DNA of 64,000 bases from an uncultured Lentisphaerales bacterium (GCA_943788985.1 CALSSJ010000017.1:96001-160000); one strand, 5' to 3'. Counted from the stretch's first letter, positions 1 through 64,000 are shown. The notes: generated by a model from the sequence alone, not told the origin. Made by a program: numbers and translations.

Positions 1-1521
1 TAGGGTAGCCTCCTGTGGCTTTCGCAGGGTAATCCCGCGGCCGGAGAATGGCGGCAGCCAGACTAGCTCAGCGCCGTTGAGAGCGCGAATGACACGGCGC
101 ACTTGGTCGCCGTCTAGCCCGGACAGACGCTCGAGGTCTTCGTAGGTGATGTCGACCCCAAGGCTAAGTTCATGGCCGTAACGTTGGAGTAGGATGTGCA
201 TCATCCTGCCGCGCTGGGTGTCGGGCCTAGGGAACTTGCGCAAGGCTTCTTCGCGGGAGACTTGCATGCTTAGTTGCCCGCGGTTCTGGTGTCGGTTACC
301 TCGCACGATATACTCGTACTTCTCGAGCACTTTTAAGGCAGCGCTGATTTGTTGATCGCCTTTCACATCAGGGATGACATCGGCGAGCAATGCCTGGGAT
401 ACTTCAAGGTAGTTGGAGTTTTCCTGCATAGCCCGGGAGCGCAGTTCCTGGTAGACTCGGGTCACGACAAAGGGCGGCGGATTGCTCATCTCGATGAAGA
501 ACTCATGAATCATGCGATCCTGCTGGGAGAAGAAGAGGATGCAGCGGGCATCCTCGCCATCTCGGCCGGCCCGACCAGCTTCCTGATAGTAGGCCTCGAG
601 GCTGCCTGGGATATTGAAATGGATCACGCGGCGGACATCGGGACGGTCGATGCCCATGCCGAAGGCGTTGGTGGCCGCGACGACAGGACAGGCGTCATGA
701 GTGAAGTGTTCTTGGGCCTGGGTGCGTTCATCGTCCGTCATTCCGGCGTGGTAGCGAATGCAGCCAAGTTCGGCACCAAGCAGGTCGATGACCTTGCGTG
801 TGGCAGCGTAGATAATGGTGGGCGCCGGTTCCTCTGCCAGCATCTTCTGGATCTGCTTGATCTTGCGCTCCTGGCTGTTGGTCGGGAGGCAGGAAAAGGC
901 AAGATTCGGCCGGGTGAAGCCAGTCACGAAGACGGACAGCTCTCGCCGTAGTTGGGTGGTAATGTCGGCACGCACCACTGGCGTGGCGGTCGCGGTAAAG
1001 GCGCAGACCTGCGCAATGTTCAGATCCTGCAGATGCTGCCCCATACGCATGTAATCTGGCCGAAAATCATGGCCCCACTGGCTGATACAATGGGCCTCAT
1101 CAATCACGGCCATGGATGGTGGATGGGTCTGCAGCAAACGCCGGAATGATTGGGAGCGAAACCGTTCCGGCGCAACATACAGCATCTTCACTTCATTGCG
1201 GGCAACACGCGCCATGGTCTCCTGCTGCTCAGTTGGAGACATGGTGCTGTTGATGAATGTGGCGGGGATGTTCTTGCGCAGCAGCCCGTCTACTTGATCC
1301 TTCATCAGCGAGATGAGCGGCGAAAAGATGAGGGCATAGCCGGGTTTCATCACGGCAGGGAGCTGATAACACAGGGATTTTCCGGCACCTGTCGGCATGA
1401 CCACGCACATCTCCTCGCCATGAAGGATGCGTGAGATGACTGCTTCCTGCCCTTCCAGAAACGCATCGTGCCCGAAGTATTGGGCGAGCGCGTCGAGTGG
1501 GCCATTGTCCTGCCCTTCCAC
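1..1521 (-). CDS. recQ: RecQ family ATP-dependent DNA helicase (3' end beyond window)
   Basis: Manual translation from GTG at 1521: ..YFGHDAFLEGQ..VMPTGAGKSLCYQLPA..SPLISLMKDQV..YVAPERF..VIDEAHCISQWGHDFRPDY..TATAT..YHAG..ATNAFGMGIDRPDVRRVIH..YYQEAGRAGRDG; open to base 1, so absent from the ORF track. Confidence 0.95.
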   Translation of the reverse strand, partial: MEGQDNGPLDALAQYFGHDAFLEGQEAVISRILHGEEMCVVMPTGAGKSLCYQLPAVMKPGYALIFSPLISLMKDQVDGLLRKNIPATFINSTMSPTEQQETMARVARNEVKMLYVAPERFRSQSFRRLLQTHPPSMAVIDEAHCISQWGHDFRPDYMRMGQHLQDLNIAQVCAFTATATPVVRADITTQLRRELSVFVTGFTRPNLAFSCLPTNSQERKIKQIQKMLAEEPAPTIIYAATRKVIDLLGAELGCIRYHAGMTDDERTQAQEHFTHDACPVVAATNAFGMGIDRPDVRRVIHFNIPGSLEAYYQEAGRAGRDGEDARCILFFSQQDRMIHEFFIEMSNPPPFVVTRVYQELRSRAMQENSNYLEVSQALLADVIPDVKGDQQISAALKVLEKYEYIVRGNRHQNRGQLSMQVSREEALRKFPRPDTQRGRMMHILLQRYGHELSLGVDITYEDLERLSGLDGDQVRRVIRALNGAELVWLPPFSGRGITLRKPQEATL

Positions 1522-1524
1522 GTG

Positions 1525-2088
1525 TTACGTATCCTGCATGTACAGCTGCCGGTTTTCGTAGAAATAGGACCAGCCGGAATATGCGGTAAACGCGGCAACG
1601 CCGTAGAGCGTCCAGGTCCATGCCACTTGGCAGGTCTCGAGCGGCAGCCAGCCTACCCAAAGTGCGCCGCCGAAGACAAGCCCCAACATCTGACAGGTGG
1701 TCTTGGCCTTGCCGATGTTGTTCGCGGCCAGGGCGATATTTCGCTTGGCAGCAAGTGAGCGCAGCCCAGTCACGCCAAATTCTCTCGCAACAAGAACCAC
1801 AGCGATCCAAGCCGGACATAGCTCGTGTCCGACGAGCGTCACGTAGCTCCCAACCGTAAACACTTTATCCGCGAGGGGGTCGATCAACTTCCCAAAGTCG
1901 GTCACTAAATCGTACTTGCGGGCAATGTACCCATCCAAGATGTCGGTGAACCCGGCCACAATGGCCATGAGGTACGCGATCTTCCACCAGAGCAAATGCC
2001 CCTCGACCGACGCCGGAATCGCAGCAAGTCCCAAGAAGACACCGGTGGCAAGGAAACGGCTGACTGTCAGCTTATTAGGTAAGTTCAT
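1525..2088 (-). CDS. pgsA: CDP-diacylglycerol--glycerol-3-phosphate 3-phosphatidyltransferase
   Basis: MNLPNKLTVSR start; TDILDGYIARK..FGKLIDPLADK CDP-alcohol phosphotransferase motif. Confidence 0.93.
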   Translation of the reverse strand: MNLPNKLTVSRFLATGVFLGLAAIPASVEGHLLWWKIAYLMAIVAGFTDILDGYIARKYDLVTDFGKLIDPLADKVFTVGSYVTLVGHELCPAWIAVVLVAREFGVTGLRSLAAKRNIALAANNIGKAKTTCQMLGLVFGGALWVGWLPLETCQVAWTWTLYGVAAFTAYSGWSYFYENRQLYMQDT

Positions 2089-2265
2089 GGAAAAGGGTGG
2101 CGCGTCCAAGTGATTGAAACAGTACGGGTACAACTGCCCGCAATGCCTGCCATTCACGCAGCCACGACCCGCAGGAACGATTGGAAATCGGCGATCCTGG
2201 CAAACGCTCCTGATACCTGTTAGACTGCGCTATGACTTTTATGATTTCGCGCAGATTTGAGACCT

Positions 2266-2915
2266 ATGAATTAGCACTCTTTTCACGCCTTGGCGTTTGC
2301 CCTGATTTTGAGTCTTTCGGTGCACGCTGAATACACAGCCCGACCAGAAACCGAGCGAGAACTTCTAGACCTGTGCCTGGAAGAGCTCATGGATCTCAAG
2401 GTGACCACCGTCTCAAAGCGGTCCACACCGTTTTCGGATAGACCCGCGGCGGGTTTCGTTTTGACTCGTGCAGAGTTGATTCGCTTTAGCGTCTCGCAGA
2501 TAACAGATGCGCTGCGATTGGTTCCGAGCGTGCAGGTCGCGCGACTAGATTCGAAGAAGTGGGCGATCATGGCACGCGGGGGCGGAACTCTGCTCGCGAA
2601 TAAGATGCTGGTGATGATCGATGGGCGAAGTGTCTGCAATAAGATTTTCTCAGGCGTGCTGTGGCATAACCCCGATCTGCAGTTCGAGGACATTGAACGC
2701 ATTGAGGTGGTTCGCGGCCCGGTAAGCTCATCCTGTAGGCCAACGCTGTGAACGGAATTATCAACATCATTAACCGTCCAGCTCAGAGGCGCTTGGCGGG
2801 GGCATCGAGCTCGCTGTGGGGAACGGGGCGGCGAACGGCCATCCGCGGCGTTGCATGCCGCGCACATGCCAAAATCTAACGTTAATTCCGCGTGGGCCCG
2901 ACGTACAGGTTCTCG
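2266..2915 (+). pseudogene. TonB-dependent receptor remnant (plug domain only)
   Basis: LEELMDLKVTTVSK..DALRLVPSVQVA..LVMIDGRSV..DIERIEVVRGP, then ANAVNGIINII in a shifted frame; ATG 2266 has TAG at codon 3; beta-barrel missing. Confidence 0.8.
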
Positions 2916-3300
2916 TCTGATTTTAAGTATTTTCTCACAGTCACCGTTTTCTGTGCGGCCGTCTCCACGTTCGCGCAGGAGCCAGCGCCCGCAGGCCAGA
3001 GTCGTCTGCAGGCGATGATCGTGTATAACATCGCACGATCTGTAACCTGGCTGGCGGCAGACTCTCTGCCGAGGAATCGGTTTCGCATAACCGTGGTAGG
3101 TGGGACTGCCCATACCAGCGGGCTCTCGGCCCTGGCTTCGCGGAAAGTGATGGGCCTGCCAATCGAGGTTGTGGATGCCAAGGTCAATGCTCAGTCACCC
3201 GCGGACATGATCTACGTGGCCTCCGCTGCCCCGGTCTTGCAGCATAGCGTAGTCGGCAAGATCAGCGATCGACAAGTTTCCGCAGCGTTCCTATGTAAAG
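2916..3300 (+). pseudogene. YfiR/DUF4154-like periplasmic protein remnant
   Basis: Signal-like FLTVTVFCAAVSTFA then RLQAMIVYNIARSVTW..FRITVVG, resembling the YfiR KAAFLYNFAKFVEW motif; expected position after this receptor type. Confidence 0.6.
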
Positions 3301-3329
3301 CCCTCCGTACGCGACCGAGGGACCGGGAT

Positions 3330-3945
3330 TACGCGGACATCTCCGAGAGCATCTTCGAGCCGTTCTTCAAGACCAAGCCCTTAGGCTAGGGCACCGGTCG
3401 CGGGCTATCCGCTGTCTTTGGCATCGTCCCCCAAACCGGCGAGATTCTTGATGTGGAAACCCACGTGGGCCCGGGGACGTCCATTCACATCTACCTACCG
3501 GAATCTCGCAGCAGCAAAACCGATACGATCCAAACCAGCATCGAGGAAATGCCACAGCGCGGCGATGAAAAGGTCTTAATCGTCGAGGATGAAAGCAAAG
3601 TGCGCAAGATGGCCATGGACGTACTTTCCGGTTACGGCTACACCGTGCTCTCGGCAGGTTCAGGAGAGGAGGCACTCAATACTGCTCGCGGAAAAGGGGG
3701 GCGTAGATCTACCGCTAATGGATCGAGTGATGCCGGGCATCAACGGGCACGCGCTGAGCATCCGGGTTTGGGCAGTGTTTCTCAAATTTAAAGTTCTGTA
3801 CATGTCCGGCTAGGGCGGGGACACCTTGATTAGCTAGGGACCTAGAGGGGCGAGATGCTCAACAAGCCATTCGCGCCCAAAATACTGTTACGCAAAGTCC
3901 GAGAGATCCTGGAAAAGCCAGCCCGCACCATTACTTGGGGCGTGC
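3330..3945 (+). pseudogene. Hybrid histidine kinase C-terminal remnant (HATPase end + receiver)
   Basis: IFEPFFKTKPLG*GTGRGLSAVFGIV with in-frame TAG 3387-3389, KVLIVEDE, frameshifted MPGING..VLYMSG* and KPF. Confidence 0.8.
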
Positions 3946-3949
3946 GCAG

Positions 3950-4369
3950 TTAGAGATCTGCGACTTCCATGTCCGCAATCCAGACAATGGTGGCATCCTG
4001 ACTGGCGTCATTCATGATCAACACCGAAGCATGATCCACGTCCACTGTCAGTGACGCTACCTCAGTCGAGGCAGCTGCCGCCGGAACTGCTGGCCGCAGA
4101 AACAACGCTCCGGCGATCGCGACTGCTGCAAGCGAACTGGTCAAAAACCAGAGCCCGGCTCGCCCGCGGTGTACCATCGTCGCATCCTGATGCACTAGGG
4201 ACAAGCGAGCCCGCGCATCTTCCTGAAACGACTCCATATCCGGCATACGCTCGGTGACCGCTTCCGCCTTCAATCCGCGCTCTATTTGATTCCAATTCAA
4301 AAGCTGGCTCCCTTGTGCTTTGCCTGCTAACCATACATCGTGTGCGAGCGTGAGACGAACCGCAATCAC
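3950..4369 (-). CDS. Hypothetical single-TM protein, anti-sigma-like layout
   Basis: Central hydrophobic helix, C-terminal ATIVWI; start uncertain. Confidence 0.45.
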   Translation of the reverse strand: MIAVRLTLAHDVWLAGKAQGSQLLNWNQIERGLKAEAVTERMPDMESFQEDARARLSLVHQDATMVHRGRAGLWFLTSSLAAVAIAGALFLRPAVPAAAASTEVASLTVDVDHASVLIMNDASQDATIVWIADMEVADL

Positions 4370-4493
4370 GGTCTATTCAACGTTTTCGGCAGATTTTTAA
4401 AAACTTCTTTGAGAACGTCTGCCCGGACCAATGTTGCAGGCAAGACTGTACCGCCCTATTGTACTGGCGACTCGCACTACAAAGGACCGCCCC

Positions 4494-6416
4494 ATGCACA
4501 CAGGTACTCGGCTGATTATAGGCGGCATTGCCATTGCGGCCATAGCCGTCGCCGCGCTCACAGCGAACGATGGCGAGGCACCCGATGCGAGCAAGGCTCA
4601 CCGGGAGCTCTGCATTCAGACTGCGGAGTCCGCAGCTGCACTACTCTCTCGGGCCGACCTCAAGGATGACCAGTTCGCTCAGCTGAGCAAAGCCATTGCT
4701 GCTGCCTTGGGGCAGCCTGATGCACAGCTTATGGTGATTGACCGCCAAGGTATCATCCTCAAAGGTGCAAATGGCGTCTCCGGCAAGCGAGTGTCAAGGA
4801 TGTACGAGTCGCTGAACGTCGACGACCTATATCTGGATTTTGGTGAATCGCGCGTCATCACTGGCGCGGGCTCAGACCTGCATGCCATCGGATTGGGGCG
4901 CGGGGCGACCGTTGTCCTCGCCGCGTCTCCTCCTGCTCCCAGACAAAACAGCAACAGCAGCAGGGGCCTGTTGCTGGTCGCCCTCGTCGCCACGCTAATT
5001 CTCTTGCTCGGTTCTTTGAAAGGAACTGGAAGCGGCGCCAACCTCGAGCCACTTCGCACCGCTGCCAGCCGTATTCTGCAAGGGAAAGTGGTGTCCCCGG
5101 TTACGGACAAGCCCGCGGGAACCGAAGTAATTGTCGATGCCTTCAATCTGCTCAACGAGCGCGCCCAGCAGAACGAGGAACTGGAGGAGCAACTGCTCCG
5201 CTCGCAGAAGATGGAAGTGGTGGGCACACTCGCGAGCGGCATTGCCCACGACTTCAACAACGTACTCGGCGGCATCAGTGGTGCGTTGGACCTGATCCGC
5301 AGCGAAATCACCACACCGGATGTCATGCCTGACACACATATCATTTCCAGCATGGCACGAGTAGCCGTGGACTGCGTGCAGCGCGGGCGCGAGACAGTGG
5401 ATCGCCTGCTCTCTTTTTCACGCAAAAACCAACAGCGCAAAGAGTGCGTAGACGTAAATGTGGTCATCCCCAGTGTCCGCAAGATGTGCGTGCATACCTT
5501 TGATACGCGGATTGAAATCATTGCCGAAACTGTCGAAGAAGACGCTCTCATTTGCGGGCACCGCAGCGATTTGGAGCAGGCCCTGCTAAACGTCTGCTTC
5601 AACGCGCGCGATGCGATGGATGGCTGTGGCAAGCTGATCCTCCGCGTCGCGGTTCAGGACGCAGACGAGTTGAGAACGCGCACCAGCCATCAACTGACTG
5701 CCAGACGCTACGTGATCATCCTCGTCCGTGACGATGGCAGCGGCATGAACAGTGAAACCATGGCAAGAATCTTCCAGCCGTTCTTCACCACCAAGGCCAA
5801 GGGCAAAGGCACTGGCCTTGGCTTGGCCAATGCCTACCGGATCATCGAGGATTCCGGTGGCTGGATCGACGTGCAGAGCAAAATCGGCGAAGGAACCTCA
5901 GTCTTCTTCTATCTCCCAGCGGAGTCGGTCGCCAAGGACCAGGCCATGCTAGTCGGCTCCTTCCCTGATCCAGTCCCTATTCCCGACGAACAAACGCAAC
6001 TGGGAATACCCGCGCCGGCTCCCGATACGCAACTAGGGAGCAAGCAGACAATTCTGATCATCGAAGACGATGGCATTCTGCGAGAGTTGACCGCTTCGCA
6101 CTTGGAAACACTGGGCTTCAATGTCATTTCTACCACGACTGGAGAAGAGGCACTTACTGCCTTTGACGATAATATTGGCTCAATCGACGGGATCCTGCTG
6201 GACCTGATTTTGCCGGGAATCTCCGGCGAGGACGTGTTTAAAAAAATTCACAAGGATTCTCCGGAGACAAGGTTTCTGGTGACGAGTGGCTCCAACAACG
6301 ATGACCTGATCACGGAAATGATCATCAATGGCTGCAAAGGCTTCCTGCCGAAGCCATATTCGCTGGATGAACTGTCAGCCTCAGTCACCAACGTATTGCT
6401 GGCAAATGGACGCTAA
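4494..6416 (+). CDS. Membrane hybrid sensor histidine kinase/response regulator
   Basis: Two TM segments, H-box [12 protein letters not shown]-box NARDAM, DDGSGM, FFTTK..GTGLGL, C-terminal receiver ([16 protein letters not shown]). Confidence 0.92.
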
Positions 6417-7062
6417 GCTTCCTGGCTGCGTGCTGTTTGACCTCGACGGCACCCTGGCCCATACACTGCCAGATATCGCCGAAGCCGTGCGCCAGACCGT
6501 TTGCCGCCAGCGCCCCCCGCCGGATGACACCGTCGCCACCTGGATCGGCCACGGCGTGCAGCGTCTCGTGGAACGAGCACTCGCTGGTAAGATTGATGCC
6601 CCCGAAGATCCGCCCGGGCTGGAGGCCGCGCTTGACGCATTCGGCACCTTCTATGCCGCGCACGCCTGCGAACAATCCGCGCCATTCCCCGGCGCCCTCA
6701 CCTTGCTCCGCCAGCTGCGGGACTCTGGACGCAAGACAGGCTGCGTCACCAACAAGGGCAGATACTTCACCATCCCCATGCTGGAGGCATTCGAACTTGC
6801 CACGCTGCTCGACGTCGTAGTCTGCGGCGACGACCTACCCCAGCGTAAACCAGATCCTGCTCCGCTGTTCCATGCCTTAGACCTACTGGGAGAGAAAGAT
6901 TCCGTGTATATCGGTGATTCGCGAGCGGACTTTGATGCAGCCGCCAACGCCAAAATCCCATTCATTGGCGTCAGCTTTGGCTACGATCATGCGGCACCAC
7001 TGTCCCAAATCCCTGGGATCCATTTGCTGGATTCCTTCGCAGATCTGGCACGCCTGCTTTGA
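6406..7062 (+). CDS. gph: Phosphoglycolate phosphatase (HAD family)
   Basis: FDLDGTL, VTNK, RKPDPAP, YIGDSRAD. Confidence 0.8.
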   Translation: MDAKLPGCVLFDLDGTLAHTLPDIAEAVRQTVCRQRPPPDDTVATWIGHGVQRLVERALAGKIDAPEDPPGLEAALDAFGTFYAAHACEQSAPFPGALTLLRQLRDSGRKTGCVTNKGRYFTIPMLEAFELATLLDVVVCGDDLPQRKPDPAPLFHALDLLGEKDSVYIGDSRADFDAAANAKIPFIGVSFGYDHAAPLSQIPGIHLLDSFADLARLL

Positions 7063-7850
7063 CTCCCATCGACTTCACCAAGATGCAGGGTGCTGGCAAT
7101 GACTTCGTGGTCATCGAGGATTGTGATGAGCAGCTTCAGCTCAGTGCTCAGCAGCTTCAATTCCTAGCAGATCGCCGCTGCGGAATCGGCTCAGACGGCA
7201 TTCTTCTGCTTCGTAAAGACGCCGATTTCGCCTACCGCATGGTGTTCTTTAATCCCGATGGTGGCCGGGCCGAAATGTGCGCGAATGGAGCGCGTTGTAT
7301 CGCCCGCTTTGCGGTCGAGCGCGGCCTGGCCCCCGAGAGCCACACCTTTCTCACAGACGCCGGTGTCCTCTCAGCCAACGTTGAGGGCGAGCGCGTTCAG
7401 CTCATCATGCCGCTGCCTTCCAGCGTCCAACTGCACCACACGCTCAGCTACGACGACCGCTCTCCCGTCCCAGTACACCTGGCCAATACCGGTGTGCCGC
7501 ACGCAGTGTACTTTGTCGCTGACGTGTCCGCGGTAGACCTTGCGGACATCGGCCCAGCGATCCGTTACCATCAGGACTTCAGCCCCACCGGGACCAACGC
7601 CAACGTCGCGGCCGCCGCTGATGGCGAGCTTCGCATTCGCACGTGGGAACGGGGCGTCGAAGCCGAAACACTGGCCTGCGGCACAGGCGTGACAGCTGCG
7701 GCTTGGCTCGCACGCGAGCTAGGCCTCGTTCACTTTCCCCTACGAGTCCACACGCAGGGCGGAGACGTCATTACCATCGCCGAAGATCACGGTCAAGTCA
7801 TTCACACTGGCCCCGCCGAAATTGCCTTCCGAGGCCAGATCTCCTTATGA
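7059..7850 (+). CDS. dapF: Diaminopimelate epimerase
   Basis: FTKMQGAGNDF, EMCANGARC, GVPH, ERGVEAETLACGTG. Confidence 0.96.
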   Translation: MTPIDFTKMQGAGNDFVVIEDCDEQLQLSAQQLQFLADRRCGIGSDGILLLRKDADFAYRMVFFNPDGGRAEMCANGARCIARFAVERGLAPESHTFLTDAGVLSANVEGERVQLIMPLPSSVQLHHTLSYDDRSPVPVHLANTGVPHAVYFVADVSAVDLADIGPAIRYHQDFSPTGTNANVAAAADGELRIRTWERGVEAETLACGTGVTAAAWLARELGLVHFPLRVHTQGGDVITIAEDHGQVIHTGPAEIAFRGQISL

Positions 7851-8866
7851 AGTTGCGAGGTCCGCAACTTGCCGTCCTGTTGGCCATCAGCGCCAGCGCG
7901 CAGACCCTTCACGAGCCGCTCGACGAATCGCTGCAGCGAGAAGGCCAGAGCGCGCTGGGACGTGGTGTCGCCTATCTGGTCAATGAGCAGAAGCGAAACG
8001 GTTCGTGGGGCGATGACCTCGGAGCCACAGCATTCTGCCTCTACGCCCTCGAGCTGTCTCGCGCTTCGGTCAAGAAATCGACAAAGGCGCTTGCCGCTGG
8101 CTTTGTCATTACTCGTGCTGCAAAACTAGACACCTTGGAGGTCGCCGACCGCGTTTATGCGGTCAGTGCCGCGATTTTGGCCTTGTCTGCCCACTCAGCG
8201 GAGAAACACGCGGGAGTTATCGCCACTCTCCACGACCAACTGCTGAAGTCACAGCCGCAGTTGTGGGCACGTCAGACCGCCACCTATGGCAACCAGGATC
8301 GGCATGCCTACATCACAGACGTTCACTGGGTGCTGGAGGCATGTGCGGCCGTCGAGCTTCCTGCCATAGTCTCTGGGCGCGCCGCACAATTTCTCAGCGA
8401 CTGTCAGATTATCGATGACTCACTCGGCGACAGCTTTACCGGAGCATTCGCCTACTCCCCATCAGCCCTCAAAAGCAAGCCCCCCCACCGCATCTGGGCT
8501 CAGGGCAGCTTCACCGCAGCTGGTATCAAGAGCCTACTCTTCTGCAATGTGCCCACGGACGATTCTCGGATTCAGCTGGGTCTGGAGTGGCTTGCCCGCT
8601 ATCCCAAGCCCGTAGAAAACCCGAAAGCCGGAAGTGCTGGCTACTACAGCTACCTGTATTTGCTCTCGACCATGAACAGGATGCTTCAGGCGCAGGCTGC
8701 GGTACCGGTCCGTCACCGCCACATGCAGAGAGCCATCTGCGAAGAAGTCTTGGCACGCCAGCGCGGCGCTGGAAACTGGGAAAGCGACAGCATTCTCTGG
8801 CGAGAAGGTGACCGCAACCTGTGCACCGCCTATGCGATCATCGCCCTCAGCCTCACCCTCGAGTAA
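7847..8866 (+). CDS. Secreted prenyltransferase/squalene-oxidase repeat (alpha-alpha toroid) protein
   Basis: Signal peptide; QW-like motifs YLVNEQKRNGSW, FLSDCQ..GAFAY, LARQRGAGNW; ATGA overlap with dapF. Confidence 0.7.
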   Translation: MKLRGPQLAVLLAISASAQTLHEPLDESLQREGQSALGRGVAYLVNEQKRNGSWGDDLGATAFCLYALELSRASVKKSTKALAAGFVITRAAKLDTLEVADRVYAVSAAILALSAHSAEKHAGVIATLHDQLLKSQPQLWARQTATYGNQDRHAYITDVHWVLEACAAVELPAIVSGRAAQFLSDCQIIDDSLGDSFTGAFAYSPSALKSKPPHRIWAQGSFTAAGIKSLLFCNVPTDDSRIQLGLEWLARYPKPVENPKAGSAGYYSYLYLLSTMNRMLQAQAAVPVRHRHMQRAICEEVLARQRGAGNWESDSILWREGDRNLCTAYAIIALSLTLE

Positions 8867-9356
8867 CCAGATACGCTGCGAACTTCGCAACCCAGTCAAT
8901 CTGGTTCTCGGTATCGGGTACGGCCAAACCTCGTGCTTCGCTCATCCATTGAAACGCTTGCGCCGTATCGACGCCAAACGACACCATCAGAGACGTCGCG
9001 ATCATCGACGCACGACCAATCCCCATCCGGCAGTGAGCCACCACGGGCGTCCCACTCACGACAGCCACCTTCAGTGAATGGATAAACAGTGACCATTCTG
9101 GCATCGATGATGGGATCCCTATATCAGTGATCGGGAAGCGACGGAACTCAATGTCCTGTGCCTTGCAGAACCGCGCCTCGTCCTGAATATCGAGTTCCCG
9201 CATCTCGCTATCGGTAAGCGCAGAAGCGACGACTCCCACACCTGCAGTCTTCCAGGATACGACCTCATGCTCAAGCCAATCCCCGCCCCGCGGGCGCGCC
9301 ATGGTCCCAATTCGGCCATGCGGAAATTCTTTGAGCCAATAAATGTCAGCGATCAT
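8853..9356 (-). CDS. Dual-specificity/tyrosine protein phosphatase
   Basis: P-loop HCRMGIGRA, FPITD acid loop, VPDTENQ. Confidence 0.88.
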   Translation of the reverse strand: MIADIYWLKEFPHGRIGTMARPRGGDWLEHEVVSWKTAGVGVVASALTDSEMRELDIQDEARFCKAQDIEFRRFPITDIGIPSSMPEWSLFIHSLKVAVVSGTPVVAHCRMGIGRASMIATSLMVSFGVDTAQAFQWMSEARGLAVPDTENQIDWVAKFAAYLVTRG

Positions 9357-9387
9357 CGCTTACCTTCGTCAATGTCAACAGCAGACC

Positions 9388-9415
9388 GAAAGGATCGAAT
9401 CGAGTCGATCCTTTC
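9388..9415. repeat. Perfect 11-bp inverted repeat hairpin
   Basis: GAAAGGATCGA-atcgag-TCGATCCTTTC; no clear U tract. Confidence 0.7.
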
Positions 9416-9459
9416 AATGGCCCCATTCTTGAGTACTGGCTGGGAAGCATCTATACGTG

Positions 9460-12087
9460 CTACTGCTGCAGCTTTAGGGCAACGTTCAGCAATTCCTCGA
9501 GATCAGCGTTCAGGTTAACCTGAACGTTGTAGGTCTGCCCGTTGGGGTTGCTGCTTTCCCGGCCAAAAAGCTTCACGTGCATCGGCGCGGAGGCACCGGG
9601 CTCGTTGACCTCCAGACGAAAAAAGTCATAGGTGAAATCGCGCAGCGCTTTCTCGGCGTTGACCAGCTGTGAGTACTGTTTGGACCCCGGCGCCATCCCG
9701 GCCGTCAGCAACTCGTCCTTCTGCATGCGTAAGTGGCCCTGCTGGCCAGGAATAGAGTAGAGGAAGCCACGGCCAACTTTGACGCGCCCTTCTTCGTACC
9801 CCATGGGAACCCGGCCATAGATACGGCCCGCACCAGTGGCGTTGTAGTCGGGTAGCAGGGCGGCCAGTTTGTCCAGATCAAGATGCTCGGCACGCACGTC
9901 CGTGGTCAGCGCAATCTCGCCATCCAGAGGCAGTCGAACAGCTGCGGCCAGCAGATCTCCATCGCACCAGCCGAGCTCTACCTTCTCGATAAACAGGCTG
10001 TCCTTGGACTCCAACTGCCAGTCCACCCAACCCGGCCCCGCCGACACTGTGCCCAGACTCGCGGTGGAAAATGTGAACGTCTGCCCCGGGTGAGTTCGCA
10101 AGGCTGCGAAGTCTGCAACTTGGACCAAGCCTGAGAATCCATCAATTGTGAGTTCATCATCCGCCCTAGTGATCGACAGCCCTTCGCAAGCAAGCCCGCC
10201 AGCAATCGTCCCCTCTGTGAGCGATAGGTGAGCGCTGAGTCTTCCATTCGTGACAGCGAGCCCTTTGACAAATTTTCCCACGAGACTCACTGGAATATGT
10301 GGCAACTGCAGCGACGCGGTATCCCCTGTCCTGGATGCGGTGCCTTCCAGTGCCACCGTTTCTCCCGCACAATCAAGCTTCCCTAGGATGTTGAATCCTT
10401 CGGTGGACGGCTCGGCGGTCAGGGTCAGGTCCCCAGAACTGGAGTACGCGTGAATTCCCGCCACGGCAAGTTCCACGGGGGCAATCAGGGAGTATGTCTC
10501 GTCTGCCCCAAACCGGATTGGTAATAACGCTGAGATGGAACGTGCAGTGTTATCCCCAAACTTCGCAGCACCGGTCGTCACCCTAAGTTGCACGTCTGCC
10601 TGTGTTCCTCGACCAGAGATTGTTGCAGCAATCTCTAGGTCTTCGATCTCTCCGGCATCGCATGCCAGTTTCCCTTCTTGTCCAATGACCGAGAGTTCCA
10701 AGGATGACGGCGGCCCGGCAGTGGACTCGTTCCACTGAGCCGAGCCGCTGACGCCAACTTGTCCCAGAGAAACGACATAGTCATCACAAGCGACTTCCAA
10801 ATCACGCAGGGTCAAGCTCTCCGACACGAACAGCGGGCCATCCCAGCGAACGCTGGCGTGCGTCTCCAGAAGACCGGAAAGAGCAACGCCTTGCCGCACA
10901 AGCGCGATCTCTGATCCGGAAATTGCGAACTCCGCACATTGGTCGCTGAGCGATGCCTCGACACTTGCCACGACCATGCCGCTGCCGTGCTCGGCTAGGT
11001 CCAGTATCGCAGTTGCGGAGACCGCATCCTGGCCCGCGCATACGACATTTTGGAGCAGTACATCCGGACGAATCTGGAGCTGATCGATTGCGACATCACC
11101 GCTGTCGAGGTCATAACTGAACAGGCTCCTAGTTGGGCGTATCTCCAGACCAACGGCCTCGATCACGCCCTGATCCAACTCGACCTGCACCGTGCGATTT
11201 GCGAAGTTTGCAACAACATCCACGCCAACGGCGCGCACGCCATCAGACTGTAATTGGGCGATGTGCAACTGGCCGTGCCCTGAGAGCGCTCGGTCATACT
11301 TGAGGACAACTTCGCGCAGACCAACCGAGCCAGCCATGTCCTGGTAGCGGCCGCGAACCACGCCGGGATCGACGAAAATTTCCGCAGCTTCAAGCTGCCA
11401 TTCTTTCATTGTGCATTCGCCGGCCGCGCTGAGACTTCCGATGAGCTCGCAGCCATCTGGAAGTAACTCGCTCAGTTGACGAAGATTCAGATAATCGAGA
11501 GACAGAGTTGCGGCCCCGTTGCCGGCTACGTCCACAGCTAGGGTGACGTTGGCCGCCGCGATGGAATCGGCATGCATTCGAATCGTACCGCCCAGCTGCG
11601 GTTGTGTTGTCAGACGAGCATCCACTACGACTTCGCCGAAATCCACGATCGAAATGCGCCCATCGGCGACGCTAATATTCCACGGAAGCTGCGTCAGGTC
11701 CAGGCCCTGTTCTCCCGCAGACTCTTGCGCCTCTGAAGAGCCAACCAGACGTAGGCTCCCGTCCTCGATGGCAAGCACAGCCATGGGTGCGAAAAACTCC
11801 ACGCTGGTGACCTTGCGGGCAATGGGATCGAAACGGACCCGCACATCGCGGGCCGTTATGCCTTGGACACGGACATCACGTAGGTGCAGTTCCTGCAGCC
11901 CAATTCCGACCACGATGCACGAAGCACCGGGCAGCAGTCTCGCGCCCGCGCGATCGACTGCGAACTGCGCAATTGGCCGGCGCAGCAGCGCGACAAGCAC
12001 GGCAACTGTCAGGGCCACGGCGTAAAGCCGCGCCCATTTTCGAGGCGCTTTCACGCTGTCCAGTTGCCGCCTGTCGCGCATCGACAC
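9460..12087 (-). CDS. YdbH-like (AsmA-like) intermembrane lipid-transport protein
   Basis: N-terminal TM anchor, long beta-rich body, C-terminal GRIYGRVP..G.L..AL.DF.Y..NLNADL typical of YdbH. Confidence 0.7.
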   Translation of the reverse strand: MSMRDRRQLDSVKAPRKWARLYAVALTVAVLVALLRRPIAQFAVDRAGARLLPGASCIVVGIGLQELHLRDVRVQGITARDVRVRFDPIARKVTSVEFFAPMAVLAIEDGSLRLVGSSEAQESAGEQGLDLTQLPWNISVADGRISIVDFGEVVVDARLTTQPQLGGTIRMHADSIAAANVTLAVDVAGNGAATLSLDYLNLRQLSELLPDGCELIGSLSAAGECTMKEWQLEAAEIFVDPGVVRGRYQDMAGSVGLREVVLKYDRALSGHGQLHIAQLQSDGVRAVGVDVVANFANRTVQVELDQGVIEAVGLEIRPTRSLFSYDLDSGDVAIDQLQIRPDVLLQNVVCAGQDAVSATAILDLAEHGSGMVVASVEASLSDQCAEFAISGSEIALVRQGVALSGLLETHASVRWDGPLFVSESLTLRDLEVACDDYVVSLGQVGVSGSAQWNESTAGPPSSLELSVIGQEGKLACDAGEIEDLEIAATISGRGTQADVQLRVTTGAAKFGDNTARSISALLPIRFGADETYSLIAPVELAVAGIHAYSSSGDLTLTAEPSTEGFNILGKLDCAGETVALEGTASRTGDTASLQLPHIPVSLVGKFVKGLAVTNGRLSAHLSLTEGTIAGGLACEGLSITRADDELTIDGFSGLVQVADFAALRTHPGQTFTFSTASLGTVSAGPGWVDWQLESKDSLFIEKVELGWCDGDLLAAAVRLPLDGEIALTTDVRAEHLDLDKLAALLPDYNATGAGRIYGRVPMGYEEGRVKVGRGFLYSIPGQQGHLRMQKDELLTAGMAPGSKQYSQLVNAEKALRDFTYDFFRLEVNEPGASAPMHVKLFGRESSNPNGQTYNVQVNLNADLEELLNVALKLQQ

Positions 12088-13233
12088 CTATTGCGGCTCG
12101 GAGAAAATCCCCGTTACACGCTTTAGAAAGGCGCGCAGCTTGGGATGAACGCCGTCGTCCAGACTCTTGGCAAATTCCTGGAGTTTCTCTCGCTGATGTG
12201 AGCGCAGGTTTCGCGGAATCTCCACCGCAATCCGCACGTGCTGGTCGCCCCGGCCACGACCCTGCAGAGAAGGAATTCCCTTGCCCCGCATGCGCATGAC
12301 GATGCCGTTCTGCGTGCCTGGGGGAATCTTGAGATTTGCCATTCCTGAGATGGTGGGCACTTCGATCGTGCCGCCCAGCGCTGCGGTCGGAAAGTCAATC
12401 GGCATGTCGACGATGATATCGTTGTCTTCGCGTTGGAAAACGTCATGCTCTTTGATGTGCAGAACAACAAACAGGTTACCGTTCGGGCCACCACGGGCTC
12501 CGGCATCTCCTTCGCCAGCCACACGCAAGCGCGAGCCGGTATCGACACCCGCGGGGATGCGAATCTGGATCTTCTTAGCCTTGTTCACAGTCCCGTCGCC
12601 CTGACAGCTGCCGCACGGGTGATCGACCGTCTCGCCGGTCCCATTACAGCGTCCGCAGGGCTGGCGCACGCTGAAGAAGCCCTGAGCCATGGTCACTTGG
12701 CCAGCACCGCCGCATTGCGCACAGCGTGTGCGGCTGGCGCCAGCGCCGAGTCCACTGCCCTTGCACGTGTCGCAGCAGGCCCCCTTGCTGACCTCGATCT
12801 GCTTTTCGCAGCCGAATACCGCTTCTTCAAAAGTGATCTGCATATCATAGCGGAGATCGGCGCCTTGCTGCGCACCACCGCGCCGTCGACGGCCGCCACC
12901 GCCACCGCCGCCACCACCAAAGAACTCTTCAAAAATACTCCCAGCACCGCCAAAGGCTTGGCTGAAGATATCAAACGGGTCCACTCCGGGCCCGCCGCCG
13001 GAACCTTGCCGCGTAAAGGCGTCATGGCCGACCTGGTCATACATCTGGCGCTTTTCTGCGTCACTCAGAACTTCATAGGCCTGAGAGATTTCTTTGAACT
13101 TTGTTTCTGCCTCTGGATTGTCCGGATTGGTGTCCGGGTGATACTTCATCGCCAGCTTACGATAGGCTTTCTTCAGATCGCCTTCAGCGACGCCGCGTTC
13201 AACGCCCAATGCTTGATAGTAGTCTTTGGACAT
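12088..13233 (-). CDS. dnaJ: Chaperone DnaJ
   Basis: HPD motif, G/F region, four CxxCxGxG repeats. Confidence 0.98.
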
Positions 13234-13236
13234 GAT

Positions 13237-13830
13237 CTACTTTTCGTCCTGATCAGCCGCGGTGCCACTGCTTACGACCACGCAAGCCGGGCGAATCAAG
13301 CGGTCTTTCAGCTGATAGCCGCGCTTGATCACCCGCAGAATGGTCCCTTCGTCGGTATCTTCGCAGTTCTCCGTCTGGAGCGCTTCGTGAATCGAAGGGT
13401 CAAATGTCTCGCCCTCTGGTTCCAGAGTGTCGATCCCCATCCGCTCGAAGGCACGATCGAACTCGTTGTGGATCATCCGCATGCCAGCCTTGAGCGCGCT
13501 GATGTCATCGGAGGTTTCGACGGCCATCATTGCGAGCTGAAAATTATCCATCACGGTCGCAAACTCCAAGACCGTCTGGATCTGTGAATTCGCGCGCGCC
13601 TCGGTCAGGTCGCGCTGCGTCCGCTTACGGAAATTATCAAACTCAGCGCGGGCGCGAAGTAGTCGATCCTTGACCGCCTGAACATCTTCCTCATCGGGCG
13701 CGGAAGGCGCTTCCTGCTCTTTCTCCGCGTCGTTATCAGGCTCAGTTTCCTGCGACGGGTCGCTCTCCTCAGAACTAGCTTCTACCGGAGGAATCGCTTC
13801 CTCCTCGGGTACTTCTGTATTTTCGTCCAT
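13237..13830 (-). CDS. grpE: Nucleotide exchange factor GrpE
   Basis: RARAEFDNFRKR, FDPSIHEA, GYQLKDRLIRPA; GGAG before ATG 13830. Confidence 0.96.
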   Translation of the reverse strand: MDENTEVPEEEAIPPVEASSEESDPSQETEPDNDAEKEQEAPSAPDEEDVQAVKDRLLRARAEFDNFRKRTQRDLTEARANSQIQTVLEFATVMDNFQLAMMAVETSDDISALKAGMRMIHNEFDRAFERMGIDTLEPEGETFDPSIHEALQTENCEDTDEGTILRVIKRGYQLKDRLIRPACVVVSSGTAADQDEK

Positions 13831-14001
13831 GATTTCGCTCCAAATTGGGATCAAGTTGAGCCGGGAAAGATAGTCGCCCGACACAGGGAATCAATAACAC
13901 CTGCCAGGACCCGAGCTTCAAAAAAGCGCGAGGTCAGAGCTGGCGTATTGAACGTTGCCGAACATCTTGCCCTAACTAGGGATCAGCATAAGGAGTACAC
14001 T

Positions 14002-14316
14002 ATGGCGGAAAAGACGAAAGCGAAGAAATCTGGTGGCGGCGTATTTCCCTTCTTTATCGGCACGATTTTCGGCGGGCTGATTGGCCTGGGACTGGGCTGG
14101 GTGGCCTGGTCACAGTCAAGCCTGCTTGGGGGCGACGTAGAAGCGTTTCGAAAGAGTTTCATGGAAAAGTATGTGACCAACGCCACGGATACGGCAAAAC
14201 GCGAAACTGCGGAATGGGCGGAAAGTCTGGCCTCCAAACTGCGAAATGATCTTGCCAGTGGACCGGCCGGAGACGTTCCGATGCCGAAGGAGCAACCGCT
14301 TCCGCGCGGCAACTGA
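14002..14316 (+). CDS. Small membrane protein, hypothetical
   Basis: AAGGAG RBS; Gly-rich TM FFIGTIFGGLIGLGLGW. Confidence 0.7.
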   Translation: MAEKTKAKKSGGGVFPFFIGTIFGGLIGLGLGWVAWSQSSLLGGDVEAFRKSFMEKYVTNATDTAKRETAEWAESLASKLRNDLASGPAGDVPMPKEQPLPRGN

Positions 14317-14977
14317 GGGTTTGCGACCGTCTTCTCTCCCCCAAATGAGAAATAACCCTCCGGTGACCGGCGAAGTCCGGTCCACTGGATTGTTATGAAT
14401 CAACCGCAGACAAGGAGAATTTGCCGTGATTAGGGCAGGGGACCGCGTGCCAACCAACGGAAATTGGACCGTTGCGCTGGATGAGGGAGAGGGCCGTGTG
14501 TTCTGGTGCGGGTATCCGTTTGGCGGATGCAGGCGCGCTGTGAGGGTTGCACGGTGGCAAAGGCTGCGAGTGACAGCGAACTGATAGGCATGCTGCAGGA
14601 GGTTTCCAAATCGCAGAACCCGCCAATGGCTGCTGCTGCTCGAAGGCTGCTTGTCAACGACGGATGAATTCCTTATTTCTCATTCGCCATGGCCGAAATT
14701 AGATCCGTGCTGCGGTCAGGCCGCCCAGGGTGCAAAACCGTAGTTCGAACTTCATCTGGCGTGCGTGGTCGTGGCGACCAAAGATGCAGCACACAGGAAA
14801 CTGAGGTGGCCATGAATTACCGCCCCTCGGGTAGCTCGTTATCAATGTCCATCAGTGGTTCTGATTCTTCTCCGTTTTAGCCAATGATCCGACCACAAGT
14901 TACGAGCCGTTTCGTGGGCGGGTTGTTGGCTTCGTCGGATGGTTTGACCACTGATCGACATTGCTGGACACTGATTT

Positions 14978-15310
14978 CTAACCTTCAATGCCGTCCTTTT
15001 CGCCCCCCCTGCACGCCTGGCCTGCGGGCCGTAACCGTCCGTGCAGCCAGATGATCGGCTCAAGCGTGTGATTATTGATGCAGCGGATCGTCCCAGCGGG
15101 GATTAATAATTCCTCACCAATAGCTGGCTTGAAGGTCTCTCCTGCAATCTCGACCGTCACTTCCCCACTGAGCAGCACGATCAGTTGGTCGAAGGTGTGT
15201 ATCCTCCGGTCCGTCACCTCGCCAGGCGCTAGGGATTCACGATCGCAACTAAAACCGCGCTCCTGCCAATTTCCTACGATATCTTCGGGAATGTCGATTG
15301 GGGCCGTCAT
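14978..15310 (-). CDS. Cupin domain protein
   Basis: WQERGFSC..H..IVLLSGEV..GEELLIPAG. Confidence 0.75.
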   Translation of the reverse strand: MTAPIDIPEDIVGNWQERGFSCDRESLAPGEVTDRRIHTFDQLIVLLSGEVTVEIAGETFKPAIGEELLIPAGTIRCINNHTLEPIIWLHGRLRPAGQACRGGEKDGIEG

Positions 15311-16950
15311 TTCAGGAGTTCTCCTTTCAACTCATCGGAAAGATCAGATTCGAGCAGCCAGGCCTCTGCTGCATCGGGATTCGTGCGCCGCCAATAACGA
15401 ACCGCCGATGTTACTCCTTGCACGCGCAAGCGGTCCGTTTCAAGTCCAGATGCCCAGTTTACGGCAGCTTCTGGGGATCGGCGTGCCCAGACACCGGCCA
15501 CTTGCGAATACGCTGAGGCGTCCGTAGAATTCTCTTCGAGCCAGGCAGCGGCCTGTGCCGCGTCGTTCGCTCCTCTGGCTGCCCACCTGGATGTGGTGCG
15601 CAAAACTGCGGAGCGGCGCATGGTCTCGTCAGGAAAGGAGGACGCCCAATCTACAGCCTCGCGGGGTGCCTTTGAAGCCCAGTTCTCAGCAACGTCGACA
15701 TAGAGTCGATTCTGAATCTTGCTGTCTTCCAAGGTCCCGATCCACTCCACGGCTGCCGCCGGGTCCTTCGCCCCCCAGGATCTGGCGATATTCATCACCA
15801 CCGAACTGTGAGCACTGCCAAGGTCCATATCCGCCACCCAACTCGCGGCGCTCTCCGGATCCCGGGAAGACCAAGTCCGCAGCACGGTGCTGAGCGCAGA
15901 GTTCTTCGCATTTCCGTCCCCGAGTTCTGCCAGCCATGTCGCGGCGCCTTCGGGATCCTGCTGTGCCCAGCGGCTAGAGGCCGTCATCAGGCCCTGTTGA
16001 CGGGTGCTGGCATCCGGCAATGAAGCCGCCCATTCAGTAGCCGCAGCCGGATCGGTGCGGCTAATAGCCTGGACGATCGCGACGTACGCCTTGTTGCGCG
16101 TCCCCTCATTTTCGAGGTTACGCGCAAATTCATAGGCAGCACTAGGATCGGCAGCTGCCATCACACTCACCAGCGTGCTGCCCAGCTCCTGATGCAACGC
16201 GTGTTCTGACAACTCCTGCGCCCAAGCAAAGGCTGCATCCTTGTCCAGCTGGCGCAATGTCCGGATCACCCCCTGGGCCGCAGCAACAAATGCGGTCTCG
16301 TCTTCCTGAGCGGTCACCCATTCAATTGCTTCTTCGCGGTTGGCCGTCACCCACTTGGAGGCGATAACATTCACCACCAGGCTGCGGTATGCGCTTGGCA
16401 AGCCGACACCCCACTCCATCCCACCTTCCATATCATGCTGCATCATCTGCGTCGCGATTGCATGCGCCAAAACGTTCTGGTCTGAGCGATCCGTCACCAT
16501 CTCCACAAATTCGTACGCGGCATCCGGGTCATAGGCCAGTTGCACTGCCAGCATCCGCAGCCGATCTTGCCGCGCGGCTCGGTTCGAAATCTCTAGCGCA
16601 GCCAAAAACTCCGGCTCAAACTTTTCAAGATTCAGGCGCTGAATCACGCGCACTTTCCCCGCGGGTTCATCCGGGTCGGCGCTCGAGGAACGCCTAAACG
16701 CGTGCTTTCCTGTCGCCGTAGGATCCCCAAAACTCGGCAAAGAAGTCGCCGTACCCGCCTTCTTCGCAGCCTTCAATACCACCTCGGAACTCGCGCCAGC
16801 GCGAGAATTTTCGGTCGCCACCGGCTGCCCCCCACCTTGCTCGTTTTTGGTGCCTATAGTGGTGTCCCCCGGCCCGAAGCTGAAGACGACAATCAGCCCC
16901 GCCACGAGGAGTGGAAGAATGATTGCAAGGGGGATGCGGAGTGAGTCCAT
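15307..16950 (-). CDS. Membrane-anchored helical-repeat protein (DPxAAxxW repeats)
   Basis: N-terminal TM then roughly a dozen ~31-aa repeats (DPSAAYEF, DPAAATEW, DPEGAATW, DPESAASW, DPAAAVEW). Confidence 0.85.
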   Translation of the reverse strand: MDSLRIPLAIILPLLVAGLIVVFSFGPGDTTIGTKNEQGGGQPVATENSRAGASSEVVLKAAKKAGTATSLPSFGDPTATGKHAFRRSSSADPDEPAGKVRVIQRLNLEKFEPEFLAALEISNRAARQDRLRMLAVQLAYDPDAAYEFVEMVTDRSDQNVLAHAIATQMMQHDMEGGMEWGVGLPSAYRSLVVNVIASKWVTANREEAIEWVTAQEDETAFVAAAQGVIRTLRQLDKDAAFAWAQELSEHALHQELGSTLVSVMAAADPSAAYEFARNLENEGTRNKAYVAIVQAISRTDPAAATEWAASLPDASTRQQGLMTASSRWAQQDPEGAATWLAELGDGNAKNSALSTVLRTWSSRDPESAASWVADMDLGSAHSSVVMNIARSWGAKDPAAAVEWIGTLEDSKIQNRLYVDVAENWASKAPREAVDWASSFPDETMRRSAVLRTTSRWAARGANDAAQAAAWLEENSTDASAYSQVAGVWARRSPEAAVNWASGLETDRLRVQGVTSAVRYWRRTNPDAAEAWLLESDLSDELKGELLK

Positions 16951-17049
16951 AAAGATTGTACTTTGTGTTTCGCGTTGAACGGCTTGCGTGTCGGCGGTAA
17001 AGTAACCGCTTTGCCCGATTCCTCCAAGCAACGGCTAGGTAAACTCATC

Positions 17050-18402
17050 ATGACAGAAGATCTTACACCTTTGTTGGATCAATTAAACGACTTTGATCCC
17101 GAGGTACGGGCCGAAGCGCTTGCAGAATTACAGAGTATGGACATTTCGCGCAAGTCGCTGAAACAGCCGCATGTAAACATGCACTGCCATACCTTTCATT
17201 CCTACAATGGATACGGCTCATCCCCTTCGCGTCTCGCTTGGGAAGCCTGGGCCAAGTCCTGGTACGGAATCGCCACCTGCGACTTTGATGTATTGGACTC
17301 GGTCCCAGAATTTCTCGAAGCCGCCGATAAAATTTCCATTCGCGCTGCTGCCCATATGGAAACTCGCGTGTTTTTCAAGGAATACGCAGATCAGGTCATC
17401 AACTCCCCCGGCGAACCCGGTATCTTCTACTTCATGGGGTCCGGCTTCACGGAGCTACCGGCTGAAGATAGTGAAGACGCCCAGAAGATTGCTGCGCTGA
17501 AGACCACCGCCCAAGCGCGGAATCAGACTGTAATCGGGCTTCTCAACGGCTTTCTAGGTGAAACAGTCATCGACTACGCGGAGCACATCCTGCCGATGAC
17601 CCCGACCGGTAACCCTACCGAGCGGCATATCGTACAGGCACTGGATGAGCAGATCGCTGCCACCAAGGGCTCCGGCGCCACAGCCTTCTGGGCCGATAAA
17701 CTCGGTTTGGACAGCAATGCAGTTGCCAGCGCCCAGACCGACACCAACGGATTCCGCGACCTGCTGCGCAGCAAGTTGATGAAATCCGGCGGTCCGGCCT
17801 ACATCCAGCCCGATCCAGCCAGCTTTCCCGCCTTGGAGGACATGATTAGTCTCTTCAAGAGCTGCGAGGCCATTCCCACAGCGGCTTGGCTTGATGGCAC
17901 TTCAGAAGGTGAATCAAACCCGACCGAGCAGCTTGAATGCCTCAAGGCCAAAGGCGTCGCAGCCGTGAACATCATTCCGGACCGCAATTGGAACATCGAC
18001 GATCCCGATGAGCGCAACCGTAAGATTGAAAACTTTCACGCCTACGTCCAAGCAGCGGACAAGCTGCATATGCCAATTAACGTCGGCACGGAGCTCAACA
18101 AACCCGGCCAGCGCTGGATGGATGAGTTCACCGCTGAGCCAATGGCCCGCGTGGCCCCAAGCCTGATTCGCGGTGCTGAGATCATGATTGGTCACACCCG
18201 CCTTTCTCGCTTTGCCGGTGTTACCTACTGCGGCGCCAAGGCTGAGGCTGAATTCGGCACAAACATCGATCTCAAGAACCGCGTATTTGCGGCGATCGGT
18301 GCCTTGCCACCATTCCAGCCCGCGGTTGTTGGTTACCTCAAGCGGATGGAGCCTGAGCACAACTACGCGTACATGCGCGAGTCCATTAAGGATCGCCTGT
18401 AG
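17050..18402 (+). CDS. PHP domain metallohydrolase
   Basis: NMHCHTFHS, TCDFD, GNPTERH. Confidence 0.75.
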   Translation: MTEDLTPLLDQLNDFDPEVRAEALAELQSMDISRKSLKQPHVNMHCHTFHSYNGYGSSPSRLAWEAWAKSWYGIATCDFDVLDSVPEFLEAADKISIRAAAHMETRVFFKEYADQVINSPGEPGIFYFMGSGFTELPAEDSEDAQKIAALKTTAQARNQTVIGLLNGFLGETVIDYAEHILPMTPTGNPTERHIVQALDEQIAATKGSGATAFWADKLGLDSNAVASAQTDTNGFRDLLRSKLMKSGGPAYIQPDPASFPALEDMISLFKSCEAIPTAAWLDGTSEGESNPTEQLECLKAKGVAAVNIIPDRNWNIDDPDERNRKIENFHAYVQAADKLHMPINVGTELNKPGQRWMDEFTAEPMARVAPSLIRGAEIMIGHTRLSRFAGVTYCGAKAEAEFGTNIDLKNRVFAAIGALPPFQPAVVGYLKRMEPEHNYAYMRESIKDRL

Positions 18403-18404
18403 CA

Positions 18405-18550
18405 GGCGCCTCCTCCACCAATACGCCACGGATTAGCCAGGTATAAATATTCAAGCTAGGCATTGCGCCTCTCATGCGCTTGAGTATTGTACCCGGCTCG
18501 TGGCCCCAGTCACGAATTCTATTTGACCCAATTAACCGGAGGGCTTTGCC
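18405..18550 (+). ncRNA. Putative structured leader RNA of infC-rpmI-rplT
   Basis: Nested pairings 18425-30/18499-504, 18435-38/18495-98, 18440-44/18489-93, 18446-56/18478-88 with G-U pairs on the + strand; CCTCC (18409-16) complementary to SD GGAGG (18538-42). Confidence 0.5.
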
Positions 18551-19060
18551 ATTCCACGCCTGGTTACGAAAGAAGATGCACACTCTGGCAAGAGTGTACG
18601 CCTAGTTTGTGAAGACGGAGAGCAGATAATCCTGGAAGTCCCTGAGGCGCTACGACGCGCAAAGGACGCCGGGCTCGACTTGGTCGTCGTCGCTGAAAAT
18701 GCAGACATACCAGTCTGCAAGCTGATGAACTTCGGCAAATTTCAGTACCAGCGTAAACGGCAGCTGCGAGATCAGAAGAAGAAGCAGCACGTCCACCGCA
18801 ACAAAGAGATCAAGTTTCACGCAAATATTGATCCACACGATTATGACTTCAAGGTAGGGCATATTCGTGCGTTCCTTGAGAAAGGTCACCGCGTCAAGGT
18901 CTCACTGTTCTTCAGAGGCCGCGAGATGGCGCGCCGTGATCGCGGGATGGAACTGATGCAAAATGTCGTCGATGATCTCAACACTTTAGCAACTGTAGAA
19001 AACGAGCCGCGCATGGTTGGCAAGAATGTCAGCATGCTGCTCGCACCCAATAAAACCTGA
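18551..19060 (+). CDS. infC: Translation initiation factor IF-3 (ATT start)
   Basis: GGAGG-N8-ATT at 18551, in-frame TAA at 18533; VRLV..EAL..A...GLDLV..PVCKLMNFGKF..KEIKF..FRGRE. Confidence 0.94.
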   Translation: MPRLVTKEDAHSGKSVRLVCEDGEQIILEVPEALRRAKDAGLDLVVVAENADIPVCKLMNFGKFQYQRKRQLRDQKKKQHVHRNKEIKFHANIDPHDYDFKVGHIRAFLEKGHRVKVSLFFRGREMARRDRGMELMQNVVDDLNTLATVENEPRMVGKNVSMLLAPNKT

Positions 19061-19075
19061 TCCAGGAGACAATAA

Positions 19076-19279
19076 ATGCCCAAGCAAAAGACTCGGAAGT
19101 GCGCTGCAAAGCGGCTTAAGAAGACTGGCACCGGTAAGTACATGCACTACCGCGCAGGCAATCGCCACATTCTGACCAAGAAGAACCGCAAGCGTAAGCG
19201 TCGTCTCGGTAAGGATGCAGAAGTTAAGTCCACAGAGATGCGCCGAATTCGCGCCGCTCTTCCTTACGGATTGAAATAA
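19076..19279 (+). CDS. rpmI: 50S ribosomal protein L35
   Basis: MPKQKT..AAKR..TGTGK..HILTKK. Confidence 0.97.
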   Translation: MPKQKTRKCAAKRLKKTGTGKYMHYRAGNRHILTKKNRKRKRRLGKDAEVKSTEMRRIRAALPYGLK

Positions 19280-19305
19280 TACTGATCGCTCAGGAGATTT
19301 AAAAC

Positions 19306-19659
19306 ATGAGAGTCACCAACGCTCCCGCGTCAAGAAAGCGGCGTCGCACAATCTTGAAGAACGCACGCGGCTTTTCCGGAGGTCGCAGCAAGCAGATCCG
19401 TACAGCAATGGACGCTGTCGACAAGGCAAACAGCCACGCATATGTAGGCCGTAAGCTTAAGAAGCGTCAGTTTCGTCGCCTATGGACCGTGCGTATCAAC
19501 GCCGCCACCCGCAGCCATGGTATGACCTATAGCAAGTTTATCGACGGGCTCAACAAAGCTGGTGTCGAACTGAACCGCAAAGTTCTCGCCGATCTAGCAG
19601 TCCGCGAGCCGAACGCCTTCAAGGCCTTGGTGGATCAGGCGCAGGCCGCTCTGGCATAA
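19306..19659 (+). CDS. rplT: 50S ribosomal protein L20
   Basis: [34 protein letters not shown]. Confidence 0.98.
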
Positions 19660-19688
19660 TTCGCCAGAGCTGTAACGCACGATCCTAG

Positions 19689-19725
19689 AAAGGAGCGATG
19701 GATCTAATCCGTCGCTCCTTTTTTT
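19689..19725 (+). terminator. Rho-independent terminator after rplT
   Basis: AAAGGAGCGATGGAT-cta-ATCCGTCGCTCCTTT plus T run. Confidence 0.88.
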
Positions 19726-19777
19726 GTTACGAACGCAGGGCCCAATCTGGGCGTCAATGATCTGGACGGGAGAGAAT

Positions 19778-21151
19778 ATGAAATATCTAGCAGTGGACCT
19801 CGGTGCCTCTAGCGGTAGAACCATCGTTGCAGACCTCACACCGGGGCGCATCGAGCTGACAGAAACTCACCGCTTCAGCAACGGCTTCATCGATCGGGCT
19901 GGATCGAAAGTCTGGCCATTCGAAAAAATCATGACTGATGTCCGCAAAGGCATTGCCAACTCCGGCAAGATTGACGGCATTGGCCTTGACACTTGGGGTG
20001 TTGACTTCGGCTACATCGATAAGAGTGGAAATCTCCTGGCGGATCCGTATGCCTACCGGGATGCCCGCAGCGAGCGTGCCATGCCGGCAGTCTACGAGCG
20101 CATCAGCCGGGAGCGTCTCTACGAGATCGCTGGCATGCAGGAAATGACATTCAACTCCGTATTTCAGGTCATGGCCGACATGCTCGAGCGCCCTGCCCTC
20201 CTTGAGCGCGCCGCGCAACTACTGTTTACGCCCGACCTGATCGCACACGCGCTTACCGGTGACAGCGCGACCGAGTACACCGTCGCCTCCACCTCTGGAA
20301 TGCTCGACGCCGCTACCCGCACCTGGTCCAGCGAAATTCTCGACGCACTCGGCGCGCCACGTCATCTGTTCGGCCAAGTCGACTTCCCAGGCACCAAGCA
20401 GGGCAGCTACAATGGCATCCCAGTCTGCTTGGCTCCCTCCCATGATACCGCCAGTGCCGTCGCTGCCGTCCCCGCAACAGGAGATCCCGACTGGTGCTAC
20501 ATCAGCTCCGGAACCTGGTCGCTCGTCGGAGCAGAACTCGATGCCCCCGTCTGCACTGCCGAGGCACGGGATTCGGGCTTCACAAACGAAGGCGGTGTCG
20601 CCGGAAAAATTCGCTTCCTCACGAACGTGAACGGCATGTGGTTAATCCAGGAATGCCAGCGAATTTGGGCGGAGCAAGGACAAAACCTGACCTTTGCGGA
20701 AATCGCCAGCGCAGCCACAGCCTGCGCCGGTTTCAGCTCCAAAGTAGATCCTGCGGATAACCGCTTTCTCGCGCCTGACAATATGATCGAGCTTGTGCAG
20801 AGTTGCTGCCGCGAGACAGACCAACCCGTGCCCAAGACCGTTGGCGAGATCGCTCGCTGTTGCTACGAGAGCCTGGCAGCATCCTACGCAACTGTGATCA
20901 CCCGTCTCGAAGCCGTCAGCGGCCGCAGCTTCAACCGCATTCATGTAGTGGGTGGCGGCTGTCAAGCAACCTTGCTCAACCAGCTTACAGCTGATGCCTG
21001 CCAGCGTCCCGTCATCGCTGGACCAGTCGAAGCCACCGCCATCGGCAACGTCTCCGTCCAGGCCCTTGCGCAAGGCGTTTTTGCAAACCTCGCAGAACTG
21101 CGCGCAGCAGTCGCTGCCGCCTTCGAGACCACCGTCTACACTCCTCGCTAG
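19778..21151 (+). CDS. rhaB: Rhamnulokinase-like FGGY carbohydrate kinase
   Basis: LAVDLGASSGR, DTWGVDF, HDTASAV, ISSGTWSL, NEGG, GPVEATAIGN. Confidence 0.8.
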   Translation: MKYLAVDLGASSGRTIVADLTPGRIELTETHRFSNGFIDRAGSKVWPFEKIMTDVRKGIANSGKIDGIGLDTWGVDFGYIDKSGNLLADPYAYRDARSERAMPAVYERISRERLYEIAGMQEMTFNSVFQVMADMLERPALLERAAQLLFTPDLIAHALTGDSATEYTVASTSGMLDAATRTWSSEILDALGAPRHLFGQVDFPGTKQGSYNGIPVCLAPSHDTASAVAAVPATGDPDWCYISSGTWSLVGAELDAPVCTAEARDSGFTNEGGVAGKIRFLTNVNGMWLIQECQRIWAEQGQNLTFAEIASAATACAGFSSKVDPADNRFLAPDNMIELVQSCCRETDQPVPKTVGEIARCCYESLAASYATVITRLEAVSGRSFNRIHVVGGGCQATLLNQLTADACQRPVIAGPVEATAIGNVSVQALAQGVFANLAELRAAVAAAFETTVYTPR

Positions 21152-21221
21152 CAGTTGCGCCAAGCCAGCTCCGTGGTGGCTTTACAGCGTACATCGCAAG
21201 GCGGCACCGCGCACAATGGCA

Positions 21222-21358
21222 GGACTCGGCGACGCGATGACTTGATGACTTGATGACGCCCGCTCCCAGCCTGACTAGGCTGACTTCCGGCCAGTCCGAT
21301 TGCGGCTCGTTCCTAATTTCGGTCATCGCGTCGCCGGGAGTCACGGCGTCACCAAGTC
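21222..21358. repeat. Intergenic repeat element, family A (GTCACCAAGTC)
   Basis: 15-bp perfect IR 21227-41/21322-36, GATGACTT tandem, core GAGTCACGGCGTCACCAAGTC also at 60250-70 and reverse-complemented at ~42463-83. Confidence 0.7.
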
Positions 21359-21651
21359 TTACTCTCACGCGGCGATCCCGAATAGCTGCCCGAAAGCGCC
21401 CCAGGCCGATGGTCCCGCGCAGCAGCCAATGCGGCATCGATCATCGGGACATCAGGCTCGTGGGCAACTGCGAACTCCGCAACTTCGCAGCCCCCCTCGA
21501 CCAGGGCTTGGCGCTGCGCGGCGTTGCGAGCTTCGCAACTGCCGCGCACGAGCAGGAGGCGCTGGCCGTAGGCCCGCACCCAACTCGGGAGTTCGGCGAC
21601 GCTGCCCCAGCCAAATCGGAGTTGCTGTGCTGCGGCAGACTGAAAGTCCAT
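21349..21651 (-). pseudogene. Truncated iron-containing alcohol dehydrogenase
   Basis: MDF....LRFGWG..LLLVRG..HEPDV; IGLG in a shifted frame; only ~100 codons, stop lies inside the repeat. Confidence 0.75.
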
Positions 21652-21661
21652 ATGAATCGAA

Positions 21662-22657
21662 TCAGCCGGCTCGCGGATGGGCAATCTCATACACCCGGCG
21701 TAGCCGCTCCGGTGTGATGTGCGTGTAGATCTGGGTCGTGGAAAGACTGCTGTGGCCCAGCATTTCCTGGACACTGCGCAGGTCTGCACCGGCGTCTAGC
21801 AGGTGCGACGCGAACGAGTGACGCAAGGCATGGGGTGTGTAGTCGACCGGCAATCCTGACTCACTCAAATAGACCTTGAACTGCCGTTGGACCGAGCGCA
21901 CGGTCAACGGCCCACCGCGCTGATTGCGGAACAGAATCCCCCGCTCTCGCCGTCCTGCGAACCCCAACCGCGCCCGCTCTGCCAGATACTCCCGCAGCGC
22001 CGACAGCGCCGGTTTCCCCAAGACGCACAGACGCTCCTTCTTGCCTTTTCCGCGCAATCGGGCAACACCGCTAATTAGGTCTACGTCGTCCAGTTCCAGC
22101 TGGATCGCCTCACTGATACGCATGCCACCGCTGTAGATCACTTCCAGGATCGCGCAATCGCGCGCCGCCGCGAACGTCGGTTCCCCACGCAGTGCGCAGT
22201 CACTCGAATATGCGCGTCGCCAATAACGGCTCGGCGCATCCAGCAATGACCGCACCTCATCAACCGACAGCACGTGGGGCAGATTTCGCTTCTGCTTGGG
22301 CCGACGCAACCCGGTAAAGGGATTCACCAGCAGGTTTCCTTCCCGCACCAGAAAATAACAGAAGCTTCGCAACGCCGAGAGCTTACGCAGGGTAGAAGTA
22401 CGTGCTAGGTTCCATTCTGAGAGGCGCACCAGGTAGCGGCGAGCCGCGCGCGCGTTGATTGCCTCATCAGTTGTGGGCTGTTTCAGGTCAGCGCCCAGCA
22501 CATTGTCAACGAATTGAACCAAATCGCGCCGATAGGCATCCAGCGTATGCTCGGAGGCATTTCGCTCGCGCTCCAAATACCGGAGAAAGCGATGAATCAT
22601 GTCGCCAATTGACCCGCTCGGCAATGCTAAGTCTTCGGGTATCTCAGCGCCGCTCAT
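21662..22657 (-). CDS. xerC: Tyrosine recombinase XerC/XerD family
   Basis: SEHTLDAYRRDL, SGGMRISE, GKGKKER, PHALRHSFASHLL..GADLRSVQEMLGH..TTQIYTH. Confidence 0.85.
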   Translation of the reverse strand: MSGAEIPEDLALPSGSIGDMIHRFLRYLERERNASEHTLDAYRRDLVQFVDNVLGADLKQPTTDEAINARAARRYLVRLSEWNLARTSTLRKLSALRSFCYFLVREGNLLVNPFTGLRRPKQKRNLPHVLSVDEVRSLLDAPSRYWRRAYSSDCALRGEPTFAAARDCAILEVIYSGGMRISEAIQLELDDVDLISGVARLRGKGKKERLCVLGKPALSALREYLAERARLGFAGRRERGILFRNQRGGPLTVRSVQRQFKVYLSESGLPVDYTPHALRHSFASHLLDAGADLRSVQEMLGHSSLSTTQIYTHITPERLRRVYEIAHPRAG

Positions 22658-22793
22658 TTCTTTTTCCGGCGCTTTTTTTCTGCTCCCGACTCCAGCGTCA
22701 CTGTATTGTGCTCCGAGTTGACTTGACGATCGAAAACCGCGACGGTCATCCCATCTGCCCCGAGAGTCCCCGTAGGCGGGCAAAGACATTTTG

Positions 22794-23414
22794 CTATAGC
22801 TCCACCCACCTGCAGGAGCGGTGGGCATCTTCTTTCTTGCCCTTTTTTTCTTTCTCTCTGGCCTTACCAAAGGGTGCCACGCCTCTACCAATTGACGGTC
22901 TTGGGCAGGGCCCAATTCTTCCCCTTGTCCGCAGCTTACGCACACGATCCGGTGTATTGGCCGCCTTCAGCAGAGCTGTAAAATTCACTTGCCGCTTTTC
23001 CTTCTCAGCCTCAATGATCGCCACCAGCGCCTGCCACTTCGAGGGATTTAACCGGCGCACAATCGTGGAGAACGACAGACCGACCAACCCCTTCCGCGCG
23101 CTGCCAGCCTGCATGAGATTCCCTGCCACCTTGGACAAATACTCCGCAGAGGCATTGCCACCATCTTCCATCGACTGATCTGGCGGCGGAATTTTCGCTT
23201 CGTCGCCGATCCACTCGTTAAGCTGTTTTCCATTCGCGCTGGTGGGCGCCAGCGTCAAAATCATGCGCACCAGATTTCGCCCTAGATAGTCGCTATGGTC
23301 CTCGGCCAAGCGCTGCTGGGCAAGCCTTCCAGCTCCCGCCATGCAGGTATGGAAAGCACCGTCACACACAGACGACACCATGACCGCTAACATCGACAGC
23401 ATTCGGCGTTTCAT
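22794..23414 (-). CDS. Hypothetical exported protein
   Basis: Signal-like MKRRMLSMLAVMV; start just after the upstream gene's stop with GGAG RBS. Confidence 0.5.
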   Translation of the reverse strand: MKRRMLSMLAVMVSSVCDGAFHTCMAGAGRLAQQRLAEDHSDYLGRNLVRMILTLAPTSANGKQLNEWIGDEAKIPPPDQSMEDGGNASAEYLSKVAGNLMQAGSARKGLVGLSFSTIVRRLNPSKWQALVAIIEAEKEKRQVNFTALLKAANTPDRVRKLRTRGRIGPCPRPSIGRGVAPFGKAREKEKKGKKEDAHRSCRWVEL

Positions 23415-23416
23415 CG

Positions 23417-24859
23417 TTACTCCCTGGCAGCCGCGTCCGCGATGACATGTGGCAGCCGGCTTTGACACCAAAGACAAAAAAGTACATTCACCGAGCCCAA
23501 GATACCAACAGTCAGATCATCGTTACACTCCATAACCTCGATGAGAAACCACAATACACCCACCTGTACTCCAAACCCAACTGCGAGTCCGATCACACTT
23601 GGCCAGCGCAGAACGCGCACTGACAAGTAGAAAATAAGATGCAATATTGCAACATATCCAGAGATCGCCACAATCGCCGACTCCTCCTCGCAAAGGACTT
23701 CTGCAATCCTCTCACACAAAGAGCCATCTCCGTAGATCAGCTCTACAAACACTAGGATTCCCGTTAGAAAAAGCATGCTTAACGCTCGCCCTGCTAACTT
23801 CCGCCAGATCAAACTACGCAACGATATCGGCAGTGTGAGGAGAACGGCCAGTGTGCGCTGACGCCACTCCCAGCCAAGAACATTGCCGACGTGCAAGGGA
23901 TAAATGAACAGAATCATCGAGATCATTAACCACTCTGTCGCATTAATGTCTTCCATCCGCCAGCCAAGGATAATCGGGACCACCGGCAAGAATAATGGCA
24001 GCGCGCCGCCGACGGCAATTCGCCACTCAAACCAGATTAGAAAGTCCCCCCAGCAGCGTCGGCGTCGGCCGTTGGAACGCGTTAGCTGCCAGCCTGGCAT
24101 CACTTCCAGCCTGCCATTTGAACGCGCAAGAACCGCCCAAGCCATTAGAAAAGCCAGCTGCGAGAGCCCGAAATAGAAGCCCCAACGGGCACTGCCCACA
24201 CCATCTACCAACTCCATAATGTGGTAGAAAGGACACACCATCTCCAGCATATGTCCGCTCTCGAAGTCGACAAAGAGAACTTCCTGCAGGGCTGGCCCCG
24301 CTAGCACGAAAAGGCTGACACTGGCAGCTGCCAGACCACACACGACGAGGCTAGCCGACACTGTCGAACAAAGCAGCGCCAGGTTACCGAGTAGCAACAC
24401 AAGACCAAGCAACTCCAGATACACCGTAAATACCGTCTCAACGGTGAGTCCTCCCAGAAGCGTAGCGAATAGCGCAAACGGAAGTTGGGCGAGTAGAAAT
24501 AAAGCACAGCGAATCAACCGCGCGGTCGACTTGCAAAGCAACAGAGAAAGCCAGCCCACGTCGGCGGTCTGCAGCAAGACAAGCGTCCCATCCGCCCGCT
24601 CTTCAGCAATCACAGAGCTAAAGGAAGTAACCGTCAGCAACGCCAATGCGAATAGATTGAGGACCGTCAACCTGGTAAAGAGCTCAAGTCCAGCGGCCCC
24701 TGAATACAAGGCGTGCACTTTCCCACTGCCTAGAAACACGCAGACCATACCGAGCAAGCCAGCCCGCCAGATGTAGGACTGCAGCGAGCGCTGGTCATCG
24801 CGCAGGTCCCGGATCAGTAGTGCGAGCAGCGCAGACGCTCGCTGCCGGAACGCCTTCAT
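23417..24859 (-). CDS. ABC-2 type permease-like membrane protein (duplicated domain)
   Basis: Two AEERADGTLVLL / WEWRQRTLAVLLT motifs, many TM helices. Confidence 0.75.
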   Translation of the reverse strand: MKAFRQRASALLALLIRDLRDDQRSLQSYIWRAGLLGMVCVFLGSGKVHALYSGAAGLELFTRLTVLNLFALALLTVTSFSSVIAEERADGTLVLLQTADVGWLSLLLCKSTARLIRCALFLLAQLPFALFATLLGGLTVETVFTVYLELLGLVLLLGNLALLCSTVSASLVVCGLAAASVSLFVLAGPALQEVLFVDFESGHMLEMVCPFYHIMELVDGVGSARWGFYFGLSQLAFLMAWAVLARSNGRLEVMPGWQLTRSNGRRRRCWGDFLIWFEWRIAVGGALPLFLPVVPIILGWRMEDINATEWLMISMILFIYPLHVGNVLGWEWRQRTLAVLLTLPISLRSLIWRKLAGRALSMLFLTGILVFVELIYGDGSLCERIAEVLCEEESAIVAISGYVAILHLIFYLSVRVLRWPSVIGLAVGFGVQVGVLWFLIEVMECNDDLTVGILGSVNVLFCLWCQSRLPHVIADAAARE

Positions 24860-27216
24860 GGCAGGAGAAGCTGCAACAGGCGCACCACTTCCGCCTCGCC
24901 CGGCTTGGCTCCATCGTAAATCTTGAGCGAGCGCTTGGCTTCGTCCTTCCGTCCCAAGTGGAAATAGCACTGCCCAAGATAGAAATGCGGCTCGACAGCT
25001 TCCGGAAGCAGCTGCGCCACCTCTTCAAAAAACGGCAGCGATTCCGGCCATTTCTGCGCGGCCACCAAATTTCGCCCGCGTTCAAATAGGGCGTTCGGCA
25101 GGTTCTTGGCAGCCGCCACGTACTCTGGATTCAGCGCCAATGCCTTCCGATACAGGCGCACGGCTTCTCCCGGCCGCCCCGTCTGCAGAAAAACCCCAGC
25201 CATATTGTTTAACGCAGTCTGCAACGAATCATCCAACTCCAGCGCCTTCGTTAGATATTTTTCGGCCGCGTCGTAATCCTCCAGCCGAAATGTCGCCGCT
25301 CCGAGGTCCGAGTACACACCCGCAGTGTTCGAGCCCAGTTCAATTGCGGCCTTATAGGCATGAATCGATGCTTCGACCGCGCCAGCTTTCAGCCGCGCCC
25401 GCCCAAGCTGCTCGTGAAAGCGCGCATTATTCGGCGAAGTCTCAACCAATTCCTCGAAGCATGTTGCGGACTCCGCATATTTTCCAGCAAACAGCAGTGT
25501 ATCTGCCAGTTTGGTCCGTGCATTCATATTGTCCGGCTGATGCGCAATCACCGTGCGAAATCCGGCAATCGCCCGGTCGTACTCCAGCAACTTCGAGCGG
25601 GCAACCGACAAGTCATACAGTGCCCGCATATCACTCCTGTTAAGCTCGTACGCCTTCCCGAAACAGCCAGCGGCCTTGGCGTGTTCGCCCTGCTTACCAT
25701 AGAGCAGCCCCAGATTGACATAGCTGTCCAGATATCTGGGGTTGATCTCCAGCGATTTCAGATAAGACTGCTCTGCTCTCTTCAGATAGTCCGCGTTTGC
25801 GAGGCGATCCTCATGATAGAGCCGCAACATCTGCTCGCCGTACGAAGCATTCGCGCGTGCGCTGTTTGGCGCCCGCTTCACATCAGAGCTAACCAACGTC
25901 CAATTATTTTTCCACACAGGGTTTCGCACCACAGTTCTCACTGAGTAGCCGACGACCAGCAACCCAACAACGGCAAAGGAAACCTTGCGTGGTACGGCCA
26001 CTTGGGGCGGGGCCCCCACGGCCCAGGCGGCGATCCCGACGCAGTATGCCACTGACGGCATGTACAAAAAGCGATCCGCCATCGGCGCCCCAATCGGAAA
26101 CACCAGATTGGATACGATCGAGAGCGTTGCCAGATAATACAGCGGCAAAATCCCGTGCGCCCGTTTGTGCCCCAACGCCCATATCGCCCAGCCCGCCAGC
26201 GCCAGATGTAAAACCACACTCAGCAATGCCTCCACGTTCAGAAAGTCCACCGCTGGAATCTGATTGTACGAGTAATCGTAGGACAGCGGATGCGGAAAAA
26301 CCATCAGCTTGAGGTAGCGAAATAATGTCAGAAATATTGTCGCGTAGCGTTCGGTCGATGTCATTGCCGCGAACGGATCCAGCATCACATCGGTAGACAC
26401 CCGGTCCCCGATCGATCCGGCGCATACTGCCCGAATCAGGACAAACACGATCGCCACCGCCAGAAAGGGCGCGGTCCATTTGAGCAATTGGGACACCCTA
26501 AACCCACGCAAGCAATACAGGCACGCAGGAAAAATAGCCAAAAAGGTAACCGCACTCTCCTTCGAAAACAGCGCCAGGAAGTACACCGCCACCGATCCAG
26601 CCAGCCATGCCTTCGCCCGGTCCGTTGCTTGCAGCAGCATCCAGAACGACACCAGCACCAGCAGAAAGCAGAGCACATCGTCCCTGCCCTTGATGTTCGC
26701 CACTGCCTCCGTGTGCGAGGGATGCGCGGCAAACAACATCGCCGCCAGCCACGCAATCCACCCTCGATTTGGCAACGCGTGCAGCAGCTTCAGCAAACAG
26801 GCATAAAGCGCTAGGCAAGTGATCGCGTACAGCAGCGCGTTGATGCCATGACTTCGCTCTGGCCGAAACGTCGGCTCCTCTGCCGGTCCGCCCCACAACT
26901 GCTGCTCTAGCGCAAATGTCACCAACGACAGCGGCCGATAGCGGCCACCGCTCAAGGCCACTTCCTTTTCCAGAAACCCGCGAAACGTGTCTTGGGACAT
27001 TATTTTGCCGATTCCCGCCACGCCTTCCTTGACGTAGCTGTTGTCGCGAAAGACCACGTAGTCGTCGAGCGCAAAATCATGACCCAACGTATTCACGTAC
27101 AGCAGAAAACCGAGGGCAAACACCGAAAGTGCCTGCCAGCGAAACGTGGCAGCGTCTAACCCGACCGGCCTCTCTTCCGCGGAAACCCGCCACTTCTTCC
27201 GAGCGCGCCTAGCCAT
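24856..27216 (-). CDS. TMTC-like GT-C glycosyltransferase with TPR repeats
   Basis: FALDD, YRPL, HP.HTEAVANI.GR, SKESA, ADRFLYMPS, C-terminal TPR array. Confidence 0.85.
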   Translation of the reverse strand: MARRARKKWRVSAEERPVGLDAATFRWQALSVFALGFLLYVNTLGHDFALDDYVVFRDNSYVKEGVAGIGKIMSQDTFRGFLEKEVALSGGRYRPLSLVTFALEQQLWGGPAEEPTFRPERSHGINALLYAITCLALYACLLKLLHALPNRGWIAWLAAMLFAAHPSHTEAVANIKGRDDVLCFLLVLVSFWMLLQATDRAKAWLAGSVAVYFLALFSKESAVTFLAIFPACLYCLRGFRVSQLLKWTAPFLAVAIVFVLIRAVCAGSIGDRVSTDVMLDPFAAMTSTERYATIFLTLFRYLKLMVFPHPLSYDYSYNQIPAVDFLNVEALLSVVLHLALAGWAIWALGHKRAHGILPLYYLATLSIVSNLVFPIGAPMADRFLYMPSVAYCVGIAAWAVGAPPQVAVPRKVSFAVVGLLVVGYSVRTVVRNPVWKNNWTLVSSDVKRAPNSARANASYGEQMLRLYHEDRLANADYLKRAEQSYLKSLEINPRYLDSYVNLGLLYGKQGEHAKAAGCFGKAYELNRSDMRALYDLSVARSKLLEYDRAIAGFRTVIAHQPDNMNARTKLADTLLFAGKYAESATCFEELVETSPNNARFHEQLGRARLKAGAVEASIHAYKAAIELGSNTAGVYSDLGAATFRLEDYDAAEKYLTKALELDDSLQTALNNMAGVFLQTGRPGEAVRLYRKALALNPEYVAAAKNLPNALFERGRNLVAAQKWPESLPFFEEVAQLLPEAVEPHFYLGQCYFHLGRKDEAKRSLKIYDGAKPGEAEVVRLLQLLLP

Positions 27217-28333
27217 CAGCGATTCGCCGGTACAGATCCCCGTAACCCGCCACCATCGACTTCATTGAAAATCTCTCTATGACTACCGCCCGTGCGCGAG
27301 TTGCGAACTCCGCATTTTGCTCCCGCGCGAGCAACGCGTCGCGCAAGGCTGCGACAAATTGCTTGTGGTCCGTTAAGTCCGCGATCCAGCCGTCCGCACC
27401 GTGCGTCACCGCATCTGCGGCACCACAGGCGGCATTCGTTAGCACGGGCACGCCACTCGCCATCGCTTCCAAGGCCGCGTTCGACAGACCCTCGCGAATC
27501 GACGGAATCGCCAGCACATTAAACGCCGGATAGACCTCAGCGGGCAGGGATCTAAATCCTGCGAGATGCACCCGGTCAGAGAATTGTGAGGCCGCGCGCC
27601 TTGCCTCGACTGCCTCTTTTCGCGGTCCACTCCCGCCGACAAACACTAGGTGAAAGTCCGGGAACTCTCCCGCTAACTCGTCGAACGCGGCCAACGCGGC
27701 CTCATGTCGCTTGTAGGCCCCGAATCGCGCCACCATGCCGACCACAAATGCGGACTCCGCAATCCCCAGTTCTGCTCGCAGCGTGCAGTGCTGGTCTGGC
27801 CGAAACACGGTCGTATCGACGCCGTTCGTCACTGTTGCAATCTCACGATTGTTCAAGCCCAACGCTTCTAGATGCCGGGTCAGCCCGATGGTGACCGTCT
27901 GCACCGATTTCGCCGCACCGTAGAATCGCCGCCGCAGCGCCAGTCTTTTCGCGGTCTGCTCCTCTTCGGGCATCTCCGAGTGCACCCCGTGCAGCAGCGG
28001 AACCGAGCGCCCCCACCAGGTAGCTGGAGCTGCGTAGATGAGAGTTGCTAGATTATGCGTATGCACCACATCCGGCTTCACGCGCCGGATCGCATTCATC
28101 AACCGCCAGACAGTGCGCAGCGATTTTCCCGGTGGTTTGCCCAGCACGTCGATGCAGTCGCCGTTGCGAATTAGCCGGTCGGCAAACTCGCCGCGCGTGG
28201 CCAGACAGCAGAATTGCACGTCGAACGCTTCGGGGTCCAGCCGATTCGCCACGTTAACTACGCCATTCTCCATCCCGCCCTGTTCCAAAGACAGAACGAC
28301 GTGAAGCACCCGAACAGATTTCGATCCAGCCAT
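27209..28333 (-). CDS. GT4 family glycosyltransferase
   Basis: GGMENGVVN, NGVD...F, PSIREGLSNAALEAMASGVP. Confidence 0.9.
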   Translation of the reverse strand: MAGSKSVRVLHVVLSLEQGGMENGVVNVANRLDPEAFDVQFCCLATRGEFADRLIRNGDCIDVLGKPPGKSLRTVWRLMNAIRRVKPDVVHTHNLATLIYAAPATWWGRSVPLLHGVHSEMPEEEQTAKRLALRRRFYGAAKSVQTVTIGLTRHLEALGLNNREIATVTNGVDTTVFRPDQHCTLRAELGIAESAFVVGMVARFGAYKRHEAALAAFDELAGEFPDFHLVFVGGSGPRKEAVEARRAASQFSDRVHLAGFRSLPAEVYPAFNVLAIPSIREGLSNAALEAMASGVPVLTNAACGAADAVTHGADGWIADLTDHKQFVAALRDALLAREQNAEFATRARAVVIERFSMKSMVAGYGDLYRRIADG

Positions 28334-28489
28334 TCCCAGAGCCACCCACAGCCTTCGATCACAAGAACCCGTAGAGTAGCTCGACTTCGCGCCACGACAA
28401 CCCAAATACGCGCCGCTCGCGGCTGGTACTGCCGCCCACTTGCGTTACTGTACGTATTCTCACTGAACGCTCGCGCCATGGAGGACACA

Positions 28490-28753
28490 ATGTCTCGGTT
28501 CCTGACCCTATTTTTTCTCGTGATGGCTATGCTGCTTGCCACGGGTTGCTGCTGCCGCCCCTACCAAACTCGCGCACACAATCCTTATCAGGATCGCACC
28601 GTTGACTGGTATTCCTGGCCCAAGGAGAGCATGGAACCCAAGACACGCCGCGTCGCGATCCCACGCGTCTACAAGCGTTATGGCATCAGTCAGAGTGCAA
28701 GCATCGGCGTCATGCCGCAATTGCACAATGGCGTACTGCTGGAGTACGAGTAG
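28490..28753 (+). CDS. Small lipoprotein, hypothetical
   Basis: GGAGG RBS; lipobox LATGC followed by CC. Confidence 0.7.
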   Translation: MSRFLTLFFLVMAMLLATGCCCRPYQTRAHNPYQDRTVDWYSWPKESMEPKTRRVAIPRVYKRYGISQSASIGVMPQLHNGVLLEYE

Positions 28754-28758
28754 GCCAA

Positions 28759-30033
28759 TTGTTCGCCCGACTGACGCTGCTCACAGCGCTTGCACTACTC
28801 TTCGCAGGCTGCCGGACGATCTACGACCCATTTGATGCCGGCAAGAAATCCCAGGAGCGCGGCGACCATCGCGAGGCAGTAGACGCCTACTCCGAAGCCC
28901 TGGCCAACACCCCCGAGTGGACCGAAGCGCAGAACCGCCTGCGCAAGTCTGCCAACGAAGCCATCTCCCAGCGCTACGAAACTGCCAAGCGTCTAAAAGA
29001 TCCGCTGGCCGCCGCTGAGACTTGCCTCGAGATTGACCGCGTGATCGCCCGTGGCCGCGAGGCCAACGTCGGCTTGGAAATCCCAGACGATTACCCACGG
29101 TTTCGCCGCGATCTGCTCGACACCGCCATCGAAACCAAGCGTACTCGGGCACGAGAGCTCGCCGCGCGCGGCAAGTGGCGCGTCGCCCAACGCCTCATCA
29201 GGCAGGCAGGTGAAGATTTCCACGCCACCACTCAACAGCACCGACTTCTCCGCGAAGACGCTGTCCAAATCCAGCTCGATCGCGCCCGCAAAGCACTCGC
29301 CAAGAACCGCTACTGCGACGCCCAAGAAATCTTACGAGACGCCCGCAAACTTGCGGCAGAAAGCCACGTCAGCGAAGACTTGCGCGCTCTCGAGCAGCGC
29401 GTTGCGGACTTCGCAGCCAAGCGCGTCGTTGTCTTCCCGCTTTGGGCCCCGCCTGAAGCCGGTGAACTGCCGCCCGGCTTCCTCGATGACTTGAACCACT
29501 CGCTGCATGCTGCGCTACAAGACACCCCGGCCTTTCTCCAGGTTGCCCCACAGACAGAGATCACGAGCTGGCTGCGCACCAACAACCTCTCGCGCCGCTC
29601 CCGCAGCGTTGCGAGCTCCGCGAACGCGGGCGAGGACCTGAAGGCCGATCTCGTCGTAAACGCCTGGCTCGAGCGCATGAGCAGTGACGAATCCTCGCTC
29701 ACAGGCCGCCCAATCCAGGCCCGCACACGCGAGGGAGAGGCCACTGAATACACCCTGCTTTCCGGCCCCTGCCGGATCCACTGCCAAGTTCGCTTCGTGG
29801 TGATCGACACCGCGACCCGCAAAGCCGTGCTGGACAAGACTCTCAATACCGTAGCCAAGGGCCGCATTGAGCGTGCCACATTTGCGGGCAACATCCGCAC
29901 CCTTAATCTCAACCCGGCCGAACGTCGACTCTTTCACCTCGGCGGGAACCGCAGCACCGAGGATGATCTCATGCGCAAGGCTGCCCAACAACTCGTCGAC
30001 GCTACATCGAGGCTTGCCGGCTGCGACCGATGA
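28759..30033 (+). CDS. TPR-containing lipoprotein
   Basis: Lipobox FAGC; helical TPR-like N-half; alpha/beta C-domain (VVVFP..ADLVV..V..RFVVID). Confidence 0.75.
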   Translation: MFARLTLLTALALLFAGCRTIYDPFDAGKKSQERGDHREAVDAYSEALANTPEWTEAQNRLRKSANEAISQRYETAKRLKDPLAAAETCLEIDRVIARGREANVGLEIPDDYPRFRRDLLDTAIETKRTRARELAARGKWRVAQRLIRQAGEDFHATTQQHRLLREDAVQIQLDRARKALAKNRYCDAQEILRDARKLAAESHVSEDLRALEQRVADFAAKRVVVFPLWAPPEAGELPPGFLDDLNHSLHAALQDTPAFLQVAPQTEITSWLRTNNLSRRSRSVASSANAGEDLKADLVVNAWLERMSSDESSLTGRPIQARTREGEATEYTLLSGPCRIHCQVRFVVIDTATRKAVLDKTLNTVAKGRIERATFAGNIRTLNLNPAERRLFHLGGNRSTEDDLMRKAAQQLVDATSRLAGCDR

Positions 30034-30398
30034 CCCCGTTGGTCACGGTCGTCATGCCCTGCCGCAACGAACAAGACCACATCGCCGACTGTCTGCGCTC
30101 ATTACTTGACAGCGACTACCCGCCAGACCGCCTCGAGTTCATGATTTTTGATGGCCAGAGCAAAGACCGCACCCCCGAGATTCTTGCGGAGTGCGCAAAA
30201 GAAGATCCTCGCATGAAAGTCATCGCGAACTCCGCAAAAATCAGGCCCGTCGGGCTTGATCTTGGCTTAGCCGAAGCCACCGGCGAGATCATTACCCGAG
30301 CCGATGCCCATACCTGCGCGTCCTTACCGAGCTGCTGCGCGCCGAAGACGCAGACATTATCGGGTGCGAACTCGCAGCCAGGAAAGGTCACCGCGTGA
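30030..30398 (+). pseudogene. Truncated ExoA-like GT2 glycosyltransferase
   Basis: VTVVMPCRNE..DGQSKD..RADAH, then YLRVLTELL..ADIIG in another frame; C-half absent. Confidence 0.75.
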
Positions 30399-30557
30399 CT
30401 CTTTCACTCCGGGATAGCAGCCGGACCACTGCCCTTCACTCCTCCCACGACGCAAAAATCCGGGCGAGCCGCCCGCGGCGGCCCCACCTTCAGAGATCTT
30501 GGGTTGCGGCGCTAAGCATTCCGTGGATGGCTTGCCCGCGCGGTCTCGCGGGCGGGT

Positions 30558-31784
30558 CTATTCGAATTCTCGGGGCGCCACTTCGCGGTCGCGAATTCCG
30601 ATCAAATATAACAACGAATCGAGCCCAAGAGTGCTAATTGAATTCTTCGCACGTTCTTTCACGATCGGTTTTGCGTGAAACGCAACGCCCAGTCCTGCTA
30701 GATTGATCATGGGCAGATCATTGGCACCGTCACCGACTGCGATCGTCTGCTGTAACTGCAGCCCTTCTCGCGCCGTAATCTCCCGCAGCAAATCGGCCTT
30801 GCGCTGACCGTCCACAATCGGCAACACAACCCGCCCCGTGACCTTGCCATCTTCGATTTCGAGTTCATTGGCGTACACATAGTCGACGCCAAACCGCTCC
30901 TTCAAGTAGTTGCCGAAATAAGTGAATCCACCAGATAGAATCCCGATCTTGTAGCCAAGATCCTTCAGGGTCGTAGTCAGCCGCTCGAGGCCCTCGGTCA
31001 GGGGCAGATTCTCCGCGATCTCTCGCAGCACCGACTCATCTAGCCCTTTCAACAACGCAACGCGCCGACGAAACGACTCGTTGAAATCCAGCTCACCACG
31101 CATCGCAGATTCTGTGATCGCCATGACCTCGGCACCAACGCCTGCATATTTAGCGAGCTCATCAATCACTTCTGCCTGGATCAGTGTCGAATCCATATCA
31201 AATACCACGAGACGGCGAGTTCGGCGGTAGGCATCATCGACATGAATTGCGATGTCGATACCAGTCTGGGTAGCAATCGCCATGAGTTTAGATCGAATCT
31301 CATCCGGCTCACTCGGATGGCCAGTGACCGAGAGTTGAATTGCGGCACGAGGCTTGTGCGCAGTCTGGGCGAAACTGATGCGACCGGAGAGCCGGGTAAT
31401 CACGTCGATATTCAGCCCTTGGTTCGAGATCAGTTCCGAAACAAGGCTAATCTGCTCTGCGGCAATGTGCCTGCCCAGCAAGGTAATGATGCGTCGCGGT
31501 TTTCCCTGGCGGCCGACCCACTCTTCATACACGTCGTCGGCGACGTATCGGCTGGTCACCTCAATGCCGAAGCGATCTGCTTGCTCCGCCAACTCTCTTT
31601 CCAGGGCAGCCTGGTCGTGCCCGATCGGGAGGCGAACCATGATGCCCAACGCGAGATGACGATGAATCACAGCCTGGCCAATATCCAGAACTTCTGCTTG
31701 GTAATGGCTAAGCAAGCGCGTGAAAGAAGAGGTCAGTCCCGGCCGGTCACGCCCGGAAATATTAATGATCTTGATCCGTTTCAT
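30558..31784 (-). CDS. serB: Phosphoserine phosphatase with ACT domains
   Basis: GRDRPGLT ACT, VFDMDSTLI, SGGF, GDGANDL. Confidence 0.96.
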   Translation of the reverse strand: MKRIKIINISGRDRPGLTSSFTRLLSHYQAEVLDIGQAVIHRHLALGIMVRLPIGHDQAALERELAEQADRFGIEVTSRYVADDVYEEWVGRQGKPRRIITLLGRHIAAEQISLVSELISNQGLNIDVITRLSGRISFAQTAHKPRAAIQLSVTGHPSEPDEIRSKLMAIATQTGIDIAIHVDDAYRRTRRLVVFDMDSTLIQAEVIDELAKYAGVGAEVMAITESAMRGELDFNESFRRRVALLKGLDESVLREIAENLPLTEGLERLTTTLKDLGYKIGILSGGFTYFGNYLKERFGVDYVYANELEIEDGKVTGRVVLPIVDGQRKADLLREITAREGLQLQQTIAVGDGANDLPMINLAGLGVAFHAKPIVKERAKNSISTLGLDSLLYLIGIRDREVAPREFE

Positions 31785-32234
31785 TTACGCTGCCAGCCTG
31801 GATAATTCACGCGATTCGTAGCGAGAGACCGTAAGGTGCTTGCTATCAGCTGCTTGCGGTAGTAAGACAGGTGGAGTGGTATCGAGATACGTCGAATTTG
31901 TCGAACAACGCAAGGTGTTGAGAGTGAGTGCATTACGGCCTCATGGTAGATTCGCGTGAATTATTCAGGCTGAAGTCCGATTTCTGTGTCAGCGCCGGGG
32001 AATATAGAGCGCATAGCCTCAGCTGTCGCGAGCATATACGGCAGAGGGCGCAGCTCAGCCCTGAAGATCATTCCCATATCTACGCCGAGGGGACTATTTA
32101 GGCTCGCATGGGCACGGACAGGAAGGAGGGTCGGTGAGGCTATCCTGGCATTGAGTGTACTGGGTATTCTGCAACGGCCCGCCATTGAGACAGGCAGTCG
32201 TGCGGGCCGTCAATAGTGCCCCATCTCTCCGCAG

Positions 32235-32990
32235 CTAAATCATTGATTCGCGCTCAAAGCGTCGTATCGCCCAAAACTGCGGCGGTGTGTCCGCGGCGGC
32301 CACCTCAGCCGCAACATTGGCAGGGGTTGGGATCTCTTTTGGACTGACACCCTGATCCAGCATTTGACGCAAGATCGCAATCTGCATCGCACGCGGCCTT
32401 TCTTCGATCCCTATTTCAGGGCCGCTGGCAGGCATCTTTTCATCAGCACTCACGGCATAGTCTCCAATCTCATCAGCTCCGCTGTGCAGTTCTTTCCGCA
32501 CGAAGGTTTCCTGTTGGTCATTCGCCCGATGCGGCGCGTAATGACGAATCAGTAGAACGATATGCTTCCCGGCAACGCACTCCAAGATCAGACGCAACCT
32601 CGCGCTATTTCGACGCAGCCACGATACCACATCACCGGCAGCTGCAGCACGCATCAGACTCAAGCCGGCAAATGCTGCATCGTCTTGCCGTAAGTCTCGC
32701 TCGTCTGTGGTGGCGAGTGCTACAAGGGTGTAGCGAAGTTGCGGCAGGTTAAACTGCACCTGAGGTTGAACCTCTCCTGCAACGTAGCTCAGATTGAACA
32801 GATCGCGCACGTCGGGCGCCTGCTCCTTGAGCTTATGGCCGATAAACACACCGGATTGCAACTCAATCGCCACATCATCCCAGTCCACCGCCCCTCGTAG
32901 GCTATCCGGCACAACTTCTCTCAGGAATCCTCGCGCGGCAGCCAACCCCGAACAGTCGGTAAACTATCTAAATCGTCATCGTCCGTGTAC
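32235..32990 (-). pseudogene. Rpn/YhgA-like recombination-promoting nuclease (putative transposase) remnant
   Basis: AARGFLREVVP....DW....LQSGVFI...L.E...D N-terminal motif; central nuclease part missing, no intact start. Confidence 0.6.
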
Positions 32991-33161
32991 TATCTTCCTC
33001 CCGGTAAATTACTGTTAATCTCCTAGGCTTTCTGTCACGCAGCCGATTTCAATTCAGGAACCTGCGAAGGTCCCTTGCTCGATGCAGTCGTGCAGGGGTG
33101 CAAGATTCGCGCTTGGCAGCATACAGTACCGCCCTGTTCCTACCGTGAATTCGAGATTTCC

Positions 33162-35159
33162 ATGACACAACGCAAGATCCTCGTCACCTCTGCCTTGCCT
33201 TACGCGAACGGCAGCATCCATATCGGCCACCTGGTAGAATATCTGCAGACTGATATTTGGGTGCGCTTTCAGAAGATGCGCGGCCATGAATGCCGCTATG
33301 TGTGCGCGGATGACACTCACGGCACGCCGATTATGATTCGCGCCAGGCAGGAAGGAATCACACCAGAAGCGCTTATTGCCAACAGCTATGCCGAGCATAC
33401 GCAGGACTTTGCCGACTTCGAGATTGCGTTCGATAACTACTCATCGACGAACAGCGAACACAATCGCGTGCTCTGTAACGAGATTTCGGCCGCGATGGCT
33501 GATCACACAGAGTGGCTGCCCGTCGAGCAGGCCTATTGCGATACCTGCAGCATGTTTTTACCTGACCGCTTTGTGCGCGGGACCTGCCCCGCTTGCGGGC
33601 TCCAGGACCAATACGGGGACTCCTGCGACAACGGGCATACCTACCAACCCACCGAACTTCTGGACCCTGCCTGCGCGACCTGCGGCACCGCACCCAGTCG
33701 CAAAAGCGCAGACCACCTGTTCTTTAAACTCGAGCCCTTCCGCGCATTTCTGCAGGAGTGGGTCCCCGGACATACCCAGCAAGAGATAGCCAACAAGCTG
33801 CAGGAGTGGCTGGATGGTGAGCTGCGCCCGTGGGATATTTCACGGCCCGAGCCGTATTTCGGCTTTGAGATTCCTGGCCATCCGGGCCAGTATTTCTACG
33901 TCTGGGTCGATGCGCCGATCGGCTACATCGGCGCCACCCGCGAATGGGCAGAGCGCGAGGGCCGCGACTACAAGGAATTCTGGCAGAGCGAAGACGCCGA
34001 GATCTACCACTTTATCGGCAAGGACATTGTCTATTTTCACACACTGTTTTGGCCAGCGATGCTAAAGGGAGCTGGCTACAGCACACCCTCGAGTGTGTTC
34101 GTGCACGGGTTCCTCACGGTAAACGGCGAGAAGATGTCCAAGAGCAAGGGCACCTTTATCAGCGCCCGGACCTATCTGGATAATCTCGGCCCGATGTACC
34201 TGCGCTATTACTACGCCTGTAAGCTGGGCGGCGGCGTCGAAGACATCGACATGAATCTTGACGACTTCATTAAGCGGGTTAACTCCGATCTGATCGGAAA
34301 GATCACGAATGTGGCCTCCCGCGGTGCCCAGATGTTGTACAAGCGCCTGGATGGGCAGCTCGGCAGCATTCCCAAGAACGGTACACAGCTCCTACGCGAC
34401 GCGCAGTGTCGGGCAGAGACGATCGCCGCCCATTACGAAGCTCGCGAGTACAGCAAGGCTATCGTCCAGATTCGCGAGATTGCGGAGTCCGCAAACCGCT
34501 ACTTCGATGAGCAGCAGCCCTGGGTTACGATCAAGTCCGATCCGGAAGCCGCGCGTGGCGTGATGACCACCGTCCTTAACGTATTCCGGACGATCGCGAT
34601 CTACCTGAAGCCGGTTCTGCCTGGCTATGTGGAGAAGGTCGAAGCGTTGTTCATCGAAGAGCCATACAGCTGGGACTCGGCGCAGCAGACCTTGGAGAAT
34701 CGCGCCATCGCGGCCTACACACATCTGGCGAGCCGGATTGAGCACAAGGCGATTGAAGCGATCATCGAGGCATCACGCCAAGCCCCACTGGAGCCTGAGC
34801 CGGAGCCTGAGGTCAAGATCGAGCCGATCGCCGATGAAGTCAGCTTTGACGAGTTCATGAAGGTGGACCTGCGGGTGGCGAAGATCGTGAAAGCTGAGGC
34901 GATAGAAAAGGCGAACAAGCTGTTGCGCCTGACCGTGGATTTGGGGGGCGAAGAGCGGCAGATCATTGCCGGAATTAAGCAGGCCTACAAGCCTGAAGAT
35001 CTGGTGGGTCGGTTGACCGTGGTGGTTGCGAACCTCGCACCACGCACGATGAAATTTGGCGTTTCCGAGGGCATGGTCCTGGCGGCTGGCGAAGGCGGCG
35101 CTGAGCTGATGATTCTCTCACCTGATGATGGCGCCAAGCCGGGACAGCGCATCTCGTGA
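33162..35159 (+). CDS. metG: Methionine--tRNA ligase
   Basis: TSALPYANGSIHIGH, KMSKS, C-terminal tRNA-binding OB domain. Confidence 0.98.
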   Translation: MTQRKILVTSALPYANGSIHIGHLVEYLQTDIWVRFQKMRGHECRYVCADDTHGTPIMIRARQEGITPEALIANSYAEHTQDFADFEIAFDNYSSTNSEHNRVLCNEISAAMADHTEWLPVEQAYCDTCSMFLPDRFVRGTCPACGLQDQYGDSCDNGHTYQPTELLDPACATCGTAPSRKSADHLFFKLEPFRAFLQEWVPGHTQQEIANKLQEWLDGELRPWDISRPEPYFGFEIPGHPGQYFYVWVDAPIGYIGATREWAEREGRDYKEFWQSEDAEIYHFIGKDIVYFHTLFWPAMLKGAGYSTPSSVFVHGFLTVNGEKMSKSKGTFISARTYLDNLGPMYLRYYYACKLGGGVEDIDMNLDDFIKRVNSDLIGKITNVASRGAQMLYKRLDGQLGSIPKNGTQLLRDAQCRAETIAAHYEAREYSKAIVQIREIAESANRYFDEQQPWVTIKSDPEAARGVMTTVLNVFRTIAIYLKPVLPGYVEKVEALFIEEPYSWDSAQQTLENRAIAAYTHLASRIEHKAIEAIIEASRQAPLEPEPEPEVKIEPIADEVSFDEFMKVDLRVAKIVKAEAIEKANKLLRLTVDLGGEERQIIAGIKQAYKPEDLVGRLTVVVANLAPRTMKFGVSEGMVLAAGEGGAELMILSPDDGAKPGQRIS

Positions 35160-35599
35160 GCCGCTCGGTGCTGAACGCTGCGCTAAGCTGCTGCTTGCTA
35201 TTTACGGCCTGCAGTCGTTTCGAAGCCACGCCCATCCTAGATGCGGCCTGGGAGAACGACGGCGCAACGGTACGCGCCATGATTGAGGCGGGAACCCCAG
35301 TGTCTACGGCGGATATTCACGGCTATACCGCGCTGCACGTTGCCGCTTCGAACGGGGACGCCGAGCTAGTCCACTGGTTGCTCGAGCGCGGCGCAGACGC
35401 GCACACACTGACGTTCAATCAGGACACGGTGATTGAGCTAGCCGCGGTACGCTACTTTGCGCTGGTCGATCAGTTGAACTGGGCCCGCGCATCACGCGCT
35501 ACCGCCCAGCCTCTTCTAAACGGCTACTTGAACATCCGTGAGCAGCTAATCACCGCTGGCAGCGATCCCGAAATCTGGGGCAGGCCCAACGGTCTGTAG
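35156..35599 (+). CDS. Ankyrin-repeat lipoprotein
   Basis: Lipobox FTAC; TPILDAA, GYTALHVAASNG..V.WLLERGAD. Confidence 0.8.
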   Translation: MSRSVLNAALSCCLLFTACSRFEATPILDAAWENDGATVRAMIEAGTPVSTADIHGYTALHVAASNGDAELVHWLLERGADAHTLTFNQDTVIELAAVRYFALVDQLNWARASRATAQPLLNGYLNIREQLITAGSDPEIWGRPNGL

Positions 35600-35609
35600 T
35601 GAGCGACGG

Positions 35610-36500
35610 GAGTCAATCAGTCCTGCGACTGCTGGAACCGATACCGCCACGATCACATCTACGGACGCCGGGGGACTCGACCTCACTGGTACAAAGCCGA
35701 TCAACGTCACCTACCGCATGACCACAGATTGTATCGTACCCCACCGGCTCGCTTCCGAATGTGCTTACCGTGAGCTACGACGAGAATCCGGGCGCTGATC
35801 TGGGCCTCGGCAACGGTTCTACGATCGATTTCGAAGCAATCCGGGGAACTGGCTTTACGAACCCGACGCTCACAGGTGGGACGTTGACGCCTACTTTGGT
35901 CGGTGATAGCTACCGGACTACGGTGGGCGAAGTAGCAGCTCTGACCGTCGGGACGTTTCAATCTCCCTCAACGCGACCGAATTCGACGATCTGCTGATCT
36001 AGGTCAACGGTCTCGATCCCTGCGCCCCCGGTACGACGTTGTCGGACGACGCGTCGCCGTACGTACTCATCGAGCAACCAAACATCGAGATTAGCGCGGT
36101 AGGCGCGAGTATACTTTTCTGCGGCGACGGCAAGATGCCGGTGACGGTGTTCAACAACAACGCCTCGAGCGACCCCGGCCCGGCTTCCACCTTCTCCAAG
36201 GATACGCTCATCTCAGGCAACGCCGTCACCGTCAAAAACGTGACTGCTGGCTACTGCACCGACCGACCTCAATGGTGACTACGAATTCACCAATCTCACG
36301 GACGCCAACTACGTCTTCGGAGAGACCGATTCCCCTGGCGCCATCTCAACCTCGGACGCCGACACACCACCGTTCTACGATAGCTATGTTGGCGTCGCTT
36401 TTGCCAGCATCGACTTCACCGGCAATGACTGTCTAGACACCCAGGAAATCTTCTCGACCGTAATAACGACAGGATCCCAATTTTTCCCCGCTTACTCCTC
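35610..36500 (+). pseudogene. Fragmented large surface/adhesin protein (SdrD B/Cna-B-like remnant)
   Basis: Thr/Gly-rich beta-strand fragments in several frames incl. TD.NGDYEFTNLTDANYV.GETD.PG.IST. Confidence 0.55.
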
Positions 36501-37020
36501 CGGACACAAAATGCCGGTGGCGCCATAGTGATTGCCAGCACGCACTACGGCGAGGCAGATATCGAGCATGCCATGGTTCGGAAAGCACTACGCTTCATGG
36601 CCAAAAATGGCGGCTCCTGAGGCGAATTCATGCTGTTGGAAAAGCGTGATCTGGCTAGCGCCGCCCAAACCTTTTAGCTCTTCGGTGCCCCTGCCCTGCG
36701 CAGCGCGTCCAATTCCGATGACCGGGCCATCTAGTTGCGGAGTCCGCAAGGCGGCAGCTTTGTCGGTCCGGGGCCTCCGTCCCCATCGAGTTACCCCTCA
36801 CCGGCAAAGGCTGATGGGACGAAACTCTCAATATCAGCTACCGCCGCAACGGCGGGCCTTGGACCGAAATTTACCGCACGCAGGTTATTCCCGGTGTCTT
36901 TGAGTACCAAGTGCCATGGCAACCTCCAGCGGATGGTGCACGATACCATATTCGCATTGGTTTCCCCGCCGAGCAGTAGTTCGGCAGCTCGATTCTTACC
37001 ACCCCAGCCAGGAATTCGCT

Positions 37021-37488
37021 ATGTCTCAGAAGAGCCTTGTCCTCATCAAGCCAGACGGCGTCCAACGTCGCCTCGTATCCACCATCCTCCAGCGCTTCGA
37101 AACTGCTGGCCTGAAGCTGCACGCGCTGAAGTTTCTGGTCGCAACAACCGAGCAGTCCCGATCCCACTATCGGGAGCACGTCGACAAGGGCTTTTACCCG
37201 ATGGTCGAGGACTACATCACCGAAGGCCCCATCGTCGCCCTCGTCCTGAGCGGCGGTAGCTGCATCCCAAAGATCCGCCAGATGGTCGGTGCCACCACGC
37301 CAGCAGAAGCTGCTCCCGGCACTATCCGCGGCGATCTCGCCCATCAGCCCATGACACAAGGCGGCGCCCTGCGCAACCTCATCCATGCCTCCGCCTCTCC
37401 AGAAGAAGCCGAGCATGAACTCGGCGTCTGGTTCACCCCCGACGAGATCGTCGACTACGCCCTCCTCGACGACCGCCTGCACTCCTAA
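37021..37488 (+). CDS. ndk: Nucleoside diphosphate kinase
   Basis: LIKPDGVQR, PGTIRGD, NLIHAS. Confidence 0.96.
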   Translation: MSQKSLVLIKPDGVQRRLVSTILQRFETAGLKLHALKFLVATTEQSRSHYREHVDKGFYPMVEDYITEGPIVALVLSGGSCIPKIRQMVGATTPAEAAPGTIRGDLAHQPMTQGGALRNLIHASASPEEAEHELGVWFTPDEIVDYALLDDRLHS

Positions 37489-37503
37489 AGTACCGTCCCA
37501 ACA

Positions 37504-37529
37504 GCTGTCGGGCATCACAGCCCGACAGC
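37504..37529 (+). terminator. Hairpin after ndk (possible terminator)
   Basis: GCTGTCGGGC-atcaca-GCCCGACAGC; no U tract. Confidence 0.45.
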
Positions 37530-37624
37530 CTGCGGCTGGCCATTCAAAATCCACAAAAGGATCGACTAGAGTCGACTCACATCGACAGCTGTCGACTAGA
37601 GACGATCTGTTGGTGCTACCGGTC

Positions 37625-37665
37625 TTAACTTGGAAATTGGATATTCCTTGTTGGCTGTTGGATAT
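37625..37665 (+). repeat. Intergenic repeat family B (GTTGGCTGTTGGATAT)
   Basis: Near copy at 55829-55861. Confidence 0.7.
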
Positions 37666-37755
37666 CGATCAAGTTGTCGCAGCGGGTTGCTACTGGCGAC
37701 GAAGGCGCGATTGTATCAGGTTCAACAATACGCTCCCTTCGATCGAGAGATAACC

Positions 37756-39621
37756 ATGCCCAAGAAACGCTTCCGCAGCTCCCGTACCACACAGGGGCGC
37801 CACATGGCAGGCGCACGTGCACTCTGGCGCGCCACCGGCTTCAAGACTGAAGACTTTCAGAAGCCCATTATTGCTATCGCCAATTCCTTTACCCAGTTCG
37901 TCCCCGGACACGTTCATCTCCACAGCTACGGCCAGATGATCAAGAAGATGATCGATGATGCCGGCGGCGTAGGCGTAGAATTTAATACCATCGCCGTCGA
38001 TGATGGTATCGCTATGGGCCACGGCGGCATGCTGTATTCCTTACCTAGCCGCGAGCTGATTGCCGATAGCGTAGAATATATGGTCAATGCCCATGTGGCC
38101 GATGGCCTGATCTGTATCTCGAATTGCGATAAGATTACGCCCGGGATGATGATTGGGGCCATGCGCCTGAACATCCCCACGATCTTTATCGCTGGCGGGC
38201 CTATGGAAGCTGGCAAGGCCGAGACCTCCCAAGGCGAAATTTCCTTGGATCTCGTCGATGCCATGGTGATGGCTGCCGATGACTCCGTATCCGATGCCGA
38301 CCTGGACCAAATCGAAGCCAACGCCTGCCCCACCTGCGGCTCCTGCTCCGGTATGTTTACGGCCAATAGTATGAACTGCCTCGCCGAGGCATTGGGGATC
38401 GCTCTGCCGGGCAATGGCACCATTCTTGCCACCCACTCCCTGCGCCGCACGCTCTTCGAACAAGCAGCCACGCGCATCGTCGAGATGTGCAACGCGCACT
38501 ATCTCGAAGGCGATGACTCCGTTCTCCCGCATTCGATTGCGAACTTCGCAGCCTTTGAGAACGCCATGGCCTGTGACATTGCCATGGGCGGCTCCACCAA
38601 CACCGTGCTGCACATCCTGGCCATCGCCAGAGCCGCCGGTTTGAACTTCACCATGCAGGACATCGACCGCCTCTCTCGTGGCACGCCCTGCGTCTGTAAG
38701 GTTGCGCCAAGCTCAGATTACCACATGGAAGACATCAGCCGCGCTGGCGGGATCCCCACGATCCTCGGCAAGCTCGAACGCGGTGGCTTTTTTAAAGGCG
38801 AGTGTCTTACCGTATCCGGCGACACGCAGGCCGTCCAGATCCGGAAGAACGATATTCACCTCAAAGCCGACGAGCTGACTGACCACGCTGTACAACGCTC
38901 ATTGTCCGCACCTGGCGGCGTCCGCACCAAGGTCGGCTTTGGCCAAGAAGAACAGTACGCCGAGGCAGACACCGATGCTAAGACCGGCGCCATCCGTGAT
39001 GTTGAGCACGCCTACAGCCAGGACGGCGGCCTTTGCGTCCTCTTCGGCAACATTGCCCAGGAAGGCTGCATCGTCAAAACCGCAGGCGTAGACGCCAGCA
39101 TTCACATCTTCTCCGGCCCGGCTCGCATTTGCGATTCGCAGGAAGAGTCCGTCGACCTCATCCTCGGCGGCAAGATCAACGAAGGTGATGTCGTCATCAT
39201 TCGCTACGAAGGCCCCAAGGGTGGCCCAGGCATGCAGGAAATGCTCTACCCCACCTCGTATCTGAAGTCGCGCAAGCTCGACAAGCAATGCGCCCTGATC
39301 ACAGACGGACGCTTTAGCGGTGGCACATCCGGACTCTCCATCGGCCACGTCTCCCCAGAAGCAGGCGAAGGTGGAAACCTCGGTCTGCTCCAAGACGGCG
39401 ACATCATCGAAATCAACATCCCGCAACGCTCCATCAACGTAAAACTCAGCGACGCCGAACTGGATACCCGCCGCACCGAGATGGAAGCACTTGGCGATGA
39501 CGCATTTACGGCTATCGGCCGCGAGCGTGTTGTCAGCGAGGCATTGCAGGCATACGGCCTCATGGCTACATCAGCAGCAACCGGCGCTGTTCGCGATATC
39601 AGCAAGCTGCGCCGCGCTTAA
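37756..39621 (+). CDS. ilvD: Dihydroxy-acid dehydratase
   Basis: [38 protein letters not shown]. Confidence 0.97.
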
Positions 39622-39628
39622 CAGCCCC

Positions 39629-39662
39629 TGGATAGCGCTCGGTCTGGATCCGAGCCTATCCA
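39629..39662 (+). terminator. Hairpin after ilvD
   Basis: TGGATAG-c-GCTCGG / CCGAGC-CTATCCA. Confidence 0.4.
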
Positions 39663-39750
39663 CCGACTGCTAAGCGACCAACTCCCCTCACACACACTTT
39701 TAAGGACGGGCCTTCCCGCATCACACGATGTGGCTGGAGCGCCTTTGACT

Positions 39751-41550
39751 ATGCAAGACATCCGCAACATTGCGATTATCGCTCACGTCGACCACGGAAA
39801 AACTACCCTAGTCGACAAAATTCTGGCCCAGCTCCAGCTACTTCGCACCGCCGAAGCCGAGCAGGACTGCCTGTTAGACAGTAACGATTTAGAGCGCGAG
39901 CGTGGGATCACCATTCTCTCCAAAAATATCAGCGTTCGCTACGGTGAGACCAAGATCAACCTCATCGATACCCCCGGCCATAGTGACTTCGGCGGTCAAG
40001 TCGAGCGCGTCCTACATATGGCAGACGGCGTCCTCTTGCTAGTCGACTCCGCAGAAGGCCCCATGCCACAGACTCGCTTTGTCTTGGGCAAAGCACTTGA
40101 GGCTGGCCTCCATCCCATTGTGGTCATCAATAAGATCGACAAGGCCGACGCCCGACCCGAGGCGGTCATCGATGCGGTCTTCGACTTGTTCGTCGAACTC
40201 CATGCTACCGACGCACAGCTAGATTTCCCCATCCTCTACGCAAGTGGCCGCGATGGCTGGGCCACCACCGACCTTGATGCCCCGAGCACGACTATCGTCC
40301 CGCTGCTCGACGCCATGATCGAGCACGTCCCGGCCCCAACGCTAAACGAAGGCCCGGCCCAATTGCAGATCACCTCCATCGACTACTCCGAGTATCTTGG
40401 CCGGATTGGCATCGGCCGTGTCCATCGCGGCACAGTCTCCCGCGGCTTCGTCGCGGTCTGCAAACCCAATGGCGACTCCCGCCAGGGAGAGATCCGACAG
40501 CTACACGTCTTCGAAGGTTTAGGAAAGGTCGAAGCCGATTCCGTGATCTATGGCGAAATCTGTGCCGTTGCCGGCATCACTGACATTGACATCGGTGACA
40601 CGATCTGCCCCACCACCAATCCAGAAGCGCTGCCGGCCATCACCATGGACGAGCCTACCTTGACCATGGTCTTCCGCGTCAACGACTCGCCGTTCTATGG
40701 CAGAGAGGGAAAATTCCTCAGCAGCCGCCACCTCCGTGAGCGCTTGCTGCGCGCCGCAGAAGCAGACGTAGCGCTGCACATCACCGAGATGGACGGCGAT
40801 GCCTTTGAGATCGGCGGACGCGGCGTCCTCCACTTCTCGATTCTGCTCGAGACCATGCGTCGCGAAGGCTACGAGCTAGCCGTCTCACGCCCGCACGTCA
40901 TCTTCCATGCTGGCGACAAAGGCCGCGAAGAACCAATTGAAATTCTCAACGTTGAAGTGCCTTCAGAGTCCGCAGGTAAGGTCATTGAGCTGGTCGGCAT
41001 GCGCCGCGGTGAAATGGTTTCTATGGACCCGCAGGGCGATCGCCAGCTTCTCGTCTTTCGCGTGCCAACTCGCGGCCTGATCGGGCTGCGTAGCAAGCTC
41101 CTCACTGCCACCGCAGGTGAGGCCATCATCAATCACCTGTTCGACGCCTATGAGCCCTATCGTGGCGCCATTCCCGGCCGCCAGAACGGTGTCCTAATCA
41201 GCATGGACCAAGGCCCAGCTGCTGCCTACGCCATCGACGCCCTTCAGGCTCGCGGCACATTTTTCGTCGGCCCTACCCAGGATATCTACGAAGGCATGAT
41301 TGTCGGCGAGAATTCCAGAGATGGCGATCTAGTGGTCAACCTGCAAAAAGGCAAGCAACTGACCAACGTCCGCGCCAGCGGCACCGACCGCAGTCTCAAG
41401 ATCGCGCCTCCGATCCGCTTCAGTCTCGAAGAAGCCCTCGAGTATATCGAGGACGACGAGTTGCTCGAGATCACACCTGAAAACATCCGTCTCCGCAAGC
41501 GCCATCTCACCGAGAACGGGCGCAAGCGCAACCGGAAATCGATCGGCTGA
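39751..41550 (+). CDS. typA: Translational GTPase TypA/BipA
   Basis: [43 protein letters not shown]. Confidence 0.97.
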
Positions 41551-42386
41551 AAAGCTGGCAGCAGCATCTGGAAGTGGCCCTGGGTACGACAATTCGTACC
41601 TGGCGGCCACTGCACGGCGGTTGCATCGCCCAAGCCTTCCTTGCGGAGTCCGCAACAGATCAATTCTTCGTCAAGCATTGCCCAGCTGGCGCGCCCGAGA
41701 TGTTTGCCGCGGAGGCCGCCGGCCTGCGAACGCTTGCGAACTCCGCAACCCTTCGCATCCCGGCCGTCCTCGCCGTCAGCGAAGCATTTCTCGTCCTCGA
41801 GTATGTCGAGCCGGGCACACCTGGCCCAGCCTTCATGCCCGATTTCGGTGCCCAGTTCGCCGCCCTGCACCGCGCCTCCGCAGCCAAATTCGGCTTCACC
41901 GGCGACACTTTTCTTGGCACCACGCGCCAGCACAATGCGGAGTCCGCAAGCTGGCCGGAATTCTTCTACGAGCATCGCCTTGTCGCCCAGCTCCAGCTAG
42001 CCGAGCAAAACCACCTGGCCACGCCCGAGCTTCGCCACGCAATCCGCAGTCTCGAAGCGCGCATCGCCCAGCTTCTCGCCACCGACGAGCCTCCCGCCCT
42101 GTTGCACGGCGATCTTTGGTCGGGGAATTTTCTCGTCGCTCATGATGGCGCCCCCTGCATCTTTGATCCCGCCGTTTACTATGGAAGTCGCGAAGCCGAC
42201 CTAGCGATGACCTATCTCTTCGGCGGCTTCGACTCAGCGTTCTACGACGCCTACCAAGAAGCGTGGCCGCTCCCCGACGGCCACGCCCGTCGTCGCCGCC
42301 TCTACGAAGCCTACCACATGCTGAACCACCTCAACCTCTTTGGCTCCAGCTACTACAGCGCGGCCCTCAGCCGCCTGACTGCCTAA
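41547..42386 (+). CDS. Fructosamine kinase family protein (start CTG 41547 or GTG 41574)
   Basis: GGCI, FAAEAAGL, LLHGDLWSGN, FDPAVYYGSREADL, LNHLNLFG. Confidence 0.88.
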   Translation: MKSWQQHLEVALGTTIRTWRPLHGGCIAQAFLAESATDQFFVKHCPAGAPEMFAAEAAGLRTLANSATLRIPAVLAVSEAFLVLEYVEPGTPGPAFMPDFGAQFAALHRASAAKFGFTGDTFLGTTRQHNAESASWPEFFYEHRLVAQLQLAEQNHLATPELRHAIRSLEARIAQLLATDEPPALLHGDLWSGNFLVAHDGAPCIFDPAVYYGSREADLAMTYLFGGFDSAFYDAYQEAWPLPDGHARRRRLYEAYHMLNHLNLFGSSYYSAALSRLTA

Positions 42387-42460
42387 CAACTCGAAGGTTC
42401 GTAGTGAGCCTCCTAGCGAAGCGGAGTGGCGTTCTTTCGTGCGACATGTCTGGAAATCTT

Positions 42461-42488
42461 AGGACTTGGTGACTCCATGACTCGATGA
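42461..42488 (-). repeat. Repeat family A copy
   Basis: Reverse complement GAGTCATGGAGTCACCAAGTC, 19/21 match to the 21338-58 copy. Confidence 0.65.
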
Positions 42489-42625
42489 TACCCGACTACG
42501 TCGTAACTACGCTGAAGTGGTGATAAACTGGCTGACGAGCGGCCCCACAGGATGAGCTTGGTGTCCGATCCCGAAATGTACCTGCATATTCGGGTACAAC
42601 TTAACGGGCCATAGTATCGCGCTAA

Positions 42626-42642
42626 ACTAGACTTAGTCTAGT
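42626..42642. promoter_or_regulatory. Palindromic operator upstream of TA operon
   Basis: ACTAGACT-T-AGTCTAGT, 23 nt before the antitoxin ATG. Confidence 0.65.
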
Positions 42643-42665
42643 CAGGTCAAGCGGAGCAAGAAAAC

Positions 42666-42890
42666 ATGCAAGTCAATATGCTGGAAGCAAAGACAAATCT
42701 ATCCAAGCTCGCGGCATTCGTTGCTGATGGCGGTGAGAAAGTGGTTATCGCCAAGGCCGGAACGCCTTTAGTGGACTTAGTTCCCCATCAAGAGGCCAAG
42801 GCTCGCACTCCAGCCGGCTACGATGTGATTATGGACGAGTTCGATCAAGCAGACGATGTGATCGCGGCATTATTTGAAGGGCGGGAATGA
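42666..42890 (+). CDS. Phd/YefM family antitoxin
   Basis: VNMLEAKTNLSKL..GEKVVIAKAGTP. Confidence 0.9.
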   Translation: MQVNMLEAKTNLSKLAAFVADGGEKVVIAKAGTPLVDLVPHQEAKARTPAGYDVIMDEFDQADDVIAALFEGRE

Positions 42891-43276
42891 GACGGATCCT
42901 GCTCGATACGCACGCCCTCCTCTGGTTTATCGCCAGATCTGGCAGCTCCCTTGGACCTGAAGCGCTCGCCTTGATTATCGAACCGCGCAATCATGTCTAC
43001 GTGAGTGTAGCCAGCACGTGGGAGATCTCTATCAAGCGAGCCTTGGGGAAACTCCAAGCGCCAGCGGATATGGACGCGATTGTAGAGGACAAGTCCCTTT
43101 CAAAGCTACCCTTCACCCTATTCCATGGCGATCTCGCCGGCGCACTTCCTGCGCTGCACAATGATCCTTTCGATCGCATGCTGATCGCCCAGGCCCAAGT
43201 CGAAGGTTTGGAACTAATGACCAGCGATCATAAAATGCGGCAGTACAAAGTTCGGTGTATCAACGCAGCCCAGTAG
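42887..43276 (+). CDS. PIN-domain (VapC) toxin
   Basis: LLDTHALLW, SVASTWEISIK, HNDPFDRMLIAQA. Confidence 0.92.
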   Translation: MRRILLDTHALLWFIARSGSSLGPEALALIIEPRNHVYVSVASTWEISIKRALGKLQAPADMDAIVEDKSLSKLPFTLFHGDLAGALPALHNDPFDRMLIAQAQVEGLELMTSDHKMRQYKVRCINAAQ

Positions 43277-43745
43277 CAGAATCGCGCCTTGTGCGCAATC
43301 ACTACTCCCCCGTTACGGCCACGCTGACACGGTGACGGCACCAGCTTCAATAGCAACGTCTTGGAGATGGGCGCTTTCGATTCGTGTGGAAGACATATAG
43401 TTGGGCATTATCTCCGCGAGAACGCATGTATCGGTCACGGGCCTGTGTTTTCGGCCTTGCAGTCTAGAACGAGCTTGCAGCGATGAATGAACACCTCGGG
43501 TAGAGTGCGAACATCGGGCTAATCGTCGGCTGAATCGTCTCGTATTTCTTCCCTTCCTTCTTTCCTTCCTGTTCAGCACCATCAGACGTGGCTCAGCGAC
43601 CTGGCACTGTCTGGAGAATCAAGGTCAGTCGCGTCCATGGCCGCTACGCTCCCCGCAGCCTCCGCCCACGCAAGGCCCAGCACTTGATTGTAGCCTTTTT
43701 GATGTTTGGGTTGAAAAATTTCGAAAGACAGGGAACTGTGCAGTC

Positions 43746-44528
43746 ATGGAATTCAGACCTTGCATAGATCTTAAAGACGGCCGCGTGGTCCAGATTGTAG
43801 GTGGCTCCCTCTCAGACAGCGATCGCTCCGCCGTGCAAACCAACTTCACGACCGACCGTTCGCCTGCGGAGTTCGCAAACCTGTACCGTGAGGATGGCCT
43901 GACCGGCGGGCATGTGATCGCGCTAGGGCCGGGCAACCAGGACGCTGCACTCGCGGCATTCGCCGCCTATCCCGGCGGGTTGCAGATGGGCGGCGGCGTA
44001 AACCTGGACAATGCGACCAGCTATCTGGACGCTGGTGCCAGCCACGTCATCGTCACGTCATTCGTCTTCCGGAACGGCAAGATCGACCAATCACGGTTAG
44101 ACGCCCTCATTGGCCGCATTGGCAGCAAGCGGCTGGTCTTGGATCTCAGCTGCCGCCAACGAGACGGCCGCTACTGGATTGTCACCGATCGCTGGCAGAC
44201 CTTTACCGATGTCTGCGTCAGCCCCGAGACCTTGGCCCAACTTGGCGGCCAGTGCGATGAGTTTCTGGTCCACGGCGTCGATGTCGAAGGCCACCAGGCT
44301 GGCATCGAGGAAGAGCTCGTCGCCCTTCTCGGCGAGCATTCTCCGATTCCTTCCACCTACGCGGGCGGCGCCCGCCATTTCGCCGACCTGGAACGGGTCA
44401 AGGAACTTGGTCGCGGCCGTGTCCACCTCACGATCGGCAGCGCCCTCGATATCTTTGGCGGTGCCCTCCCCTACCGGGACGTCGTCGCCTGGCATCAGGC
44501 CCAGGGCAATGACACATCCTACCGGTAG
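43746..44528 (+). CDS. hisA: ProFAR isomerase, eukaryotic/His6-type HisA
   Basis: [51 protein letters not shown]. Confidence 0.88.
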
Positions 44529-44589
44529 AAATCAATCCAGGCGATTCGCATCGTCTCGGGGTTTGCCGCTAGAATCTCGGCGGACAGAC

Positions 44590-44939
44590 TCAGTTCAAAC
44601 CAACCTCCGGCTTCCCAACTACCCGCAGGCGAGCATCATCAAGCGCCACGGGCTTGCCATTGGCCTTCAGCTCGATCCGCGGCCCCAGATCTCCATGGCT
44701 GGCTACACTTACAGCCAGCGTGTGACAAGCGGTCTTGTGCTTGCGCGATTTCAAGCCCTTCAGGTACAGGCGAACCACCAGGCGCTCAGGCAAGGCATCG
44801 CCACGTTGCACCGTGGCCGGCCCAATCCCGACCTGACTGCCGTAAGATCTGTCTCGCGATCGCAGCTCACCTCGATCGCCCTCGCCTGCAACGCTGCGAG
44901 CAGCACACAGCCTAGCAGTCCAAATCGCCGGTAGCTCAT
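44590..44939 (-). pseudogene. Frameshifted exported hypothetical protein
   Basis: Signal peptide MSYRRFGLLGCVLLAALQARA continuing in another frame (PERLVVRLYLKGL). Confidence 0.45.
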
Positions 44940-45102
44940 GGCACAGTCCTCTTTTTACCTGATCATCCCCTCTTCCTTACCCGCGCCCTGCAAGAAGTCA
45001 ACAGTCACTCCGAGAGCTTCCCCCTCACCGTCGAGTAGTGGTTCCCCCATCGCTACGAGGGAACGGCACTTCCGTGCCTGACTACGAACCCCATGCCCCA
45101 GC

Positions 45103-45180
45103 AATCTGCGAAAATCTGTGAAATCTGCGGATAGCCTCTTCTCCCCCTTCGACAGTCCTCCTTCCGTGCCTTCCGTGGTT
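45103..45180 (+). repeat. Short tandem intergenic repeats (AATCTGYG; CTTCCGTG)
   Basis: AATCTGCGAAAATCTGTGAAATCTGCGG and CTTCCGTGCCTTCCGTGG; similar CTCTGTGCCCTCTGTGG at 45943. Confidence 0.6.
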
Positions 45181-45204
45181 CAAAATCCTCCCCCCCTCCG
45201 GCTC

Positions 45205-45873
45205 TCAGCGCACCTCATTCACAAAGTTTGCCTCCCAGCCCGTCGCTCCCTTCACGAGATCAATGACGACCGGTTCATTGGCAACCTTGTAGCTGCGATC
45301 GACAATACTGGCATTCACACAGGTGGTCTTCCCCAGCGTAGAGACGCCATAACTTTCGTGGATGTGCCCGAACAAGCAGAGCGTCGGCTGGATGCGCTCA
45401 AGGGCAGCCGCCAGCTCCTGACACCCCGACCGGTCACCACCTGACGTCAGGTCACGATGTCCATGAGGCGGACCGTGTACAATCACCACATCAGTATCGT
45501 CCGGGATCAGGTCCCACTTTTCCCGGAGCGCCTTGCCCCGACGGAGGTTGAACGCCCAATTGAAGAACAGAGGCTGCCACGGCGTCCCGTAGAACTTGAC
45601 GCCCTCGAACTCGAAAGCCTGATCCTGCAGATACCTGAAATTCTTCACGATCCGCAGCGCCGCATCGTGCTCACGCTCAAAGCAGAAATCGTGGTTTCCA
45701 GCGATCACAAAGATCCCTCGAAAGTCCAGCGTCCCCGCCCAGCGATTAAACTCTCGGAGTTCGTCAAGCGTCCCCATCCGCGTCATATCGCCAGCGTGCA
45801 CAAGCACATCGCCTGACGGCAAACTAGCCTGTCCATGCAATGAGTGGGTATCACTGGTCACAACAATTCGCAA
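45205..45873 (-). CDS. Calcineurin-like metallophosphoesterase (MPPED/239FB-like)
   Basis: SDTH, HAGD, IAGNHD, HGPP, FGHIHE; AGGAGG RBS. Confidence 0.9.
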   Translation of the reverse strand: MRIVVTSDTHSLHGQASLPSGDVLVHAGDMTRMGTLDELREFNRWAGTLDFRGIFVIAGNHDFCFEREHDAALRIVKNFRYLQDQAFEFEGVKFYGTPWQPLFFNWAFNLRRGKALREKWDLIPDDTDVVIVHGPPHGHRDLTSGGDRSGCQELAAALERIQPTLCLFGHIHESYGVSTLGKTTCVNASIVDRSYKVANEPVVIDLVKGATGWEANFVNEVR

Positions 45874-45984
45874 AGCAACCTCCTGCCTTTTTCCTTCTTT
45901 TACGTCCTGGGCCCAGAAAGGGACGACCAGCCTCTTCCTATTCTCTGTGCCCTCTGTGGTGATCCTCTTCTCGCTCTGCCCCCG

Positions 45985-46992
45985 CTACTGCTCCCCAGCC
46001 AGGTCCGGGGCAACCCAGCGATTACTTCTGGCCCCTTCATAAATTGCGGTCATTACAGCCACGCTGTAGGCAGCTTCGTCGGCGCTGATAAACGCGCCCG
46101 TCGGCCGCCCAGCCACGCCATCCAGAAACGCCTGAAACGGATGCGGTGCCGCGTCCGGAAGATCCTCCCAGATCTCTCCGTCGGCCCCCTCGATGTGCGC
46201 TGAATTCAGATGCAGCTTGCCATTTATCACCGTGGCCCATCCCTCCGTGCCAAAGACTTGCAGGGTAATCGGATTTCCGACATCCACCCAGCTAGCTGCA
46301 ATGCTGCCAATGACACCAGACTTAAACTTCAAAAAGCCTTCACCGGTCTCATCGCACCCGGGATAGCGATCTGTCACCGACATGATCGAGCCAGTCACCT
46401 GCTCGACTTCCCCAAACAGCCACAGCAACAGGTCCAACGAATGCGTGCCAAGGTCGCCGTAGGCGCCACAGCCCGCAATGGCGGGATCCGCCATCCAGCG
46501 CCAGTCGCTGTCGAACCAGCCAGCCAAAGCGCCCGAGTGACAGTTCGAATGGCGCACCCGGGTTACGGTCCCAAAAGCTCCAGCCGCAAGTTGCCCGCGG
46601 ATGAACATATGAGCCGCATTGGCACGATTGAAGTAGCCAGTCTGAAACTTCACCCCGGCTTCGCGGATTGCTGCAGCCATCGAGTATGAATCCGCCGCGG
46701 CCATCCCGAGTGGCTTCTCGACAAACATATCCTTCCCAGCTGCAGCAGACGCCAGCACCAGCTCCTCATGTTGGTCAGTCTCTGAGCAGATAACTACGGC
46801 CGGAATCGATGCATCGGCCCAGATCTCATCCAAGCTCACAACGGGTGCGCTGAGTGCCTCTGCTCGCTCAGCGGCCCGGCCCGCATCCTGGTCCCAAACC
46901 GCGACAGCTTGGATTTCCGCATCTTCGTTAATGCGCTTGATGAAGCTCGGGGCGTGAATATGGCCGCCGCCAATCAATGCGATGTTCGTCAT
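45985..46992 (-). CDS. Gfo/Idh/MocA family oxidoreductase
   Basis: IALIGGGH, VEKP, DLGTH. Confidence 0.9.
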   Translation of the reverse strand: MTNIALIGGGHIHAPSFIKRINEDAEIQAVAVWDQDAGRAAERAEALSAPVVSLDEIWADASIPAVVICSETDQHEELVLASAAAGKDMFVEKPLGMAAADSYSMAAAIREAGVKFQTGYFNRANAAHMFIRGQLAAGAFGTVTRVRHSNCHSGALAGWFDSDWRWMADPAIAGCGAYGDLGTHSLDLLLWLFGEVEQVTGSIMSVTDRYPGCDETGEGFLKFKSGVIGSIAASWVDVGNPITLQVFGTEGWATVINGKLHLNSAHIEGADGEIWEDLPDAAPHPFQAFLDGVAGRPTGAFISADEAAYSVAVMTAIYEGARSNRWVAPDLAGEQ

Positions 46993-47809
46993 GAGAACTC
47001 CTGCCGTACCAAATGAAGGATCCCTGCTCGTAGACAATAACCGCTTTTCCCCCAGCCGCGATCCCGCCCTGGATTTGATACCTACAGGTGATTCTGATCC
47101 AGCAAATAGGAGCCCGCCCAATCCCGTGCCTTGGTGGCCATTTGCGGCCTGCCCAGTCATGATTTCCGGCTGCGTCTTGCTGTACGATGGCGTCAGCGAG
47201 AAACAACTCCTGACGCTCATTGAGCCCATAGCGCGGTTGGTGCTAGCCATTCCCGCCATCGTCTATGGCCATGGATTTGGGTGGTTCTCAACCTACCCTG
47301 CTTCGGCCAAAAAGGAGGATGGCGATCGCCATCCTTCTCTGCACGCTTGGCAGCTGGGTCTGGCCTAGCTAGCAGGCAAAAATCTGGGTGGCGTTAGGTC
47401 CGTGTAGCCTGCTCTTTCGGCTTCTCATCTGGTGCGATTCACGCACCAATGCCACGGAACTACCCCTCGCGCAGTGAAACTTCGGCAGCAAGTTAAATGC
47501 CTTGACCTACGCCTGCACTATGCTCCCCACGGGGTGTAAACTCGTAGGACCGGCTACTTTGATTCCAGCCTGATGTGGCTTGGGATTCTGGTGTTCATCG
47601 CCTGACATCCCGTCCCATTCGTCTGCAAGCGGCTGTTCCGCGCCCGGGCGGCAAAGCGCGCGCTGACTTTGGCATAGATGCCCCGCCGCTCAGTGGGTGC
47701 CGTCTAGATAAAGACCCATTTCGGCAGCTTGTGGCAGAGCAGGCTTGCCCAACACGCTAGCTCACGTACATTCGGCACGCTTGAATGCTGACAACTGAAG
47801 GAGCTTTCC

Positions 47810-48553
47810 GTGAGCCAATTGGGTTATGATGACACGCCGCATATTTCGGGCAATCCGTACCGCGTCCACGATAAAGCGCGCCCGCAACCACGCGTGGTCG
47901 CACCCGGGACGGAAAGCTCGCAGGAAAATCCGGGTAACGCACCCGCTGATGCACAGATTTTGTTCGATGGCAGCAATCTCTCCGGCTGGGAAAGCGTCCG
48001 AGATGGCTCTGACGCTGCCTGGAAGCTGGAGCACGGCTACATGGAAGTGGTCCCCACTACCGGCGATATTCAGACCAAGGCACACTTCGGCGATTGCCAA
48101 CTGCACGTGGAGTTTGCCTCGCCTGAAGTTGTGAAGGGCGATGGCCAGGGCCGCGGCAATAGCGGCCTGTTCCTGATGGGCCGCTATGAGATTCAGGTCT
48201 TGGATTGTTTTCAGAACCCGACCTACGCAGATGGCACGACCGGCGGAATCTACGGGCAATGCCCGCCCCTGGTGAATCCCTGTCGCGCCCCCGGCGCTTG
48301 GCAGACGTACGATATTATCTGGATCGGCCCACGCTTTTGCAATGGCAAGCTGGTATGCCAGGCTGCGGTGACGGTGTTTCTGAATGGGGTGCTGCTGCAC
48401 CACAACAAGACGCTATTGGGGCCCACTGAGCATCGCACGACGACCCGGTATGAGGAGCACCCACAGCAAGGCCCGCTCCGGCTGCAGGATCACGGGGATC
48501 TAGTGCGTTTTCGTAATGTCTGGCAGCGCCCGCTGACAGATTACGACGGCTGA
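47810..48553 (+). CDS. DUF1080 / 3-keto-disaccharide hydrolase family
   Basis: LFDGSNLSGW, LHVEF, GNSG, YEIQVLD, LQDHG..V.FRN.W. Confidence 0.88.
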   Translation: MSQLGYDDTPHISGNPYRVHDKARPQPRVVAPGTESSQENPGNAPADAQILFDGSNLSGWESVRDGSDAAWKLEHGYMEVVPTTGDIQTKAHFGDCQLHVEFASPEVVKGDGQGRGNSGLFLMGRYEIQVLDCFQNPTYADGTTGGIYGQCPPLVNPCRAPGAWQTYDIIWIGPRFCNGKLVCQAAVTVFLNGVLLHHNKTLLGPTEHRTTTRYEEHPQQGPLRLQDHGDLVRFRNVWQRPLTDYDG

Positions 48554-48646
48554 ACCGGTAGTATTTGTTTTGCGACCGGGTTTAAAGGTTATTGACATGA
48601 AGTCGTGTAGCATAAACGTGTTGGCAGGTGTCTGATTATCGAAGAC

Positions 48647-49231
48647 TTGGAAAACTTTCCGTCTGACCGGGAGCTTCTGGAGCGTGCCCAGAGCGGCGAT
48701 GACGAAGCGTTCGGCCTACTCGTGCAGGTGCACCAGGCCAAACTGCGCGGCTTTGCCGCGCGCTACCTCGATGACTCCAATGATGTGTATGACATCGTGC
48801 AGGATGCCTTTGTGGACGCCTATCGCCATCTGGACCGCTTCGACCTGTCGCGACAGTTTGGGCCATGGCTGCGAGCGATCTGCAAAAATCGCATCCTGAA
48901 TCTGTTTCGCTCACGCCGGGTGCGGCGTGATGTGAACCTCACGATCATTGACGATGCGCTGGCGGATCAGGTGCAGTCCGAAGAGGCTGTGGATGAGAAT
49001 TTTGTGGATCGCCTAGTGGCCATGCGTCACTGCATCCAAAAGCTGCCGGATTCTCAGAAGGAGCTCATCGAGCTTCGCTACAATGTCAGGGTCAGCGTCA
49101 AGGATCTGGCGGAAACGATGAATGTGAGCGCAGCAGCTTTGTCTATGCAGCTGATGCGCATGCGCCATAGCATCAAGCGGTGCATGCAACTGCGCCTGTC
49201 ATTGAAACCCAGTGAGGAGACAGAGCCATGA
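48647..49231 (+). CDS. ECF sigma-70 factor
   Basis: GDDEAFGLLV, DIVQDAF, FGPWLRAI, region-4 HTH. Confidence 0.9.
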   Translation: MENFPSDRELLERAQSGDDEAFGLLVQVHQAKLRGFAARYLDDSNDVYDIVQDAFVDAYRHLDRFDLSRQFGPWLRAICKNRILNLFRSRRVRRDVNLTIIDDALADQVQSEEAVDENFVDRLVAMRHCIQKLPDSQKELIELRYNVRVSVKDLAETMNVSAAALSMQLMRMRHSIKRCMQLRLSLKPSEETEP

Positions 49232-50202
49232 ACAGGGAAGAAATGTCTCGCTTCCTCGAGGAGTATCGCGATGGCGTCATCAATGAAGAGGACGCCCGCA
49301 AGGTTGCGAGCGCGATTCGTGATGGTGGGGAGAATGCCGCCTGGGTCCTCGGGGAGCTTCAGTTTACGGGCTTTCTCTCCCAGGCACTTAATTCGATGGA
49401 TGATGAGTCGTTCGCCCGGAGCTTTATTGAGCGACTTGCCGCGGAGCGTTCGGCCAAGGATTTCAGCCGCGATGTCATTTCGGCGGCCACTGGTCAGCAT
49501 CGAGCGGTAGGCCCACAGGGAGAGCTTCCGTTCGGCTTGGCGAGCAATGCGCTGGAAAGTAAAGAGCAGCGCGAGGCTCGGGCAAAGCGCACCAAGAAAT
49601 GGCAGTACATCGCCGCCACAGTCGGCCTGATCGGCATCGTCGTCGTCCTCGACCTTATTCCCAGTTCCGTCGATGACCGGATGGGAACGCTCAGCGAAAT
49701 CACTACCGGCGTGTCACTGATCCGCCATAACAGAGAAGTCCTGCCGCACAAGAAGGACAAGCAAATCATACTGACGCGCGGTGACTTCATCATGCGCGGC
49801 GACGTGTTGCGCGTTCCCGCTGCGGACTCCGCACGAATTAGGATCTCCGAAAACAGCTGGATCAATCTCTACAACGGAGCAGCGGCGGTGTTCGCGCCCA
49901 ACCTCCCCGGAGAGACGAGGGTTCGGGCAGAGGATCGCGAGAACCTGATACTATTGCTCACCGAAGGAATTCTGGAGGCTCTGCTGGAGCCCCGCAGCCA
50001 ACCGGTGATACTGGCCACCCCACACACCATCGCGGAGTCCAAAGAAGCCCGCTTCACGGTTACGGTCACAAGGTCCACCAGTGTGGTCTCGGTTGAATCT
50101 GGCCGGGTCGTAATCACCCGCCGCTCGGACGGCCAGAGTGCAATCCTGACCGCCGGAAAAACCACTTATGTCAGCGCCGGTGGGGCGCTGTTAGTCGAGT
50201 AG
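49228..50202 (+). CDS. FecR-like anti-sigma factor
   Basis: Single TM; C-terminal FecR-like LTEG..TPH..F.V..V.V..G.V; ATGA overlap with the sigma gene. Confidence 0.75.
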   Translation: MNREEMSRFLEEYRDGVINEEDARKVASAIRDGGENAAWVLGELQFTGFLSQALNSMDDESFARSFIERLAAERSAKDFSRDVISAATGQHRAVGPQGELPFGLASNALESKEQREARAKRTKKWQYIAATVGLIGIVVVLDLIPSSVDDRMGTLSEITTGVSLIRHNREVLPHKKDKQIILTRGDFIMRGDVLRVPAADSARIRISENSWINLYNGAAAVFAPNLPGETRVRAEDRENLILLLTEGILEALLEPRSQPVILATPHTIAESKEARFTVTVTRSTSVVSVESGRVVITRRSDGQSAILTAGKTTYVSAGGALLVE

Positions 50203-50213
50203 GAGGACAAAAA

Positions 50214-51020
50214 ATGACAAGTCCACACACACGGGTAAACGTAAACACGCTGCATCGCATGAAGGCCAAGGGCGAAAAAATCGCAATGCTGACCGCCTAT
50301 GATTTTTACACGGCGCAGATTTTTGACCAAGCAGGCATCGACATGTTGCTGGTCGGTGATACCCTGGGAATGGCCTTTGCCGGGCAGGAGGATACGCTGG
50401 GCGTGCGCCTGGAACAGATGGTCTACCACTGCGAGATTGTCTCCCGGGCAGCACAGCGCGCAATGATCGTGGGTGACATGCCCTTTCTGAGTTACCAGGT
50501 CAGTGCCGAGAAAGCGGTCGAAAATGCCGGGGCCTTGATCCAAGACGGCCGCGTACAAGCGGTAAAACTCGAGGGCGGGCGCACCATGGTACCGGTGATC
50601 AAGCGCATTCTTCGTGCCGGCATTCCAGTCATGGGCCACGTCGGACTCACGCCACAATCTGTCCATCGCTTTGGCGGTTGGCGCCTGCAGGGCAAGACTG
50701 CGAACTCCGCAGACCTCGTCCTACATGCCGCCCTGGCACTGGAAGACGCGGGCTGTTTTGCCGTAGTCCTGGAAGCGATTCCAGCAGAACTGGCAGACCA
50801 GATCACTGAGAAACTCACGATCCCCACAATTGGGATCGGTGCCGGGGTTGGCTGTGACGGACAAGTGCTGGTGACGCCCGACATGCTGGGGATCACGGAT
50901 TTTCGCGCTCGCTTCATTAAACGCTATGCGAGTGTGAAGGACGTACTGAGTCAGGCGGCAGGCGACTATTTGAAGGAAGTGAAAGATGGAACCTTCCCCA
51001 GTTCCGAGAACGAGTACTGA
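50214..51020 (+). CDS. panB: 3-methyl-2-oxobutanoate hydroxymethyltransferase
   Basis: MLTAYD, LVGDTLG, DMPF, VKLEGG, GHVGLTPQ. Confidence 0.97.
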   Translation: MTSPHTRVNVNTLHRMKAKGEKIAMLTAYDFYTAQIFDQAGIDMLLVGDTLGMAFAGQEDTLGVRLEQMVYHCEIVSRAAQRAMIVGDMPFLSYQVSAEKAVENAGALIQDGRVQAVKLEGGRTMVPVIKRILRAGIPVMGHVGLTPQSVHRFGGWRLQGKTANSADLVLHAALALEDAGCFAVVLEAIPAELADQITEKLTIPTIGIGAGVGCDGQVLVTPDMLGITDFRARFIKRYASVKDVLSQAAGDYLKEVKDGTFPSSENEY

Positions 51021-51068
51021 ACCGCGCGCGACTTTGTATAGTGGCGTCCTTTTTCCCGGGACCACAGC

Positions 51069-52109
51069 ATGACACCGACTCACGACTTGAATATACTTGG
51101 AACTGACGCTCTGATTTCCCCGAGAGAATTATCAGAAACGATGCCAATCTCGCCGGAAGCAGCAGAATGCGTATTGGCAGCACGGGCGGATGTGCGCTCT
51201 ATCCTTCGTGGCGAAGATTCCCGCCTGCTAGTGGTCGTTGGGCCTTGCTCGATTCACGACTCGGATGCGGCGTTAGAGTATGCCCAACGTCTAGCCATAG
51301 TAGCTAGTGAGGTCTCAGACACCATGTTAGTGACCATGCGCGTCTACTTCGAAAAGCCGCGCACGACGGTCGGCTGGAAAGGCCTGATCAACGATCCGCA
51401 TCTAGATGATTCCTTCGATATGAACGGTGGCCTGCGCCTGGCTCGAGAGCTGTTGTTGCAGATCGTGGCTCTAGGGTTGCCGGCCGCGACCGAGATGCTT
51501 GACCCGATTACCCCACAGTACATCTCCGATCTCGTGGCACTGGCGGCTATTGGTGCGCGCACCACTGAGTCGCCGACCCATCGCCAGATGGCCAGTGGCC
51601 TCTCGATGCCAGTGGGCTACAAGAATAGCACCGGTGGCGACCTCAAGACCGCCACAGACGCCATGCTAGCCGCGCGCGCACCACACAGTTTTCTGGGCAT
51701 TGATTACGACGGCAGAACCTGCATCGTCAACACCAGAGGGAACGACGACGGCTTCCTCATTCTTCGCGGCGGCACAGACGGCCCTAACTATGACGCGGCC
51801 AGCGTTGCCAACGCCGACAAAGCGCTAGCTGGCACCGGACTCAGCCCACACATGATGGTCGACTGCAGCCACGCCAACTCGGACAAGGATCATCGCCGGC
51901 AGCGATTGGTCTGGGATAACGTCCTGGCCCAGAAATTTGGCGGCACCAGAAGCGTGGTTGGTATGATGGTGGAGAGTAACCTCCAAGCAGGAAACCAGAA
52001 GGTCAGTGAGACGATGCAATACGGGGTCTCGATCACCGATGCCTGTATCAACTGGCCAGAGACCGAAGACTTGCTGCGCGAAAGCCACGCCACGCTGAAA
52101 AATGCCTGA
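51069..52109 (+). CDS. aroG: DAHP synthase, class I alpha
   Basis: [47 protein letters not shown]; aroF/G/H subtype not resolvable. Confidence 0.9.
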
Positions 52110-52275
52110 CGACGAGTTCGAACTCTACATCTGTATCCCCTGCGGCTACGTCTATGACCCGTCGCTAGGTGACCTCACCCAGGCCGTAGAGCCAGGAGTC
52201 CGGTTTGCGGACCTCGCAGACGACTGGTGGTGCCCCGGCTGCGGCGTGGACAAGACCCAGTTTGCCCTGCTATAG
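52102..52275 (+). CDS. Rubredoxin
   Basis: Manual translation [37 protein letters not shown]; below the ORF-track cutoff. Confidence 0.93.
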
Positions 52276-52324
52276 CTGTTGATGTGCCACACGCATCTGC
52301 GAAATTCTCCCAAAGGAACCGCCT

Positions 52325-54091
52325 ATGTCTACGCTGCCGACTTGGAATCTTGACGATCTCTATACCTCGCCGACCGACCCGAAACTCTCGGAAGACCTGA
52401 GCCAGCTGTCAGTAGAAGCCGATGATTTCGCGGCGCAGTGGCGCGGAAAGCTAGGCCAGGATGCCGCGACTCTGCGCGCTGCGCTGGATCACTACGAGGC
52501 TTTTCAAAGAAAAGCTGCGAAGCCATCCTGCTACGCCAGCCTGCTGTTCTCGACGGACTTGAATGATCCGGAGCGCGGTGCCCTGCTGCAGAGCGTCCGC
52601 GAGGCGATCACAGCCCTGTCGGGCAAACTGGTCTTTTTTGACCTGGAACTGGCCGAACTCCCTGAGGAGCGACTCACGGAGCTGATGGCAGACGACCAGC
52701 TTGCGCCATACGGGCACTATCTAAAGACCGTGGTCGCCCAGGCAAAATACAATCTGAGCGAGCCTGAAGAGAAGATTCTGGTTGCGACCAGCCCCGTGCG
52801 TGGATCGGCTTTTGGCCGGCTGTTCTCAGAGATTCATAGCCGCGCCGTCTATCGCATGTCTGTGGATGGCGAAGAGCAGACGCTGACGCAAAGCGAGATT
52901 CTGGCCAAGGTGTACTCGAGCGATCGAGCCGAACGTGCCGCTGCAGCCGCTGCCGTCACGACCACCCTGAAGGAGCATGCTCACCCGCTTACGTTCATCT
53001 ACAATACGCTGCTGAACGAACGTCAGATCACCGACAGGCTACGCGGTATCGAACGCCCAGAGGGTGGTCGCCACCTGGCAAACGAGCTGTCCTACGAAGT
53101 CGTGGATACGATGTCTTCCGTGTGCGTAAAACACTACCCGATGGTAGCACGCTATTACGAGCTGAAGCGTCGTCTCCTGGGCCTGGAAGAACTTACCCAT
53201 GTGGACCGTTACGCCCCGATCGCCGACAGTCGCAAAGAGATCGCCTACGAAGATGCAAAGCAGCTGGTCTGTGACTCATTCCTGGCCTTCTCCCCGGAGA
53301 TGCACGAGCTGGTGTTGCCGTTCTTCGAGCAGGACTGGATTGATGCCGAATTGAAACCCGGCAAGCAGGGCGGCGCCTTCTGTGCCGGCGTGACACCTGA
53401 TCTGCATCCCTATATCCTAATGAACTACACCGGCAAGCCGCGCGACGTCACCACGCTGGCGCACGAACTGGGGCATGGCATTCATGACCGCTTGGCAGCG
53501 GGCAACCACATGCTGGACTATTACCCCGTCCTCCCGCTTGCGGAGACCGCAAGCACATTCGCCGAGATGCTGGTCTTTGAGCAGTTGAAGCAGAGTCTCA
53601 CCGACCCAGCTGAGCGCCGCGCGCTGCTGTGCGGGAAACTCGAGGATAGCTTCGCCACCATATTCCGACAGGTCGCCATGTTTCGTTTCGAGCAGCAGGC
53701 GCACGCACTGCGACGCGAGCAGGGTGAGCAAACGACCGAGGCGTATAACGCACTCTGGCAGAGCTGTATGCAGGAAATGTTCGGGGACAGCGTTAAGCTT
53801 GGCGACGAGCATGCCTGGTGGTGGCTCTATATTCCGCACATCTATCGCTCCCCGTTCTACGTCTATGCCTATGCTTTTGGGGAGTTGCTGGTCCTATCAC
53901 TCTACGCCCGTTACAAGGAGCAAGGTGCCTCATTTATCCCGTCTTTCTTCGAGCTTCTCGCGGCGGGCGGCAGCGAAAAACCAGAAGATCTTCTAAAACG
54001 ACTGGATATTGACGTTTCCGACAAAACCTTCTGGGCGGGTGGTTGCTCTGTTCTTGCGGCGACGTTAGAGGAACTAGAAGCATTGTGCTGA
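52325..54091 (+). CDS. pepF: M3 family oligoendopeptidase F
   Basis: WNLDDLY, GKQGGAF, TLAHELGHGIH, LAETAS, FYVYAY. Confidence 0.9.
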   Translation: MSTLPTWNLDDLYTSPTDPKLSEDLSQLSVEADDFAAQWRGKLGQDAATLRAALDHYEAFQRKAAKPSCYASLLFSTDLNDPERGALLQSVREAITALSGKLVFFDLELAELPEERLTELMADDQLAPYGHYLKTVVAQAKYNLSEPEEKILVATSPVRGSAFGRLFSEIHSRAVYRMSVDGEEQTLTQSEILAKVYSSDRAERAAAAAAVTTTLKEHAHPLTFIYNTLLNERQITDRLRGIERPEGGRHLANELSYEVVDTMSSVCVKHYPMVARYYELKRRLLGLEELTHVDRYAPIADSRKEIAYEDAKQLVCDSFLAFSPEMHELVLPFFEQDWIDAELKPGKQGGAFCAGVTPDLHPYILMNYTGKPRDVTTLAHELGHGIHDRLAAGNHMLDYYPVLPLAETASTFAEMLVFEQLKQSLTDPAERRALLCGKLEDSFATIFRQVAMFRFEQQAHALRREQGEQTTEAYNALWQSCMQEMFGDSVKLGDEHAWWWLYIPHIYRSPFYVYAYAFGELLVLSLYARYKEQGASFIPSFFELLAAGGSEKPEDLLKRLDIDVSDKTFWAGGCSVLAATLEELEALC

Positions 54092-54094
54092 CTT

Positions 54095-55228
54095 ATGAAT
54101 TGCCCAAGTTGCCAATCTCTAATTGCTCTCAAACAGGTAGTATGCCTAAATTGTGGCTACAATACCGCAACTGGTGCCGTACCTGCGCCCCAGCAGGATG
54201 CGGTACCAGATTGGAAAGCAAAACAGGAGTCGATGCGCGCGAAAACCAGACGCCAAATCCAGATCGCCGGTCTGATTGTCGTTGTCGTTGGCGTACTTGG
54301 CGGCTTCCTGACCGTCTCCTCCTATAAAGGGATACAGGCCCCCAATCAGGCCGAGCACTACCTGACGATCGAGACCCAGCAACTCAGCCCTCTCGCCGTC
54401 AAGGTCTTCACAGAGAATCTCAGCAATCGCATCACGATTCTGAATTCGCTTTACTACGAAGAGAAGTACGCCGAGGCGGACAAGGAAATCGCCACAATCA
54501 TGCAGCTGTTCGCACGCCTCAAGAAGGATGGCTATGAGGCAGCTGAGGCCCATGGCTACCCGACGGTCAGGCTGTGGCTAGAGGCCGAGGAGCACCGCAT
54601 GAAGCAAGCTCTCACAAAGCGTTACGACGAACTGGTCAAGCCCTTGGCCGACTACAAGACCCATGACCGGAAGGATATCGATTCTTTCATATCTAGTGTG
54701 GGTCGGCACTGGGAGATGCAGCAGCGTTTTGAACGCGACTCGCCCCGCATCGACCGGTCAAGGGCAAAACATGTCAGCGGGCATTTTCGCCTGGCCTACG
54801 AAGGGGAGGAGTCTCCCTGTTTCGGAGCGGGCAGCAAAGATCAGACGCGCAGAACGATCATGGAGCCGCTCGAACGGAACATCGGAAAACTGGCTGCGCT
54901 TCCTAGATTGCGCCACCTTCCCTTCGGCCCGATAGAAGAACGGGCAACGTCAGTGTCACTCATTGTTACGCTACGAATGGTCGATGCCGAGAACTCAAAG
55001 CTCTCTTGTCGATTCCACAGCCATATCCATGAGAAGACGAATTGGCCCGGCAAGTATCGGAACGGGTGGAATGCAAAATGGGTAGGTTATGCCTCTGACT
55101 TCAAGAAAAACGAAGACGGCGAGCGCAGCGCCTTCGGCTGGACTGGTGGAGACGAGGTCTACCATCACAAAACCTCTCTGATGGCAGAGGAACTAGAAAA
55201 AGCGTTTCCCCATTTCGTGGCATACTGA
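54095..55228 (+). CDS. Zinc-ribbon single-TM hypothetical protein
   Basis: CPSC..CLNCG N-terminus, one TM helix. Confidence 0.75.
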   Translation: MNCPSCQSLIALKQVVCLNCGYNTATGAVPAPQQDAVPDWKAKQESMRAKTRRQIQIAGLIVVVVGVLGGFLTVSSYKGIQAPNQAEHYLTIETQQLSPLAVKVFTENLSNRITILNSLYYEEKYAEADKEIATIMQLFARLKKDGYEAAEAHGYPTVRLWLEAEEHRMKQALTKRYDELVKPLADYKTHDRKDIDSFISSVGRHWEMQQRFERDSPRIDRSRAKHVSGHFRLAYEGEESPCFGAGSKDQTRRTIMEPLERNIGKLAALPRLRHLPFGPIEERATSVSLIVTLRMVDAENSKLSCRFHSHIHEKTNWPGKYRNGWNAKWVGYASDFKKNEDGERSAFGWTGGDEVYHHKTSLMAEELEKAFPHFVAY

Positions 55229-55229
55229 A

Positions 55230-55772
55230 ATAGCCGAGGCCCTCGCGGCCGCCCCCTACGCAGCAAGCTACTGCGAGGAGAATGCCTGGCACCAGTTGTC
55301 TCGACTGCCCGACGCATCGTATTGGGCGGTGATCGTCAGCAACACCGGTCGTTGTATCCCCTATTTTGCACAGCGCAGCGCAGCCGTCGGTGATCCGGTT
55401 TTCTGGGACTACCACGTCTGGCTCCTGGCTGAGCACGAGGACGAGCTTTATGCGTTGGATCTGGACAGTCGGTTGCCCACGCCAACGCCGCTGACGCTGT
55501 ATCTGGACGCCAGCTTTCCGGAGTATCCAACCTGGCCAAAAGCGTACTGGCCGTGGTTCCGTCCCATCCGGCGTGATCAGTATCTCGCGGAGTTCGCAAG
55601 TGACAGGCGCCACATGCGTGATGGCGAGCGCTGGCACGCCCCTCCCCCACCTTGGCCCTGCATCGGCAACGGACATATCCTCGATGCCTGGCGAGAAATC
55701 CCAGGCGTTGCGCTCCCTGGCAAGGTCCTCACGGTGGACGAATTGATCGAATATCTAACAGCCAGCAGGTAA
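55230..55772 (+). CDS. Protein N-terminal glutamine amidohydrolase (NTAQ1/WDYHV family)
   Basis: YCEENAW (upstream of the track's TTG), FWDYHV, DLDS, FASDRRHM..W..PPPPWPCI. Confidence 0.85.
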   Translation: MAEALAAAPYAASYCEENAWHQLSRLPDASYWAVIVSNTGRCIPYFAQRSAAVGDPVFWDYHVWLLAEHEDELYALDLDSRLPTPTPLTLYLDASFPEYPTWPKAYWPWFRPIRRDQYLAEFASDRRHMRDGERWHAPPPPWPCIGNGHILDAWREIPGVALPGKVLTVDELIEYLTASR

Positions 55773-55828
55773 TTTCGAATGTCCAAGGAAAGACGAACCA
55801 CACGGAAGTCGCAATCTTGATTCCAATG

Positions 55829-55861
55829 TTAACTGGAAATTCCATGTTGGCTGTTGGATAT
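55829..55861 (+). repeat. Repeat family B copy
   Basis: TTAACTGGAAATTCCATGTTGGCTGTTGGATAT. Confidence 0.7.
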
Positions 55862-55947
55862 TCAATGACTCCGAGGTCTGGCTCGCAGTTTTTATATGGA
55901 ATAGTAGGGTTCCGCTCTTCCTGCCCCGCCAACCGTCACGGCACCGC

Positions 55948-57357
55948 ATGACCACATACATCATTCGCAGACTCTTGCTGATGATTCCAACGTTGATTGG
56001 CATCCTCACCATTACGTTCTTGATCTCGGAGTTCGTCCCCGGGGGCCCCATGGACCAGGTTCAGGCGATTCTGCAAGGTCACGATGGCCAGAGCGGCGGC
56101 GAAGTATCCAGCGGTGGCGATGCCAAACGCAAACGAGTGGACCCCTATCTCGAGGCACGGCTCCGCCGACTTTACGGCGTAAACATCCCACGCTGGGAGC
56201 GCTATCTACGACTCTTGGTCTGGTTCGGCCGGGACAGCATCGTCAGTGACGAGGAAGTCGCCGCGGGCACCGCGGCCAAGTTCGTCGCCAATGGCAGAAA
56301 CTGCATCGTCGCCCGGCATCACGACACCTTTTATGCCTGCGTAAATCGCTGGCAGAACAGCGAGTTATCATTCTGTGCAGAAACCGGCCGCTGGCTGAGC
56401 GTAGAACACGACGAGACCTTCGACCCGATTACCGGGCAGCCAACCCTAAGCAGCGGCGAGCCATTGACCGTGCTTCAAGTTGAAGTGCGCGACCGCGGGA
56501 GCGGCCGTGAGGTGTTTCTGAATCAGCCGTTCGCGGAGAGCATCACAAACTGGAGCAACTGGCACGGCTTCTTTCTGTTAAAATTCGGGCAGTCCATCTA
56601 CTACAATAAAAACGTTCTGGAGCTGGTAAAGGAGTGCCTTCCGGTATCGGCCAGTCTGGGGATCATCAGTTTCTTCCTGACCTACACCGTGTGCCTGCTG
56701 CTCGGCCTGGCGAAAGCTGCCCGCCACGGCACCAAGTTCGACCTTACCTCCAGCGCAGTGGTTCTGGTGGGCTACAGCATTCCAGGCTTTGTCCTGGGCG
56801 TCTTGCTCCTAGTCTTATTTGGCCCAGGCGACGGACGCATCGTCGAGGTCATCCCGCTGGCTGGTCTGAACAGCGCAGAGGTGCCCGGCTACGCAGGCTG
56901 GTCCGCCTGGCAGAAACTTCTGGATTACGCCCACCACCTGATCGCCCCCGTGCTCTGCCTGTGCATCGGGAACTTCGCCACCATGACCATGCTCACCAAG
57001 AACAGCGTTCTGGACCAGATTCATCAACAATACGTGATCACAGCTCGCGCCAAGGGCCTGAGCGAACGCAAGATCCTGTTCAAGCACATTCTGCGCAATG
57101 CCCTGATCCCGCTCATCACTGGCTTTCCAAGCGCATTCTTAGGCATGTTCTTTGCCGGTTCACTGCTCATCGAGAAGGTATTCTCCCTCAACGGCCTCGG
57201 CCTGCTAAGCTACGAAGCCGTCATTAACCGCGACTTCCCAATCGTGCTCGGAAGCCTGTTTATCTTTACCATCCTTGGCCTGATCGGGCAGCTGCTGACT
57301 GACCTTTCCTATGTGATTGTCGATCCCAGAATCAGCTTTGAGGAGAGTCAGGGCTGA
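55948..57357 (+). CDS. yejB: Peptide ABC transporter permease, YejB-like, with inserted domain
   Basis: YIIRRLLLMIPTL..PGGP, LTKNS.LD, TARAKGL, YIVDPRI-like end. Confidence 0.75.
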   Translation: MTTYIIRRLLLMIPTLIGILTITFLISEFVPGGPMDQVQAILQGHDGQSGGEVSSGGDAKRKRVDPYLEARLRRLYGVNIPRWERYLRLLVWFGRDSIVSDEEVAAGTAAKFVANGRNCIVARHHDTFYACVNRWQNSELSFCAETGRWLSVEHDETFDPITGQPTLSSGEPLTVLQVEVRDRGSGREVFLNQPFAESITNWSNWHGFFLLKFGQSIYYNKNVLELVKECLPVSASLGIISFFLTYTVCLLLGLAKAARHGTKFDLTSSAVVLVGYSIPGFVLGVLLLVLFGPGDGRIVEVIPLAGLNSAEVPGYAGWSAWQKLLDYAHHLIAPVLCLCIGNFATMTMLTKNSVLDQIHQQYVITARAKGLSERKILFKHILRNALIPLITGFPSAFLGMFFAGSLLIEKVFSLNGLGLLSYEAVINRDFPIVLGSLFIFTILGLIGQLLTDLSYVIVDPRISFEESQG

Positions 57358-58598
57358 TGATCAACCCAGAACTCCATGCCTCGATCCAGCGGTTTCGGTC
57401 CAATCGGATTGCTTGGTACAGCTCACTGATCCTCACGGCCATGTTTTTGTGCAGCCTCCCCGCCGAGCTGATCTTTAATGACAAACCGCTGGCGATGCAA
57501 ATCGACGGTGCTTGGTACTTCCCATGCGTCAAAAGCTACTCTCTCGCCGACTTCGGCGGCGATGGCGAGATCAAGATCGAGGACTATCAAAGCCGTGAGC
57601 TGATCGACTTTCTGAACGGGGTCATTCGCGAGCAGGACCTGGAGTCGGTCTTCGGCAGCAGCGATGAGTTTGATGATGAATTCAGTGATGAGTTCAGTGA
57701 TGAACTGGAAGCACCGCCTGCCGACGATGCGACGGCGGAGGCCGCTCCGGAAGCAGCTAAGCACAGCCATCGTTTCATCTGGCCGCTTTATCGCCACAGC
57801 TATCGGTCTGAAATGCGGGAGCCCAAGTCCGGCCGCGCCAAGCTGGCCGCGCCGTGGCCCGAATACGTAGAATACGAGAAGCGTACCTACGAAAGCAGCC
57901 ATCGGGACGGCCAGTTGCTCGGCACAGATGCTCAGGGTAAGGATGTACTCTCACGCATCGTCTACGGCTTCCGCATCGCCATGTTCTTCGGGCTTGGACT
58001 CGCGATTACCGGTACTGTGCTCGGCTGCCTGATCGGCGGCATCCAAGGCTATTTCGGCGGCTGGGTCGACCTGCTTGGCCAGCGAGTCACCGAGATTTGG
58101 GGCTCAATGCCACGGCTCTATCTGCTTATTATCCTCAGCTCGTTTCTGGCCCGCTGGCAGATTACCGACCTGCAACACCTGCTGGTGCTGTTCGGCATCC
58201 TCAATCTCACGGCTTGGATGGGCACCGCCACCTATATCCGCGCTGAGTTTCTCAAGGCTCGTAACCTCGACTACGTGCGCGCAGCCAAGGCTCTCGGGCA
58301 ACCAGATTGGCGGATCATGCTGCGCCATATTCTACCAAATTCTCTGACACCAGTGGTGACCTTCTTTCCATTCGAGGCAACCGGCGGCATTCTCGCCCTG
58401 ACCAGCCTGGATTTCCTGCAACTGGGCGTTCGCTACCCGGCTCCGAGCCTCGGTGAGCTTCTCAGCCAGGGCCAGGAAAACCTGCATGCCATCTGGATTA
58501 TTGTGCCCACCTTTCTCATCCTGACGGTCGCCTTGATGCTGCTGACCTTTGTCGGCGACGGAATCCGAAACGCCTTCGACCCGCACCACCATGGCTGA
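57357..58598 (+). CDS. yejE: Peptide ABC transporter permease, YejE-like
   Basis: AELIFNDKPL, LGTDAQGKDVLSRIVYGFR, QGYFGG, YVRAAKALG. Confidence 0.8.
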   Translation: MINPELHASIQRFRSNRIAWYSSLILTAMFLCSLPAELIFNDKPLAMQIDGAWYFPCVKSYSLADFGGDGEIKIEDYQSRELIDFLNGVIREQDLESVFGSSDEFDDEFSDEFSDELEAPPADDATAEAAPEAAKHSHRFIWPLYRHSYRSEMREPKSGRAKLAAPWPEYVEYEKRTYESSHRDGQLLGTDAQGKDVLSRIVYGFRIAMFFGLGLAITGTVLGCLIGGIQGYFGGWVDLLGQRVTEIWGSMPRLYLLIILSSFLARWQITDLQHLLVLFGILNLTAWMGTATYIRAEFLKARNLDYVRAAKALGQPDWRIMLRHILPNSLTPVVTFFPFEATGGILALTSLDFLQLGVRYPAPSLGELLSQGQENLHAIWIIVPTFLILTVALMLLTFVGDGIRNAFDPHHHG

Positions 58599-60138
58599 AG
58601 CTGCCCGGTTCCGTACGCTGATTGCGATCGGGCTGCTGCTCACGGTCACCATCCTGTGCTTTGGCCAGGCGCTCGGTTTTCCCTACACCAATTGGGATGA
58701 TCTGCAATTCATCACCACCAATCCCGCAATCCGCCAAGATCAGGCCATGGCTCTATTCAGGATCGACAGCGTGCAGGGCGAGCGACTCTACATCCCGCTC
58801 ACCTATCTCAGCTACTGGCTGGAGCGCTGGCTCGGCGGACCGGACGCGATCACAACGCACTTGCTGAATCTGCTGCTGCACCTTTCGAATGTGCTTCTGG
58901 TCTTCGCGCTTCTCACCAAGCTTCAGACTGGGACGCGGTCGGTTGTGGCGGCGTGCCTGGGGGCGGCAGTCTTCGCCATCCATCCGTTGCAGGCCGAGGC
59001 CGTCTGTTGGGCCATGGGCCGCAAGGACCTGCTGAGCGGTCTATTTGCCCTATCGGGCTTACTGCTGTTTGTGTGCGGAGTTCGCAAAGAGCGAGCCTTG
59101 CTCTGCTGGCTGGCTGTGATTGCCTTCGCCTTCGGCTGCCTGGCGAAGCCTAGCATCATCGTGCTGCCAGCGGTCTTTGCGCTGCTAGCCTGGCACCTCA
59201 AGGGCCGGCCTCGCACGGTCCTGCTCCCACTCGGTGCTGGCTGCATCGTGGCAATTGCGATCTTCGCAATCTCCCGCGTTCTGCCCACCGAAGGTGCGCC
59301 GGAGCTGCCGCCGCTCGCAGAGCGCCTGCGGCTGCTTCCTGCGTTGGCCTGGCACTGGGCCAGCCACCTGCTGGTCCCGATCCGGTTGAGCTCGTTCTAT
59401 ACGCTCACTGCCCCGACCTGGCGCGTGATTGCGGGGCTGGGCGCGGTCTGCGCCGTGCTTCTTGTCCTGTGGAAGGGCGGCCGCTCGCTGCGCACCGGGC
59501 TGGGAGTTACAGCCATCCTCCTGGTACCAGCTGCAGTGATCGTCCTGCAACACCGTGACTTCCTCACCGGCGATCGCTACGGCTACCTCGCGGTCATCGG
59601 TCTGGGGTTCCTGATCAGCGAGGCTGCCCGCAGCCGCCGCACGCAGTGGCTATGTGGGACTGGGGGCCTGGTCCTGGCAATTCTCACCGTCCCAGCCGTC
59701 CAGACCTGGTCTAACGACCGCGCGGTCTGGCAAAGCGCACTTCGCTACGACACGACCAACCCTGTCGCCTGGAACAACCTCGGACTCTCACACAGACACG
59801 CTGGCAACCATCCCGAAGCGCTTCGTTGCTTCGAGCAAGGCCTCGCGCACGCCCCCGACAACCACACCTTGCGCACCAATCAGGGCGATACGCTATTCGC
59901 GCTGGGACGGGAAGACGACGCCCTAGCAGCGTTCTTACGTGTGGCGAGCCGACACCTGTGGAGCTTTCAAGCGCTTGCCGGTGCTGGCCGGGTATTTGAG
60001 AGTCGCGGAGAATGGGACAAAGCAGAGCAGGCCTATCGCCGCGCGCTTGGCGGCAATCGCGACTACACACCTGCAAAGCAAGGCCTGGAGCGAGTACTGG
60101 ACCAGCGGCGGGCCGAAGCTACGAAGCAAGAGAAATGA
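58591..60138 (+). CDS. Second TMTC-like GT-C/TPR membrane protein
   Basis: NWDD, YIPL, HPLQAEAV.W..GRKD, GDRYGYL, C-terminal TPRs. Confidence 0.8.
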   Translation: MAEAARFRTLIAIGLLLTVTILCFGQALGFPYTNWDDLQFITTNPAIRQDQAMALFRIDSVQGERLYIPLTYLSYWLERWLGGPDAITTHLLNLLLHLSNVLLVFALLTKLQTGTRSVVAACLGAAVFAIHPLQAEAVCWAMGRKDLLSGLFALSGLLLFVCGVRKERALLCWLAVIAFAFGCLAKPSIIVLPAVFALLAWHLKGRPRTVLLPLGAGCIVAIAIFAISRVLPTEGAPELPPLAERLRLLPALAWHWASHLLVPIRLSSFYTLTAPTWRVIAGLGAVCAVLLVLWKGGRSLRTGLGVTAILLVPAAVIVLQHRDFLTGDRYGYLAVIGLGFLISEAARSRRTQWLCGTGGLVLAILTVPAVQTWSNDRAVWQSALRYDTTNPVAWNNLGLSHRHAGNHPEALRCFEQGLAHAPDNHTLRTNQGDTLFALGREDDALAAFLRVASRHLWSFQALAGAGRVFESRGEWDKAEQAYRRALGGNRDYTPAKQGLERVLDQRRAEATKQEK

Positions 60139-60240
60139 TGCCCGCCCCTGTCGCTTGTTGGTACAGTGTGTTTTTGGATGAGCGACTCATCACTCGCGTC
60201 TCGCGGTGGCGGCGTCATCCGGAGAGTCAGCGCGGCATGG

Positions 60241-60271
60241 CGTCGTCGGGAGCCACGGCGTCACCAAGTCC
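60241..60271 (+). repeat. Repeat family A copy
   Basis: CGTCGTCGGGAGCCACGGCGTCACCAAGTC vs CGTCGCCGGGAGTCACGGCGTCACCAAGTC at 21329-58. Confidence 0.75.
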
Positions 60272-60307
60272 TATCCCATTACACCGCGGGCAAGGCCTAA
60301 ATGCCGA

Positions 60308-60335
60308 TTGCCAATCACTGCACTAGTACTATGAT
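60308..60335 (+). promoter_or_regulatory. Possible sigma-70 promoter
   Basis: TTGCCA-N16-TATGAT, 33 nt before ATG 60369. Confidence 0.35.
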
Positions 60336-60368
60336 ATCCCCCCGTCGCACCTCCACAGAGCCTAGCCT

Positions 60369-61394
60369 ATGCCCAAGATTCAGAATCAGATCAAACTTCC
60401 CATTTCGGTCGCTTTGGAAGTCGTGCTTCAAGGCTTGCGTATTCGGCTCGGTCGAAGCGTAGTCACGATCACCGGCGTGATCTGCGGCATCGCCTTCCTG
60501 ATGTCCATCCTTACCGGGCAGCTCATCAAGCAAGGCGTCAGCGAAGAAGATGCCAAGCGCGCAGAAGTCGATCGCATCAATAACTTCATGAAGGCCGATC
60601 TCCCGACGCTCGACGGCAAAAACATCACGCTCATCGCCGCTGGCATGCTCAGCGAGGTCGAAACCCGCGTGCTCGAGCGCATCATCGCCGACGGCGCCGC
60701 CGGGATTAAAGTCGAATCCGGCACCGAATCACAGATTCCCCGCAAGCTCACCGCCTTGCGCCCGGTACCCCGAGACCAGCTCATCGCCGAAAGTGCCTTT
60801 GTCCTCGTCATGGGCGGCGACACGCTACCCGACCGCGACTGGCGCGTCCTCCTCGGGCAGACGCCGTTGGCCCTCACCACCCCAGGCGGCAGTCCCGCCG
60901 GCATGCTCGACGGTCAGTTCGTCAAGCTATCCCGCGAGCTCACCGAAGAGGAGCTCGCCCGCAGAGCAGCCCAGGCCCGCAAAGACAAATTTCGCAGCAT
61001 CTGGATCGGCGCCGTTGCGCTGCTCGTGACCGTGATCGGCATCACCAACGCCATGCTCATGTCCGTCACCGAGCGATTCCGCGAAATCGGCACCATGAAG
61101 TGCCTCGGCGCACTCTCTGCATTTATCCGCCAGATCTTTCTTTTGGAGAGTTCCATGATGGGCCTTTCCGGCGGCATCGTCGGCGCCATTGTCGGTGCCC
61201 TGTTCTCCATCATCGCCTACGCCCTCAGCTACGGAATCTCCATGGTCGCTGGCTCACTGCCACTGGTGCCGCTCTTTGGCTTCGGCATCGTCTGCGTAAT
61301 TGTCGGCATTGTTCTTTCAGTCGTTGCCGCCCTGTATCCCGCCCATGTCGCCTCGAACATGGTCCCCGCGCACGCCCTGCGTTCAAACGTCTAA
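60369..61394 (+). CDS. FtsX/MacB-type ABC permease
   Basis: GITNAMLMSVTERFREIGTMKCLGA, FLLES. Confidence 0.88.
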   Translation: MPKIQNQIKLPISVALEVVLQGLRIRLGRSVVTITGVICGIAFLMSILTGQLIKQGVSEEDAKRAEVDRINNFMKADLPTLDGKNITLIAAGMLSEVETRVLERIIADGAAGIKVESGTESQIPRKLTALRPVPRDQLIAESAFVLVMGGDTLPDRDWRVLLGQTPLALTTPGGSPAGMLDGQFVKLSRELTEEELARRAAQARKDKFRSIWIGAVALLVTVIGITNAMLMSVTERFREIGTMKCLGALSAFIRQIFLLESSMMGLSGGIVGAIVGALFSIIAYALSYGISMVAGSLPLVPLFGFGIVCVIVGIVLSVVAALYPAHVASNMVPAHALRSNV

Positions 61395-61401
61395 GGCCCC
61401 C

Positions 61402-62182
61402 ATGAAAGCACTAGACCACACAAAGTTCAAAGCGCTCTTCACCCTCCCCGAGAACGAAGGCCGGCCCCGTCATCATTCGTGGCGTCGACATCATCAAGAC
61501 CTACCGCATGGGCGACCAAGTCACCCATGCGCTGCGCGGTGCCACGCTCGACGTCTACAAAGGCGAGTACCTCTCGATCATGGGCCCATCCGGCTCTGGC
61601 AAGTCCACTCTATTCAACGCCATCGGCGCCCTCCACAAGCCCACCTCCGGCAAGGTCTATATCGACCAGGTCGACATTGCCCAGCTTGATACCGATGAGT
61701 TAGCCTGGCTGCGCTGCCGCAAGATCGGTTACATCTTCCAAAGCTACAATCTTATCCAGGTCATGACCTGCCTCGAGAACGTCATGCTCCCCATGAGTTT
61801 CGCCGGGCTCGACGGCGAAGAAGCCCGCGAGAAGGCCATCCAGATTCTCAAGCTTGTGGGCCTTGGCCATCGCCTGCTGCACAAACCAGCCGAGCTCTCA
61901 GGCGGCCAACAACAGCGCGTCGCCATTGCCCGCTCACTCGCCAACTCGCCTGAGATCGTCCTCGCAGACGAACCGACGGCCAACCTTGACCAGAACACCG
62001 GCCAAGAAATGATTGACCTGTTCGTCAAGCTCCAGGAAGAACTCGGCGTCACCATCATCTCCGCAACCCACGATTTGAAGATGCTCCAGAGCAGCGATCG
62101 CATCCTTTGGATCGCCGATGGTCGAATCGTAAAAGCCGCGCGTCCCGAAGAGCTCGACTTCAACAGCGAGGACTTTCACTAG
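61402..62182 (+). CDS. LolD/MacB-type ABC ATPase (apparent frameshift near 61465)
   Basis: GPSGSGKS, LSGGQQQR, LADEP; N-terminus MKALDH.. is in a different frame from VIIRGVDIIKTY. Confidence 0.85.
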
Positions 62183-62183
62183 C

Positions 62184-62936
62184 ATGAAGAAGAAGATCGA
62201 CACAGCTGATGTCATCATCAGCACCGAAAATGTAAAGAAACTTTACATCACCGGCGAGGAAGAGCTCTGGGCACTCAAAGGAATTTCCCTCGATGTCTAC
62301 CGCGGCGAGATTCTCTCGATCATGGGCCCATCCGGCTCCGGAAAGTCCACCTTTTTCAACCAGATCGGCGCCTTAGATGTCCCAACTGAAGGCAAAGTGC
62401 ACTTCGAAGGGCAGTCCGTTTTTGACATGTCCGAGGCTCAGCAAGCGTGGTTTCGCTGCAACAAGATCGGCTACATCTTCCAGACTTTCAACCTCATCCA
62501 GGTCATGAGCGCATTGCAAAATGTCACTCTGCCCATGGTGTTTCAGGGCACCTCCAAAGAAGAAGCCGAATCACGCGGCATCAGCATCCTCGAGCGAGTC
62601 GGATTGGGCGAGCGCATGCACCACAAGCCCAGCGAACTCTCTGGCGGTCAGCAACAGCGCGTGGCCGTCGCCCGCGCCTTGGCCAACACTCCCGCAGTCA
62701 TTCTCGCAGACGAACCCACCGGTAACCTTGACACAGCCACCGGCTCCGAAATCATCGAACTGCTAAAAACGCTCAACCGCGAAATGGACGTCACCGTCGT
62801 CTGCTCCACCCATGACACCAAAATGCTCAAGTCCTCCGACCGTGTCTGCTGGATCCTCGACGGCCGACTCGACAAAATCAGCTCCATGGAAGAGTTCGAC
62901 CTCGAATCCATGGCCAAGGACGACCAGGGCCGCTAA
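62184..62936 (+). CDS. LolD/MacB-type ABC ATPase (paralog)
   Basis: GPSGSGKS, LSGGQQQR, LADEPTGNLD. Confidence 0.92.
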   Translation: MKKKIDTADVIISTENVKKLYITGEEELWALKGISLDVYRGEILSIMGPSGSGKSTFFNQIGALDVPTEGKVHFEGQSVFDMSEAQQAWFRCNKIGYIFQTFNLIQVMSALQNVTLPMVFQGTSKEEAESRGISILERVGLGERMHHKPSELSGGQQQRVAVARALANTPAVILADEPTGNLDTATGSEIIELLKTLNREMDVTVVCSTHDTKMLKSSDRVCWILDGRLDKISSMEEFDLESMAKDDQGR

Positions 62937-62986
62937 TGCGCCTGGGCTAACGTCGTACAAGTCACGCATTCATCGAGAGAATCGCA

Positions 62987-63190
62987 ATCACACAGCCATT
63001 CACACCAGCAGACCAAGCCAGCCTGAGTCAAGCCGTCGAGAACAGCCTCGCCATCGCCCGCGCCTACCGCCGCGATGTCGCCGACGAGAATTCCATTCTC
63101 CTCCTCCAAAGCCTGCTCAACGTCGACACCATTCTCGGTACCGGCCACGCCCGGGATGACGACGACATCCTCGCCCTGCCAGGCGACTAA
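62987..63190 (+). other. Small coding-like frame lacking a canonical start
   Basis: Open 62951-63190: ITQPFTPADQASLSQAVENSLAIARAYRRDVADENSILLLQSLL..; GC3-rich codons. Confidence 0.35.
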
Positions 63191-63911
63191 CCGTTTGGCC
63201 TGGGACCGCACCATCCCGGAGGGATCAACGAACATAGCCGGGTGGGAAGGCACCGGACTCATCCCCGGGCACTTGTTGTTTAAAGGCATTTATCGCATCG
63301 GTAGCCGGCCCTTTTGCATACTCCAGATCCATTACCACACCGCCTAATACGAAACGCGCTTAGCATCTTCACGGCAACCAACGTAGGGACCAATGGGTTC
63401 GGGAACCACCCTCTACGCTGGAGACACAGAGCCACGGAGGCGAGAGACCCTTCGTTTCAACCTCCGAAAAGGGCGGAGCCTGGCGCAATCCCCGCCGGTG
63501 CGTGAGCGACCGGTTTGCGTCCCCCGGCATCAAGACCAGCGGCCGATACATCACCTACTGTCCAATTCTATGTGTAGCCCACTGGGCTGGCATGGGGAAA
63601 AGACTGCGCGTTTAAGGATTTGCGATCGGGATATCGCCGCCATCCCCCGTCCTCGCTCACTGCCCCGGCAAGAACGCGACATGCGCCTCAGGCCTCAGGC
63701 GTATAGCGGGTATGCCGCGGTTTTGGAATGGCAAGCTTGTCGTCGATCAGATCAAAATTCAGGCATTGCAACCGCCCTACAAGGCGCTAGGATACGCAGC
63801 GAATCGGCCTTTTGACCGTGAGTAGCAGGAAGCGAGCGAAAAGTTCGAGACGGGAACGACTACCGAGGTGTGGGCTGCCAGGTTTTTTTCTGGAGTGCTG
63901 GAGAAGAGATC

Positions 63912-64000
63912 ATGCGGGACGAGCCCGAAACACTGCTTGAGATGCGCGAGGTACTCAGGCGTCTGGCGATCAGCAAACCGACGTTTTACCGGTTGCTGCG
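63912..64000 (+). CDS. Excisionase/AlpA-like HTH N-terminus (partial)
   Basis: GGAG upstream; MRDEPETLLEMREVLRRLAISKPTFYRLL. Confidence 0.7.
   Translation, partial: MRDEPETLLEMREVLRRLAISKPTFYRLL

Follow-up and report, generated by a model that had tools for sequence, protein, structure and literature searches.

A predicted NTAQ1-type N-terminal glutamine amidase in a marine Lentisphaeria bacterium and its possible place in the bacterial N-degron pathway

A 64,000-nucleotide stretch of DNA from a marine Lentisphaeria bacterium (the whole of which we call the window) raises the question of whether a bacterium encodes a working N-terminal glutamine (Nt-Gln) amidase of the eukaryotic NTAQ1 type, and what such an enzyme might do there. 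An earlier note on the window had claimed an NTAQ1/WDYHV-type amidase on the basis of short motifs and had proposed a profile search against the Nt_Gln_amidase family. All of the motifs lie in one open frame: YCEEN (55269–55283), WDYHV (55404–55418), DLD (55458–55466) and, in the 3′ part, FASDRRHM (55593–55616) and PPPPWPCI (55641–55664), ahead of a TAA stop (55770–55772). The Pfam profile PF09764 (Nt_Gln_amidase), for which the gathering cut-off is 27 bits, matches the translated frame with 128.9 bits (E = 2.1e-37, profile positions 1–176 of 184), and because of this E value the motifs are far above chance. In a scan of the whole genome with PF09764, this gene was the single match (Table 1).

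An alignment by phmmer to the human NTAQ1 structure 4W79 (E = 2.8e-24) places C25, H72 and D87 of the amidase (P0001 numbering) on Cys28, His81 and Asp97, the catalytic triad of the human enzyme (PMC4214742). Across a 22-sequence family alignment (A1), H72 and D87 are invariant, C25 is nearly so, and the amidase keeps 16 of the 16 invariant columns. Five residues of human NTAQ1 grip the α-amino end and backbone of the substrate (Glu29, Asp79, Tyr80, His148 and Met149; PMC11168063 section 2.3), and all five are kept, as E26, D70, Y71, H138 and M139, each invariant or nearly so in A1. Judged by its sequence, the amidase is a true PF09764 member with both the triad and the N-terminus-recognising residues. 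An AF2 model of the protein (pLDDT 91.6, pTM 0.89) superimposes on human NTAQ1 (8JJF and 4W79; Foldseek E = 3.6e-15, TM 0.82, rmsd about 2.1 Å); human NTAQ1 provides the best PDB matches throughout, the next fold being protein-glutaminase. The predicted fold is the three-layer α-β-β-α arrangement of human NTAQ1, as compared through a model rather than a solved structure.

Table 1 Features of the amidase locus (window coordinates)
Feature	Position	Strand	Remarks
M3-family oligoendopeptidase, PepF-like	52325..54091	+	PF01432, PF08439; TIGR02290 606.6 bits, above cut-off 561.7
Orphan zinc-ribbon protein, 377 aa	54095..55228	+	N-terminal CxxC..CxxC, then one hydrophobic segment
NTAQ1-family N-terminal glutamine amidase gene	55212..55772	+	186 codons if the start is ATT 55212; PF09764 match
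Catalytic Cys codon (TGC)	55272..55274	+	Aligned with human Cys28; 5′ of first canonical start codon
Catalytic His codon (WDYHV)	55413..55415	+	Aligned with human His81
Catalytic Asp codon (DLD)	55458..55460	+	Aligned with human Asp97
Palindromic dispersed repeat, long hairpin	55749..55863	+	Between amidase gene and yejB
YejB-like ABC permease	55948..57357	+	PF00528; NF011712 339.7 bits, below cut-off 445
YejE-like ABC permease	57357..58598	+	PF00528, OppC_N; NF011596 283.9 bits, below cut-off 439

The earlier note knew of no established role for NTAQ1 in bacteria, and our literature search likewise found no paper on bacterial members or their role and no amidase step described for bacteria. 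It had also suggested that the product might enter a Bpt-type N-degron route and that the genome be searched for aat, bpt and clpS; all three are present, as is clpA. The genome encodes ClpS followed by ClpA, as well as Aat and Bpt, with PF02617, PF03588, PF04377 and PF04376 all above their cut-offs. Bpt has both ATE_N and ATE_C and matches NF002346 (‘arginyltransferase’) at 197.7 bits (cut-off 170), and NCBIfam models also match ClpS, aat and ClpA (the last partially, at the locus end). The Bpt of Vibrio vulnificus is described as leucylating Nt-Asp and Nt-Glu (10.1101/2021.07.26.453911; PMC9351520, in the passages drawn on here). Given ClpS–ClpA, Aat and Bpt in the genome, a route from Nt-Gln through Nt-Glu and Leu-Glu to ClpS/ClpAP is therefore possible.

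These genes are not linked to the amidase in the genome: it lies on contig C17 and they lie on C6, C13 and C23. Among 57 amidase loci searched with tblastn, none has Bpt, ClpS or ClpA, and one has Aat, within 4 kb. Co-occurrence across genomes depends on the group. Within the class of this bacterium (a 41-genome sample), Bpt is found in 10/10 amidase-positive versus 9/31 amidase-negative genomes (Fisher p = 8e-5, kinship of genomes not corrected for). In an evenly drawn sample of Myxococcota, the corresponding counts are 7/23 and 47/178 (Fisher p = 0.80, kinship again ignored). For Chromatiales they are 8/8 (7 above cut-off) and 102/113, which is uninformative because Bpt is near-universal there (110/121). 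Bpt also occurs in 38 of the 48 genomes behind amidase loci found by pattern and is absent from the other 10. Co-occurrence of the amidase with Bpt is strict in the class of this bacterium and absent from the Myxococcota sample; overall it is mixed, there is no general dependence of the amidase on Bpt, and the suggested link may or may not apply.

We consider it an even chance that the gene encodes, from an ATT start, a cytoplasmic NTAQ1-type amidase whose Nt-Glu product is fed to Bpt and then to ClpS–ClpAP, and that its proximity to pepF and yejBE is confined to this lineage. An enzyme of about 186 amino acids would bind a peptide or protein fragment by the free α-amino end, and the Cys-His-Asp triad of the enzyme would hydrolyse the side-chain amide of N-terminal Gln, yielding N-terminal Glu and ammonia. 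[quoted passage not shown] More tentatively, and in our view with odds clearly against it, the same three tiers (Nt-Gln deamidated, Nt-Glu leucylated, Nt-Leu bound by ClpS for degradation by ClpAP) may operate in Lentisphaeria and other Bpt-bearing bacteria. An ATT start overlapping a membrane-protein gene would, on such a scheme, hold the amidase at low abundance or make its synthesis dependent on that gene.

An N-degron role is not the only use to which an Nt-Gln amidase could be put. The enzyme might instead serve peptide salvage, converting the Nt-Gln of oligopeptides, imported or released by the adjacent M3 oligoendopeptidase, to Glu before cyclisation to pyroglutamate, which would block aminopeptidases; we regard this as unlikely, although parts of the evidence favour it. 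The co-oriented neighbours named in the earlier note (oligoendopeptidase, zinc-ribbon membrane protein and YejB/YejE-like permeases) are indeed all on the plus strand, and the first genes are tightly packed: the zinc-ribbon gene starts 3 nt beyond the pepF stop, and its own TGA stop (55226–55228) gives a 17-nt overlap with a start at ATT 55212 or falls 1 nt before ATA 55230. Pyroglutamyl peptidase I (PF01470) was not found in the genome, which is weak evidence from a MAG that is 83.6% complete. Moreover, 16 of the 23 amidase-positive Myxococcota genomes lack Bpt, as do the 10 pattern-found genomes above, and with so many such genomes a Bpt-independent role must therefore exist somewhere in the family. 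Hydrolases directly upstream of the amidase in some lineages fit the same reading (of 40 upstream genes scanned, 7 encode an alpha/beta-hydrolase, S33-like, and 1 belongs to the Amidase family).

Against a salvage role, pepF, the zinc-ribbon gene, yejB and yejE are each beside the amidase in 0/57 other loci. Upstream partners are highly diverse: 28 of the 40 genes scanned fall into about 17 Pfam architectures, FHA partners among them (2/40), and the other 12 match no Pfam family. When flanking ORFs were clustered without bias, no amidase neighbour was common beyond single lineages. A strong hairpin (MFE −43.6 kcal/mol, z −4.26) stands between the amidase and yejB, and no gene for a binding protein or ATPase flanks yejBE at the locus. 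The ‘peptide uptake/turnover gene run’ that had been proposed is not supported as a functional unit by these comparisons: adjacency to pepF and yejBE is lineage-restricted and marks no conserved pathway. The two permeases, for which YejB and YejE are the best NCBIfam matches, both under the cut-offs, are local neighbours, and a functional link is not supported. The zinc-ribbon protein has no Pfam family, only its first ~70 residues match, weakly, in 3/40 relatives, and an Atlas search with it gave no usable match. In another genus of the same order (g3), the amidase gene overlaps a stand-alone Lon substrate-binding-domain gene by 4 nt in 3/3 loci with sufficient flank, another link of the amidase to proteolysis.

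The gene has no ordinary start codon. The frame opens after a TAG (55194–55196; open from 55197), and between that TAG and TTG 55296, which is the first canonical start and lies 3′ of the Cys codon, there is no ATG, GTG or TTG; in 7/7 relatives checked, a canonical start precedes Cys by 8–18 codons. This gap went unseen in the earlier note, which had placed the gene at 55230–55772: the end stands, whereas 55230 is an ATA and ATT 55212 also keeps the Cys, these two codons being the only Cys-retaining candidates. Both initiate translation very weakly, and inspection of the sequence found no Shine–Dalgarno-like motif at a proper distance. Starts at TTG 55296 or GTG 55329 would exclude the Cys, and it is also missing from 11 of the 12 gene calls that databases give for the protein, which have 147 or 158 aa; judged by the residues they lack, these forms would be catalytically dead. 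In the closest relative (P0034, 48% identity), the Met start puts Cys at residue 21, exactly as ATT 55212 does, and this codon is homologous to that Met. We infer that translation begins at the rare initiator ATT 55212. Initiation there is probably low-level or coupled to the upstream gene, which the frame overlaps.

The same features could mark a silent or decaying gene, in which an ancestral ATG became ATT and a mobile repeat overwrote the 3′ end, the frame staying open as the damage is recent. We hold this to be slightly less likely still than peptide salvage. Besides the missing canonical start, it would account for the repeat, the left arm of which provides the final 7 codons of the gene together with its stop; the 29-nt right arm has 15 genome copies at ≤3 mismatches (control, 0), and inverted arms are also present in other copies. 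A relative in the same class (G040) keeps only a fragment of the family, broken by a TAG, and loss of the amidase therefore does happen in the group. Against decay, the 186 codons contain no internal stop or frameshift, the 16 invariant columns are intact, and YCEEN is preserved although it lies 5′ of TTG 55296 and a start at TTG or GTG would leave it untranslated. The Pfam profile is already covered to position 176/184 before the repeat begins. The identical start region recurs in independent studies dating from 2014 to 2025: a JGI contig (99.975% identity across 3975 nt) and DNA contigs of two other studies contain it, and contigs from metatranscriptome libraries span 55158–55437 and 55481–56180, although such contigs do not prove transcription. 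Table 11 accepts ATT as an initiator, one NCBI record annotates the 186-aa form from it, and the overlap with the upstream gene makes translational coupling possible.

That the amidase is instead made as an extension at the C terminus of the zinc-ribbon membrane protein, by a +1 frameshift near TGA 55226, is very improbable: the frame, open from 55197, runs over the end of the upstream gene and lacks a canonical start, and longer family members are known (for example, 325 and 401 aa), but the junction has no recognisable slippery sequence, homologues are stand-alone proteins of about 175–190 aa with Met about 8–20 residues before Cys, and no relative of the upstream protein is fused to the NTAQ1 family.

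Among known systems, the protein-glutaminases of Chryseobacterium and Flavobacterium (2ZK9 and 8Z3I) share with the amidase a papain/transglutaminase-like core and Cys-His-Asp chemistry on Gln side chains. They are the second-best structural match, at a TM of only 0.44 and 14% identity; these enzymes and their kin are synthesised as pro-enzymes, secreted, and target internal Gln, whereas the N-terminus-recognising residues are specific to NTAQ1. [quoted passage not shown] As described in the parts of PMC9351520 and 10.1101/2021.07.26.453911 drawn on here, that pathway comprises primary and secondary destabilising residues only; the amidase is unlinked to its genes here, and co-occurrence with them is mixed.

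Compared with eukaryotic NTAQ1/WDYHV1 (PF09764; 3C9Q, 4W79, 6KGJ and 8JJF–8JK2), the Lentisphaeria gene has a non-canonical start codon and a repeat-shaped 3′ end, and its function is predicted only. Its bacterial host has no ubiquitin or ATE1-type arginylation, and the downstream step would use leucylation by Bpt and ClpS–ClpAP. If the three-tier reading is true, the bacterial route would resemble the eukaryotic Arg/N-degron hierarchy, and bacteria would hold a counterpart of the eukaryotic NTAQ1 branch, or even its origin. The two proteins belong to the same Pfam family and fold (TM 0.82), are single-domain and of similar size, and the amidase shares 33–34% identity with human NTAQ1 over 184 columns, with the same triad and the same five N-terminus-recognising residues. 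The NTAQ1 family is spread widely among bacteria (1661 clusters), and the amidase is a new member of this known, unstudied bacterial branch.

Translation with coordinates placed every motif listed in the earlier note within one open forward-strand frame (see the table), and a search for the proposed family gave a match to Pfam PF09764 (Nt_Gln_amidase; E = 2.1e-37, 128.9 bits against a cut-off of 27) that covers profile positions 1–176 of 184. A profile scan of the source genome, that of an uncultured Lentisphaerales bacterium (4.58 Mb, 83.6% complete), found PF09764 as a single copy. Searching the PDB by sequence retrieved human NTAQ1 (hNTAQ1; 4W79 and 3C9Q, E = 2.8e-24), the catalytic triad of which is Cys28, His81 and Asp97 according to passages of PMC4214742. 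The Cys-His-Asp triad predicted for the window protein aligns with these residues in 4W79, as C25, H72 and D87 of the window translation (P0001, numbered from nt 55200). The residues of hNTAQ1 that grip the substrate α-amino group and backbone (Glu29, Asp79, His148 (via waters), Tyr80 and Met149; PMC11168063, section 2.3) have as counterparts E26, D70, H138, Y71 and M139, which are invariant or nearly so in a 22-sequence alignment. The AlphaFold2 model built from the 22-sequence alignment has a mean pLDDT of 91.6 and a pTM of 0.89. Judged by its residues, the window gene is a real bacterial member of the NTAQ1 family and is catalytically complete; the case for family membership is the strongest that computation allows, and amidase activity is predicted.

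Coordinates of the amidase frame, its motifs and its neighbours in the window, and of the Lon-domain genes beside amidases in genus g3 of the same order
Feature	Coordinates	Strand or orientation	Remarks
M3 oligoendopeptidase (pepF)	52325–54091	co-oriented with amidase	TIGR02290, above its cut-off
377-aa protein, N-terminal CxxC..CxxC zinc ribbon, one hydrophobic segment	54095–55228	co-oriented with amidase	no Pfam family
Amidase frame	open from 55197 to TAA 55770–55772	+	preceded by TAG 55194–55196
YCEEN	55269–55283	+	amidase frame
WDYHV	55404–55418	+	amidase frame
DLD	55458–55466	+	amidase frame
FASDRRHM	55593–55616	+	amidase frame
PPPPWPCI	55641–55664	+	amidase frame
BPD_transp_1 permease, 469 aa	55948–57357	co-oriented with amidase	best NCBIfam YejB, below cut-off
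BPD_transp_1 permease, 413 aa	57357–58598	co-oriented with amidase	best NCBIfam YejE, below cut-off
g3 Lon-domain genes	L012:8531-9178; L014:9608-10243 (-); L015:2711-3346		3/3 loci with enough flank

Pfam and NCBIfam confirmed the co-oriented oligoendopeptidase, zinc-ribbon protein and two permeases that had been described around the amidase. The YejB/YejE-like permeases exceed their profiles (364 and 341 positions), with the extra sequence ahead of the conserved permease core, and no gene for a substrate-binding protein or an ABC ATPase flanks them. The zinc-ribbon protein is an orphan: neither Pfam, relatives nor the Atlas provided an identity, weak similarity is confined to its first ~70 residues and to 3 of 40 relatives, and its Atlas model is of low confidence. 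A promoter and terminator consensus scan of 51900–58800 gave counts near the shuffled expectation and was uninformative about an operon.

The earlier note had read the same gene run as one for peptide uptake and turnover. We compared it with 57 further amidase loci: genomes of the same order or class supplied 8, and one peptide pattern run over 185,579 species genomes supplied 49. The tblastn queries were pepF, the zinc-ribbon protein, yejB and yejE of the window, together with four further neighbours; the first four were found beside the amidase in 0 of the 57 loci. All-against-all clustering of flanking open reading frames returned neighbours shared within single lineages only; an apparent 40-locus cluster proved to be the amidase gene read in antisense. 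With no neighbour kept across lineages, the gene run does not hold as evidence of a pathway and, on gene order, the peptide-transport context of the window amidase is incidental.

In most loci, a same-strand upstream gene ends within about 20–60 nt of the Cys codon, and tight coupling to some gene is therefore common. Pfam assigned 40 of these upstream genes to α/β-hydrolases (7), DUF1003 (3), the Lon substrate-binding domain (3), FHA, PEP carboxylase and NamZ (2 each), and AraC, MFS, MMPL, Amidase and others (once each), with no family in 12. A common upstream partner, either a zinc-ribbon or an FHA protein, was rejected as a general rule given this diversity and only two FHA cases. The hydrolases (Abhydrolase_1/S33-like) abut the amidase in Nannocystaceae-type loci (L034, L043, L044, L047, L062 and L064), DUF1003 genes do so in Kofleriaceae-type loci (L023, L030 and L032) and FHA-domain genes in two Myxococcota loci (L025 and L053). 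The three Lon-domain cases belong to genus g3, in which a stand-alone Lon N-terminal domain protein (about 211 aa; PF02190, E about 1e-30) is encoded with a 4-nt overlap with the amidase gene, which suggests a proteolysis-linked pair. One same-class genome (G040:C228:91243-91434; L010, L018) holds only an amidase fragment (profile positions 70–133, with a TAG inside) that looks like a broken copy.

The earlier note had also proposed that the amidase may feed a bacterial N-degron route. The source genome encodes ClpS (NF000672, above cut-off) with ClpA directly after it, Aat (TIGR00667, above cut-off) and a Bpt-type transferase (258 aa, ATE_N and ATE_C; NF002346, 197.7 bits against a cut-off of 170), all on contigs other than that of the amidase. 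According to passages of two reports (10.1101/2021.07.26.453911; PMC9351520), Vibrio vulnificus Bpt attaches Leu to N-terminal Asp or Glu. Because Bpt acts on N-terminal Glu and the machinery is present in this genome, the proposed route is chemically available: the amidase would convert N-terminal Gln to Glu, Bpt would extend this to Leu-Glu, and the product would pass to ClpS. For this lineage, this route is the leading candidate mechanism, but it is only an inference.

Across 41 genomes of the window's order and class, Bpt is present in all 10 that are amidase-positive and in 9 of the 31 that are amidase-negative (Fisher, uncorrected, p = 8e-5). The corresponding counts for Myxococcota (201 genomes drawn evenly) are 7 of 23 and 47 of 178 (p = 0.80, likewise uncorrected). 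For Chromatiales (121 genomes) they are 8 of 8, one of them below cut-off, and 102 of 113, and this co-occurrence is uninformative because Bpt is near-universal there. Among the 48 genomes behind the pattern-found loci, all amidase-positive, 38 encode Bpt; the 10 without it include all four with spirochaete record titles. By tblastn, none of the 57 loci has bpt, clpS or clpA beside the amidase, and one has aat. At that locus, the only one of the 57 with an N-degron gene nearby, the aat homologue (L021:4306-4851) precedes the amidase by about 3.2 kb. The components and chemistry of the proposed route thus stand but the genes are unlinked, and the co-occurrence seen in the window's class is set against mixed results elsewhere. 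A link to Bpt is therefore plausible for this lineage and cannot be the general reason for the NTAQ1 family in bacteria.

Alternatively, the amidase may serve peptide salvage by countering the pyroglutamate blocking of peptides. This would fit the adjoining pepF in the window, the existence of amidase-positive genomes without Bpt and the failure to find a PF01470 peptidase in the source genome (incomplete, 83.6%), but conserved gene context across the 57 loci gives it no support.

A new point is that the amidase has no canonical start before its Cys and probably uses an unusual ATT start. After the upstream stop, the first ATG, GTG or TTG codon is TTG 55296, which lies downstream of the Cys codon (55272–55274), and the only table-11 initiators that keep the nucleophile in the protein are ATT 55212 and ATA 55230. 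The 90% cluster of the window amidase has 12 database members, called as 147 aa (nine, from GTG 55329), 158 aa (two, from TTG 55296) or 186 aa (one NCBI member, with ATT 55212 read as Met); the Cys is missing from 11 of the 12. Standard gene callers truncate the amidase and lose its nucleophile, and automated annotation therefore understates it. A canonical start lies 8–18 codons upstream of the Cys in 7 of 7 relatives' loci examined. In the closest relative from an exhaustive search (P0034; 48% identity, 182 aa), the initial Met places the Cys at residue 21, the same spacing as from ATT 55212, and the first 20 residues align with the N terminus of the window protein, in the model of which residues encoded from 55212 onward fold into an N-terminal helix. 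Given this spacing, alignment and helix, we take ATT 55212 to be the probable start, or ancestral start. Because the stop codon of the upstream zinc-ribbon gene (TGA 55226–55228) falls between ATT 55212 and ATA 55230, translational coupling of the two genes is conceivable.

Assembly error as the cause of the missing start is ruled out by an independent JGI contig (99.975% identity over 3975 nt, start region identical) and by DNA contigs of two further studies that match the start region without difference. Contig X5 spans 54094–55980, with its single difference outside the start region, and X9 spans 55185–55664. The metagenome runs that contain the stretch are marine and estuarine. Contigs over 55158–55437 and 55481–56180 come from two metatranscriptome libraries of a study that also supplied a possible source sample, and they are no proof of transcription; all aligned runs are contigs that say nothing about transcript ends, strand or level, and RNA gaps in cover carry no meaning.

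At the other end of the gene, contigs of all four aligned runs diverge at the edges of a repeat (55749–55863), with loose ends at about 55834 and 55863–55865. Its right arm, a 29-nt word at 55835–55863, has 15 copies in the source genome at ≤3 mismatches (reversed control, 0), and the matching inverted left arm is present at other genomic copies. The repeat is predicted to fold into a long hairpin, roughly 115 nt in length, with an MFE of −43.6 kcal/mol that none of 200 shuffled sequences equalled (z −4.26). The left arm of the hairpin encodes the stop and last seven codons of the amidase. Rfam gave sub-threshold chance matches only over 55600–56100. On the basis of its copies, inverted arms and hairpin, a dispersed palindromic repeat shapes the 3′ end of the amidase and divides it from yejB.

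Both the lost canonical start and the 3′ repeat would fit a decaying gene, but the family residues are fully kept, even the ones that precede TTG 55296, and the sequence is stable across samples. A programmed frameshift fusion with the upstream zinc-ribbon gene, for which the open frame is the only argument, was rejected as no slippery site was seen at the junction.

The amidase belongs to a known but unstudied bacterial branch of NTAQ1. The exhaustive search returned 1661 clusters (50% identity) at E ≤1e-3 and 957 at E ≤1e-10, and named bacterial hosts in the pattern search of 185,579 genomes include Myxococcota, Chromatiaceae (including cultured Halochromatium, Lamprocystis and Lamprobacter), Thermodesulfobacteriota, Acidobacteriota and records titled Spirochaetaceae. 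A quick tree of 63 members, leaving out L037 (same contig as L013) and L018 and L056 (open reading frames without the CEEN motif), pairs the window amidase with P0034 (SH-aLRT 94). Its backbone is without resolution, same-order sequences are not grouped, and it is silent on origin or transfer. No model for the family was found in NCBIfam. The family is large in bacteria, and a full-text literature search found no publication on a bacterial NTAQ1 homologue or N-terminal amidase.

A catalytically complete NTAQ1 homologue together with Bpt, Aat and ClpS–ClpA in one genome makes it a testable question whether N-terminal Gln acts as a degradation signal in bacteria. Literature passages (including PMC4214742 and PMC9351520) treat N-terminal amidases as eukaryotic. 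In descriptions of the eukaryotic Arg/N-degron pathway, these enzymes occupy the top tier. All 15 top structural matches listed for the amidase model in the PDB are hNTAQ1 entries (E about 4e-15, TM 0.82, rmsd about 2.1 Å, 33–34% identity), whereas the next-best fold, that of bacterial protein-glutaminase, reaches a TM of only 0.44.
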